Below are positions 1 through 48,713 of a stretch of 48,713 nucleotides of DNA, piece by piece. Below the pieces are notes generated by a model. The model was not told the DNA's origin. It did not search any database and saw only the letters and a program-made list of their open reading frames with translations. This DNA is from a virus (taxonomy: Duplodnaviria > Caudoviricetes): positions 1 through 48,713 of the IMG/VR virus record IMGVR_UViG_3300016471_000749. One strand, 5' to 3'. Positions within the stretch are counted from its first letter, which is position 1; the number at the start of each line of letters is the position of its first letter. Position numbers and translations under genes: made by a program.

Positions 1-23
1 ATCCTCCTTTAAACGATCCCGTA

Positions 24-52
24 TTGACACTGGCCTATATATACTATATAAT
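24..52 (+). promoter_or_regulatory. sigma70-type early promoter
   Basis: TTGACA (24-29), 17 bp spacer, TATAAT (47-52): perfect consensus upstream of the first + strand ORFs. Confidence 0.85.
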
Positions 53-72
53 CGTTCTATAATGCTTTATCA

Positions 73-124
73 ATAGAAAACTTTGTACAGAAATTTTGAT
101 AGAAATTTGAGATAGAAATTTTAG
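73..124 (+). repeat. four imperfect tandem 12-14 bp repeats, consensus ATAGAAATTTTG
   Basis: ATAGAAAACTTTG (73-85), ACAGAAATTTTG (87-98), ATAGAAATTTGAG (99-111), ATAGAAATTTTAG (112-124), lying between the promoter and the first ORF. Confidence 0.65.
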
Positions 125-131
125 GTGAAAA

Positions 132-314
132 ATGAGATTTACCCAATATAAGCTACATACCCATCCAGATCGTTACTGGCAATATCCCCCTCAGGAATCC
201 TCCCTTCCCATACCTCCACTATGGTCTACAGATCCGTACTATTCCGATCTAAAGGGAAGCCTTCAATTCTTCACTCATTTATACTATACACAATGGTTCT
301 CTTATATACACTGA
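132..314 (+). CDS. hypothetical protein (60 aa, Tyr/Pro-rich)
   Basis: First ORF after a consensus promoter; AGGTG RBS-like sequence upstream; no recognised motif. Confidence 0.45.
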   Translation: MRFTQYKLHTHPDRYWQYPPQESSLPIPPLWSTDPYYSDLKGSLQFFTHLYYTQWFSYIH

Positions 315-424
315 TACTTGTGATGTCCATACTCTTACTGGCAATGAACAATCTATTATTACTCATTGTCGGTACTATACTTTCTATACTGATTATGACC
401 TTTGAGGAGTTACTATGCTCATAG
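293..424 (+). CDS. small hydrophobic (membrane) protein, ~43 aa
   Basis: MVLLYTLILVMSILLLAMNNLLLLIVGTILSILIMTFEELLCS; overlaps the Nudix start; true start uncertain (ORF track gives 221). Confidence 0.4.
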   Translation: MVLLYTLILVMSILLLAMNNLLLLIVGTILSILIMTFEELLCS

Positions 425-885
425 AAAGAGATCTATATAAGAAGATCACAGAGAATCTTCCCCTTCAATGTGTCGATGTCATGGTTCGATACCAGGGGAA
501 GTACGTACTCATTAAGAGGACTGATGAACCGATGCGGGGTGTGTACTGGGTCATCGGGGGTCGGCTTCATAAGAACGAGAAGTTGCGAGACTGTGCATTG
601 AGGAAATTGACTGAAGAGCTCTGCAGTATCTCGAGCATCGATGTCGATTCGTTACGTCTCGTTGGTGTGTACGAGGATGTGTACGACTTCTCTCAGTTCG
701 GATACTGCCCGACTGGTTACCATACCAATGCGATTGTGTTCGAGGTAGAGTTGCTTGATCTCGACTCGATCAAGCTTGATAGGACCTCGGAGGATTGGGG
801 ACTGTTCGATACCCTCCCTGAGAGATTCCGAGTACAGTATCCGGAGAAGAAAAGGGGGGTGTTCTATGAACCCGGATGGAACTGA
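415..885 (+). CDS. Nudix hydrolase, GDP-mannose mannosyl hydrolase-like
   Basis: Modified Nudix box GGRLHKNEKLRDCALRKLTEE; N-terminal LPLQCVDV and W-x-x-GGR pattern typical of Gmm/NudD; GAGGAG RBS. Confidence 0.75.
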   Translation: MLIERDLYKKITENLPLQCVDVMVRYQGKYVLIKRTDEPMRGVYWVIGGRLHKNEKLRDCALRKLTEELCSISSIDVDSLRLVGVYEDVYDFSQFGYCPTGYHTNAIVFEVELLDLDSIKLDRTSEDWGLFDTLPERFRVQYPEKKRGVFYEPGWN

Positions 886-1090
886 TACCGTGAAGAAGGT
901 ACTGATCGTTATCGTGGGTATCGCATTGCTGCTGGCTATCGTTGTTTTTACTCCCTTGATAACGATCTGGTCGTTGAACACCCTGTTCAACCTGGGGATC
1001 GATTATACGATATGGACCTGGGCTGCTACCGTATGGCTCGGTATGGTTACCTTCGGGGGATTGGCAGCTAATGTACGGAATAAGGAATGA
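866..1090 (+). CDS. small membrane protein (74 aa)
   Basis: ATG at 866 after a G-rich RBS; hydrophobic segments; PLITIWSLNTLF...YTIWTW pattern. Confidence 0.7.
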   Translation: MNPDGTDTVKKVLIVIVGIALLLAIVVFTPLITIWSLNTLFNLGIDYTIWTWAATVWLGMVTFGGLAANVRNKE

Positions 1091-1138
1091 TGTAAACTGG
1101 CCGGCCGTTTCTGGGCCGAGTAAATTAAGGAGAGAAAG

Positions 1139-1303
1139 ATGGCAGATGTAAAAACAAATAATCCGAATACGACGAAGACCGGGAAACCGAAATACCAATC
1201 TAAGTCCCTCGAAGAACTACAGCGTTTGCGCGAGAATGCGAGACCGAAGGTCATCCCTCGTATCAATAACGCGATCGCGAAGAAGGCTGGGCGAGGAAGA
1301 TGA
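1139..1303 (+). CDS. small basic hypothetical protein (54 aa; not in the ORF track)
   Basis: AAGGAG RBS; MADVKTNNPNTTKTGKPKYQSKSLEELQRLRENARPKVIPRINNAIAKKAGRGR*; ATGA overlap with the next gene. Confidence 0.7.
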   Translation: MADVKTNNPNTTKTGKPKYQSKSLEELQRLRENARPKVIPRINNAIAKKAGRGR

Positions 1304-1509
1304 CCGAAGAGCAGAAGTTGGATAACTTCTGCAGAAAACTCGATAACCTAGATTATGAATGCATGTCTAGGGCGGATGAGGGATTATACTCGATCGCCCT
1401 GTTCATAAAGATACGCGAGATAATGAATCGAAATCTGACCAAGGAACAGAGATTAATAGTCATATCCAAATTACTCAATGAGATTTCAGATGAAACCGAT
1501 GCGCGATGA
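1300..1509 (+). CDS. hypothetical protein
   Basis: GAGG RBS, ATGA-coupled to the upstream ORF. Confidence 0.65.
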   Translation: MTEEQKLDNFCRKLDNLDYECMSRADEGLYSIALFIKIREIMNRNLTKEQRLIVISKLLNEISDETDAR

Positions 1510-1888
1510 TATGATGGTTCAAGAACAGGTCCGAGGACCATGGCAGCACATGGTCGGGGTCATATGCTTGAATCTTACTAATAGAAAGCAGGTGAAGCGA
1601 GTACTACCAAGATTCTTTAAGAAGTGGCCGACACCTCATCGACTACTCTCCTCATCCATCTCAGAGATCGAGAAGGAGATCGAAGAACTCGGTATGCAGA
1701 AGACGAGGGCGAATAGGATTTATAGGATGTCTGAACAGTTCCTTTCGTGGAAAGGTATCAATGCCCGTGAACTATATGGTATCGGAGAGTATGGTTCAGA
1801 CTCCTATGAGATATTTTTCAAACAAAATTATACGATCAAGCCGAAGGACAAGGAGCTGAAGGCTTATCTAAAGAGGATACTAGTATGA
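1490..1888 (+). CDS. MBD4-like HhH-GPD DNA glycosylase (G:T/G:U mismatch type)
   Basis: PWQHMVGVICLN.T, LGM...RA, HhH motif ELYGIGEYGSDSY and PKDKEL (putative catalytic Asp) mirror the MBD4 catalytic domain. Confidence 0.8.
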   Translation: MKPMRDDMMVQEQVRGPWQHMVGVICLNLTNRKQVKRVLPRFFKKWPTPHRLLSSSISEIEKEIEELGMQKTRANRIYRMSEQFLSWKGINARELYGIGEYGSDSYEIFFKQNYTIKPKDKELKAYLKRILV

Positions 1889-2979
1889 GTGTTATATACA
1901 ACATGCCACCGCAGAATGACTTGCCAAGGTTGATTCAAGCTGCCAACGGCGTATCGAATAATATTTCTCAAGCGATCGCCCATACGAGCGGTGCTTCACA
2001 GGCAGATGTTCTATATGATATGTGTCGATTGAAGAATCAACGTAACAGGCATCTTCGAGAGACTTTTAAATTCAAGAAGATCTATCTCACAGATCATATC
2101 TTTCATGCGGTCGATCTGAAACCAGGCATGGAGTTCTTTAATATCAAGGATAGGGCAGAACCGTTCGAGGATGGATCCATTGTTATCTTCAGTAACAATA
2201 ACGTTATGGTGGATAATAATCTGAGTAAGTACTTCAGTATGTACTTCGCATCCCCGGGTGCGATCTTTGTCGTCTGGGACTTTGACAATCACCATTGGTT
2301 CGCATTATCATCCATGCTCGCAGCCGCATCTGATTTCTATGTCCCGACCCATTCTGACAATCTGGAACCTTTGTCCAGATATAATAATGTTATGATGGGC
2401 CCGGTTGGATCGGGTGTTATCCAATGGAGCAAACAATACCTGCGAGATCATTATGATCTAATCATTGGAACCGAAAGGGTAGATGAACCCCTCGGTACTC
2501 ATATCGAATATCCTCAGTTTCCATATCGAAATAAAAATCTAAAAATATTAAACAGGACTTTGCCTTCGGTGAAACTTGTGGATGGATCGTATCATTCGAG
2601 AGACATGCTAGATCGTTTCAAGGAATGGTGTTCGCATAAAGTCCATTGGATCGTGCCAGTTTTGAATGATGCTCCTATTCGAGTATTTGATGCCTTGATT
2701 ACCGGCGGCATTCCAATCATACCTAGATCACTCAAATACCACAGGGATATTCAACATTTACATGAACATATCCTTTTCTATGATTACGAGGATATTCAAA
2801 ATCCCTTGACACTGACGCAATTAGGTGTTAAAATGTTCAATGAAGGTGGCGAGGAAAGAATCAAACGACGCCATCAGATAGCAATCGACACTTACCATGT
2901 CGATGAACGCGTGAGAACTATTTTAAAGGGATTAGATGATGAGTTTCGAATGGGATTATCAAGCACCAACTTGGTATGA
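1885..2979 (+). CDS. putative glycosyltransferase-like protein (GT-B-type C-terminus)
   Basis: WDFDNHHW motif and C-terminal DAPIRVFDALITGGIPI...H.V..RV resemble Glyco_trans_1_2/exostosin-like C-termini; ATGA-coupled to the glycosylase. Confidence 0.5.
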   Translation: MSVIYNMPPQNDLPRLIQAANGVSNNISQAIAHTSGASQADVLYDMCRLKNQRNRHLRETFKFKKIYLTDHIFHAVDLKPGMEFFNIKDRAEPFEDGSIVIFSNNNVMVDNNLSKYFSMYFASPGAIFVVWDFDNHHWFALSSMLAAASDFYVPTHSDNLEPLSRYNNVMMGPVGSGVIQWSKQYLRDHYDLIIGTERVDEPLGTHIEYPQFPYRNKNLKILNRTLPSVKLVDGSYHSRDMLDRFKEWCSHKVHWIVPVLNDAPIRVFDALITGGIPIIPRSLKYHRDIQHLHEHILFYDYEDIQNPLTLTQLGVKMFNEGGEERIKRRHQIAIDTYHVDERVRTILKGLDDEFRMGLSSTNLV

Positions 2980-3253
2980 AACTGCAGATGATAAGGAACG
3001 TAAACATTTCCGAAATTGGCTACGAGGCTTACTAAAGACGGAACGTGTAGAGTTGACTTTCAAAAAGAAAGATGGTACTATTAGGGTGATGAAATGCACC
3101 CTGTTAGAATCTGAACTACCCGAAACGGAACAAGGCAAGGATCCTCGTAAAGAAAACGAGGAGTCCATGCCGGTATTTGATCTTGATAAAAAAGAATGGC
3201 GAGCATTTCGTTTTGATTCTGTCAAGCAGATTAATTTTACCCTAGGAAAATAA
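2936..3253 (+). CDS. stand-alone WYL/SH3-like beta-barrel protein
   Basis: VELTFKKKDGTIRVMKCTL...VFDLDKKEWRAFRFDSV, the hallmark of phage WYL_2-type proteins. Confidence 0.8.
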   Translation: MMSFEWDYQAPTWYETADDKERKHFRNWLRGLLKTERVELTFKKKDGTIRVMKCTLLESELPETEQGKDPRKENEESMPVFDLDKKEWRAFRFDSVKQINFTLGK

Positions 3254-4374
3254 TGGCGACGAAACGACAGCATGAATTGAGATCTCTTGTGGGCGGTGAA
3301 CCGAATCCCGCCACATTGAATCCCGCATCTGAGGATTATATATCTTCATTCATGCATCTGACTAATTGGTATTCATATGAGAAGGGCAGGAAAGATGCTT
3401 ATAAGTATCATACCGAATATATCAAGAAGTATAGACCACAAGATCAGAAGATGTTCCTCGTTGTGGAGGAATCTGATATTAATACTACTTTTGGTTGGAT
3501 CTGCCGCATCGTCTGTCGAGGGGGACAGTTATCTTCCGACTATCAGATCCGGCTATCCAACTATCTAGATAATCTGTTAGAGCTTGGGCGGAATCGTGTT
3601 AGGGCGAACTCTGCAGTGGCCGCACCGATCTTCTCCCCGAAGCAGAACATCATCTCGATTCAAGAAGCAACATTACAGAAAGCTCAGGAGTTCGTTGGAG
3701 AACTAGAAGCGGAAATGGATGACGTATACTTTGGAGATAAAGAATTCAATCTTTATAACTTCATGAAAGCTAGACAGATCCCTACAGCATATGTTAATGT
3801 GATTCGCTCATGGGCATCAGATAAGTTAACAGAATATCTAGAAGTTTCCAAAGGCAATGATCCTCAGTTGAAAGAAGGTTACTCTAATTTTAACAAGAGA
3901 AAGATAACTGCTTTAACAAAGATGTTCACAGCTTTCATTGAGGATTGTGATAGGTATTCTACATTTAAGAAAGCGAATCGAAAGCCGAGGATGGCAAAGG
4001 AGAAGACTCCGAGCCAACAGGTCAAATCCATTAAGTATAAAACTGAGGACACAGAACTTAATCTGAAGTCTTTGCCGCCGGCAGAGATAATCGGTGCCTC
4101 TCAAGTATGGTTATATAATACAAAGACCAAGAAACTTTCTAAGTATGTTTCGGATTCTACAAAGGGGATCCAAGCAAAAGGCAGTGCCATTCAGAATTGG
4201 GATCCAGAACAATCTAAGCAGAAGACTTTGCGTAAACCCGCAGAAACAATCAAGCTTCTTATGGAAAGCGGCAAAATTAAATTGAGAAACTTTCTAGAAG
4301 ATATTAAAACTAAGGAACAGAGTGTTAATGGTAGGATAAATATTGATACCATCATTCTCAAAATCCTGAGGTAA
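3253..4374 (+). CDS. conserved T4-like phage hypothetical protein
   Basis: DPQLKEGYS, IIGASQVWLYNTKTKKL, S.QKTLRKP and NGRIN..TIILK motifs recalled from T4-like phage core hypotheticals. Confidence 0.75.
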   Translation: MATKRQHELRSLVGGEPNPATLNPASEDYISSFMHLTNWYSYEKGRKDAYKYHTEYIKKYRPQDQKMFLVVEESDINTTFGWICRIVCRGGQLSSDYQIRLSNYLDNLLELGRNRVRANSAVAAPIFSPKQNIISIQEATLQKAQEFVGELEAEMDDVYFGDKEFNLYNFMKARQIPTAYVNVIRSWASDKLTEYLEVSKGNDPQLKEGYSNFNKRKITALTKMFTAFIEDCDRYSTFKKANRKPRMAKEKTPSQQVKSIKYKTEDTELNLKSLPPAEIIGASQVWLYNTKTKKLSKYVSDSTKGIQAKGSAIQNWDPEQSKQKTLRKPAETIKLLMESGKIKLRNFLEDIKTKEQSVNGRINIDTIILKILR

Positions 4375-4376
4375 TT

Positions 4377-5339
4377 ATGTCTTTCCTAAAACTTTCTTGG
4401 TGCCAACTGATAAGAATCATACTATCGCAGATAGGAGGCAACCCATTGCAACAGATGTATTCTCAGTTGAATCAGGGTTTGGCTACCATGTCTCCAAGAT
4501 CGGGTATTATACCTAAAGAATTAACCGAGATAAAACAATTAATAGAACAAGTAACTTCTGCCATTCAAACCGCACAAACAACGGCTAATGATTTTACCGA
4601 TACTTTAGATAGAATAACAAATCAATTTTTTCAAAATCCTGTGGGTAGTATTAGTTCTGCAACTATGATTTCCGCAAACACTAGGATATCTGCTATTAAT
4701 ACTTTACTAGCTACCGAATCTGACTCTCAAATAATAGCATCGTTGACTGAGGAAAGAACAGCATTATCAAATACTGTGACATTCTTATCGTCATTTAAAA
4801 ATAATACTGATAGATTATCTGGTGTGTCTCCTATAACTAATGGTGGTGCTGGAGGTTGTTCTCTACAAGATTTATTAGGAAGTGGTTGTGCGCCAAACAA
4901 TGATGTGCCGGATATAGATTTGCAAAATCTATTAGATTCATTAAAACAAGGTGATGCCATTGCCGCAATAAAACAAAATATAGAGAATGCTAGCGGAGTT
5001 TCAAATTTAAAACAATCTTTATCATCTTTTAATACGACTATTAGTGGATTCAATGCATCTTTTACCGCATCAATAACTAAAGCATCGATACGCAATGCAG
5101 TATCTTCTCAAGTTACACAGATAGCATTTAATTTACTAAGCGGTTGCGGTAATCAAGTATTTGATTTAACATTGAAATCTAATGTTAAAGGTAAAGTTGC
5201 AGCATGGGCAGCTTTACTAGAAAAAGAAAGATCGGGTGAAATAACATATGGCCCAGATGGTGAAGCATTTAGTTATAACAGTCCAATATACTCACCGATA
5301 TCTTCAAATGCCATCATCTATACAAATTTAACAGGATAA
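4377..5339 (+). CDS. hypothetical helical protein (Ser/Thr/Asn-rich, possibly virion-associated)
   Basis: 320 aa ORF, GAGG RBS, heptad-like helices; no family recognised. Confidence 0.7.
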   Translation: MSFLKLSWCQLIRIILSQIGGNPLQQMYSQLNQGLATMSPRSGIIPKELTEIKQLIEQVTSAIQTAQTTANDFTDTLDRITNQFFQNPVGSISSATMISANTRISAINTLLATESDSQIIASLTEERTALSNTVTFLSSFKNNTDRLSGVSPITNGGAGGCSLQDLLGSGCAPNNDVPDIDLQNLLDSLKQGDAIAAIKQNIENASGVSNLKQSLSSFNTTISGFNASFTASITKASIRNAVSSQVTQIAFNLLSGCGNQVFDLTLKSNVKGKVAAWAALLEKERSGEITYGPDGEAFSYNSPIYSPISSNAIIYTNLTG

Positions 5340-5342
5340 AAT

Positions 5343-6224
5343 ATGATAGTTGTTGATTACAATCAAACAGCAATTTCTAATCTAATGGCTGAGATTGGAA
5401 ATCGAACTGATGTTGAAATACAATTGCCACTTCTTCGCCATATGATTGTTAATTCTATACGAGGCTACAAACAAAAGTTTGGTAAAGAATTCGGAGATAT
5501 AATTATAGCATGTGATAATCAAAGATATTGGCGCAGAGATTACTTCCCGCTATACAAGGCAGGCAGGAAAAAGGCGAGAGAAGAATCGGGATTTGACTGG
5601 AAAGTTATATTCGAAGCTCTTAGTCAGATACGAGCAGAATTGGATGTGTTCTTTCCATACAAAGTTGTCAATGTGGATGGAGCAGAGGCAGATGATGTAA
5701 TTGCAGCCTTGGCTAAATGGTCACAAACAAATGATACTTCTAACTTAATATTTGAAGAACCCAGACCCTTTCTAATAATTTCGGGTGATCACGATTTTAT
5801 TCAGTTGCACAAATATGAAAACGTGAAACAATATTCCCCCATTCAAAAGAAATATGTTAGATCTGAAGAAAGCCCAGAGAGATATGTATTTGAACATATT
5901 ATCAAAGGAGACAAAGGTGATGGTATACCTAATGTACTTTCTGCAGATGATAGTATAATTAATGGCATTAGACAAAAACCCATCTCTTCTAAAAAAATAG
6001 AATTGTGGTATAAGGATTATGATGAAATGCCCTCTGATGCAGATTTCAAAAGAAACTACGAAAGAAATAGAACATTAATTAATTTCGAATGTATACCTGA
6101 TGAAATATATGAATCTATCATAAATAACTATGAATCAAAACCACTTAAAGATAAAAGTAAATTACTCGACTTTTTTGTTGAACATAAAATGAAAAATATG
6201 CTTGAAGTTATAGAGGAATTCTAA
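5343..6224 (+). CDS. rnh: T4-type RNase H (5'-3' exonuclease)
   Basis: YWRRDYFPLYKAGRKK, EADDVIA, SGDHDFIQL, GDKGDGIPNVLS motifs. Confidence 0.95.
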   Translation: MIVVDYNQTAISNLMAEIGNRTDVEIQLPLLRHMIVNSIRGYKQKFGKEFGDIIIACDNQRYWRRDYFPLYKAGRKKAREESGFDWKVIFEALSQIRAELDVFFPYKVVNVDGAEADDVIAALAKWSQTNDTSNLIFEEPRPFLIISGDHDFIQLHKYENVKQYSPIQKKYVRSEESPERYVFEHIIKGDKGDGIPNVLSADDSIINGIRQKPISSKKIELWYKDYDEMPSDADFKRNYERNRTLINFECIPDEIYESIINNYESKPLKDKSKLLDFFVEHKMKNMLEVIEEF

Positions 6225-6715
6225 TGAGAACAACAATACCACAAATCTTAGATGAAGTTGAAAGAGCTTCTTCCAAAGAAACTAAAATTAAAATGCTTCG
6301 GGCATATGATCATCCAATCTTGCGCGCAATACTAAAGATAAACTATGATCCTAGTGTGTCAGTTTATCTTCCGGAGGGGGAACCTCCTTATAAAAAGGAT
6401 AAAGAAATTCCTATAGGATATTCCGAAACCAATCTATTCGCAGAATTTAGAAGATTTTATATTTGGACAGATCCTAATGTAAATATAACTAAAATTAGAA
6501 AAGAACAATTATTCATTCAGTTTCTGGAAGGCATACATTGGACAGAAGCCGAAGTAATTTGTTTGGCAAAAGATCGGAAACTTCAAACAAAGTTTAAATC
6601 CGTCAAGGAAGATCTAATAAGGGAAGCATATCCCGATCTTTTGCCGGCAGTATCTGAAGTCAAGAAGGAGCCAAAAGTAAAAAAGGTCAAGGCTTCTTTA
6701 GACGCATCCTCCTAG
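6224..6715 (+). CDS. conserved T4-like hypothetical protein (after rnh); possible -1 frameshift extension to 6843
   Basis: LPEGEPPY, R.EQLFIQFLEGIH..EA motifs; A_AAA_AAG slippery site near the 3' end. Confidence 0.85.
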   Translation: MRTTIPQILDEVERASSKETKIKMLRAYDHPILRAILKINYDPSVSVYLPEGEPPYKKDKEIPIGYSETNLFAEFRRFYIWTDPNVNITKIRKEQLFIQFLEGIHWTEAEVICLAKDRKLQTKFKSVKEDLIREAYPDLLPAVSEVKKEPKVKKVKASLDASS

Positions 6716-6729
6716 GCTTTAAAAGAAGC
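6665..6729 (+). promoter_or_regulatory. candidate -1 programmed ribosomal frameshift signal
   Basis: AAGGAG (6665-6670); in-phase A_AAA_AAG (6679-6685); 6 nt spacer; stem GCTTCTTT (6692-6699) / AAAGAAGC (6722-6729); -1 frame open to TGA at 6841-6843. Confidence 0.7.
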
Positions 6730-6829
6730 GAATCTGTTGAAGAAAAAGAAATTTGGTCAGATGTAGGATCTATACCCGAAGATCCCGTGTACGATAGCAG
6801 AGTTTTTAACCATCATCGTTACAGAGCAT

Positions 6830-6858
6830 TTGACAAATATTGAATTAGCATTTATAAT
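6830..6858 (+). promoter_or_regulatory. sigma70-type early promoter
   Basis: TTGACA (6830-6835), 17 bp, TATAAT (6853-6858), followed by AGGAG RBS and ATG at 6884. Confidence 0.85.
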
Positions 6859-6883
6859 TATATTATGTACTTAGGAGATTCTC

Positions 6884-7276
6884 ATGACTATGCATCTAAT
6901 TGGTCCTTGGTTGTCTACGACAGGTAAGAAAAAAGGTAAAATGAAATGGCGTTCTGCAGAACAGAAACGCGAAGCAGAACGATTAGAAGCAGAATGGCAG
7001 AAACTTGTAAACAAACATGCCTCGGTGGCTGAGAGGTCCAAAGCAACAGTCTGCAAAACTGTAAAACCGCAGGTTCAAATCCTGCCCGAGGCTCCAAGAT
7101 CTACTGCACATATTCCTAGTAAAGATACTGGAATTAAGGGTGCGGTCACAATTAAGCAAACTCCAAAATATACAGGCACTAAAATTTTAGGCATTGGTAC
7201 TATGCACAAGTCTAATGCTGTCCCCGTCTTTAGTGACGACGAAGCAAAAGATATTTCTACGATGAGGCGCAATTAA
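6884..7276 (+). CDS. conserved phage hypothetical protein carrying a nested tRNA
   Basis: Own promoter and AGGAG RBS; C-terminus YTGTKILGIGTMHKSNAVPVF...AKDISTMRR recognised from a T4-like phage hypothetical family. Confidence 0.8.
   Translation: MTMHLIGPWLSTTGKKKGKMKWRSAEQKREAERLEAEWQKLVNKHASVAERSKATVCKTVKPQVQILPEAPRSTAHIPSKDTGIKGAVTIKQTPKYTGTKILGIGTMHKSNAVPVFSDDEAKDISTMRRN
7019..7096 (+). tRNA. tRNA-Cys (GCA) with encoded CCA
   Basis: Acceptor GCCTCGG/CCGAGGC; discriminator U73 followed by CCA; D arm GCT-GAGAGGTCCAA-AGC; anticodon arm ACAGT-CTGCAAA-ACTGT; T arm GCAGG-TTCAAAT-CCTGC. Confidence 0.92.
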
Positions 7277-8061
7277 TGAAAAAAATAGTTTTAGTAACCG
7301 GAGGTTTCGATCCAATTCATTCTGGACATATTAGATACTTTCAAAGAGCGAAAGAACTTGGAGATATTTTGTATGTTGGACTCAATTCCGACGAATGGTT
7401 GACTAGGAAAAAAGGTCGTCCATTTTTACCTATGCGCGAAAGATTGTCTATAGTTCAAAATCTTCGCATGGTGGACTTTACGATAGAATTTAATGATGAT
7501 GATAATTCTGCGAAAAATGCTATCAAGATGGTCCGCGAAATGCATCCTAATGATGAGATCATTTTTGCGAATGGCGGTGATCGAAATGCCAAGAATATCC
7601 CAGAGATGGATTTGAAAGATGATATTAGATATGAAAATTTAACCTTCGCATTTGGTGTAGGCGGTGAGGATAAATCTAATTCTTCATCCTGGATTCTAGA
7701 AGAATGGAAATTGCCTAAAACTGTTCGTCCTTGGGGCTATTATCGAGTGTTGCACGAACCTCACACTAAGTGTAAACTTAAAGAATTGACAGTTCTACCC
7801 GGACTTTCTTTGAGTATGCAAAAGCATAAGCATCGAAGCGAATTGTGGTTTGTTTCGGAAGGTAAGGCATCAGTATATACTATAAATCCAAAGAATACAG
7901 ATTTAGAAAAAATTGGCGATTACATTCAGAATCAAACTTTATTCATTCAAGAGGGAGAATGGCATCAACTTAGGAATGAAACATCTAAAGATTTAAAAAT
8001 TATCGAAATCCAGTATGGAGATGCTTGTTATGAAGAAGATATTGAAAGGAGACCTGTATGA
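7276..8061 (+). CDS. cytidylyltransferase-like (RfaE-II/TagD) domain fused to a mannose-6-phosphate isomerase-type cupin
   Basis: TGGFDPIHSGH (HxGH), GLNSDEWLTRKKG, ANGGDR; C-terminal RPWGYY, LSMQKHKHRSELW, IIEIQYG...E.DIER. Confidence 0.85.
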   Translation: MKKIVLVTGGFDPIHSGHIRYFQRAKELGDILYVGLNSDEWLTRKKGRPFLPMRERLSIVQNLRMVDFTIEFNDDDNSAKNAIKMVREMHPNDEIIFANGGDRNAKNIPEMDLKDDIRYENLTFAFGVGGEDKSNSSSWILEEWKLPKTVRPWGYYRVLHEPHTKCKLKELTVLPGLSLSMQKHKHRSELWFVSEGKASVYTINPKNTDLEKIGDYIQNQTLFIQEGEWHQLRNETSKDLKIIEIQYGDACYEEDIERRPV

Positions 8062-8333
8062 CAATTCCAAGTAGCCCCGAGGATCGTAAAGCAATTTTCG
8101 ATGCTTTGCGTGAATTTTCAAACTCTATGACTCGTATTGAGGCAGAAAGAGATTTAATTAAAGAAATTATTAATAATACTTGTGAAAATTTTGAATTAAA
8201 CAAAAAAACCTTCCGCAAAATGGCTAAAGTTTATCATAAGCAAAATTTTAACAAGGAAAAAGAAGAACACGAAGAATTTGAAACCATGTACGAAGTTATC
8301 ACCAATACCACAACGATGAGAGATGCAGCATGA
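8058..8333 (+). CDS. dsbA: T4 DsbA-like dsDNA-binding protein
   Basis: E.SNSMTRIEAERDLIKE...FRKMAKVYHKQNF..E..E...FE..Y pattern. This is the phage dsbA, not the thiol oxidoreductase. Confidence 0.8.
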   Translation: MTIPSSPEDRKAIFDALREFSNSMTRIEAERDLIKEIINNTCENFELNKKTFRKMAKVYHKQNFNKEKEEHEEFETMYEVITNTTTMRDAA

Positions 8334-8689
8334 AATATTATTTCGTATATAAAGAAACCGATATCTATGGAGAAGAGACCGGCAAGGTCATTAATTTTCA
8401 ATTCAAAGCAGACACTTTGGATGAAATGGTAGAAAACTTCGAAGATTTCCTTAAAGGATGTGGATTTCATTTGGGAGATCAACGTATCGAATTCGTTGAT
8501 GATACTAATACTGAAGAATTTAATTTAAATCTCGAAGAACATAGCAACTACTACTATGATTATGATAGAAATATGCCGGTAGAAGGTGCAGCAGGTCAAC
8601 CCGCTATCAACATCGATCTTTCTGATTATGAAATCAAATTAGATCCTAATAATTTTAATTACGATACAATGGATACTCGTAATGTATAA
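8330..8689 (+). CDS. acidic hypothetical protein
   Basis: ATGA-coupled; F.ADTL..M.E.FEDFLKGCGF pattern common in phage hypotheticals. Confidence 0.75.
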   Translation: MKYYFVYKETDIYGEETGKVINFQFKADTLDEMVENFEDFLKGCGFHLGDQRIEFVDDTNTEEFNLNLEEHSNYYYDYDRNMPVEGAAGQPAINIDLSDYEIKLDPNNFNYDTMDTRNV

Positions 8690-8879
8690 TCAATTTATAC
8701 TTGAAGTGCATTACTTAGATAAACTTAACCGGGTTAGAAAGAAGGAATTGCTCGGAGTTTATAAAAATTTACAGGACATCGAAAAGGTAAAAGAAAATAA
8801 GCAGGAATCGATGAAATCTAATAAAAAATATGGAATTTTATTTAAAATTTATACGAATTATGATCCATTTTGTGCTTGA
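8682..8879 (+). CDS. hypothetical protein
   Basis: Overlapping-start ORF within the operon. Confidence 0.6.
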   Translation: MYNQFILEVHYLDKLNRVRKKELLGVYKNLQDIEKVKENKQESMKSNKKYGILFKIYTNYDPFCA

Positions 8880-8904
8880 CTTTCGTTACTTTTGAATTTA
8901 TAAT
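8876..8904 (+). promoter_or_regulatory. sigma70-type promoter for DNA ligase
   Basis: TTGACT, 17 bp, TATAAT, then AGGAG RBS. Confidence 0.8.
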
Positions 8905-8929
8905 ATTATTATAGATCATAGGAGACGAA

Positions 8930-10255
8930 ATGAGTATTTACGATATCATCCAGCAACTAGAATCCGATAATTCTCGCCTTGCCAAGGAAGCTATCCTTAC
9001 CCAGAACAAAGACAACAAACTTTTGAAAAATGTTTTCTTTTTAGCGCTGGATCCTTTCACCCAATTTTATATCAGGAAAATTCCTAAGTATCAAACTAAG
9101 TGCAAGATGTGGGATTTGGATGTCGCATTGAAGTCGTTGGACTCGTTATCGTCTAGAAAAGTTACAGGTAATGCTGCAATTGATTTTTTGAAAAATTTAT
9201 TGGAAGGTTGTGATCCAGATGACGCAAAGATACTCGAACGTATTATTGGGAAAGACCTTAAATGTGGAGTCTCAGACAAAACAGCAAACAAAATTTGGAA
9301 AGGACTCGTCCCGGAATACCCCTGTATGCTTGCTTCTGGATTCGACGAAAAGCTCGTGGAGAAAATCCGATGGCCGGCATATGTTCAACTTAAACTCGAT
9401 GGGATGCGATTCAACGCAATCGTCCGAGATGGGCAAGTTGAGTTTCGCTCAAGAAACGGAAAAGAACTAACTATCCCAGATCCAAATTTTAGCATACCTT
9501 TTATCAAACTCCGAGATCATTATGGAGTAGATATGGTATTTGATGGTGAATTATTAATTGTAGACGATGCAGGTAAAACTGTTAATAGGCAAACGGGCAA
9601 TGGCATCCTATCTAAATCTATCAAGGGTACTATGTCTAAAGCAGAAGCAACATATGTTCGAGCTACACTGTGGGATGCTATCTCATCAGAAGGATTTCAG
9701 CGGGGAATTGAGAAAGAACCATATAATGTTCGCCTAGCAAAACTCAGTAACGGAGTTTCCCATGTGAAAAATGTTCATGCTAATCTAGGACATGTTTTTG
9801 ATATCGTATGGACAAAAGAAGTACAAACGCTAAGTCAGGCCCAAGCATTATTTGAAAAGTTCTTAGCTAAGGGCGAAGAAGGTACTATCCTCAAATCTAA
9901 AACTGCATTCTGGGAGGGCAAGCGGTCAAAAGAGCAGATCAAGTTTAAGGGTGAATTAGATTGTGATTTGATTTGCGTAGATTGGGAAGAAGGTACTGGT
10001 AAAAATAAGGGTCGCTTAGGTGCATTGGTGCTGGAATCAGCATGCGGACAACTTCGCACTAATGTCGGAACAGGTTTTACCGATGAACATCGAGATATAT
10101 TTACTCGGCAAAATACAGTAGGAAAAATTGTCTCGGTGAAATATAATAGTAAAATTAAGGATAAAGGTGATAATGGGTGGGCATTATTTCTTCCAGTATT
10201 CTTAGAAGTGCGAGAAGACAAAATTAAAGCAGATAGATTAGACAAGATAAAATAA
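8930..10255 (+). CDS. gp30: ATP-dependent DNA ligase (T4 gp30-like)
   Basis: Motif I KLDGMR, FDGEL, GEEGTILK, KRSK..IKFK, OB-fold VGTGF, LFLPVF. Confidence 0.95.
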   Translation: MSIYDIIQQLESDNSRLAKEAILTQNKDNKLLKNVFFLALDPFTQFYIRKIPKYQTKCKMWDLDVALKSLDSLSSRKVTGNAAIDFLKNLLEGCDPDDAKILERIIGKDLKCGVSDKTANKIWKGLVPEYPCMLASGFDEKLVEKIRWPAYVQLKLDGMRFNAIVRDGQVEFRSRNGKELTIPDPNFSIPFIKLRDHYGVDMVFDGELLIVDDAGKTVNRQTGNGILSKSIKGTMSKAEATYVRATLWDAISSEGFQRGIEKEPYNVRLAKLSNGVSHVKNVHANLGHVFDIVWTKEVQTLSQAQALFEKFLAKGEEGTILKSKTAFWEGKRSKEQIKFKGELDCDLICVDWEEGTGKNKGRLGALVLESACGQLRTNVGTGFTDEHRDIFTRQNTVGKIVSVKYNSKIKDKGDNGWALFLPVFLEVREDKIKADRLDKIK

Positions 10256-10263
10256 ATATATGT

Positions 10264-10530
10264 ATGACAGCAACGATTTATAAATTTCCATATCGTTTTA
10301 ATTTTAAAGGATATAGAATACCTCTTTACACTGATGAAGAGGTTTATCTTACTATTCTCGCAATGAATGCCTTTGGTGGGCAAGATATACTAGTTACAGA
10401 AGATAATTTAGAATCTTTTGATCCTGTGATCGTTATCAAAGCTTTGGCAGAAGCTAAAATTTCTCACATTTTCTCATCTAAAATAAGACAAATTTATTCT
10501 CATATATTAAAATCCATAGAAACACTGTGA
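10264..10530 (+). CDS. hypothetical protein
   Basis: 88 aa ORF preceded by AATAAATA (late-promoter-like). Confidence 0.65.
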   Translation: MTATIYKFPYRFNFKGYRIPLYTDEEVYLTILAMNAFGGQDILVTEDNLESFDPVIVIKALAEAKISHIFSSKIRQIYSHILKSIETL

Positions 10531-11063
10531 ATATTTTTTACTTACATAATGATCCTGCAGAATGTGCTAAATTGCACAACGATAAACATGTTGTGAAGAT
10601 GATACTTGAATATGGACAACTAATGTCGACTGCTCATCGAGTTTTAGATGGCGATCTTTACTATGGCAAAACCACAAATGGAAGAAACATTAGACGGTGG
10701 AGATTAAATGATGAACGAGAATCTGTCTTATGGAAAGCTAGCCATATACAACACCCTTCGGGTATTTGGGTGAGAAGTTCAGCTTGGAATTATCTATGGC
10801 TGAAAGATCTTTGGTTAGAACTTATGAAAGAATATACATACCGATACGGGAAAGTACACTCTGCAGAAAGAATGAAAAAATTCTTCGTACAGCTTCCGAA
10901 TAACATTCCCAGGCATTCTCCTTTTACCGAACCTACTCCTGCAATGCCGGAACAATACAAAGTTTCAGACAATTCTTTACAGTCATATATAAATTATTAT
11001 GTAGGAGCGAAAAGACATCTCGCTTCTTGGAAAAATCGTAATGTACCATCTTGGTATGTTTAA
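10527..11063 (+). CDS. pyrimidine-dimer DNA glycosylase / endonuclease V family protein
   Basis: MNIFYL...A..H.DKHVVKMILEYGQLMSTAH, H..HPS..W, EYTYRYGKVH, AMP. Confidence 0.8.
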   Translation: MNIFYLHNDPAECAKLHNDKHVVKMILEYGQLMSTAHRVLDGDLYYGKTTNGRNIRRWRLNDERESVLWKASHIQHPSGIWVRSSAWNYLWLKDLWLELMKEYTYRYGKVHSAERMKKFFVQLPNNIPRHSPFTEPTPAMPEQYKVSDNSLQSYINYYVGAKRHLASWKNRNVPSWYV

Positions 11064-11080
11064 TTGTTGAAAGGAAAATA

Positions 11081-11464
11081 ATGGAATCGCATAAAATTCA
11101 ATTAGAAGAAGGCTTCACTGATGATAGAGGCCTAATTCTACCAATCGTACACGACTTTGCCAATGTTCAAATGATCTATTCATACAAAGGTGCTATCCGT
11201 GCAAATCATTATCACAAAACAGATTCTCACTATTGTTATATGGTGACGGGAAAAGTTCGTTACCTATGGAGAAATCACGGTGAAGATACTATCCATGAAG
11301 AGTATTTCACAAAAGGACAAATATTCCTTACAGGTCCGAATATTGATCACGAGATGATCTTCGAAGAGGATTCTGTTATGGTTGTGGTATCAGAACACAA
11401 ACGCGACGCTTCAACCTACGATGAAGATATTGTAAAGATTGAGCCACTTCATGAGAAATTTTAA
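11081..11464 (+). CDS. cupin (NDP-sugar epimerase/isomerase, RmlC/FdtA-like)
   Basis: F.DDRG, GAIRANHYHK...H, P...H cupin motifs; AAGGA RBS before ATG at 11081. Confidence 0.8.
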   Translation: MESHKIQLEEGFTDDRGLILPIVHDFANVQMIYSYKGAIRANHYHKTDSHYCYMVTGKVRYLWRNHGEDTIHEEYFTKGQIFLTGPNIDHEMIFEEDSVMVVVSEHKRDASTYDEDIVKIEPLHEKF

Positions 11465-12587
11465 TTACTTAAAATGCAGATGTTGCGATAACGAGAATTT
11501 AGTTAATTGGTTACGATTACCAGATTCTCCTGTTGCGAATGCTTTATTTGATAAGCCGGATTATACTAGATATCCCCTAGTATTAAACTACTGTGAACAG
11601 TGCGGGCATCTACAATTGGCAGCTGCCCCAGATCCCGATTCTGTATTTTCCAAATACAGATATAGATCCGGAGTATCTAAATCTTTTCAGAAACATTTTT
11701 CTGATTATGCTTTAGATGTCGTACAAAAAGAAGGTCCCGGCAAAGTATTAGAAATAGGCAGCAATGATGGATATCTTTTGCAGCAGTTTGCTAAACATAA
11801 CTGTGAAGTGGTAGGTGTTGAACCTTCAGACCTTCTTCGATCCGATCATGAGGAAAAAGGTGTCGAGGTTGTTACTGATTTCTTTACTTCATTTTTAGTT
11901 GATCAATATTCTTGGGAAAATAAATTCGACGTAGTATGTGCAAATAATGTACTAGCACATATCCCTGATACGTATGAAGTGATGCGAGCAATCAGTAAAG
12001 CTTTAAAACCCAACGGAATACTTGTTGCAGAATGCGGAGATCAAAAAGGAATCATTTCTGGCGAATACCTAGATAATGTTTATCATGAGCATATTGATTA
12101 TTATTCCCCTAATTCATTCGCAACACTAGCTAAACGGGCAGGCCTTGTTGTCGAGGAAGTTACTCAGATTAATACACATGGTGTTAGTTTTAGAATTATT
12201 GCTCGCAAGAAGGACGGCGAATCAGTAACTAGTTTAGATGCAATTGATCTGATCAAAACTAAAGAAGATGTTCTTTCAAGTATAGAAAAACGTAAACAAA
12301 GAATTTTATCAGAGTTAAAGGATAGAGAATTTGTTGCGTATGGTGCGGCTGCTAAAGCAGTAACATCTCTATACTCGTTAGGTATCATTGACGAGAAACT
12401 AATAGGCGTCGTAGATGATAACGATCTGAAACAAGGTATGTTTTTCCCGGGCACAAATATATTGATTGAAAATCCAGAAAATATTAATCCTAATTCAGTG
12501 GTATTGGTTGCTGCTTGGAATGTCTTCAATGATATCAAGGAAAAATTATTATCTAGAGGACATAGGGGAGAAATACTCTGCATGTAA
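11451..12587 (+). CDS. NDP-sugar C-methyltransferase (Zn-binding N-terminus, SAM-dependent)
   Basis: CRCC...C..CGHLQL Zn site, VLEIGSNDG, ANNVLAHIPD, YHEH, YGAAAK, KQG.F.PGT, AWN. Confidence 0.88.
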   Translation: MRNFNYLKCRCCDNENLVNWLRLPDSPVANALFDKPDYTRYPLVLNYCEQCGHLQLAAAPDPDSVFSKYRYRSGVSKSFQKHFSDYALDVVQKEGPGKVLEIGSNDGYLLQQFAKHNCEVVGVEPSDLLRSDHEEKGVEVVTDFFTSFLVDQYSWENKFDVVCANNVLAHIPDTYEVMRAISKALKPNGILVAECGDQKGIISGEYLDNVYHEHIDYYSPNSFATLAKRAGLVVEEVTQINTHGVSFRIIARKKDGESVTSLDAIDLIKTKEDVLSSIEKRKQRILSELKDREFVAYGAAAKAVTSLYSLGIIDEKLIGVVDDNDLKQGMFFPGTNILIENPENINPNSVVLVAAWNVFNDIKEKLLSRGHRGEILCM

Positions 12588-13312
12588 CTATTATAGGTAC
12601 AGGTAAATGGGCGCAGCTTATTGAAAGTAAATTGCGCTTATTATCTATACCTTGTAGTATGATTGGTAATAATAAAAATTTTGCAGATTTTACTAGAAAT
12701 GAAATAGTAAAATCTAAACACGGTGGGGCAGTAATTATAGCATCTTCCACCAAGGATCACTTACAAGATACTGCACTTGCTTTAGAATTAAATCCAAGAT
12801 ATATATTGGTAGAAAAAGGATATACTAGTGCAGAAGAAATACAGATAGTAAAATCCTGCGTTACTAACATACCGGTAATGTATTTAAGTCAGTATAGATT
12901 TTCTGGCATATTTAGTATGCTAAGAAGTTATAATATAGGAAAAATTTTAAAATGTAATTATAATTGGGAAATAGACAGGGGTGAAATTTCAGAATGGTTT
13001 TACCATATATTGTCTATAGATAATTTTTTAAAGGGTAAAATTAATTTTATGAATGTCGAAGATAATGGAACAGGAATATTAGATGATGTATCTAACTATA
13101 GTTTAACTAAAAATGAGAATAGAAATTTACTCATAGATTTAGAAACGAAAGAATATGTAGTTAAGATAAAATTAGGTAAAACTAATTCTTTAGAAATAAC
13201 TAAGAGAAACGATTTTACGAAAATGTTGGATTTTCAGAATGAAGATTGTTTATTCAAGCAACTTCAGGAAATTTTCCTTTTTGAAAATTTTGAATTATTA
13301 GAAAGGCTATAA
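12578..13312 (+). CDS. Gfo/Idh/MocA-like NAD(P)-dependent oxidoreductase (divergent), probable CTG start
   Basis: The Rossmann motif VTIIGTGKWA lies upstream of the called TTG (12632); IIASST..H and ILVEK motifs present; GGGGAG SD lies 7 nt before CTG at 12578. Confidence 0.65.
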   Translation: MHVTIIGTGKWAQLIESKLRLLSIPCSMIGNNKNFADFTRNEIVKSKHGGAVIIASSTKDHLQDTALALELNPRYILVEKGYTSAEEIQIVKSCVTNIPVMYLSQYRFSGIFSMLRSYNIGKILKCNYNWEIDRGEISEWFYHILSIDNFLKGKINFMNVEDNGTGILDDVSNYSLTKNENRNLLIDLETKEYVVKIKLGKTNSLEITKRNDFTKMLDFQNEDCLFKQLQEIFLFENFELLERL

Positions 13313-14311
13313 ATGAAACTTTTGATTTTGGGTTCAGATGGATTTATTGGTTATCACTTGACAGATTCTATTCTTCAAGATGATAGATTTGCAGATTGGG
13401 AAATTACAGGCGTAGATACAAATAGAACTAGGACAAATATGTTGCCAGAAAGTTCTAAATTTAAATTTTTACAATATAATATTGTCACCGATCGGCAGAT
13501 TGTAGATGAACTCATCAAAGCATCGGATATTATTATGCCTTTGGTTGCTATTGCTACTCCTAAGGTTTATGTAGAAAGACCAATGGACGTATTTGAATTA
13601 GATTTCGAAGAAAATCTAAGGATAATTAAACTGTGCCATAAATTAAATAAACGTATTATTTTCCCATCTACATCTGAGGTATATGGTAAAAGCATAGCAC
13701 CCTTCAATGAAGAAGAATCGGATTTAGTGTATGGCCCTATCAAGTATTCTAGATGGATATATGCTTGTTCAAAGCAATTGCTGGATCGTGTGATTTTTGC
13801 ATTGGATCAAAAATCTAAATTTAGATTTACATTGTTTAGACCTTTCAATTGGGTAGGTCCATATCTAGATTCTTTGGAATCTTCTTCTGAAGGTTCTTCT
13901 AGATTGATTACTCAACTTATCAATGATGCTATGATCAAAAAAGAAGTGACCCTAGTTGACGGTGGTCATCAGAAAAGATGCTTCACCGATGTTAGAGATG
14001 GTGTGGCCGCCCTAAAACTAATTCTTTTAAATGAGGAATCCTCGCAAGGTAAGATATTTAATGTCGGAAACCCTTGGAACGAATTCTCCGTGAGAGAAGT
14101 TGCTATGAAAGTAATTTCTGAATTAGAATCTGATAAGATGAAGGGGGAGAAGATAGAGATTAAGGTTAAACCTAGCAAAGAATTTTATGGTGCGGGATAT
14201 CAAGATGTTTCCAGTAGAGTTCCGAGTATCAACAATATCGGAAGTTCTTTAGGTTGGGCTCCAAAATATACCTTCGAAGAGTCTCTTAAAAACATACTTA
14301 GTAATATATAA
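13313..14311 (+). CDS. stand-alone ArnA-type UDP-glucuronate oxidase/decarboxylase (extended SDR)
   Basis: ILGSDGFIG.HL, PLVAIATP, VFELDFEENL, FPSTSEVYG, RWIYACSKQLLDRVI (YxxxK), RPFNW.GP, YG.GYQD...RVP. Confidence 0.88.
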   Translation: MKLLILGSDGFIGYHLTDSILQDDRFADWEITGVDTNRTRTNMLPESSKFKFLQYNIVTDRQIVDELIKASDIIMPLVAIATPKVYVERPMDVFELDFEENLRIIKLCHKLNKRIIFPSTSEVYGKSIAPFNEEESDLVYGPIKYSRWIYACSKQLLDRVIFALDQKSKFRFTLFRPFNWVGPYLDSLESSSEGSSRLITQLINDAMIKKEVTLVDGGHQKRCFTDVRDGVAALKLILLNEESSQGKIFNVGNPWNEFSVREVAMKVISELESDKMKGEKIEIKVKPSKEFYGAGYQDVSSRVPSINNIGSSLGWAPKYTFEESLKNILSNI

Positions 14312-14315
14312 TTGT

Positions 14316-14567
14316 ATGCCGACGTATACTTTCTTGAATACGAAAACCGAAGAAATCGAAGAATATCGCGTATCAATGCGCGAGTATGATGATTTCAAAG
14401 CTAATAATCCCCATCTTCAAAGACACCACGTTGCCGGGCACGGTGGCGTGGGCGATCCTGTTCGCCTCGGAATAACTACACCCGATGGCGGATTCAAAGA
14501 AGTTCTTTCCAAGATTGCTGAAAATAATTATAAGAGCAACTTGGCAGACAAACTGAGTAGGCGCTAA
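14316..14567 (+). CDS. FmdB-like small regulatory protein of T4-like phages
   Basis: MPTYTF.N..T.E...NPHL...GFKEVLSKI; usual position upstream of phoH. Confidence 0.7.
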   Translation: MPTYTFLNTKTEEIEEYRVSMREYDDFKANNPHLQRHHVAGHGGVGDPVRLGITTPDGGFKEVLSKIAENNYKSNLADKLSRR

Positions 14568-14596
14568 ATGAAAATAATTTCGTTTCTCGTTAAGGG

Positions 14597-14618
14597 GGGC
14601 AGTATGTAAATACCGCCC
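14597..14618 (+). promoter_or_regulatory. GNRA-capped hairpin in the phoH leader
   Basis: GGGCAGTAT-GTAA-ATACCGCCC (one mismatch); no clean U tract. Confidence 0.5.
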
Positions 14619-14644
14619 TGTTACTTACTAACTAAGAGGGCTTT

Positions 14645-15397
14645 ATGGCAAGAAATAAGAATAACTTACAAACCCAATCTGATCATCAACCACAACTTGT
14701 AGTAGCATCAAATAAGTTGAAAATACGATTAGATGATATGAAAACAATCGAGCCATTAACAGAAAATCAGAAAGGATTTTTTGAAGCATATAATAAATCA
14801 AAGGTTATGATGCTTTTGGGGGTAGCAGGTACAGGCAAAACTTTTATAGCTTTATATCATGCTTTAGAAGAAGTTTTAGACAAAAATAATCCTTTAAATA
14901 AGGTAGTTATAGTTAGATCAGCAGTACCTAGTCGAGATATAGGACATTTGCCGGGAGACGAAAAAGAAAAAACAGAAGTATATACTCAACCATATGTTTC
15001 AATATGCGCAGATCTTTTTAATCGATCTGATGCATATCAAAGATTGGTAGAACAGAAAGTAATAAATTTTATGGTGACATCTTTTATACGAGGCACAACT
15101 TTGGACGATAGTATTATCATCGTGGACGAGTGTCAAAATATGACGGATATGGAATTAAATTCTATAATCACCAGGGTCGGGCAAAGATCTAAGATTATAT
15201 TTTGTGGAGATTTTAGGCAGACAGATCTTTATAAGAAAACAGATATGTCTGGTCTTAAAAAATTCATGGTAATTGCAGATATGATGCCTTCATTTAAAAC
15301 ATTTGAATTTGGTATAGAAGATATTGTGAGATCTGATCTAGTTAAAGAATATCTCATTGCGAGACTTAAGTATGAAACTCAATACGAGACGAATTAA
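14645..15397 (+). CDS. phoH: PhoH family ATPase
   Basis: Walker A GVAGTGKT, IGHLPG, RGTTL, IIIVDECQN, GDFRQTDL, DIVRS. Confidence 0.95.
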   Translation: MARNKNNLQTQSDHQPQLVVASNKLKIRLDDMKTIEPLTENQKGFFEAYNKSKVMMLLGVAGTGKTFIALYHALEEVLDKNNPLNKVVIVRSAVPSRDIGHLPGDEKEKTEVYTQPYVSICADLFNRSDAYQRLVEQKVINFMVTSFIRGTTLDDSIIIVDECQNMTDMELNSIITRVGQRSKIIFCGDFRQTDLYKKTDMSGLKKFMVIADMMPSFKTFEFGIEDIVRSDLVKEYLIARLKYETQYETN

Positions 15398-15412
15398 CAA
15401 TAAGGAACAAAA

Positions 15413-15877
15413 ATGAAACTCACAGCAAATTTTTCATTAGCAGAGATGGTAAAGAGCGAAACAGCTTTACGTCAAGGATTAGATAATGATCCGGGTGAAG
15501 TTGAAATTGAAAATCTTCGCGCACTTTGCGAAAATGTATTACAGCCCGTGCGTGAAGCATATGGTCGAGGGGTAAAAGTTAATTCTGGATTCCGTCATCC
15601 AGATGTTAATGCTGCAGTTGGTGGTTCTAGAACTTCTGATCACTGTAAGGGTATGGCAGCAGATATAGAAATACCAGGTGTCGCCAATGCAGATTTAGCA
15701 GAGTGGATTAAAGATAATTTAGAATTTACTCAATTGATTCTTGAATTTTATACACCGGGTGTACCGGATAGTGGTTGGGTGCATGTTTCTTACGATCCCA
15801 ATAATCTTAAGAAACAAGTGCTAACTGCGCTTAAAGAAAATGGTAAAACTGTTTATAAGGCGGGCATCATAGCATAA
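15413..15877 (+). CDS. peptidase M15A (Zn D-Ala-D-Ala peptidase; putative endolysin)
   Basis: SGFR...N..VGG..TSDHCKGMAADI, WVHVSY; H/D/H ligands present. Confidence 0.9.
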   Translation: MKLTANFSLAEMVKSETALRQGLDNDPGEVEIENLRALCENVLQPVREAYGRGVKVNSGFRHPDVNAAVGGSRTSDHCKGMAADIEIPGVANADLAEWIKDNLEFTQLILEFYTPGVPDSGWVHVSYDPNNLKKQVLTALKENGKTVYKAGIIA

Positions 15878-15993
15878 TGAACCCGCAGGATGTGATTAGG
15901 TTACTTCGTCATATTTTACCTTGGATCCCTTCAGTAAATGAAGGGATCCGCAATGAAATTGAAGATATTATTAGAAAGTTACAAGGCAAATAG
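15877..15993 (+). CDS. small hypothetical protein (38 aa; not in the ORF track)
   Basis: MNPQDVIRLLRHILPWIPSVNEGIRNEIEDIIRKLQGK*; TAATG-coupled upstream and TAGTG-coupled downstream, filling the gap exactly. Confidence 0.6.
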   Translation: MNPQDVIRLLRHILPWIPSVNEGIRNEIEDIIRKLQGK

Positions 15994-16646
15994 TGTTCAT
16001 ACATATACCTCATGAATTTCCAAAACTCAAACGAACTACTTCCGCAGATGGTACTCGAGTATACGAGACTCCTTCAGGTAAGGCATATCCATCTGTAACT
16101 ACAGTATCAGGACTCCTTAAAAAGAAAGCTATACTTGAATGGCGTAAAAGAGTAGGAGAAAAAGAGGCGAATGAAATATCTAAGAAAGCAGCTAATCGAG
16201 GAACAAGAATACACACTTTGTGTGAAAAATATTTATCCAATGATGAGATAAACTCTGGCTATTTTGATCAGGACATGTGGAATTCGATTAAACCTGAACT
16301 TAATCGCATAAACAATATACACGCATTAGAACAAGCTTTATATTCAGATCATCTTGAAGTTGCTGGTACAGTAGATTGTATAGCAGAATATGATGGTAAA
16401 TTATCTGTTATAGATTTTAAAACTTCAAAAAAAATAAAAGATAGAAACGATATACACGATTACTTTATACAATGTTCAGCATACGCCGTTGCATTTGAAG
16501 AAATGACAGGTATATCCATACCAAGGATAGTGATAGTAATGGCGGTTGAAGATCACGAACCTTTAATCTTTAAAGAAAAACGTGATGATTGGATAGGTGC
16601 GTTCAAAGATTTGAGAATAGAATATAAAAAATGGAAAAACATTTAA
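15993..16646 (+). CDS. PD-(D/E)XK (Cas4/RecB-like) exonuclease of T4-like phages
   Basis: YPSVTTV, RGT.IH, AGTVDCIAEYDG.LSVIDFKTS, Q..AYA. Confidence 0.9.
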   Translation: MFIHIPHEFPKLKRTTSADGTRVYETPSGKAYPSVTTVSGLLKKKAILEWRKRVGEKEANEISKKAANRGTRIHTLCEKYLSNDEINSGYFDQDMWNSIKPELNRINNIHALEQALYSDHLEVAGTVDCIAEYDGKLSVIDFKTSKKIKDRNDIHDYFIQCSAYAVAFEEMTGISIPRIVIVMAVEDHEPLIFKEKRDDWIGAFKDLRIEYKKWKNI

Positions 16647-16668
16647 TTTAAACTATTGAAAGATATTA

Positions 16669-16677
16669 TAATAAATA
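16669..16677 (+). promoter_or_regulatory. T4-type late-promoter-like motif upstream of the tmRNA
   Basis: TAATAAATA, the same motif found at 30898, 35691, 48245 and 25311 (-). Confidence 0.55.
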
Positions 16678-16681
16678 ATTG

Positions 16682-17041
16682 TATGATCGTATGAAGTTGA
16701 TCAAAAAGTGTTCTGGACGGCGGTTCGATTCCGCCCAGGTCCACCATAATGGAGATTAGTATATGGATGAGTCATACTCGCTTTGGAAATTTATTAACAT
16801 AGATTGTATTAATTATATCTGTATTAATAATTATTCAAAAGCACACGCTAGATCCATTATGATGGGCCTGATCTGGTTTCGACAGGGCAAAGAGTAGAGA
16901 GATGGACGATCCGGTAGGCGATGACCGTAAATCAAGCAAAACCTATAAACGCCAATGATGACGTTTTTTACGAGGATCTACGCTTAGCAGCGTAACCCGT
17001 ACGGGGTCTTCCTGGTTCGCCTTGTTTCCCAATGAACCAGG
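16682..17041 (+). ncRNA. ssrA: circularly permuted (two-piece) tmRNA; tag ANDDVFYEDLRLAA
   Basis: Acceptor piece comes first: T arm GGCGG-TTCGATT-CCGCC and CAGGTCC-A-CCA ending at 16746. Coding piece begins GGGCCTGATCTGGTTTCGAC at 16864, giving the G3.U70 Ala determinant. Tag ORF 16951-16995 ends LAA*. Outer ends are approximate. Confidence 0.92.
17011..17041 (+). other. hairpin at the 3' end of the tmRNA coding piece (processing site or terminator)
   Basis: CCTGGTTC...GAACCAGG inverted repeat, preceded by the palindrome CCCGTACGGG. Confidence 0.5.
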
Positions 17042-17058
17042 TCTAATACGGAGATATT

Positions 17059-17661
17059 ATGGCTTTTGCAGATAATTTATATGAAGTAGTTAAAGGGGCA
17101 GTTTCTCCTGAAGTTTTAAATCATTGCGATATAGAATTTGAATTGCTGAAGAAGGTGATGTTTATTTCTAATAATGTTACCGAAGATAACAAGTATGCTT
17201 TCAATGATGATCAAATATCAAATAGTTTTTCTTACTATTCTCCTTTATGTTTTGAGACACTTGCACAAACTTTACTTCCTACAATGGAAGAAGTTACCGG
17301 TAAAAAGTTATACCCAACCTATACCTATGCAAGGATATACTACAATGGTGCGGAAATGGCGCGCCATACCGATCGACCTAGTTGCGAATTTTCTACAACA
17401 GTTTGCATATCTAATGATCCTAAGTTTGGTGCATGGGATATTTGGTTTAAAAATAAAGAGGGCAAAGAATTTCCAGTATGGCTAGAGCCAGGTGATGCAT
17501 TAGTATATAAAGGAGATATTCTAGAGCACTGGAGAAATCCATATGGTGGAGAAAGGCAATGTCAAGCATTTCTACATTATGTGGACAAGTTTGGTAAGTA
17601 TAGAGATTACAAATATGATAGAAGACCTTATATAGGATTGCCTGCGAGTTATAAAAAATGA
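17059..17661 (+). CDS. 2OG-Fe(II) oxygenase superfamily protein
   Basis: PTYTYARIY, H.DRPSCE (HxD), PGDALVYKG...HWR, Q.FLHYV. Confidence 0.85.
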   Translation: MAFADNLYEVVKGAVSPEVLNHCDIEFELLKKVMFISNNVTEDNKYAFNDDQISNSFSYYSPLCFETLAQTLLPTMEEVTGKKLYPTYTYARIYYNGAEMARHTDRPSCEFSTTVCISNDPKFGAWDIWFKNKEGKEFPVWLEPGDALVYKGDILEHWRNPYGGERQCQAFLHYVDKFGKYRDYKYDRRPYIGLPASYKK

Positions 17662-18191
17662 ATACATTAAAAGAATTAACTGCCGAAAAACATCGAGAGG
17701 CCGAAAATCAACCCTTTATAAAATCTATTTTTTCAGGAAAAGTCGATTCGTTGAAATATGCAAACTATTTGTATCAACTAATATTTGTATATGGTGCAAT
17801 TGAGGGGGCGGCAGTAAATTTAAAACTTTTAGACGGTATTGAAGATATAAAAAGGGCAAAATTTATAGAAGAGGATTGGTTAGAATTAATAGGTGAAAAT
17901 ACTAGTAAATTACTTCCATCAACAAAAAAGTATATGGAATATTTACAAATGGGTACCTTTTGGGGAGATAAGAAAAAGGTATTGGCTCATTTATATGTAA
18001 GACATATGGGAGATTTATTTGGCGGACAAATGTTAGCTAAATTGCTACCCGGAAGTTGTACAATGTATAAATTTGAAAATAGAGAAAATCTTATACTTGA
18101 AATGAGAAAACGAATAGATACATCATTAGCAGATGAAGCTAACTTAGCTTTTCAATATAATATAGATATAATCAAGGATTTTAATGATTGA
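17658..18191 (+). CDS. heme oxygenase (phage HemO/Ho1-like)
   Basis: LKELT...H..AE (proximal His), AHLYVRHMGDLFGGQ distal helix. Confidence 0.9.
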   Translation: MNTLKELTAEKHREAENQPFIKSIFSGKVDSLKYANYLYQLIFVYGAIEGAAVNLKLLDGIEDIKRAKFIEEDWLELIGENTSKLLPSTKKYMEYLQMGTFWGDKKKVLAHLYVRHMGDLFGGQMLAKLLPGSCTMYKFENRENLILEMRKRIDTSLADEANLAFQYNIDIIKDFND

Positions 18192-18855
18192 CATTTGGCC
18201 GCAGGTAACTAAGCTTGCAGATAAAATTATAGGTAAGTTTGATCAATATGAAAAGATTACTCTAAATGAAAAGTATCAACATAACCAAGAAGGCATAGAT
18301 TGGAATAATCATCTATGGGTATCAGATAAATTCCGCAGAGCACATATTGAAATATTGGATGCTAGAGAAAGTAAAAAGATGTGGGTTATGCATATGACCA
18401 TTTTCCCGCATTTTGATTGTCCCGATCCTATTTTTGGTTTTGATATAGTTTGCGGTAAAAATAAAATTACGGGAGCCTTTCATGATTTTTCCTATGTGGA
18501 TGAATCCGATCTTTACGAATGGTATCTTAATAAAATGTCCACTATTAATTGGGAAAAACCTAGACAACTACCGCAATGGGCATTGAATATCTTTAGTCCT
18601 CAAATGGTTGCTGCAGGAAATATTCAAACTCAGGAAGAGTTGGATAAATTAATAAATGTCTTTATAGACAATTTAGATCATTACATTTATAATATAGGTA
18701 ATAAAAAGAATTATCTAAATTATTCGATTAAACATAATTATTATTGTGCTAATCAAAAAGAAAATCCCCATACCCCAGCAATGATGGAAACTTTTGGTAT
18801 AGATAAAAATCTTTTTAGACAATTTATGGACGATGTACTTTTCCCGGAGACCTAA
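18184..18855 (+). CDS. ferredoxin-dependent bilin reductase (PcyA/PcyX-like)
   Basis: FRRAHIE, MH..IFP, PIFGFDIV.GKNKITGAFHDFS, RQLPQWA..IFS, YC.NQK.NPHT. Confidence 0.88.
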   Translation: MIDIWPQVTKLADKIIGKFDQYEKITLNEKYQHNQEGIDWNNHLWVSDKFRRAHIEILDARESKKMWVMHMTIFPHFDCPDPIFGFDIVCGKNKITGAFHDFSYVDESDLYEWYLNKMSTINWEKPRQLPQWALNIFSPQMVAAGNIQTQEELDKLINVFIDNLDHYIYNIGNKKNYLNYSIKHNYYCANQKENPHTPAMMETFGIDKNLFRQFMDDVLFPET

Positions 18856-19121
18856 TGGAAGAAGATTATACAAATATATTAAATGATACAATCATTATTA
18901 CTAAAAAATTTAGATCTCCAAATGAATTTTCACTTTATATTGAAGAAAAAGTAATTAAGGAAAAAATAGGTTATATGGATGCAATTATTAGTTATTGCTC
19001 TGAGATAGATATAGACATAGAAACAATATCAAAGTTAATAAATCAATCATTAAAAGACAAAATTAGACTTGAAGCAGAAGAACAAAATTATATCAAGAAA
19101 CAAGCAAAACTACCTTTATAA
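18855..19121 (+). CDS. gp33: late transcription coactivator gp33
   Basis: FS..IE......YMDAI..YC...ID.E...KLI...LK.KI..EA...N...AKLPL; adjacent to gp59. Confidence 0.88.
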   Translation: MEEDYTNILNDTIIITKKFRSPNEFSLYIEEKVIKEKIGYMDAIISYCSEIDIDIETISKLINQSLKDKIRLEAEEQNYIKKQAKLPL

Positions 19122-19123
19122 TC

Positions 19124-19732
19124 ATGATATCAATGACCGAATTCGAAATCTATAAAATGTACCTAGCATTAAAATTACATTTTACTACGGAAAATTATGA
19201 TGTGATTAAACAAAAAGGTAGAGTCAAAGCTAGTAAAGTTGCCTTTGCCAAACGAAAAGATCTATACTCGATAAAAAAAATATCTAAAACATATACTGAT
19301 GAAGAAATTGCCAATTTCCTAATTGCTAATTTTACCTCCGGAGATAGATGGGGGGGAGTATTTGATTTGGAGGCAGGGAATAGATATTTAGAATGGAAAA
19401 AGAAAATTGAAAGTTTATCATATACGTTTGACAAAGATTTAGAAACACTCAAAAATTCTTTAAACGAGGATAAACTTTCGATCAAAGACTTATTCCATAT
19501 TACTAAAAATCAACATCCATATATAATAAAAATATTTTTGAGAAACTCTATTTCTTTAGAAACTCTTGTAATAATAGAAAAAATAGATCCATATTTGGAT
19601 AACTTTGATAAAAATTTAGATGATACTATATTTTGGCCGGATTTATCTAGGATGATTAAAAAATATAAACCTTTTCTCACAATTGATAGGGAAAAATATG
19701 CAGGAATCTATAGAAGAAAATTTGAATCTTGA
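19124..19732 (+). CDS. gp59: helicase loader gp59
   Basis: Y..YLALKLHFT..NYD, F.KRKD, ISLETL, KKYKPFL; 33-59-32 synteny. Confidence 0.9.
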   Translation: MISMTEFEIYKMYLALKLHFTTENYDVIKQKGRVKASKVAFAKRKDLYSIKKISKTYTDEEIANFLIANFTSGDRWGGVFDLEAGNRYLEWKKKIESLSYTFDKDLETLKNSLNEDKLSIKDLFHITKNQHPYIIKIFLRNSISLETLVIIEKIDPYLDNFDKNLDDTIFWPDLSRMIKKYKPFLTIDREKYAGIYRRKFES

Positions 19733-19916
19733 TATTTACAAAATACAAGCTTTAGAAAAAGAATTATTTAAAACTAAAGAACTATTGCTGTCTACTATAG
19801 ATTCTTTGAAAGAAACACAGAGATATTTAATTAAACTAGCACACAATCAATCTGAAGTGACCAGAAGAATCTCGCAATGGCCTTATATTGCAGTACACGA
19901 TAGAGATTACGAATAG
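19698..19916 (+). CDS. small coiled-coil hypothetical protein
   Basis: Heptad-rich ORF overlapping the gp59 3' end; start uncertain (ORF track gives 19683). Confidence 0.6.
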   Translation: MQESIEENLNLDIYKIQALEKELFKTKELLLSTIDSLKETQRYLIKLAHNQSEVTRRISQWPYIAVHDRDYE

Positions 19917-19925
19917 GAGACTATC

Positions 19926-20048
19926 ATGTTAGATATTTTACTTTGGTTAGCAGTTGGTGCGTTTATTGGTTGGAATTTACCGCAACCTTTTTGGGCAAAA
20001 ATGCTTCAGGAAAAGGTTCAAACTTTATTATCTAAAAAGGAGAGTTAG
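19926..20048 (+). CDS. small membrane protein (40 aa; not in the ORF track)
   Basis: AGGAG RBS; MLDILLWLAVGAFIGWNLPQPFWAKMLQEKVQTLLSKKES*. Confidence 0.7.
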   Translation: MLDILLWLAVGAFIGWNLPQPFWAKMLQEKVQTLLSKKES

Positions 20049-20055
20049 TTTCTAA

Positions 20056-20250
20056 ATGAGTTTCAAAAGGAAGCACGATGGCCTTGATCGTGAAAAGAAA
20101 ATACACAAGGTGAAAACAAATAAAAATATTATAGACAAACATAAAAATGTCCTTTATAATATAGCATCATCTAAAAAAATTAGTGAGGATGATGAATTTG
20201 ATGATGAACTAGATTATGCATATGTGGGTGGTAAAAACAAACAGCGCTAA
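20056..20250 (+). CDS. small charged hypothetical protein
   Basis: AAGGAG upstream; basic N-terminus and acidic C-terminus. Confidence 0.6.
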   Translation: MSFKRKHDGLDREKKIHKVKTNKNIIDKHKNVLYNIASSKKISEDDEFDDELDYAYVGGKNKQR

Positions 20251-20297
20251 TATAACGCAATATACTTCAATACGACGTTTATACGAAAGGAAAAATT

Positions 20298-21218
20298 ATG
20301 GCATTTCAATCCCTATCTGATCTCCGTAAATCTCGCGGTGGCTTTGATTCTTTAATGAAAGAAGTTGAAAAGATCGCGAATCCCCAATCTGAATCTAGAG
20401 CAGATGATCGTTTCTGGCAACCCGAAGTAGATAAGGCCGGCAATGGTTATGCTGTTATCAGATTCCTTCCTCCCCCAAAAGGGGAAGAACTTCCTTGGGT
20501 TCGTATCTGGAATCATGGATTCCAGGGACCTGCAGGAAAATGGTATATCGAGAATTCTCTCACAACCCTAGGCAAAGCAGATCCCGTATCTGAGTATAAT
20601 ACTGAACTTTGGAATTCTGGTTCTGAGGCAAATAAAGAAGTTGCTCGTAAACAGAAGCGTAAGCTGACGTATTATTCAAATATCCTTGTAGTTAAGGACC
20701 CCGCGCATCCAGAGAATGAAGGTAAGGTTTTTCTCTATAAATTCGGCAAGAAGATCTTTGATAAGATCAAAGATATCGCTGAACCGCAATTCGAGGATGA
20801 GAAACCCGTTAATCCTTTTGATTTTTGGGAGGGGGCAAACTTTAAACTTAAGATTCGTAATGTTGAAGGTTATCGTAATTATGATAAATCTGAGTTTGAT
20901 AGCCCAAGCCCAGTTGCAAATGACGATTCATCTATCGAAAGAATCTGGAATCAACAACATTCGCTTACTCAGTTCTTAGATGAGAAGTATTTTAAATCTT
21001 ATGATGAACTGAAAAAGAAATTAGACATGGTTCTTGGTACAACTTCGGCTCCTGTTAAGAAAGCAGAAGAAATTGATCTAGAGGAAGATGAATATGAAAA
21101 ACCCGTTGTCCGCCAATCCGCTCCAAAGGTAGAAACGAAAGTTCCTCCGAAGGATATCGATTTCGACGATGACGACGAATCGCTTTCCTATTTCTCAAAG
21201 TTAGCAGAAGACGATTAA
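20298..21218 (+). CDS. gp32: single-stranded DNA-binding protein gp32
   Basis: DDRFW.P..DKAGNGYAVIRFLP, WYIENSLTTLG, GKVFLYKFGKKIFDKI, acidic tail SYFSKLAEDD. Confidence 0.96.
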   Translation: MAFQSLSDLRKSRGGFDSLMKEVEKIANPQSESRADDRFWQPEVDKAGNGYAVIRFLPPPKGEELPWVRIWNHGFQGPAGKWYIENSLTTLGKADPVSEYNTELWNSGSEANKEVARKQKRKLTYYSNILVVKDPAHPENEGKVFLYKFGKKIFDKIKDIAEPQFEDEKPVNPFDFWEGANFKLKIRNVEGYRNYDKSEFDSPSPVANDDSSIERIWNQQHSLTQFLDEKYFKSYDELKKKLDMVLGTTSAPVKKAEEIDLEEDEYEKPVVRQSAPKVETKVPPKDIDFDDDDESLSYFSKLAEDD

Positions 21219-22705
21219 AATATTGGGATAGCATTCCGGAAGGCTGCCATTCCGGAATTTCCTGTATCTGGTCTGGAAGAAAGAAACTGGGTGGAGGATC
21301 CTCCACCCACCGTATTCTGAGTAACATTATTTTGACTTATATTCACAGGGGCAGAAGGTTGCTTGCCTTCTTGTAAACTTTGAGTCAAATCATTTACAGA
21401 TTGAGTCATTAAATCACCTATATTCAATAACTCTATTTTCCCCTTTTTTCCTAAATCTATCGTGAAAGCATCATTCAACATTTTCATCATGGATTCTTCA
21501 GAAAGATTTTCTGCCCCAGGGATTTCGCCCATTAATCCTTGTCTTAAAGTATCAAAAATACCCACAGTCTTTTGCACAGATGTGTCTATACCATGGAAAG
21601 TGTCCATAGCTTTCTTTTGAACGGCATCTAATCTTTCTAATTCCTTCTTTGATGCGGCATCAGAATTTTTAGATAGTTGTTCTCTATAAGATTCCACCTC
21701 TTCCATCATTTTTAAAGTATCACCCGATTGAAGAATATCTTGCTTTCGTTTCTCTTGTCCTATCATAGGTAAAGCTTCAAACTGTGCTCGTATAGCTTTT
21801 TCTTCCATCTCTTTACTTCTATCCATTGCATCGGGAGAAAATTTATTCTTTTGTTGTTCTTCTTCTTGGCGTCCTTTTAATGCATCCCCGCCTTCAATTT
21901 TTTTAACTACATCTTCCCATCCTGCCATTTTCGCTATACCTAAAGATACGGCATCTCCGATTTTAGATCCAACATAAGCACCTCCTGCAACCACAGCAGC
22001 CAAAGGCGCGAACCTAGCCAATACTCCCAAGACAGGTGCGAGTAATCTACCTAAACTAGCAAAAGCAGGTAGTATCCTTAAAACTATTCCAGATAATTTG
22101 CCCACGACTCCCAATAAACTGCCAAACGATCCTATAACTTTACCTATCATAGTCCCAAGACCTAAAACTGCTGCGCCCAATGCGCCGAATATTCCTCCGC
22201 CGGAATCGGATTCTTCTTTTCCTGAATCTTTTTTCTTTTGATCTTTCCCGGTAAAATATTTTACTAGCATACTCATACTATTATCTGTTCTCGCAGCAAT
22301 ATTTTTTAGTTCTATTATTTCTTTAATTAGTCCAGATTCGGGACCATACATACTAGCAAATTTTTGTTCAGTATCCTTTGAATTTTCTTCTTTTCCTAAT
22401 AATTTAGATAATGCTCGCGTTACAGTATTTTCTTTTTTATCATCTTTAACTTCTATCTTTTTTTGTTCTAATGGAGTTTTTTGCTGTTCAAAATATTTTT
22501 TAAGTTCAGAAAAATTATTCGCATTGGATGCGATTTCTTTCCTCATATTCTGAATATCTTTATTAATATATCTCAAAACTCTTTCAGTGCCCATGAAGGC
22601 ACCGGTTAGCTTTACAATAGAATTCCTTTGATCTCTCAGTATAGATTCGGTCTGGCTTTCTCTGTTTCCGGACATGTTATTATTTGGTAGTATAGGAAGT
22701 GCCAT
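21215..22705 (-). CDS. putative tape measure / baseplate hub protein (gp29-like)
   Basis: Long helical protein with a central Gly/Ala hydrophobic stretch; lies downstream of gp26/gp51-like genes. Confidence 0.6.
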   Translation of the reverse strand: MALPILPNNNMSGNRESQTESILRDQRNSIVKLTGAFMGTERVLRYINKDIQNMRKEIASNANNFSELKKYFEQQKTPLEQKKIEVKDDKKENTVTRALSKLLGKEENSKDTEQKFASMYGPESGLIKEIIELKNIAARTDNSMSMLVKYFTGKDQKKKDSGKEESDSGGGIFGALGAAVLGLGTMIGKVIGSFGSLLGVVGKLSGIVLRILPAFASLGRLLAPVLGVLARFAPLAAVVAGGAYVGSKIGDAVSLGIAKMAGWEDVVKKIEGGDALKGRQEEEQQKNKFSPDAMDRSKEMEEKAIRAQFEALPMIGQEKRKQDILQSGDTLKMMEEVESYREQLSKNSDAASKKELERLDAVQKKAMDTFHGIDTSVQKTVGIFDTLRQGLMGEIPGAENLSEESMMKMLNDAFTIDLGKKGKIELLNIGDLMTQSVNDLTQSLQEGKQPSAPVNISQNNVTQNTVGGGSSTQFLSSRPDTGNSGMAAFRNAIPIF

Positions 22706-22706
22706 A

Positions 22707-22904
22707 TTATCTACTCCGTTCTAAATTCTTTTGTTGCATTTTTTCGTGTTCTTGTTGCATAAAGTTAATTAACATAGTTACGTAAATGTCTCTTTCCCAT
22801 GGTAGCATATTTTCTATTTCTGTTATTGAATACTTATGATGTTGCATTAAAGAAAAATTCAATTGAAAATAGTTAGCTAGTCCTTCATGAGAAAGAGTTA
22901 AACG
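22707..22904 (-). CDS. gp51-like baseplate hub assembly ORF (probably reached by -1 frameshift from gp26; alternative ATG at 22847)
   Basis: RLTLSHEGLANYFQLNFSLMQHHKYSITEIENMLPWERDIYVTMLINF...*; the LMQHHKYS..E.ENM.PWER.IY motif is recognised; absent from the ORF track. Confidence 0.8.
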   Translation of the reverse strand, partial: RLTLSHEGLANYFQLNFSLMQHHKYSITEIENMLPWERDIYVTMLINFMQQEHEKMQQKNLERSR

Positions 22905-23593
22905 AAAAAATTTTGCAATCCCTCCAGATTAACTAAATTATATTTTCCACAGTTGTCGCAAGTTTTTTCTATTTTTTGTGTTACCTTTGGCATGGTCAAA
23001 AAGAATTTTTCTAATTTCTCAAACTGATCCTTTGAAAAAGAATTTATAAATTCTACTAATTCTTCCCTGGTATAGTTATCATAATATTGTTCATCAGTAT
23101 AAACTCCCTTTATGCAAGAACATAATACCTCGACAATTTTTTCTGAGTTTAAATTTTGATATATTTCAATCATTTCTTGTAATCTAGGATATCTCATTTC
23201 TACACCGATATTATTAGATATCAAAATTTTATTACTATGTTCTTGTTTCTTTTCAACTGTAGCTTTGGTTAAATCTAATTCAATTTCCATTTTTTCTTCA
23301 CATTGTTCACATTTCAGTGTTAAGGTCGAAACTTCTCCTATAGATTTTGAACGAATATTTAAGAAAAGATATTCTAGATCAAATGTTGCTAATTCCTGGA
23401 TATTTAGTTTATTAAATGTACAAGCATCAATAAGCTCTTCAACCATACGATGTATTTCTTCATTATCTGATTGTAATGCTGTAAGTAATATCTTATATTC
23501 CTTGACAAGGAAAGGACGATATTTTACGACTTCATCTGTTGAAGGTAAAATCAATTCATAAGTAGGTGTTTCTAATCTAGGTAAAGTCATCAT
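22898..23593 (-). CDS. gp26: baseplate hub assembly protein gp26-like
   Basis: LP....PTYEL.LPST...VKYRPFLVKE, FDLEYLFLNIRSKSIGE, CxxC pairs, LEGLQNFF. Confidence 0.9.
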   Translation of the reverse strand: MMTLPRLETPTYELILPSTDEVVKYRPFLVKEYKILLTALQSDNEEIHRMVEELIDACTFNKLNIQELATFDLEYLFLNIRSKSIGEVSTLTLKCEQCEEKMEIELDLTKATVEKKQEHSNKILISNNIGVEMRYPRLQEMIEIYQNLNSEKIVEVLCSCIKGVYTDEQYYDNYTREELVEFINSFSKDQFEKLEKFFLTMPKVTQKIEKTCDNCGKYNLVNLEGLQNFFV

Positions 23594-23609
23594 TATTCCT
23601 TATATTATT

Positions 23610-24254
23610 TTAACCGCCTCCGGGGAGAGATCGTAAACGTTTGTTTCTTTCGGAAAATTCTTCGGGGATTTGAACTTCTGATGTTCCTCTTTTTTCTTTT
23701 GTGCGTAATAATCTATGTTTAGCCGTCCATGATCTATAAGCAAAATTTACTAAAAGTTTGCTAATTTGATTTTGATTGCCATAGTTTAATTCTACAGGAA
23801 CCAGACTCCTCGGGAATACATCCTGCAAACTCACAGTATATACAATCTGATTTTGTTCATTCAATTGCATAATTTTTAAGTTATCTACTGCATAGTCGCT
23901 TCGATAATATACATTATAGGAGAGGGGATCAACTACCTTTTGTATCCAAGCATCAAAGAATGCTTTTAGATCCATCTGCTGATCTAATAGAAAAGATAAA
24001 GTTATTCCTTCACCCCCGTATTCAATGCCAAACGGTCTCTGGTAAACGGGACCATAAATTCTTTGAGGGCGAACTCCTATTATGGAAGGAGGAAGCGTAG
24101 CAGAATCACAATATAGATTAATTAATCTTAATTGTCCGTTAAATCTATTTGCTAATGATGCGGGTATGGGTATCTCAACTTCGAATCTTGTTGGCCTCGC
24201 CAACCCCCGAGCCATTACATCAGATTTAAATTCTCGCAAAGAAAAATTTGCCAT
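23610..24254 (-). CDS. tail-tube-fold protein (gp19/gp54 family, probable tube initiator)
   Basis: GLARPTRFEV, C.SATLP, FFDAW, L.DVFP, V.FAYR.W. Confidence 0.8.
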   Translation of the reverse strand: MANFSLREFKSDVMARGLARPTRFEVEIPIPASLANRFNGQLRLINLYCDSATLPPSIIGVRPQRIYGPVYQRPFGIEYGGEGITLSFLLDQQMDLKAFFDAWIQKVVDPLSYNVYYRSDYAVDNLKIMQLNEQNQIVYTVSLQDVFPRSLVPVELNYGNQNQISKLLVNFAYRSWTAKHRLLRTKEKRGTSEVQIPEEFSERNKRLRSLPGGG

Positions 24255-24826
24255 TATCGATATCCTTTACTGGTTTCTTGCCAGATTTTTTCTTTACTCG
24301 CTCCCTTGAATCTTTCAATGGGTAGCATAGCTGCGGTTTTCCAATCATTAAAATCTATCTTAAGGAAATTAGTTTTTATATGATCATTTAGATAATGTTT
24401 AACGCATGCGGTTGCTGCTAAATACTTAGAGGAACTATTAAGCAATTCCCAGGATAAACGTATACGAGTTCTTTCAGGCGTATTTTGATTAATAACAATT
24501 TTATTAAGTTCACCTAGTAATTTAAATCTTGCAAGATATGGAAGATAATGTAAATTTATTCCAAGAAATCCGTCGGGCAACAAACTAAAGGGAAGAACAA
24601 GAGGTAGTGTATCATAGTAGGGCAATTTATCTTTATGTTTAGGATCATAGAGAAATAAGTACATCTGACCCGGCACTATAGTTTTAACTAATTTTTTATT
24701 TCTCATTAACTGATTGCCATAATTAGATGTTATACCTAGACCTTGCACTTGTTTTTGATACCATTGATAAGATTTTTGCTGATCACCAGCATTCATATTT
24801 ACTATCTGAAAAGCATCAGTAGTCAT
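24254..24826 (-). CDS. gp2: DNA end protector protein gp2
   Basis: PGQMYLFLYDPKHK.KLPYYD..PLV, GFLGINLHYL, CVKHYL. Confidence 0.92.
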   Translation of the reverse strand: MTTDAFQIVNMNAGDQQKSYQWYQKQVQGLGITSNYGNQLMRNKKLVKTIVPGQMYLFLYDPKHKDKLPYYDTLPLVLPFSLLPDGFLGINLHYLPYLARFKLLGELNKIVINQNTPERTRIRLSWELLNSSSKYLAATACVKHYLNDHIKTNFLKIDFNDWKTAAMLPIERFKGASKEKIWQETSKGYR

Positions 24827-25274
24827 TTTTGATCCCTAAATCTTTTTCGGTTAAGATAATAAATTTCATATTCCTATCTTCGCAAAATTCAAAAGCTGCC
24901 TTCCATTTTGCATCATTGACCCCGTATTGAAATACTTCATCTATAAATTTTTTAGTTCTTTTCTGCGGTATTTGGGGTGGTCGTGTAAATCTCTCGGGCT
25001 TTATTTCCACTAGATATTTTTGCATTTCTCCAGTTTTAGATTTAATTTTTATATAAAAATCTACAAAATATCTATGAACTTTTTTATCTAGCGGGGAGAT
25101 ATACGGCACTATAACTGTTTCAGACCCCCATTCTTGCACTGACAAATTTTGATCGCACCATTTCATGAACCTAAGTTCCCAAAGTGATCGATACACTATG
25201 TTAGTTATATCGCCTCTGTATTTTGCAGGATTGTTCGGTCTAAACTTTCCTTTATAGGTTTTGGTATATGTCAT
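24816..25274 (-). CDS. gp4: head completion nuclease gp4
   Basis: YKGKF.P.NP.KY.GD..NIVYRSLWE, W.SE, HRYFVDF, EIKP, N.AKWKAA. Confidence 0.95.
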   Translation of the reverse strand: MTYTKTYKGKFRPNNPAKYRGDITNIVYRSLWELRFMKWCDQNLSVQEWGSETVIVPYISPLDKKVHRYFVDFYIKIKSKTGEMQKYLVEIKPERFTRPPQIPQKRTKKFIDEVFQYGVNDAKWKAAFEFCEDRNMKFIILTEKDLGIKNDY

Positions 25275-25279
25275 TTGGT

Positions 25280-25287
25280 TATAAATA
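25280..25287 (+). promoter_or_regulatory. T4 late promoter (for the gp48 operon)
   Basis: Exact TATAAATA. Confidence 0.75.
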
Positions 25288-25302
25288 TTGTATATTCCTC
25301 AT

Positions 25303-25311
25303 TATTTATTA
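25303..25311 (-). promoter_or_regulatory. late-promoter-like motif (for the gp4 operon)
   Basis: TAATAAATA on the minus strand, about 30 nt upstream of the gp4 ATG. Confidence 0.65.
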
Positions 25312-25316
25312 AGAAA

Positions 25317-26426
25317 ATGTCAACTACCGATACCCGCCAAAAAGATCTTTTAGAAAAAGAAACGGTTAAGAAATCTGGAAGATTTTATAATCAAAAACGA
25401 GGTGACTTCAATATTGGTACTTATGAATATCCAGAAGATCTGAGAACCCGAGAGGATCTTAAACATTACATAGTATTTTACATTAATGTTCGAGAAAACT
25501 CAGATTTAAAATTTGAGGAAACTAAAAAAAATGTGGGAGTTCAAGATTCTCCTATCCAAAAAGATAGGAAATATGCACTAGCGACCGAAGATGTGCAAGA
25601 AGCCAAAGATATTGTAGTAAATAACTTAGGATTTTTAGGAGGTATTGCAGGATTTCTATCAGGCAAAGGTTTAGGTAGTAGATTAGCAGCAGCCCTGGGT
25701 GGAGCAGGCGCGGGGGAATTAACTAAGTTAGCTATACAAAATTTAGAAAAAGGTACCGCGGGATTCAAACCCGCGAAGAGTGTCAGATTAAAAGAAGTTA
25801 TCACCCTGCATATAGAAGAAAGCCCAAGCGTTAGATATGGAGTAAACTATACTGAAACCGACATGGGCACTTTAACTGGACTTTTAATTCAAGGATCGGC
25901 AGCAGAAACGGGAACAATGACTGATTTTGCTAAAGAAGCAGGATCTAGATTGATTGCAGAAATGTTTAGATTACCTAATTTGGGATCTCAAAGAGGCACA
26001 TTATCCGATCTAAGGAATTTAGGAACTAGATCTAAAACTAATCCTTTCAGAGAAGTATTATTCGAATCTGTAGATTATAGAACTTTTACATTTAGATATA
26101 GATTTTTTCCTAAAAGTGAAAATGAAAGTGATAGAATAAAAAATATTTTAGATTTATTTAAAAAACATATGCATCCCGAACTATCAAGTCAAAAATTATT
26201 CTACATCTATCCCTCAGAATTTGAAATTTCATACTATTATCAGGGCAAAGAAAATGAATATCTGCATAAGTTTGCTCCCTGTGTTTTACAGAATATGGAT
26301 GTACAATATGGTGGAGATCAATTTGCGACCTTTGACAATGGTGCACCGGTTGAAATAACTGCAGCATTGACTTTTAGAGAAGTGGAACAAGTAACTTATG
26401 AGGGGGTATCGAAAGATGGCTTATAA
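25317..26426 (+). CDS. gp48: baseplate tail tube cap gp48
   Basis: YP.DL, NPF.E.LF..V..RTF.F...F.PKS..E...I..I...FK..MHP, L.F.E.E. Confidence 0.85.
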   Translation: MSTTDTRQKDLLEKETVKKSGRFYNQKRGDFNIGTYEYPEDLRTREDLKHYIVFYINVRENSDLKFEETKKNVGVQDSPIQKDRKYALATEDVQEAKDIVVNNLGFLGGIAGFLSGKGLGSRLAAALGGAGAGELTKLAIQNLEKGTAGFKPAKSVRLKEVITLHIEESPSVRYGVNYTETDMGTLTGLLIQGSAAETGTMTDFAKEAGSRLIAEMFRLPNLGSQRGTLSDLRNLGTRSKTNPFREVLFESVDYRTFTFRYRFFPKSENESDRIKNILDLFKKHMHPELSSQKLFYIYPSEFEISYYYQGKENEYLHKFAPCVLQNMDVQYGGDQFATFDNGAPVEITAALTFREVEQVTYEGVSKDGL

Positions 26427-27024
26427 GTTATTTGAAGATTTCCCACTCATAGCATATACATTAGATAACTATTCTTCAGAACAAGTTGTAACTGATATTT
26501 TTAGAAGAGTAATACTAAGTAAAGAATTTAGTGAAACTTCCGCATTTTTTGAAGAATATGAAGTTTTGCACGGAGAGACGCCGGAAGAAGTTTCTTATAG
26601 ATTTTATGGTACAACGGAATTACATTGGTTAATTTTAATGGTTAATGATATTGTTGATCCTAGATTCGAATGGCCATCTTCTCAAGAAAACTTGTTAGAA
26701 GACATCGAAACTAGATATGGCGGGGAGGATAGTATTTTCACCAATAAAAATGCTTTGGATAAAAAAGGATATCAAGTAGAAACCTTTTTTCTATTGACAG
26801 AGGATTCCACCCATAAAAACCCAAAAAGATTAACAACACAAACAGACCCCGAAAATTTTACGAAGCAGCCTATATCTTATATGAATTCCAACACAATAAC
26901 TTCGTTTCAAACCAATTATGATATTGAAGAAATTAGAAACGAAAAGAATAGAAATATTAGAATCATCAAAGCAGAAATTATAGATGAGATTGTGACAAAC
27001 TATAAAAATTTAATTAAACAGTAA
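26416..27024 (+). CDS. gp53: baseplate wedge protein gp53
   Basis: F..FP.I.Y, DIFRRV, GETPE..S...YG....HWLIL..N.I.DP..EWP, NE..R.I. Confidence 0.9.
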   Translation: MAYKLFEDFPLIAYTLDNYSSEQVVTDIFRRVILSKEFSETSAFFEEYEVLHGETPEEVSYRFYGTTELHWLILMVNDIVDPRFEWPSSQENLLEDIETRYGGEDSIFTNKNALDKKGYQVETFFLLTEDSTHKNPKRLTTQTDPENFTKQPISYMNSNTITSFQTNYDIEEIRNEKNRNIRIIKAEIIDEIVTNYKNLIKQ

Positions 27025-28376
27025 TGAAAGAATCTTATCAGTCCCCCGGTGACATATCAATTAAACAAATATATTTAATTTCGCCCAATAAAAATAAATT
27101 TGTTAGTTTGATAGATTACTTAGTGGAAATGAATATATACGAAAGTATATTTTCTTCAACTATTTCTGGTAATATAGTTTTATCTGATAATAGAAACCTA
27201 ATTCGAGATTTCCCAATCTTAGGTGAAGAAATACTATTAGTAGAATTAAAAACTCCTACATTCACAGACGAGCTTTCAATTTATAGGGCATTTAGAGTTT
27301 TTTCGCTAGGTGACAAAAATTTCGTGCGAGATGGAAATTCTCTAGTATATAAGTTAGATTTTTGTTCCCAAGAATCTTTTGTTAATTCTTTAACTAAATT
27401 ATATGGATTATATGAGGGCAAACCTGATCAGATAATATCTCAAATCTTTACAGAATATTTAAAGTTAGAACGAGTATTTAGCGTAAATGAAGTTGGAGAA
27501 AAAATGGATGCTAAAACTCAAATACAGGAAACCAATTTAACTATTTTATCTAAACCAACGAATTCTTTAAAATTCGTTATCCCGGGTTGGAGTCCTTTAA
27601 AATCCATAAATTGGATTTGTAGTAAATCGCAAGCTGCTAATTCTAAATCTTGTAACTTTTTATTTTGGGAAACAACGAAGGGATTTTATTTTTCTTCAAC
27701 TGATATAATTTTTGATTCTTTGAATAACGTTACAATAGGAAAATACTCACTGACAGCTTCTCTACCAGGATCAAAAGATGGGGATAAATTGGGAATTTTC
27801 ACTATAAAAAATATAGTAAATAAAACAGTGTTTAATCAGTTAAATAACGTATTGTCTGGATATTTAGCAAGCAGGGTAATAGATGTAAACTTATATAACA
27901 AAACTTTTGAGAACTATGATTATGACCATGGATTAAATTATTACAAATATGCTCATACTGAACAGGTTAATAGTTTACCTTTTTTTGATCCTTTTATTGC
28001 GAGAAATCCTGAAGTATACAAAGTAGTAAATTACAACTATCCAAAATTATACAATAATTCCGAAGGTAATTTTACTGAAAAAAATAAGTTTATTTTTGGC
28101 AATAGAAGATCCAATCTATTAGAATTAACTAACTTTGATATGGAAATAGTTATACCTGGCAGGACAGATATAGAAGCCGGCAACTTAATTTATTTGAATC
28201 TTCCTTCGGGCAAACCCCCCTCCCCGAAAGATAAAACTAAAAATTTAAAAGATGAACTATTTTCTGGATATTATCTAATAACAACACTTAATCATAAGAT
28301 CAATAGATTGACACATTATACTACTATGACGGTTTCGAAAGATAGTTATTCTAAAGAGTATTACGATGCAAGATAA
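27024..28376 (+). CDS. putative baseplate hub protein (gp27-like)
   Basis: IYESIF....SG, P.LGEE, F.F.ET..G..F, PG......G, SG.YLIT...H; lies between gp53 and gp5. Confidence 0.65.
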   Translation: MKESYQSPGDISIKQIYLISPNKNKFVSLIDYLVEMNIYESIFSSTISGNIVLSDNRNLIRDFPILGEEILLVELKTPTFTDELSIYRAFRVFSLGDKNFVRDGNSLVYKLDFCSQESFVNSLTKLYGLYEGKPDQIISQIFTEYLKLERVFSVNEVGEKMDAKTQIQETNLTILSKPTNSLKFVIPGWSPLKSINWICSKSQAANSKSCNFLFWETTKGFYFSSTDIIFDSLNNVTIGKYSLTASLPGSKDGDKLGIFTIKNIVNKTVFNQLNNVLSGYLASRVIDVNLYNKTFENYDYDHGLNYYKYAHTEQVNSLPFFDPFIARNPEVYKVVNYNYPKLYNNSEGNFTEKNKFIFGNRRSNLLELTNFDMEIVIPGRTDIEAGNLIYLNLPSGKPPSPKDKTKNLKDELFSGYYLITTLNHKINRLTHYTTMTVSKDSYSKEYYDAR

Positions 28377-30900
28377 AAATGTTATATGGTGGACAGGCGT
28401 AGTTGAGGACAGAAACGATCCAGAAAAACTTGGTCGTTGTCGAGTTAGAATTTTTGGTTATCATACTGAAAATTTAGGTCTCCTTCCCACCGAAGATCTC
28501 CCTTGGGCCCTGCCTTTACAATCAGTCACTTCCGCAGCTTCATCCGGAGTGGGTAGTACTCCGGTGGGAATTGTTCCCGGAACTTGGGTGGTAGGTTGGT
28601 TTTTAGATGGAGATAATGCTCAACAGCCTTTAATTGTAGGCACCTTAGCAGGAAAACCAGAAACAAATACTCAAACCAAATCTGCTATACAACAAGAAAA
28701 ATCTATAAACAATCTAGTTAGGGATAGTAGAGATAATATTGTATATGATGAAAATGGTATACCTATACAAATCGATACTAGAACAAAAAGTCAAAAAGAA
28801 TTGATTGCTGCTTTAGCTCCAAGAGAAGTAGATACTTTGTTGAATACCATATCTTCAGAATTGTCTGCGAATGATATCACTAAAATAGGCAAAAATAACG
28901 AATTAGGAAAATATCAATTTACTGTAGAAAGATTGATAGAATTAGGATATATTAAAAAGCCATTGGGAGAAACGATATATCCTGCTATTATAAATGATCC
29001 CGAATATTGGACCGGCAAAGACAATATAAAAAATAAAGAGGAATTTTTAAATAATTCCGTATTACAAGATTCTATAATGTTAAACTCTACCTTAGATAGT
29101 TATAAAACATTACTAAGATTAGGTAAAATTACAGAAAAAGATAAAAGTTATACTGTGGCAGGATTACTTTTTACTTCGCATCTATTTGGTGCAAAAAATT
29201 CTGATAAGTTAGAAAAAAAGGATCTTCAGGGTGTTAAAGCTAAAGATTATTTTATAAAGGGGAATTCCGCACTTGGGGGTGAAGAAATAGATTTTATTAA
29301 GGTATTTGAAGATAGGCAAACATATCTACCCGAAGAACAAAATAATGATGAGATTAATTCCAGAACAGGATTTTCTGATCCCGACAAAAAATATCCAAAA
29401 TATGAATATGCAGGATTATCAGACATAAACAAATTAGCAGTAGGAAATAATAATCATACTTATTTTAAAATAAAAGAAAATAATAGAATAGAAAAAATAC
29501 CTTTAGCTAAAAGTAATTCTAAATGGGACGAACCCGAGTCTGCTTTTTCCTCAGTATATCCATTTAATCAAGTATTTGAAACTGAAGCTGGGCATGTTAT
29601 AGAATTAGATAGTACACCAAATGCTGAAAGAATACACGTATTTCATAAAAAAGGTACCTATATAGAGATAGATGTCAATGGTTCTATGGTTAGAAAGGTA
29701 ATTGGAGACAACTATGAGATTGTTGATAGAAATAACTTTGTTTATGTTAAAGGGGCAAACAATCTAACAGTTGAAGGTAAAACGAGTATATTAGTAAAGG
29801 ATGATGCTGTTATAGAAGTCGACGGCAATTTATCAGTAACAGGACATGGTGACACTACAGTAAAAAGTGCAACTACTGTGGGTGTTGTTTCTAAAAATGT
29901 TATAGTCTCAGCAAAAGAAAATTTAGATTTATCCTGCTCAGGATCAGTTAATATACAAGGTAAGGATATCAATCTATATGCCAAAGGGGGATCGTTGGGC
30001 GTTAAATCTGATAATGATTTATCTATGCAATCGGGATCCTCAGGAACATTTAGTATAAAGGGAGGTATACAACTCCTATTAGATGCAATTTTAGTAAAGA
30101 CTAAAATGGGTGCTAATACTATACGAGGATTAAATCTGCCTCAAGTAGATCCTCCTGAAGTCAGGAATCCCGATAAATCTATTATACCTCCTCTTAAAAG
30201 AACTATAGTTAGAGAGGATATTTTCCTCTTTGATTCTGAGGAGGAAGGATCGCAACAATATAAACAATCCCAAATTGACGCAGGTAAAATTAATGATAAT
30301 ATTGTACCCAAAGAAGGTGAGTCCACCCCTACAGTTAGATCATTTGGAGAAGTGCGATCTACAGTTATACCCGTTGATCCGGGATGCGAGGATTTATTGA
30401 GTTATAATTCCTTTCCTAGATCTTTTAAGTTATCTAAGTATTTCACATTAGGCAATTTATTGATCGGCAATCGAGGATCTTCCCTGGTTGCGCAAAAAGG
30501 ATTAACTGAGTTAGACATCGTATGCAATCTTAGAAAAATTGCTATAAACTGCCTAGATCCAATAAAAGAAAAATATAAGGACATGATAGTTACTAGTGGA
30601 TTTAGGATAGGAGGAGAAGATAGCGAACATAATATAGGAGCGGCGGTAGACTTACAGTTTATTAGAACAGATTTTTCTGAATATATAGAAATCGCTAAAT
30701 GGATACAATCTAATGTTCCCTATAGACAACTTTTGTTAGAATATAGATTTAATAATTCCAGCAGCAAGTTAGAAGCAACTTGGATTCATATATCATTACA
30801 AATTCAAAATTCTAACATAGTGCCTAGCAACAGATCTCCTATTGCCACAATAAAGAACCATAGCATTTATGCTTCAAATAAATTTGTAAATTTAGCATAA
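28366..30900 (+). CDS. gp5: baseplate central spike gp5: OB fold, lysozyme-like insert, beta-helix and C-terminal M15 peptidase
   Basis: W.GVVEDRNDP.KLGRCRVR..GYH, YP.N.V.ETE.GH..E.D.TP..ERI...H..G; C-terminal SGFR...SEH..GAAVD...WIHIS. Confidence 0.92.
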   Translation: MQDKNVIWWTGVVEDRNDPEKLGRCRVRIFGYHTENLGLLPTEDLPWALPLQSVTSAASSGVGSTPVGIVPGTWVVGWFLDGDNAQQPLIVGTLAGKPETNTQTKSAIQQEKSINNLVRDSRDNIVYDENGIPIQIDTRTKSQKELIAALAPREVDTLLNTISSELSANDITKIGKNNELGKYQFTVERLIELGYIKKPLGETIYPAIINDPEYWTGKDNIKNKEEFLNNSVLQDSIMLNSTLDSYKTLLRLGKITEKDKSYTVAGLLFTSHLFGAKNSDKLEKKDLQGVKAKDYFIKGNSALGGEEIDFIKVFEDRQTYLPEEQNNDEINSRTGFSDPDKKYPKYEYAGLSDINKLAVGNNNHTYFKIKENNRIEKIPLAKSNSKWDEPESAFSSVYPFNQVFETEAGHVIELDSTPNAERIHVFHKKGTYIEIDVNGSMVRKVIGDNYEIVDRNNFVYVKGANNLTVEGKTSILVKDDAVIEVDGNLSVTGHGDTTVKSATTVGVVSKNVIVSAKENLDLSCSGSVNIQGKDINLYAKGGSLGVKSDNDLSMQSGSSGTFSIKGGIQLLLDAILVKTKMGANTIRGLNLPQVDPPEVRNPDKSIIPPLKRTIVREDIFLFDSEEEGSQQYKQSQIDAGKINDNIVPKEGESTPTVRSFGEVRSTVIPVDPGCEDLLSYNSFPRSFKLSKYFTLGNLLIGNRGSSLVAQKGLTELDIVCNLRKIAINCLDPIKEKYKDMIVTSGFRIGGEDSEHNIGAAVDLQFIRTDFSEYIEIAKWIQSNVPYRQLLLEYRFNNSSSKLEATWIHISLQIQNSNIVPSNRSPIATIKNHSIYASNKFVNLA

Positions 30901-30906
30901 TAAATA
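30898..30906 (+). promoter_or_regulatory. late-promoter-like motif upstream of gp25
   Basis: TAATAAATA, 5 nt before the ATG. Confidence 0.55.
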
Positions 30907-30911
30907 ATTAA

Positions 30912-31310
30912 ATGGCTACTATTAAAAATACTAGAACCTTCACAGATTTAGATCTATCGTTTAGGATAAATCCTTTTACTAGAGATCTTTATCGAAAAAC
31001 AGATGAAGAGGCAGTTAAAACTGCGTTGAAGCACCTTTTACTAACTAAAAATTTTGAAAGACCCTTCCACCCAGAAATAGGCACACAGATACATTCCTTA
31101 TTATTTGAATTATTTTCTCCGGCAGTAAAACTTGCCATGGAAAGGACTATACGAGATGCCATAGAAAAATTTGAACCAAGGGTTAGATTGATTGATGTTG
31201 CTGTACAAGAGACAGAAGATTCTAATGATTTGCGGGTAAACATAGTATTCGCATTGAGAAATATAGATGCACCTATAACACTCACAACTTTACTAAGTAG
31301 AGTACGATAA
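30912..31310 (+). CDS. gp25: baseplate wedge subunit gp25
   Basis: DLDLSF..NP, ERPFHPEIG, LFE, FEPRV. Confidence 0.93.
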   Translation: MATIKNTRTFTDLDLSFRINPFTRDLYRKTDEEAVKTALKHLLLTKNFERPFHPEIGTQIHSLLFELFSPAVKLAMERTIRDAIEKFEPRVRLIDVAVQETEDSNDLRVNIVFALRNIDAPITLTTLLSRVR

Positions 31311-33157
31311 TGGCAAATTACAGAGTAACCGAATTAGATTTTGATGCTATCAAGAATAATTTAAAAACATTCTTGACAAATTACAGGGATAAAAATAATA
31401 ATTTAGTTTTTTCAGATTATGATTTTGAGGCTTCGAGTATATCCATACTTTTAGATATACTCGCATATAATACTCATTACAATGCATACTTAGCTAGTAT
31501 GGTTGCAAATGAAATGTTTCTGGATTCTGCAGTGAAACGAGAATCTGCAGTATCTATTGCGAAACATCTGGGATACACTCCATTATCCTACAGAAGTGCT
31601 AAAGCTAAGGTTGACTTTGTAATCAACGATCCGGAAGGATCTCCCCCATTTATAACTTTACCGAGATATTCTCCATTTACTACTACTATAGAAGGTATAC
31701 AATATACCTTTGTTAATCTTGATTCTGTTACAATTCGACCATCCGGGGGGATTTATAGATTTACCGATATTACTATTGTTGAGGGGGAACCTTTATCCTA
31801 TACCTATAGAGTAGATATATCTGGTCCTTCAGAAAAGTATAGCATACCCAACAAAAACATAGACACATCTACTATACGAGTAAGAGTGCAAAATTCCTAT
31901 ACAGATTTAACCACATCCACATTTACTTTAGCTGAGGATTTCGCAGCAGTTACACCAAATTCAAAAGTATTTTTCTTAGAAGAAAATGCCTCAGGATTTT
32001 TTGAAATTTATTTTGGTGACGGAGTACTTGGGCAAAAACTATCTCCAGGTAATTTAGTGCTTATAGATTATTTAGTTAGTAATGGTTCAGTTTGTAATGT
32101 TTCCGGAGATATAACTCAAACTTTTATTTTAGGTAGACCTGTAGGGGGAGTAACTCTAAGTAGTCCAATAGTTGCTAAAGAAAATTCCACAGGCGGGGAT
32201 GAGGGAGATACGATAGATGAAATAAAATTTAAAGCTCCAAAATTTTTATCATCGTATAACAGAGCAGTTACTGCTGAAGATTATAAAGCAATCATAGAAG
32301 CAAACTTTCCGCTAGTAGAATCAATTTCAGTTTGGGGAGGTGAAGAAAACGATCCTCCCTTTTACGGCAAGGTCATGATTTCGTTAAAACCATATCTAGG
32401 TTATACTATTAACGATCTAATAAAAAATAGAATAAAAACTGAAATACTGGCATCCAAAAAAATGATGGCGATTATACCTGAGTTTATAGATCCAAATTAT
32501 CTCTATTTGAATTTAGATACTACAGTTAAGTTTAATCAGAGAAATTCTAAATATAATGCACAACAGATTCAAGTTTTAGTTAGAGCAGAAATAGAAAAAT
32601 ATTTCAGTCAAGAATTACAAAAATTTGATCGAGATTTCTTTTATTCAAAATTATCAAGAGCAATAGATTCTGTAGATCCAGCAATTGATGGAAATACTAC
32701 TCTTTTAAAATTGCAGAAAAGAATTTCTCCTTTGGTGAATACTAGATCGGGATACGCTGATAATGCATCCATTAAGTTTGTCAATAGTTTAATTTCTGGA
32801 ACAATACGATCAACTGGATTCTTTTATGAGGTAGATAATATAATCAAATCTGTATATATGAAAGATGTCTTGACCGAAGGAAGTACTAGTATTTTATCCA
32901 TATACGATTTCTTTACTAATAGCTTACTTGCTGAAAATGTAGGTACGGTAAATTATACTACCGGCATTGTTTCTATACCACTACTTTCTATAGCAGGATA
33001 TTTTGAAAATTCAGATGATATTAGAATATACGCAGAAACAAACAATTTGGATATAGTTGCAACGAAAGATGTTATTTTAGTTATAGACGATAGCACTCAA
33101 GATGTAAATCTAAAAAGAGATCCTGGATTAACTATAGACGTATTAACAAACTACTAA
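31310..33157 (+). CDS. gp6: baseplate wedge subunit gp6
   Basis: ELDFD.IK.NL, LLDILAYNTHYNA....M.ANE.FLDSA..R, FGDG..G, RAVTA.DY, WGGE. Confidence 0.95.
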   Translation: MANYRVTELDFDAIKNNLKTFLTNYRDKNNNLVFSDYDFEASSISILLDILAYNTHYNAYLASMVANEMFLDSAVKRESAVSIAKHLGYTPLSYRSAKAKVDFVINDPEGSPPFITLPRYSPFTTTIEGIQYTFVNLDSVTIRPSGGIYRFTDITIVEGEPLSYTYRVDISGPSEKYSIPNKNIDTSTIRVRVQNSYTDLTTSTFTLAEDFAAVTPNSKVFFLEENASGFFEIYFGDGVLGQKLSPGNLVLIDYLVSNGSVCNVSGDITQTFILGRPVGGVTLSSPIVAKENSTGGDEGDTIDEIKFKAPKFLSSYNRAVTAEDYKAIIEANFPLVESISVWGGEENDPPFYGKVMISLKPYLGYTINDLIKNRIKTEILASKKMMAIIPEFIDPNYLYLNLDTTVKFNQRNSKYNAQQIQVLVRAEIEKYFSQELQKFDRDFFYSKLSRAIDSVDPAIDGNTTLLKLQKRISPLVNTRSGYADNASIKFVNSLISGTIRSTGFFYEVDNIIKSVYMKDVLTEGSTSILSIYDFFTNSLLAENVGTVNYTTGIVSIPLLSIAGYFENSDDIRIYAETNNLDIVATKDVILVIDDSTQDVNLKRDPGLTIDVLTNY

Positions 33158-33158
33158 G

Positions 33159-34520
33159 ATGACATTTGCTACAGAACAATTAGGGTCTCTAAAGATATTT
33201 GGAATATCTAATAAAGGAGCTTTGGGTAATAGTCGGCAAGGATGGTTTTATCCTTTATACGTTACCCGAGGAGAAGCTATACAAGCAGATATAGATTCTG
33301 GGGGTAAGGGAATCTATAGAACACTGACCTTTGTTAAACGAGAGGGTGAATTTTATATACCCGACAGTAATAAAAATTTAGGCATAAACATTGATCCCGT
33401 AATTTATACTTTTTACGAAGGACCAGGAGCGGAAAATCCTTTTGCACGAATACAAAATAGATTATCAGTATTAGTACCAGATCAATTACCAGACTTTATA
33501 CAAACGGAATACGAAAACTTTGTAGTATTTTTAAAAGCTTACTATGAATTTTTAGAGCAGAATGATCAAGCACAGGAAATCTTGCAAGATATTACTAAGT
33601 ATTCTGACATAGATGAAACGACGGAAAATCTAATAGAAAAATTCTTTAAGAATTATGCGCAAGATATAACAGAAAATACTGCTGCAGATTCTAGATTTGT
33701 ACTTAAAAAAGCCAGAGAAATATATCAAAGAAAAGGTACAAGCGTAGCATACGATATCCTTTTTAATATATTATTCAAAGAGACAATAGATTTCTTTTAT
33801 CCTAATGAGTATATACTTAGAGCTTCTTCGGGTAAATGGAAAACACCATACGTACTTAGAGTACGACAAGATTTCCTCAATCAAAACATATATGATTTTG
33901 AGAATACCGAAATTGTAGGGGACAAATCTAAAGCTACTGCTATAGTAAATAAAGTTATAAAATTCTTTATATCTGATTTTGAAATTTATGAATTTTTATT
34001 AGATAGCAATAGTATAAAGGGAGAGTTTTTACCTGAAGAAAGCATTTCTGCAGTAAAGAGAATTTCTTTTGAGAATGAAACTGTTCTAGTAAATCTTAAT
34101 GCCAGAACTTATCCGATAATCAATAGAGTAGATATTTTAGATGGTTCTTTGGGATATGAGGAAGGAGCAAGTATAACTTTTTCTGATTCCAATGGAAAGG
34201 GTGCAGTTGCAAGAGTAGATGGTACTAATTCATATGGATCGATAACTAGTATCAACATAATCGAACCTGGAGTAAATTATTCAAATAATACCATAGCTAG
34301 TGCGGGGCTACCCACAAAAACTTTATATGGTAGATATTCTATAACTAGAGGTGCCGTTACTTTGATATTCCCAAATCAACATGGTATGTCGATAGGGGAT
34401 AGAATATCCGTTAGATATACAGGAAATGTGTTTAGTCCTGTAGATAATACTACACATAATGCAGTAGTAGTATCTGTACCAAATACAAAAACTATACGAT
34501 ATAGATATCCGGGCTTTTAA
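33159..34520 (+). CDS. baseplate wedge protein, gp7-like N-terminal part
   Basis: QLPDF...EY..FV.FLKAYYEFLE, Y..KGT......LF.ILF, R.S.GKW; follows gp6. Confidence 0.7.
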   Translation: MTFATEQLGSLKIFGISNKGALGNSRQGWFYPLYVTRGEAIQADIDSGGKGIYRTLTFVKREGEFYIPDSNKNLGINIDPVIYTFYEGPGAENPFARIQNRLSVLVPDQLPDFIQTEYENFVVFLKAYYEFLEQNDQAQEILQDITKYSDIDETTENLIEKFFKNYAQDITENTAADSRFVLKKAREIYQRKGTSVAYDILFNILFKETIDFFYPNEYILRASSGKWKTPYVLRVRQDFLNQNIYDFENTEIVGDKSKATAIVNKVIKFFISDFEIYEFLLDSNSIKGEFLPEESISAVKRISFENETVLVNLNARTYPIINRVDILDGSLGYEEGASITFSDSNGKGAVARVDGTNSYGSITSINIIEPGVNYSNNTIASAGLPTKTLYGRYSITRGAVTLIFPNQHGMSIGDRISVRYTGNVFSPVDNTTHNAVVVSVPNTKTIRYRYPGF

Positions 34521-35693
34521 ATGACAGCAAAATTTTACATTACTGCATCGAAAAACACAATAAATGAAGGTGATACTGTCACCTTCAGCGTAAGAGCTTC
34601 GGGGGTTGCTCCAGGATTAAACATTCCCTATAATATTTTAGGTATACAATCTGAAGATTTAACATCAGGACAACTATCTGGAAATTTATTCATGCTTCCG
34701 GATTCCCTTCCATATTCATCACAAGCGAATCTGACGTTAGGGGTTTTAGAAGATAGGGTCACCGAAAGTTTTGAAACTATAGTATTATTAGTTTCTCCAC
34801 AATTTCCCTATTCTATAGAAGTATCATCAACAGTAGGCGTATTAGATACCTCTATTGACACTTTACCCAGATATTTCCTTTCTGTAGATAAAACTAGGAT
34901 AATAGAAGGAGAAGAAGGCGTAACAGTAACACTTTCTACACTGAATATACCGGATAGAACAGTTGTTCCTTATAGTATAATAGCTTCTTCAAATTCAGAT
35001 ATAACTATTGCAGATTTCGTAGGTTTATCTAGTTTATCGGGTAATTTTCCTCCATTAAGTTCAAATGTAGCCAACATCTATTTAGAAGCAAGAGATGATT
35101 TCCTTTACGAACCTTCTGAATATTTCTTTGTTACAATACCCTTGCCGGGAGTTACTACAAGTTCACAAGTTGTAGAAATAATAGATTCCGGTAACACCCT
35201 ATTAGTTTCTGATGCCACTTTTACTGGAAATATAGAAATAAACTTTTTAGATCCTGCAAATTTGCGTGTAGTATTAGGAGGAACATCTAAAGGTAAATCT
35301 GATTGGGAAGATTTAGTAGGAAAACTTTCAGAAACAATATATTTACAGGGGAGAACTCCATATGCTTCAGATGAATCCCCCGTGTTTTATCAACCATTCT
35401 CATATGTGGTCAGATCAACTAGATCTATCGAGGAATGGAGAGATAGCATTAAACGGGTTTTGCATCCGGCGGGGATGGTTGTTTTTAGTGAAATAAATAA
35501 TGAGACTCCTCCAGATGAAGTAAACAGCATAGAACTTAAAGCAAGCCTGGGGTCAGAAATTCGAGATTTCTTTACGATAACTGCAGATAATGCGAGACCT
35601 CCTTTTTATACTAGCAATAACATTTACAAAAATACTAAAGTGAATGTTACCATCACTTCAGATTTTACCTACACGATATTCAGTTATCTATAA
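34521..35693 (+). CDS. two Ig/Calx-beta-like repeats plus a gp7-like C-terminal part
   Basis: Repeat (Y.....K..I.EG..VT.......PY.I....D....LSGN) occurs twice; C-terminal YQ.FSYV..S...EW...K...HPAG...F.E. Confidence 0.7.
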   Translation: MTAKFYITASKNTINEGDTVTFSVRASGVAPGLNIPYNILGIQSEDLTSGQLSGNLFMLPDSLPYSSQANLTLGVLEDRVTESFETIVLLVSPQFPYSIEVSSTVGVLDTSIDTLPRYFLSVDKTRIIEGEEGVTVTLSTLNIPDRTVVPYSIIASSNSDITIADFVGLSSLSGNFPPLSSNVANIYLEARDDFLYEPSEYFFVTIPLPGVTTSSQVVEIIDSGNTLLVSDATFTGNIEINFLDPANLRVVLGGTSKGKSDWEDLVGKLSETIYLQGRTPYASDESPVFYQPFSYVVRSTRSIEEWRDSIKRVLHPAGMVVFSEINNETPPDEVNSIELKASLGSEIRDFFTITADNARPPFYTSNNIYKNTKVNVTITSDFTYTIFSYL

Positions 35694-35699
35694 TAAATA
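35691..35699 (+). promoter_or_regulatory. late-promoter-like motif upstream of gp8
   Basis: TAATAAATA. Confidence 0.55.
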
Positions 35700-35703
35700 A
35701 TAG

Positions 35704-37002
35704 ATGCCAAATATAATAACAGACAAAATTAAACTAAGAAATGCGATCAGATTCAAGAATCTTGTTAACTTGAATCAAAATTCCTCTCTTTACTTTTACT
35801 TGGGTCGACCCAATCCTTGGTCGAATGATAACGAGCCCCCTATCCCCGGCGATAATCCTCAAGAAGATGCTAAGATTTGGGATGAAATTTTAGGGTTGAA
35901 AAAGTTACTGCCCTCAGATATAAAACATGTCGTCAAACGCGTCGATTGGAAATACGATACTGTATACGATCAATACGACGATGAGGACGAGGAACTATTC
36001 AATAAAGTTTTCTATGTAATGAATAGTACTTATGATGTATACAAATGTATATCTAACAATAGAAGAAGCAAATCATTAGTAGAACCATCCGGTAAAAGTT
36101 TAAATATTTTCACATCTTCGGATGGATATAGATGGAAATATCTTTATTCCATATCTGCAGCAGATCAACTTAAGTTTTTAACAAGAAATTGGATGCCTGT
36201 AGATGTCAATGCTGACGTTTCAGCATTTGCGAAGGATGGGGGCATAGAACATATTATTATCAATAATGGAGGTATAGATTACTCATCCTTCTCTAAAGTT
36301 AGGATAGATGGTGATGGGAAAAATGCTAATATAGGTGTTAGAACTAGATTGGGAGTAATTCAAGATTTTGCATTTAATAATAGCGGCACACAGTATAGAA
36401 ATGCTAATGCCTATATTTTTGATCCGACAGGTTCGGGATATTCCTCCAACATACGAGCTATCATTAATCCAGTAGGTGGACACGGATTTGATCCCATATC
36501 TGAACTAAATGCACATACTTTAATGTTTAATACTAAAACGGATTACAATGAAGGTTTTGAAGACTTTCCCCCTGAAGTAAAATTTAGAAGATTAGGTATA
36601 ATAGATACGCCAGAAGATGCCTACGGTAATCCTGCCAACGCATTGACTCTCAATGGTTTATATTCTATACAATTTGATAATGTTACAGGAATCTTTGTTA
36701 AAGATGAGTATATACTTGCTAATAACAGTCTTTCAAATTTATATTGTGTTACTGCAAATGTGATTTCTAGTAATGCGATAATTAAATATATACAATCCAT
36801 AGATAGCACAAGAAACTTCAATACTCCAAATATCGGAGAATTGATGGTAGGATTAACATCAGGTGCGACAGGAATAGTTAAAACTTTAAGAACACCCGAA
36901 GTACTTCACGATACAGGTTCTATAATCTATGTAGAGAATAGAACTCCTGTTACTAGATCTGTAGATCAATCTGAAATCCTTCATTTAGTTATAGAATTTT
37001 AA
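35704..37002 (+). CDS. gp8: baseplate wedge subunit gp8
   Basis: FYVMN..Y.VYKCI.N, DGYRWKYLY, P.GGHG.D...EL, G..IYVENR.P..R..DQ.E...VIEF. Confidence 0.92.
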   Translation: MPNIITDKIKLRNAIRFKNLVNLNQNSSLYFYLGRPNPWSNDNEPPIPGDNPQEDAKIWDEILGLKKLLPSDIKHVVKRVDWKYDTVYDQYDDEDEELFNKVFYVMNSTYDVYKCISNNRRSKSLVEPSGKSLNIFTSSDGYRWKYLYSISAADQLKFLTRNWMPVDVNADVSAFAKDGGIEHIIINNGGIDYSSFSKVRIDGDGKNANIGVRTRLGVIQDFAFNNSGTQYRNANAYIFDPTGSGYSSNIRAIINPVGGHGFDPISELNAHTLMFNTKTDYNEGFEDFPPEVKFRRLGIIDTPEDAYGNPANALTLNGLYSIQFDNVTGIFVKDEYILANNSLSNLYCVTANVISSNAIIKYIQSIDSTRNFNTPNIGELMVGLTSGATGIVKTLRTPEVLHDTGSIIYVENRTPVTRSVDQSEILHLVIEF

Positions 37003-37011
37003 GGAAATAAA

Positions 37012-40000
37012 ATGCCAGTAGAAACAAATATTTCTCCATACTACGATGACTATTCTGAAGATAAGAATTTTCATAGAATATTGTTTAGACCAGGAGTTGC
37101 GGTACAAGCTAGAGAACTAACTCAATCTCAAACAATATTTCAAAATCAAATTAAAAGGATCGGCGATTATCTTTTTACTTCTGGCGATAAGGTAGTAGGA
37201 CCTAAACCTGCAATAAACATTGATGCAAGAACTATCAGAGTAAAAGATGTAGATCCATTCGGAGTTGCGATAACTCCTGCAACATATCTAAACACGTTTG
37301 TTACTTCCTTAAATTCTAATGTTATCGGTTACGTAGAATTTGTATATGAAAAAGATAATCCGGATATAGGAGATCCAATATCTTTTGTTATATCCTTGAA
37401 AAAATATAATTCTACAAATGATGGAATGTTTGATCAAAATGAAGAATTATTTTTCTACACAGATTATACAGATGCTTTAAATAAATCTACTCCCAATTAT
37501 AGGGCACTAACTGTAGAAGATACTGTAAGAAATGCATTTTGTACAGTATCTCAGTATTCTAAATCTATTATACTAACTAATACTAATTCTTCTATACAAG
37601 TAGGCGATCTATTAGTACATCCTAGTTTGACTAAGAAACTTTATGTTACTGAAATACGTAGTACTATAGAAATTGTTGTTAACGATCCTCCAGAAATCAA
37701 TATTGCGAATGATAGAATAGAATTTATTAAAAAGGCAACATGCCCAACAACTATACTAACACAGGATGTTGCGACATTCTATAAGGATGGTTTCTTTGTT
37801 CGTTGCCCGCTACTAAAAATTGTTCCAGATAAAAATACAGCATATCCTACGAAATCTGTAGGCTTATTCGCCGAAGAAAGAATAATTACTAGTAATGATG
37901 ATACTTCCTTATTAGATCCTGCACTAGGAAGTTCTAATTATTTTGCTAGAGGAGCTGATAGATTAAAAATAGATATTTCAATAGTTAGTCAAAGTTTAGA
38001 TTCCGACGGTAAAGTTGAAATACCTGAAGATTTCATCCCACTTATTAAATTTAATAAAGGGGAGATAGAATATCTCAAAGAACTTTCCACTAATTCTATT
38101 TTGGATTCCAAATTAGCAGAAAGAACTTATGATGAATCTGGTAATTACATAGTAGATCCATTTCAAATTTTACCCGTATCTACTGCGGATTCCGATCCAA
38201 ATTTAATATTCTCAGTTTCTGCAGGTAAGGGATATGTGGGTGGATATCAGGTAAAAACTATAGCACCTACTGAAATTAGAGTACCTAAAAATTTCAAGAC
38301 AGAGACTGTCGAAAATTATAATATTAATACGACGCAGGGAAACTATCTAAAAGTAAAAGATATAGATAGAAGACTAATTAAACCACAAGAATTAACTATG
38401 AGTGAAATTTTCTTAGAAACTCATAGTGTTACTAATCCAACTACTACCAATACTAGGGTAGGTATACTTGCATTTAAAAATTTGGAATATGATAGCTATG
38501 ACGGTAGCAATCTAAGTTATAGGATGTATTATCATTATTATGCCCCGGAAAGCGAAGTCCCGGTATCTTGGGCAGCATGGTCTAACAAATATAATATACC
38601 AGAAAATGAAGGCAGATATCTAGCAAATATACTATATGAATCTAATTATTTACTAGGTAATTATGGCGCATCCAGAACACCATATTATGGTCTATTTAGA
38701 GAACCAGATAATGCGGGATTGGCATACTGGTGGCAACAATGGGTTGCATTTGGAAGAAATATAGAAAATATTAAAGAAGCATTTGTTTTTGGTGCTTCCG
38801 GCACAGATGCTGCTAGGGTTCTGTCTAATTCTAAATCTTTCTTAGTGGTTCAAAATGGCAGCCCATTTTATGATGGATTTGTCAATGTAGAAAAAGTTAA
38901 AAGTATAGTGGGCGTATCCAACGAATATACTTCTCACGGAACTGCTGCAACCTATGCCGCTCCTTTCTTCTATGCAAATATAGCATTAGGTGGGACAGAT
39001 AAAGAAGGTAAGTTGGTGGTATTTGATACTAAACCTGCGGATAATTTAGTTTTTCCTATCAATAAACCTTATATTACTACAGTAAGAAATATCCAAACCT
39101 CATATATTAAGGTTTTTCAAAATTTAGTATTTTCCGGAGGAACTTATACTAAGACATTGTCTTCACCTGAAACTTTTGCATTAGGCGATGGATCAGTACC
39201 TGCAAGTACTGCGAGAGCAAACTTTACATTGCTAATTAAAACTGGTGCTACTAGTAATGTAAAATACGGAACATTTACCTATGAGCCCACACTCACAGGA
39301 GCTAGACCAACAGTAACAATATCTGGGGATTCAGCCTCCTTGACCATTAATACTGGCGATCCCGCGTTTGCCGGTACTGCGGATCTAGCCGCCGTTATAG
39401 AAAATGATAATATAGCAATACGAACTAAAACTTTAACTACCGGCTATTCTATATTAAATATCGATACTGCAGATAAAATTTATGATTTAGGAAAATCGGA
39501 TATCTTTAGATTTAGAAATATTTTCAAAGTTGCTAATGTTTCCAAATATTTAGGAGATTGGAATCCTGCTACATCCTATACTTATAGTGATATAGTAAGC
39601 CAAGAGGGAGCATTATACGTTTCTCAGGCAGTAACTACTAATGTGAATGTTTCCTTTGGCAATGCGTGGAGCCAGATTATTTCTGAAAATATGAATAATT
39701 ATGTTTTAGACAATGGCCAACGGGATAGTTATTATGATCATGGATATGTCACATTTATAGGTGCATCTTCTGACATACCCGGAAATGTGTATATGAGTTA
39801 TGATTATTTCACTCATTCGGGTGAAGGACCTGTAACTGCAGAATCATATCCTCCTTCGTTGTATGGACAAATACCCACCTATCGATCTACAATAGATGCT
39901 ACAGTATATGAGTTGAGAGATTGTTTAGATTTTAGAGCAAGAAGAATCGATGGTTCCGCATATCATAATTATAATCCTGCAGTGTTTCCTTTATCGTCAA

Positions 40001-41646
40001 TTACTTCAGAAGCAGATGTAACCTATTATCTAGGCAGAAAAGATAGATTATACGTGACGAATTCGTTACAAAATTTTGGATCGCCCTTTAATAAGTTTTA
40101 TTACGAAAGGGGCGTCGAAGGTACTACTCCCGTAGAACCTGCAGATTCATCAGATTTAACTAAGTTAAGTATTGCTGTTTTAGAAATACCTCCGTATACA
40201 AGTTCTGCATTTGGTGTCAAAGTTACATATAATGATAATAGAAGATATACCATGAAAGATATAGGTGTATTGGAAGATAATATTATACGATTAGATAAAG
40301 CAGTAAAATTACAAAGCATAGAGGTAGCAAGCTTAAGATCTATCATTACCAATGAGGAAGGTGATGTATTATTAAAATCGGGTATATTGGTAGAAGATTT
40401 TTCTGATTTAGAAAAATCAGATTTATTAAGCGGTTATTTTAGTGCAGCAATAGATGATCAAGAGAAAGAATGTTTCCCAGCTTTTGCGGCATATAATATA
40501 GATTTAGAATTGATAACAGATGCAGACATTACTATCGCCAATGATATTATAACTATGAAATACCAAGAAGATGTATTTGCTTCTCAACTTGAGGCAAATT
40601 CAACAGTCAATCCAAATCCCGGAGGAGTGAATGATGGTTTTGGCAGAGCAAATACAAACAAGAAAAATAGTTTTCTTGTTAATTTATTGTTAACGGGTGG
40701 AGTATTAATAGCAAGCACTATTGCCTTGAAAACTGCGGCGGCATACATAGGTGCTTCTTATGGAGGATCCGCAATAGGAAACTTAGCAACCTCTTTTGCC
40801 GGGGAATCTTTAACATCTCTCGCAACGGTTGCGGAATTTTCTGCAGAAGGAGTTTTATCCGTAGCATGGGAAGCCACTCGAAGGTTAGGACTTTCGTTTT
40901 TAGAATCGGTACAATCAATTGAGGGAGTGACTAAGTTATTTACAGATGTAACTGCCCCATTGGTTAATATTGCCGAGAAAGTATGGGCATTTGCTAAAGG
41001 CGGCTTTAATAGCATATTACCCGAAAGTCTAGGTGCCACAGTTAGTCAAACAAGTACAGTATCTTCAGGAATTACCGGGATATTAAATACGCCGTTCACA
41101 CTTATATCGAGAGCGATTAATACTATAACGGGACAATCCTTTTCTGCAACTATTGCGGGTGTCCAAGCAGGAATAATTGCGATGTCCACATTTATAGTAG
41201 GAGCAACCTTTAAAGGATTGGTATTGGCTTCTTCTGCCCTTGCAAGTGCAACTGCAGGCATACCCATTGTGGGGGCAGTAACATCTGCTATTGCTAGCGG
41301 CACCTTAAGTGCAGGATTGAGTATACTGTCTGCGGGTCCTTTAGCAACAGTAGTTGCGGCAGGTGCTATTGTATATGCAGGTTATAAGATTGTTAAGAAT
41401 GTTTGGAAGACGGTTAAAAAATGGTTCTCAGATGTAAGGATGAAGGAAAATATACAATTTGTAGAAAAACTTTCAAACGGACTAAATGTATATTCATTTG
41501 AATATAAGAAAGAGTTTAAACAGATTGCAGGTTATGGTAGATATACGGGTGTTATTGCACAGGAAGTGGAAAAACTTTATCCGACAGCAGTAACTGTTGA
41601 AAATAATGGTTATAAATCCGTTAATTATTCTTTATTAGGAATCTAA
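37012..41646 (+). CDS. large virion protein (DUF4815/VrlC-like N-terminal part) with a hydrophobic segment and a C-terminal S74 intramolecular chaperone
   Basis: N.SPYYDDY...KNFHRILFRPG.AVQARELTQ, GADRL, LAERTYDESG.Y, LDFR, N.RYTM.DIG, KSG..V.DF; C-terminal WFSDVRMKENI...GVIAQEV...V.Y. Confidence 0.88.
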   Translation: MPVETNISPYYDDYSEDKNFHRILFRPGVAVQARELTQSQTIFQNQIKRIGDYLFTSGDKVVGPKPAINIDARTIRVKDVDPFGVAITPATYLNTFVTSLNSNVIGYVEFVYEKDNPDIGDPISFVISLKKYNSTNDGMFDQNEELFFYTDYTDALNKSTPNYRALTVEDTVRNAFCTVSQYSKSIILTNTNSSIQVGDLLVHPSLTKKLYVTEIRSTIEIVVNDPPEINIANDRIEFIKKATCPTTILTQDVATFYKDGFFVRCPLLKIVPDKNTAYPTKSVGLFAEERIITSNDDTSLLDPALGSSNYFARGADRLKIDISIVSQSLDSDGKVEIPEDFIPLIKFNKGEIEYLKELSTNSILDSKLAERTYDESGNYIVDPFQILPVSTADSDPNLIFSVSAGKGYVGGYQVKTIAPTEIRVPKNFKTETVENYNINTTQGNYLKVKDIDRRLIKPQELTMSEIFLETHSVTNPTTTNTRVGILAFKNLEYDSYDGSNLSYRMYYHYYAPESEVPVSWAAWSNKYNIPENEGRYLANILYESNYLLGNYGASRTPYYGLFREPDNAGLAYWWQQWVAFGRNIENIKEAFVFGASGTDAARVLSNSKSFLVVQNGSPFYDGFVNVEKVKSIVGVSNEYTSHGTAATYAAPFFYANIALGGTDKEGKLVVFDTKPADNLVFPINKPYITTVRNIQTSYIKVFQNLVFSGGTYTKTLSSPETFALGDGSVPASTARANFTLLIKTGATSNVKYGTFTYEPTLTGARPTVTISGDSASLTINTGDPAFAGTADLAAVIENDNIAIRTKTLTTGYSILNIDTADKIYDLGKSDIFRFRNIFKVANVSKYLGDWNPATSYTYSDIVSQEGALYVSQAVTTNVNVSFGNAWSQIISENMNNYVLDNGQRDSYYDHGYVTFIGASSDIPGNVYMSYDYFTHSGEGPVTAESYPPSLYGQIPTYRSTIDATVYELRDCLDFRARRIDGSAYHNYNPAVFPLSSITSEADVTYYLGRKDRLYVTNSLQNFGSPFNKFYYERGVEGTTPVEPADSSDLTKLSIAVLEIPPYTSSAFGVKVTYNDNRRYTMKDIGVLEDNIIRLDKAVKLQSIEVASLRSIITNEEGDVLLKSGILVEDFSDLEKSDLLSGYFSAAIDDQEKECFPAFAAYNIDLELITDADITIANDIITMKYQEDVFASQLEANSTVNPNPGGVNDGFGRANTNKKNSFLVNLLLTGGVLIASTIALKTAAAYIGASYGGSAIGNLATSFAGESLTSLATVAEFSAEGVLSVAWEATRRLGLSFLESVQSIEGVTKLFTDVTAPLVNIAEKVWAFAKGGFNSILPESLGATVSQTSTVSSGITGILNTPFTLISRAINTITGQSFSATIAGVQAGIIAMSTFIVGATFKGLVLASSALASATAGIPIVGAVTSAIASGTLSAGLSILSAGPLATVVAAGAIVYAGYKIVKNVWKTVKKWFSDVRMKENIQFVEKLSNGLNVYSFEYKKEFKQIAGYGRYTGVIAQEVEKLYPTAVTVENNGYKSVNYSLLGI

Positions 41647-41647
41647 A

Positions 41648-43366
41648 ATGGCATCAAATCAGTTAGTAACATCCTCAAGAGATACTAGTTTCCCAGTTTT
41701 TGCGGGATCGGAAGTATTGGCATTTTCTGTATCTCAAATGCCTCCCCTTACTAAAATTTATAGTTATGTTAACGGTGTTAATATTACAGCATTTACTGCA
41801 CCTGTAACTAATGGCGCTTTGATGGGAGATACTATTGAGACAGATCAATTGGGAAGCGCTCTAGGATTACTATACATCCCAAGTACAGATGGTAAGTACA
41901 AATTTTTAACTGGCGAAATACGAATAACTTTTTCTGATAGTCCTAATGGTGTAGAAAATTCTAAATACATTTCTGAAACCACTTTATATAATCACGGTAT
42001 TAGCCTTGTGGATGTGGAACAGGGAACTACAGTTTCATTAAGATCAACTGAAAGATTTAGAACAGATGTTGCGGGATCCTCTAGTGAGACGAGCACCTCA
42101 TTAAAACAATTATCTCCATTATCTCAAACTTTTCTAGTAGATCAAGCTAAGCATCCTTTAGGTATAGTACTAACAGGCATTAATCTATTCTTCTTTTCCA
42201 AGGATGATAAATTACCTATAGGTATAGAATTGCGTCCAGTAGTTGATGGTAAGCCGTCAACATTAGAATATATGTCGGGTTCTTATGTGCAAAAATTACC
42301 TGCAGATGTTACAATTTATGATCAAGTAACCGGATCTGCACCTGCAACAGTTTTCACCTTTCAGCATCCTATCTTCTTGAAACCTGGAGATTATGCATTC
42401 TGCGTAATTACAAAATCAGATAAGTATCAATTACTGTCGGCCAAAGTCGGCGACGGTAAAACTGTCAAACAACCATTTGCAGGATCTCTGTTTAAAGCAC
42501 AAAATACTGGAGAATGGATAGGTGATACGAATGAGGATCTAACCTTCGTATTAAGAAAAGCTAAGTTTGAAACTGGCACGGCGACCTTTGAAATGCAAAA
42601 TCCTGATCTTTATCCGATAGACTATAACAGATTAAGATTGCTTACTACAGATATAAATTATGGCACTACCGCATATGCAGATTATAGGGTTCAAACAACT
42701 AATTCTGGTGGTTCAGTTAATGATTATAAAACCATTCTACAAAATTCTGAACTAAATCTAGATGGGAGACAGACTGCGAATGCACAAGGAGATTTGAAGG
42801 TAGAAATTTCTTTGACTACCAAATCAGAAGATGTCGCTCCAATATTAGATAAACAACTTATAAAAGCGCAAGTATTTAAAAACAGTGTTGTGCCATATAC
42901 TCAGGAAATTTCTCAATCAGAATTAGCACCCAATAATGGATCTGCTCGTTCTAGATATATTAGTAAGATAGTAACCTTGCAAGAGGGATTTGATTCTACA
43001 GGCATTGAAGTTAAAGTAGATGTTAATAGAAAAGTAGGTACCGAGGTAGAGGTCTTCTATAGAGTCTTATCCAGAGAAGACAAACTGCCGGATAGAGGTA
43101 TATTTGATAGACCTTGGATCCTATTACCATTAGTATCTCCTTCTCGTAAATCTTTTGCTGGTACTTCCGATGATGTATTCACAACTGAGGTTTATCGGAC
43201 ATTGAATACTACCTACGGGTATTCTACGAATTCTATTCTATCTGGTACAAGCACAGATGCATCCTTTGAAGATTTTGCATATTATCAAGTAAAAGTAGTA
43301 TTTTATGCGAATAATCCAGTATATCTTCCAAAGATAAAAAATCTAGTTGCCGTCGCTTTACTATGA
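41648..43366 (+). CDS. virion protein corresponding to the C-terminal part of DUF4815/VrlC-like proteins
   Basis: PLSQTF, LFF.SKD, T.F.F..PIFL, GSLFKAQN...W....EDL.F....A.F, YISK.V.L, P.IK.L..VAL. Confidence 0.8.
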   Translation: MASNQLVTSSRDTSFPVFAGSEVLAFSVSQMPPLTKIYSYVNGVNITAFTAPVTNGALMGDTIETDQLGSALGLLYIPSTDGKYKFLTGEIRITFSDSPNGVENSKYISETTLYNHGISLVDVEQGTTVSLRSTERFRTDVAGSSSETSTSLKQLSPLSQTFLVDQAKHPLGIVLTGINLFFFSKDDKLPIGIELRPVVDGKPSTLEYMSGSYVQKLPADVTIYDQVTGSAPATVFTFQHPIFLKPGDYAFCVITKSDKYQLLSAKVGDGKTVKQPFAGSLFKAQNTGEWIGDTNEDLTFVLRKAKFETGTATFEMQNPDLYPIDYNRLRLLTTDINYGTTAYADYRVQTTNSGGSVNDYKTILQNSELNLDGRQTANAQGDLKVEISLTTKSEDVAPILDKQLIKAQVFKNSVVPYTQEISQSELAPNNGSARSRYISKIVTLQEGFDSTGIEVKVDVNRKVGTEVEVFYRVLSREDKLPDRGIFDRPWILLPLVSPSRKSFAGTSDDVFTTEVYRTLNTTYGYSTNSILSGTSTDASFEDFAYYQVKVVFYANNPVYLPKIKNLVAVALL

Positions 43367-43569
43367 GAAAACTCGTACCCGTAGAAAATGAACCTAGTTA
43401 TTTTCGAGATGAAAGCACTTCCGCATTAATTAATACTGACATACATCTTTTAGCAGATTACAAAAGCAGAAGAAAATTGAAAAGAGAAATGCAGGATATG
43501 AAAATGGAAATAAATATGTTGAAAGAAGAATTACAAAAAATAAAAAACCATTTAAACTTGGATACCTAA
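43363..43569 (+). CDS. small coiled-coil protein typical downstream of VrlC-like genes
   Basis: V......RD..T.A.INTD followed by a heptad C-terminus. Confidence 0.75.
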   Translation: MRKLVPVENEPSYFRDESTSALINTDIHLLADYKSRRKLKREMQDMKMEINMLKEELQKIKNHLNLDT

Positions 43570-43570
43570 G

Positions 43571-45226
43571 ATGCCAGCAAGTCGCAATTTTTCCAACGTA
43601 AATGTAGGTACAACTGCCAATGATGGTACCGGAGACCTACTAAGAGATTCCTTCGTTAAGATTAATAATAATTTAAATTCTGCCTATAGTAGTGGGCAGT
43701 TTTTAGCATTCGGTACCGATGGTAGATTGAATCCCGGATACACCTGGGCAAACGATAAAGATACCGGTATGTATAGGCCAGGGTCAGGAAAAATTGGATT
43801 TGCTTTAAATGGTGCAGAATCACTAGTATTGAATGATGACGGAACCTTAAATTGGTTTGGTTCAAAACTAGCTACAGAAAATTATGTTGCAGCACAATTA
43901 GCTTCTTTCACAGGAGGAGTTAGTGGAGGAAATGTTACTGTTGTTGTAGACGGCGGAGGAGGTGGTGGAGGAGGCGGTGGAAGTAATGTTACTGTTACTG
44001 TCAATGGAATACCTGTAGTATCCTCATTACCAACGACAGGAAATTATGAAGGTAGATTCGCATTCTATAATGGTGATGTTTGGATTTTCTCTTGCTATCC
44101 TTCAGGGAATGGATTAGGAAAACCTGCAGATCCTTCAATAGGAAGAGAAGCAGGATCCGATTGCAGATGGACAAGATTCAGAGGTGAAGGTGCAGTAACC
44201 GTGGGTACAACTTTGCCCGCAACTGGCGTTGAAGGGCAGACTTTCTATGAGACATCTTCTAATACTTTATATTACTGGATCAATGGGCAATGGAAAACTG
44301 CCGCAGCAGTTATCACACCGGACGCTCCCGCGGGATTAGAAGTATTAGCAACGCTACCATTAGTTTCAGATCCTAATAATTTTGAAGGTCGTACAGTGGT
44401 GGTGGGTAGCGCAGTCTATATCTTTATCAGCGGAGCGTGGCAAGACTTCAATAACTATCTAACCCCGACTGCTTCAGCCGGCGTGCCCGCAGGAACAGTT
44501 TTCCCATCTACCGCAACTGCTAAAACTGGAGAAGTTTTTAGAAAAGAAGGGGCTAATGCAGGACTGTATGTTTTTGATGGTACGGGTTGGGCCACGATTT
44601 CCGCATATACAAGACAAGTAGGTAGTACTGCAGGTATCAGAACATTATCATCTTTACCAAGTGCGGCAGTAACCGCATCGTCATACAATGCAGGCGATCT
44701 ATTGATTGTTGGTGGAGTAGTCTACATCTTAAATTCCACAAAAACTAGTTGGGATTTCTTCACACCTGGAGGTGCAGGTGGTTCCATAACTGCAGTAACA
44801 GTTACCGCAGGATCAATAGGAACTCAAGAATTGGCTGCTAATGCTGTCACTGCAGCAAAGATATTAGCTGGTTCTATTATAAGTGAAAAGATTCAAGCAA
44901 ATGCTATTACCAGCAGAGAAATATCTTCGGATGCTATTTCTGCTAGACATATTAGCTCGAACACCATTACCGCAGCAAAAATACAAGTTGGTGCAATTGG
45001 CACAGCACAGATAGCAGCTAATGCTATTACTAGTAATTTAATAGCAGCCGGTTCTATTACTGCAGGAAAATTAGCAGTAGGAGCCATTAATGCTGAGAAT
45101 ATTCAAGCAGCCAATTTGTCCGTTATAACTCAAAATGCAGGAAGGATTACTGCAGGTGTATTGCAGTCGGGCGATGGAAGAATGGTTATAGATTTGAATA
45201 ACAAATTTATTAGAATTGAAATTTAA
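43571..45226 (+). CDS. tail fibre / baseplate-attached fibre protein
   Basis: N-terminal NVGTTANDGTGD.LR..F.KINNN (T4 gp9/gp10-like anchor), Gly10 linker, repeated V..LP...EG modules, C-terminal A.AIT..KI repeats. Confidence 0.8.
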   Translation: MPASRNFSNVNVGTTANDGTGDLLRDSFVKINNNLNSAYSSGQFLAFGTDGRLNPGYTWANDKDTGMYRPGSGKIGFALNGAESLVLNDDGTLNWFGSKLATENYVAAQLASFTGGVSGGNVTVVVDGGGGGGGGGGSNVTVTVNGIPVVSSLPTTGNYEGRFAFYNGDVWIFSCYPSGNGLGKPADPSIGREAGSDCRWTRFRGEGAVTVGTTLPATGVEGQTFYETSSNTLYYWINGQWKTAAAVITPDAPAGLEVLATLPLVSDPNNFEGRTVVVGSAVYIFISGAWQDFNNYLTPTASAGVPAGTVFPSTATAKTGEVFRKEGANAGLYVFDGTGWATISAYTRQVGSTAGIRTLSSLPSAAVTASSYNAGDLLIVGGVVYILNSTKTSWDFFTPGGAGGSITAVTVTAGSIGTQELAANAVTAAKILAGSIISEKIQANAITSREISSDAISARHISSNTITAAKIQVGAIGTAQIAANAITSNLIAAGSITAGKLAVGAINAENIQAANLSVITQNAGRITAGVLQSGDGRMVIDLNNKFIRIEI

Positions 45227-45235
45227 GGATGATAA

Positions 45236-45883
45236 ATGCTTGGACACAATTTACCTGATGAGCTTTACGGATTACTTGAAAAAACAAAACAATTATACAT
45301 AGGACAAACTGAAGGAAGACCTGAAGTAGTAAAAAGCCTAGATGATTGTATTGCAATAATTTTGAAAAAAGATGATGAACTAGTATTTTCTTTATCTGAA
45401 GAAGATAGAGAATTGATGAATACTAATAACAAAATCTTAGTTACGGTAGGTTCTTCCAAGGATATTTCTGAAGTATATTTCCCTGAAAGATATTTTGAGA
45501 ATACGAATTTAGTAGGAAGACCTTTCCTACATGGTATATTCGATTGCTATACCTTAATAAAAGATTATTATAGAAGAAACTTTAATTTAATATTGCCTAC
45601 AAATTTACAAAGAACATGGGAATGGTGGACACAGGGAGAAAATCTATATGTTGATAATGCAAGCAAATATGGATTTTATGAAGTTTCAGAAATAAAAAAG
45701 AATGATGTACTAATTATGAAAATACAAAGTCCTGTTCCTAACCATGCTGCAATATATCTAGGGGATAATAAAATATTACATCACATCGGAGGAAAATTTT
45801 CTTGTATACAAGATTTAGTTCCTTCTTTAAAATTTAAAATTTCTATAGTTTATAGGAACAAGGAAATAGTAAATGACAACTAA
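45236..45883 (+). CDS. NlpC/P60 protein (lambda gpK-like tail assembly protein)
   Basis: LVGRPFLHGIFDCYTLIKDYY (catalytic Cys), PNHAAIYLGD..ILHH. Confidence 0.88.
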   Translation: MLGHNLPDELYGLLEKTKQLYIGQTEGRPEVVKSLDDCIAIILKKDDELVFSLSEEDRELMNTNNKILVTVGSSKDISEVYFPERYFENTNLVGRPFLHGIFDCYTLIKDYYRRNFNLILPTNLQRTWEWWTQGENLYVDNASKYGFYEVSEIKKNDVLIMKIQSPVPNHAAIYLGDNKILHHIGGKFSCIQDLVPSLKFKISIVYRNKEIVNDN

Positions 45884-46403
45884 TGTATTCTATGCTGGAA
45901 GATTCGGCGGAACAAATGTTGTCTCGATATTTACAAATCCTGCAGGGCAAACAGGAAGTAATACCCCGTTAAGTAATCCTACGGCTAATTTAAATAGAAT
46001 ATTGTTTGATACTAGATTTGATTACTTAAATATAGTATACACTTCAAATTTTGTCAGAACATATAATTTTGTAGATGTCAATAGGCAAAGTTCGGGTAAA
46101 AAAGGAAAAAGCAGTGCAGAAGTACCCATCCAAGGAGATAGTTTAACTACTGTGGCTAGTCATGGTTTAGGGTATATACCCGGAGCTATACTTGTAGATT
46201 TTGATACTAGAGAAGCAATCTCAGGAAATTCTTTTATACAGAATGAGGATAATGCCTCATTCAGATTCATATATCTTTTCGCAGATGAAAATAATTTTTA
46301 TATTAAAGAAAAATACTTTGTTAGATTACTTCCTTTACCTTCGTTGACTAGAAGATATACTATTTACGCATTTAATAATCCAGCAACAGTACCTTCATTC
46401 TAA
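45873..46403 (+). CDS. putative tail-associated protein
   Basis: Beta-rich ORF in the fibre operon; HGLGYIP motif. Confidence 0.7.
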   Translation: MTTNVFYAGRFGGTNVVSIFTNPAGQTGSNTPLSNPTANLNRILFDTRFDYLNIVYTSNFVRTYNFVDVNRQSSGKKGKSSAEVPIQGDSLTTVASHGLGYIPGAILVDFDTREAISGNSFIQNEDNASFRFIYLFADENNFYIKEKYFVRLLPLPSLTRRYTIYAFNNPATVPSF

Positions 46404-46404
46404 A

Positions 46405-47553
46405 ATGGCAAATTTACTTTTAATTACTGCTGATAGAGTAACCATAAGTGATGTATTTGATACTAACAGACAGTATCTATACAAAGATCCTTCGCCTCCG
46501 GTTGTTGGACAAGATGCAGTTTTCACTAAAGTTTTTAAACCAGAATCACTAAGGATATTTCAGGAAACTGAAGCAGGTACTAGATTAAGCGAATATGAAA
46601 ATGAGAGATTTTTATTGGGTCCGAACCCAATACCTGCATCGGGCCCCTTTCTTGAAAATTTATGTATAGACGGAAATCCAAATACCTTAAACTTTAGAAA
46701 CCTATTGCTATTAGATAAACCTCCGTTAAGAACAGGATTTTTTCAATTCTTTATTAATGATATTAGCTTTACCGGTTTGATAACTAGAACCTCAACCTAC
46801 GATGAATGGCATTGGGAACAGAATGGTTATTATTATGGGTACGTCAAAAAATCAGGCAAGGGATATGGTATAGAGATAAGTAAAAATTCTCTGTATAGCG
46901 TAGAACAAATAGAAATACCGGATGCTGATAGTAGCAGGACAGAATATGTTTATAAACCTACTGCCCTTCTTTTAGCTTTAAGAAATTTAAAAGGCGGCGA
47001 AGAAATAATATCTACGGCAACCCCCGCAGATCCCAATACATATCTACAGTCATTACCAGGATTAACTACGTTAGAACAGTTTCCGGATGGTTTGGATTTA
47101 TATTATATCTCTGCTGCGGATGCCCTTAGATATGTGGCAAGTTATCCAGATTTGATACAATCAATAGGGACAAATGTTACGAAGGCACAGTTTGAATATG
47201 CAAAAAATCCTAAACAAATATTATTCAATCCCATATCATATTTAAATAAATATGCGGATTTGAAACAGGCATATGGTTATGATACATATGCAGTAACAAT
47301 TCATTATATTCAATCAGGGTATAATGAGGGAAGAACATATGATTCTGCTAGCGGAATAAATTATATTTCCGGAGGATTATATGATGAGAGATCTGGAGGA
47401 TTTTCTCTATCATCAGATAGTTTAATATGGGCAAATGGAGAAACTATATCCGGTAAAGGAAAATCTCTTACTTATAAGTTTGGAGGAGTTTCCTATTATT
47501 TAAATGGTAATTTGCCGGTGGATAATAAGTTAGTTTTCTTGAAGGTGCACTGA
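46405..47553 (+). CDS. putative tail-associated protein with two Y(V/L)xxYxDL repeats
   Basis: LRYVASYPDLIQSIG and SYLNKYADLKQAYG...HYIQSGYNEGR. Confidence 0.75.
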   Translation: MANLLLITADRVTISDVFDTNRQYLYKDPSPPVVGQDAVFTKVFKPESLRIFQETEAGTRLSEYENERFLLGPNPIPASGPFLENLCIDGNPNTLNFRNLLLLDKPPLRTGFFQFFINDISFTGLITRTSTYDEWHWEQNGYYYGYVKKSGKGYGIEISKNSLYSVEQIEIPDADSSRTEYVYKPTALLLALRNLKGGEEIISTATPADPNTYLQSLPGLTTLEQFPDGLDLYYISAADALRYVASYPDLIQSIGTNVTKAQFEYAKNPKQILFNPISYLNKYADLKQAYGYDTYAVTIHYIQSGYNEGRTYDSASGINYISGGLYDERSGGFSLSSDSLIWANGETISGKGKSLTYKFGGVSYYLNGNLPVDNKLVFLKVH

Positions 47554-48035
47554 TGGGTATAGATTTAAGAAGTACTAATTTTACGATAAAAGATGGTAGC
47601 GGTAATACTAAATTTTCTACAGAAAGAAGAATACCTCACCTTTTGTATAATATACCAGGTGTAATAAGTGTACCGACTATATTAGGACCTAATCCATCTG
47701 CAGTTACCGTGGAAAGAACAGATGAATTTATTTTAATTAATAATAACAATATTACCACAAATGATTATTTCGTGTTACCCTTTTTTAGAATAAACGGTGG
47801 GCCCGCAGAATCGGGAAATAGCGTACTGACCGGGGGAGGTTCTGTTTTACTTAGGATAATTAGACAACCTAGCACTGGTTTATATCTAGGTTCAACTATC
47901 TTAAATACTGTGGTTGAAAATGGAACTTTAAAATTAGTTTGCAAACAAAATTTAGATAAAACAGGATATACGAACATTGAAGGTGACGATATTATCAATG
48001 TTGCATATAGAGTATACTACGGGAGATTTCAATGA
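47553..48035 (+). CDS. putative tail-associated protein
   Basis: TGATG-coupled, beta-rich ORF. Confidence 0.7.
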   Translation: MGIDLRSTNFTIKDGSGNTKFSTERRIPHLLYNIPGVISVPTILGPNPSAVTVERTDEFILINNNNITTNDYFVLPFFRINGGPAESGNSVLTGGGSVLLRIIRQPSTGLYLGSTILNTVVENGTLKLVCKQNLDKTGYTNIEGDDIINVAYRVYYGRFQ

Positions 48036-48247
48036 TTAATATTACAAATTTGTCTGTGAATTTTGCAGATAACGTAACAAAGGTTACCTTAGAAATTTAT
48101 GAAACTAAAGGATCAGTGGAGAGATTGCGAGATAAACTCGTTGTCAATCTAGTAGGAAGATATCAAAGTATAAATGATGAGCTATATTCCATTATAAACG
48201 AAGAATTAGTTAAAAATGGATTTAACTATAATCAAACTGTAGGATAA
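48032..48247 (+). CDS. hypothetical protein
   Basis: ATGA-coupled, GGGAG RBS. Confidence 0.65.
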   Translation: MINITNLSVNFADNVTKVTLEIYETKGSVERLRDKLVVNLVGRYQSINDELYSIINEELVKNGFNYNQTVG

Positions 48248-48253
48248 TAAATA
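48245..48253 (+). promoter_or_regulatory. late-promoter-like motif
   Basis: TAATAAATA upstream of the last gene. Confidence 0.55.
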
Positions 48254-48275
48254 TTAGAGTTAAGGAACTCTATAC

Positions 48276-48713
48276 ATGGCCATTACGCAAAATTTAACAA
48301 TAAATCAAGGTTCTACCTTTCAACGTTATCTGCAATATGTGGATAATGCAGGCAATCCTGTCGATTTGACAGGATATTTCCTACGGGGAACTTTGCGAGA
48401 ATCATATCAAGCTTTAAATGCTTTTAGCTTGAGTATAGACTATGCAAACGTTACTACAGGAAATATATCGATATCTTTGACTTCAAATGAAACATCCGTA
48501 TTAGATACTACCAGATACGTATATGACATCGAAGCATATAGTTCGTCTCTAGGAACTATACGATTATTTGAAGGTATAGTCACGGTTAATGCTGGAGTTT
48601 CACAATTAAGTAGAACTACTTATCTAGTAAATAAAGAAACGTTAATTACTGGCAATGTTATACCTAAACAGAATGAAGTTTTTAGTTTAGGTACACCGGA
48701 AATGCGATGGAAA
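48276..48713 (+). CDS. virion structural protein, truncated by the window end
   Basis: AAGGA RBS; MAITQNLTINQGSTF...DLTGY...R...YVYDIE...R..EG.VTV..GV; open to the window edge. Confidence 0.8.
   Translation, partial: MAITQNLTINQGSTFQRYLQYVDNAGNPVDLTGYFLRGTLRESYQALNAFSLSIDYANVTTGNISISLTSNETSVLDTTRYVYDIEAYSSSLGTIRLFEGIVTVNAGVSQLSRTTYLVNKETLITGNVIPKQNEVFSLGTPEMRWK

Follow-up and report, generated by a model that had tools for sequence, protein, structure and literature searches.

A tRNA-Cys nested in frame in the linker of a T4-like phage gene, and recurrent linker tRNAs in its protein family

How can DNA that encodes a complete tRNA also serve as the middle of a protein-coding gene on the same strand? 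The question is raised by a 48,713-nucleotide viral sequence (IMG/VR record IMGVR_UViG_3300016471_000749, positions 1 to 48,713; hereafter the window), in which a tRNA-Cys at 7019–7096 lies within ORF 6884–7276, both on the + strand. The window belongs to a T4-like myophage and carries genes for an RNase H-like exonuclease, DsbA, a ligase, a late-promoter regulator, a helicase loader, a ssDNA-binding protein and baseplate components, and the metagenomes that contain it are mainly freshwater. The two-piece tmRNA (RF01850) and the presence of homologues in phages of Delftia and Acidovorax lead us to infer a betaproteobacterial host. Regions 11051–14311 and 17059–18855 of the window hold a cluster of cupin, methyltransferase and nucleotide-sugar epimerase genes, and genes with the PHROGs labels ferrochelatase and ferredoxin oxidoreductase lie next to the tmRNA.

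The sequence-only reading that drew attention to this locus had proposed a full tRNA-Cys(GCA) cloverleaf, and this is borne out by ARAGORN, which calls a 78-nt tRNA-Cys(GCA) on the + strand, and by the Rfam model RF00005, which scores it at 66.1 bits (gathering score 29). The stems comprise 7/7 acceptor, 3 D-stem, 5/5 anticodon-stem and 5/5 T-stem pairs, all 20 of which are Watson–Crick, with a G-A at the fourth D-stem position. A GCA anticodon, U73 and CCA are identity elements of tRNA-Cys, and all three are present, the CCA being encoded. The fold has a z-score of −2.68, with 2 of 200 shuffles equally good, and the centroid fold of the full mRNA retains the acceptor, anticodon and T helices. 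Immediately 5′, the predicted leader has U at −1 and A at −2. The tRNA forms codons 46–71 of the ORF, and the only Cys codon of the protein is, as had been claimed, U33-G34-C35 of the anticodon loop.

Around this tRNA lies a gene with its own expression signals. A perfect sigma70-type promoter (TTGACA-17-TATAAT, 12/12) at 6830–6858 and an AGGAG Shine–Dalgarno sequence at 6873–6877, 6 nt 5′ of the ATG, were found on the + strand as first described, and the promoter is kept in tRNA-free orthologues. The TAA of the gene overlaps the ATG of the next in a TAATG at 7274–7278; the downstream gene (7276–8061, +) encodes a cytidylyltransferase-like and mannose-6-phosphate isomerase (cupin) protein. A candidate terminator at 8085–8110 was rejected as being at chance level (1 match against 2.1 expected). 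The 130-residue product of ORF 6884–7276 matches PHROG 27048 over its full length (residues 1–129, E 1.2e-28), a family with members in the cultured phages phiW-14 (gene 114), ACP17 and BUCT-ZZ01; the phiW-14 region contains no tRNA, unlike the window. Homologues made up 7953 of 8000 scored candidates, and a profile search gave 1594 family clusters at 50% identity. Homology thus lies both upstream and downstream of the tRNA, rather than being confined to an ORF downstream of it, which agrees with the earlier view that this is no shadow ORF. No Pfam family, PDB sequence match or usable ESM Atlas match was found for the protein.

Members of the family share a three-part layout: the N-terminal part is basic and contains a predicted helix, the C-terminal module is invariant, and the linker between them is modelled at low confidence. 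In the window gene, codons 1–45 (6884–7018, +) contain a conserved N-terminal motif, a basic stretch and a predicted helix (residues 25–45), and double as the predicted 5′ leader of the tRNA, while the module YTG...G...HKSNAVP...MRR occupies 7169–7273 (+) and is predicted to adopt a small hairpin-plus-helix fold. AlphaFold models the whole protein poorly (pLDDT 65, pTM 0.31), with the linker at low confidence. A 44-residue model of the C-terminal module reaches a pLDDT of 83; its best structural match, below significance, is to a C2H2 zinc-finger-like fold (Z 2.7, rmsd 3.8, 35 residues aligned), and it has no Foldseek match at E ≤ 0.001. Three tRNA-free orthologues (L002–L004) indicate how the tRNA entered this layout. 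Since they share the promoter, start and stop–start overlap of the window gene, and can be aligned with it from promoter to TAATG with the linker as the main difference (~20 codons versus the 26 tRNA codons of the window gene), the tRNA-Cys, judged by this alignment, took the place of a ~20-codon linker. The linker tolerates ORF lengths of 117–181 aa across the family.

The nearest relatives of the window gene retain the same insert. A tRNA-Cys-derived linker peptide was found in 36 proteins, in 21 distinct forms (the members of nine 90% clusters, and P0064; the assemblies are those of JGI, ENA and Logan), with flanks that have diverged to 79–86% whole-protein identity. All 21 peptides can be encoded with every stem pair intact, the base pairs of these relatives being inferred from the peptides. 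The 19 distinct substitutions include five that by themselves would disrupt a pair; none of these occurs without the substitution at its pairing partner, which gives the compensatory amino-acid pairs S2P+E24G, Q18L+L22Q, Q18R+L22S and T10A+V15A. Random sets of 3–6 substitutions are fully stem-compatible 24–6% of the time. The Cys linker peptide thus seems to drift within the limits of RNA structure. Alignment of homologues, suggested with the initial description as a check, showed relatives that keep the tRNA in frame at a variable linker, with compensatory stem changes.

Two departures from this pattern were observed. Six of the 21 peptides (P0003, P0004, P0006, P0275, P0282, P0288 and cluster mates) carry C12R, meaning that anticodon-loop position 33 is no longer U; such copies could be decayed, have a changed anticodon or be nuclease-evading variants. 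In P0064, on a 583-bp contig, the N-terminal part is swapped for a peptide resembling more translated tRNA, placed before the Cys segment, and read from the peptide this extra unit looks like a Trp-like tRNA.

Is the arrangement particular to this lineage? In a sample chosen by the C-terminal motif alone (120 loci, of which 2 failed the motif filter and 118 were kept), linker tRNAs occurred in 4 of the 118 family loci among the matches listed and were absent from 114, so the arrangement is optional. A first scan for a T-loop plus the motif had turned up Pro, Ala and Ile tRNAs in the corresponding place in distant members. Two wider scans, which required a T-loop and the downstream motif but not an open frame, returned at least 119 viral and at least 120 metagenome loci. 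Among the matches listed, 223 of 239 loci had an ARAGORN tRNA and 220 of the 223 were open through all their tRNAs, 137 carrying a single tRNA, 70 a pair and 13 a set of three. The initial description, drawn from the window alone, did not include this wider pattern of tandem arrays of many tRNA types in one linker. The three closed loci among these matches were L262, L266 and L331, the last of which looks broken; L262 and L266 (250–324) have a tRNA-Asn with in-frame stops directly 5′ of a short ORF consisting of the C-terminal module only.

Deduplication of the listed loci, which are related, redundant and mostly from one clade, left 150 distinct segments, which comprise 21 tRNA combinations and 15 type/length/phase classes, with 10 anticodons specifying nine amino acids. 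Of the 127 distinct nested tRNAs, 125 are crossed by an open family frame, as against 41 of 254 cases for the other two frames (a zero-length row at a contig end, L221, was left out), while among free-standing tRNAs 119 of 363 frames are open across the tRNA and 0 of 363 when the flanks are included. Taking the 15 classes as roughly independent at a chance of 1/3 each gives ~1e-7, a figure that is approximate as the loci are related. Of 148 distinct complete ORFs, 141 have the family N-terminal motif in frame. It had been stressed that the window tRNA begins on a codon boundary and, at 78 nt, is exactly codons 46–71. The description is correct, but the boundary start is incidental, as free-standing phage tRNA-Cys is also 78 nt and relatives nest tRNAs of 72–96 nt in all three phases; its proposed significance was rejected on the latter ground.

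Several further members of the family bear on the range of forms. Weak in-frame tRNAs of 27–31 bits (L190:3094–3170, L334:1601–1675 and L310:270–340) look decayed, and may be tRNAs turning into plain linker. L197, L201, L322 and L353 have long extra linker segments upstream of a nested tRNA-Pro; these are possible older tRNA remnants, and those of L197, L322 and L353 gave no Rfam match. L044, L050, L206 and L330 contain nested RNAs of 92–96 nt that ARAGORN calls as tRNA-Ile(UAU), that of L206 also having a weak, below-threshold tRNA-Sec score of 30.5 bits. No GenBank phage match to the family spans a tRNA-bearing allele. A GTDB scan found 12 family loci in MAG or environmental-bin contigs, 2 of the 12 with tRNA-Pro, and these are probably mis-binned phage DNA; the same probably holds for L419:394–470, a nested tRNA-Pro in a family gene on a 725-bp contig from a MAG labelled Acidimicrobiales.

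Variation within the gene separates two kinds of constraint. Across 24 Arg+Pro alleles, the variable columns at codon positions 1/2/3 number 15/9/23 in the upstream block, 14/15/15 in the tRNAs and 9/8/29 in the C-terminal block. The same holds more widely: in the four commonest architectures C-terminal variation falls mostly at third codon positions, the upstream block shows third-position bias in 3/4 (the Pro-only set being saturated at 24/24/24), and the tRNA segments have none. Single-step changes in the tRNAs are mostly non-synonymous (synonymous/non-synonymous 4/14, 9/26, 10/20 and 7/19). Pairing is nevertheless maintained, with 99.1% of pairs kept in nested Pro (36 sequences) and 99.7% in nested Arg (41 sequences), and 15/21 and 10/21 pairs, respectively, changed on both sides. 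Covariation of both exceeds all 500 shuffles and all slid controls, although relatedness can inflate the shuffle comparison, and some of the covarying pairs may have come in with donor tRNAs instead of arising in place. On these substitution patterns, the flanks are constrained as protein and the tRNA part as RNA.

These data, together with the contigs themselves, effectively refute a shadow ORF or an assembly chimera. tRNAs are repeats able to join unrelated contigs, and L331 looks broken, but an identical contig from another study covers 6989–7276, fully bridging the 3′ junction of the tRNA (it has only 30 letters before the 5′ junction, one under the bridging threshold), and relatives ~80–85% identical, from a further study, bridge each tRNA/ORF junction. 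With the junctions bridged by contigs from other studies, an assembly artefact at 7019–7096 was ruled out; the 36 Cys-type proteins from JGI, ENA and Logan, the third-position bias on both flanks and the open frame of 220/223 listed loci argue in the same direction.

A tRNA that landed once, lost its use as RNA and survives as a tolerated linker peptide would be consistent with the decayed in-frame remnants of relatives, with the low-confidence linker of the AlphaFold model and with the accepted range of 117–181 aa. This is very improbable for the window gene, however, as its tRNA is intact, and the Cys lineage has four compensatory pairs and no unavoidable broken pair in 21/21 peptides while its flanks diverged. 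Somewhat less remote, yet still improbable, is a cloverleaf that acts only within the mRNA, as a processing signal, stability element or enzyme decoy, and is never a charged tRNA. RNase P reads tRNA stems, and the C12R variants keep their stems without U33, as this explanation would allow. Against it, the anticodon is invariant within each type of nested tRNA, CCA is encoded in 124/127, the spacers of tandem copies are mostly 2–7 nt, like those of ordinary arrays, and as many as three different tRNAs would be superfluous as one cleavage signal.

We now turn to readings in which both products are made. That which we consider rather probable, on the strength of sequence comparison, is that a variable, disordered linker behind a strong promoter would act as a cargo bay for tRNAs, and that the transcripts would be divided between translation and excision. 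The promoter at 6830–6858 would give an early transcript carrying host gene and tRNA, and ribosomes would read through the cloverleaf on some copies. On others, host RNase P would cut at 7019 and exonucleases would trim the 3′ side to the encoded CCA, the latter being an established step of tRNA processing; the excised tRNA-Cys would then be charged. The cut message would end as a non-stop fragment of 45 codons, severed from the downstream genes. The partition between protein and tRNA could be set by ribosome cover, or by translation coming first and processing late in the life of the message. The initial proposal that a transcript yields the protein or the tRNA but not both is accordingly too strict, as one molecule may be translated first and processed later.

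Bacterial RNase P prefers U at −1 (PMC10731613), a preference that the window leader matches. Across the family, U at −1 is scarce, being found in 15/178 nested tRNAs compared with 120/143 free phage-array tRNAs, a difference confounded by lineage; it occurs in 4/9 tRNAs outside the ORF among those listed from scanned contigs. Stop avoidance fails to explain this scarcity, and lineage may. The cargo bay is favoured by the U at −1 of the window leader and by the gathering of tRNAs within the ORF instead of its flanks, in loci chosen by a T-loop. The scarce U at −1 elsewhere counts against it, as do the 114/118 listed loci that are tRNA-free, the decayed in-frame copies, the C12R change in 6/21 Cys peptides and the closed frame in 3/223 listed loci.

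A regulated version of the same idea is conceivable but doubtful. Here, T4-like phages would hold a translated, swappable tRNA array in an early gene as a translation-gated reserve: ribosome traffic would keep the cloverleaf unfolded until stalling, due for example to host tRNA-cleaving defences or starvation, allowed the bared message to fold and RNase P to release the tRNA, whereupon the protein would drop and the phage tmRNA would clear the non-stop ribosome. The same model has been put forward as a hypothesis for selB/selC in PMC8124441, and phage tRNAs have been proposed to counter host tRNA depletion or cleavage, as set out in PMC10264068, PMC11464382 and PMC11555353. The concentration of tRNAs inside the ORF rather than beside it also fits (146 versus 10 in 438 kb of flank across 113 longer loci, whose selection by a T-loop close to the motif makes at least one tRNA inside an expected outcome), as does the tmRNA of the window, and the weak −1 leaders of most nested tRNAs could slow cutting. 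On the other hand, the identity of the cargo varies freely (21 combinations), most of the family lacks tRNAs, and the window leader itself has U at −1. Nor are codons read by the nested tRNA over-represented upstream of it: AGA occurs 0.04 times per ORF with Arg-UCU and 0.25 times without. Attenuation or sensing through cognate codons was rejected on this basis, and on the lack of a Cys codon upstream of the window tRNA. As the cargo varies freely, most members are tRNA-free and upstream cognate codons are not enriched, a cargo-specific switch is disfavoured. Of the two options raised initially, a processing-controlled switch or a tRNA inserted into a tolerant linker, the second has the support of the alignments, and nothing pointing to a dedicated switch emerged.

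The tmRNA might also have a part in the cargo-bay reading, by rescuing ribosomes on cut host-gene message. This phage-encoded two-piece (permuted) RNA lies at 16654–17086 (+), is recognised by ARAGORN and Rfam RF01850, and specifies the tag ANDDVFYEDLRLAA; its AT-rich intervening segment of ~105 nt apparently contains an inverted repeat. The 15 runs listed as containing the window sequence include no RNA-type datasets.

Where did the cargo come from? The closest free-standing tRNAs to that of the window are 78-nt tRNA-Cys in phage arrays, which are the likely donor type on sequence similarity. These arrays (L028–L041) resemble the nested tRNAs in their 78-nt tRNA-Cys type, short spacers and encoded CCA, and their eight distinct tRNA-Cys sequences keep all 20 pairs, 10 of them covarying; they differ in being intergenic, with 0/121 having a frame open over tRNA and flanks. 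Recombination would have put a free-standing phage tRNA-Cys in the place of the linker, and insertions that lost the frame would have been eliminated, since the protein would need both ends. In the best trees, most array-bearing alleles form one large clade apart from the freshwater Cys alleles, and the latter are interspersed among tRNA-free alleles. AU tests on 84 columns, using 84 of the 147 rows of the larger tree, rejected neither a single clade uniting all carriers (p = 0.054) nor a single Cys-allele clade (p = 0.19). The different tRNA types must have been acquired separately.

The nearest known parallel is the alphaproteobacterial tRNA-Sec gene selC, which lies within the selB ORF (Mukai 2021, PMC8124441). 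That article presents the case as the first of its kind in bacteria, with a model that is bioinformatic only, and hypothesises that processing yields a non-stop mRNA and represses the host protein. The two arrangements share a whole sense-strand tRNA inside an open, conserved ORF whose stop codon runs into the following start codon, remnants left in certain lineages, and the same proposed non-stop mRNA with its protein-versus-tRNA outcome. They differ in that selC is a dedicated tRNA, with a length in most cases divisible by 3, within the C-terminal extension of the elongation factor that serves it, whereas the phage tRNA-Cys lies in an internal linker of a non-SelB host gene with conserved modules on both sides, and its family carries ordinary tRNAs with 10 anticodons, in three phases and in tandem arrays of up to three. 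By analogy, the phage locus works like the selB/selC arrangement but is not a member of it. PMC8124441 also cites a whole tRNA-Lys in cox1 of Armadillidium vulgare mitochondria, in direct orientation as in the phage; this differs in being a single case, with a 60-nt tRNA, in a compact animal mitochondrion. No report of a whole tRNA nested in a phage ORF was found in the literature searched, which included few subscription papers and no supplements.

A widespread phage family thus carries ordinary tRNAs, singly or in arrays, within coding sequence at more than 100 distinct alleles, and tRNA-free, intact and decayed natural versions coexist within it. Rules that bar overlap between tRNA and CDS annotations lose real genes or real tRNAs in environmental phages. 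At 393 bp, the host gene makes competition between translation and tRNA processing on a single transcript directly testable, and the family indicates that a tRNA sequence can be recruited as a protein linker in any phase.
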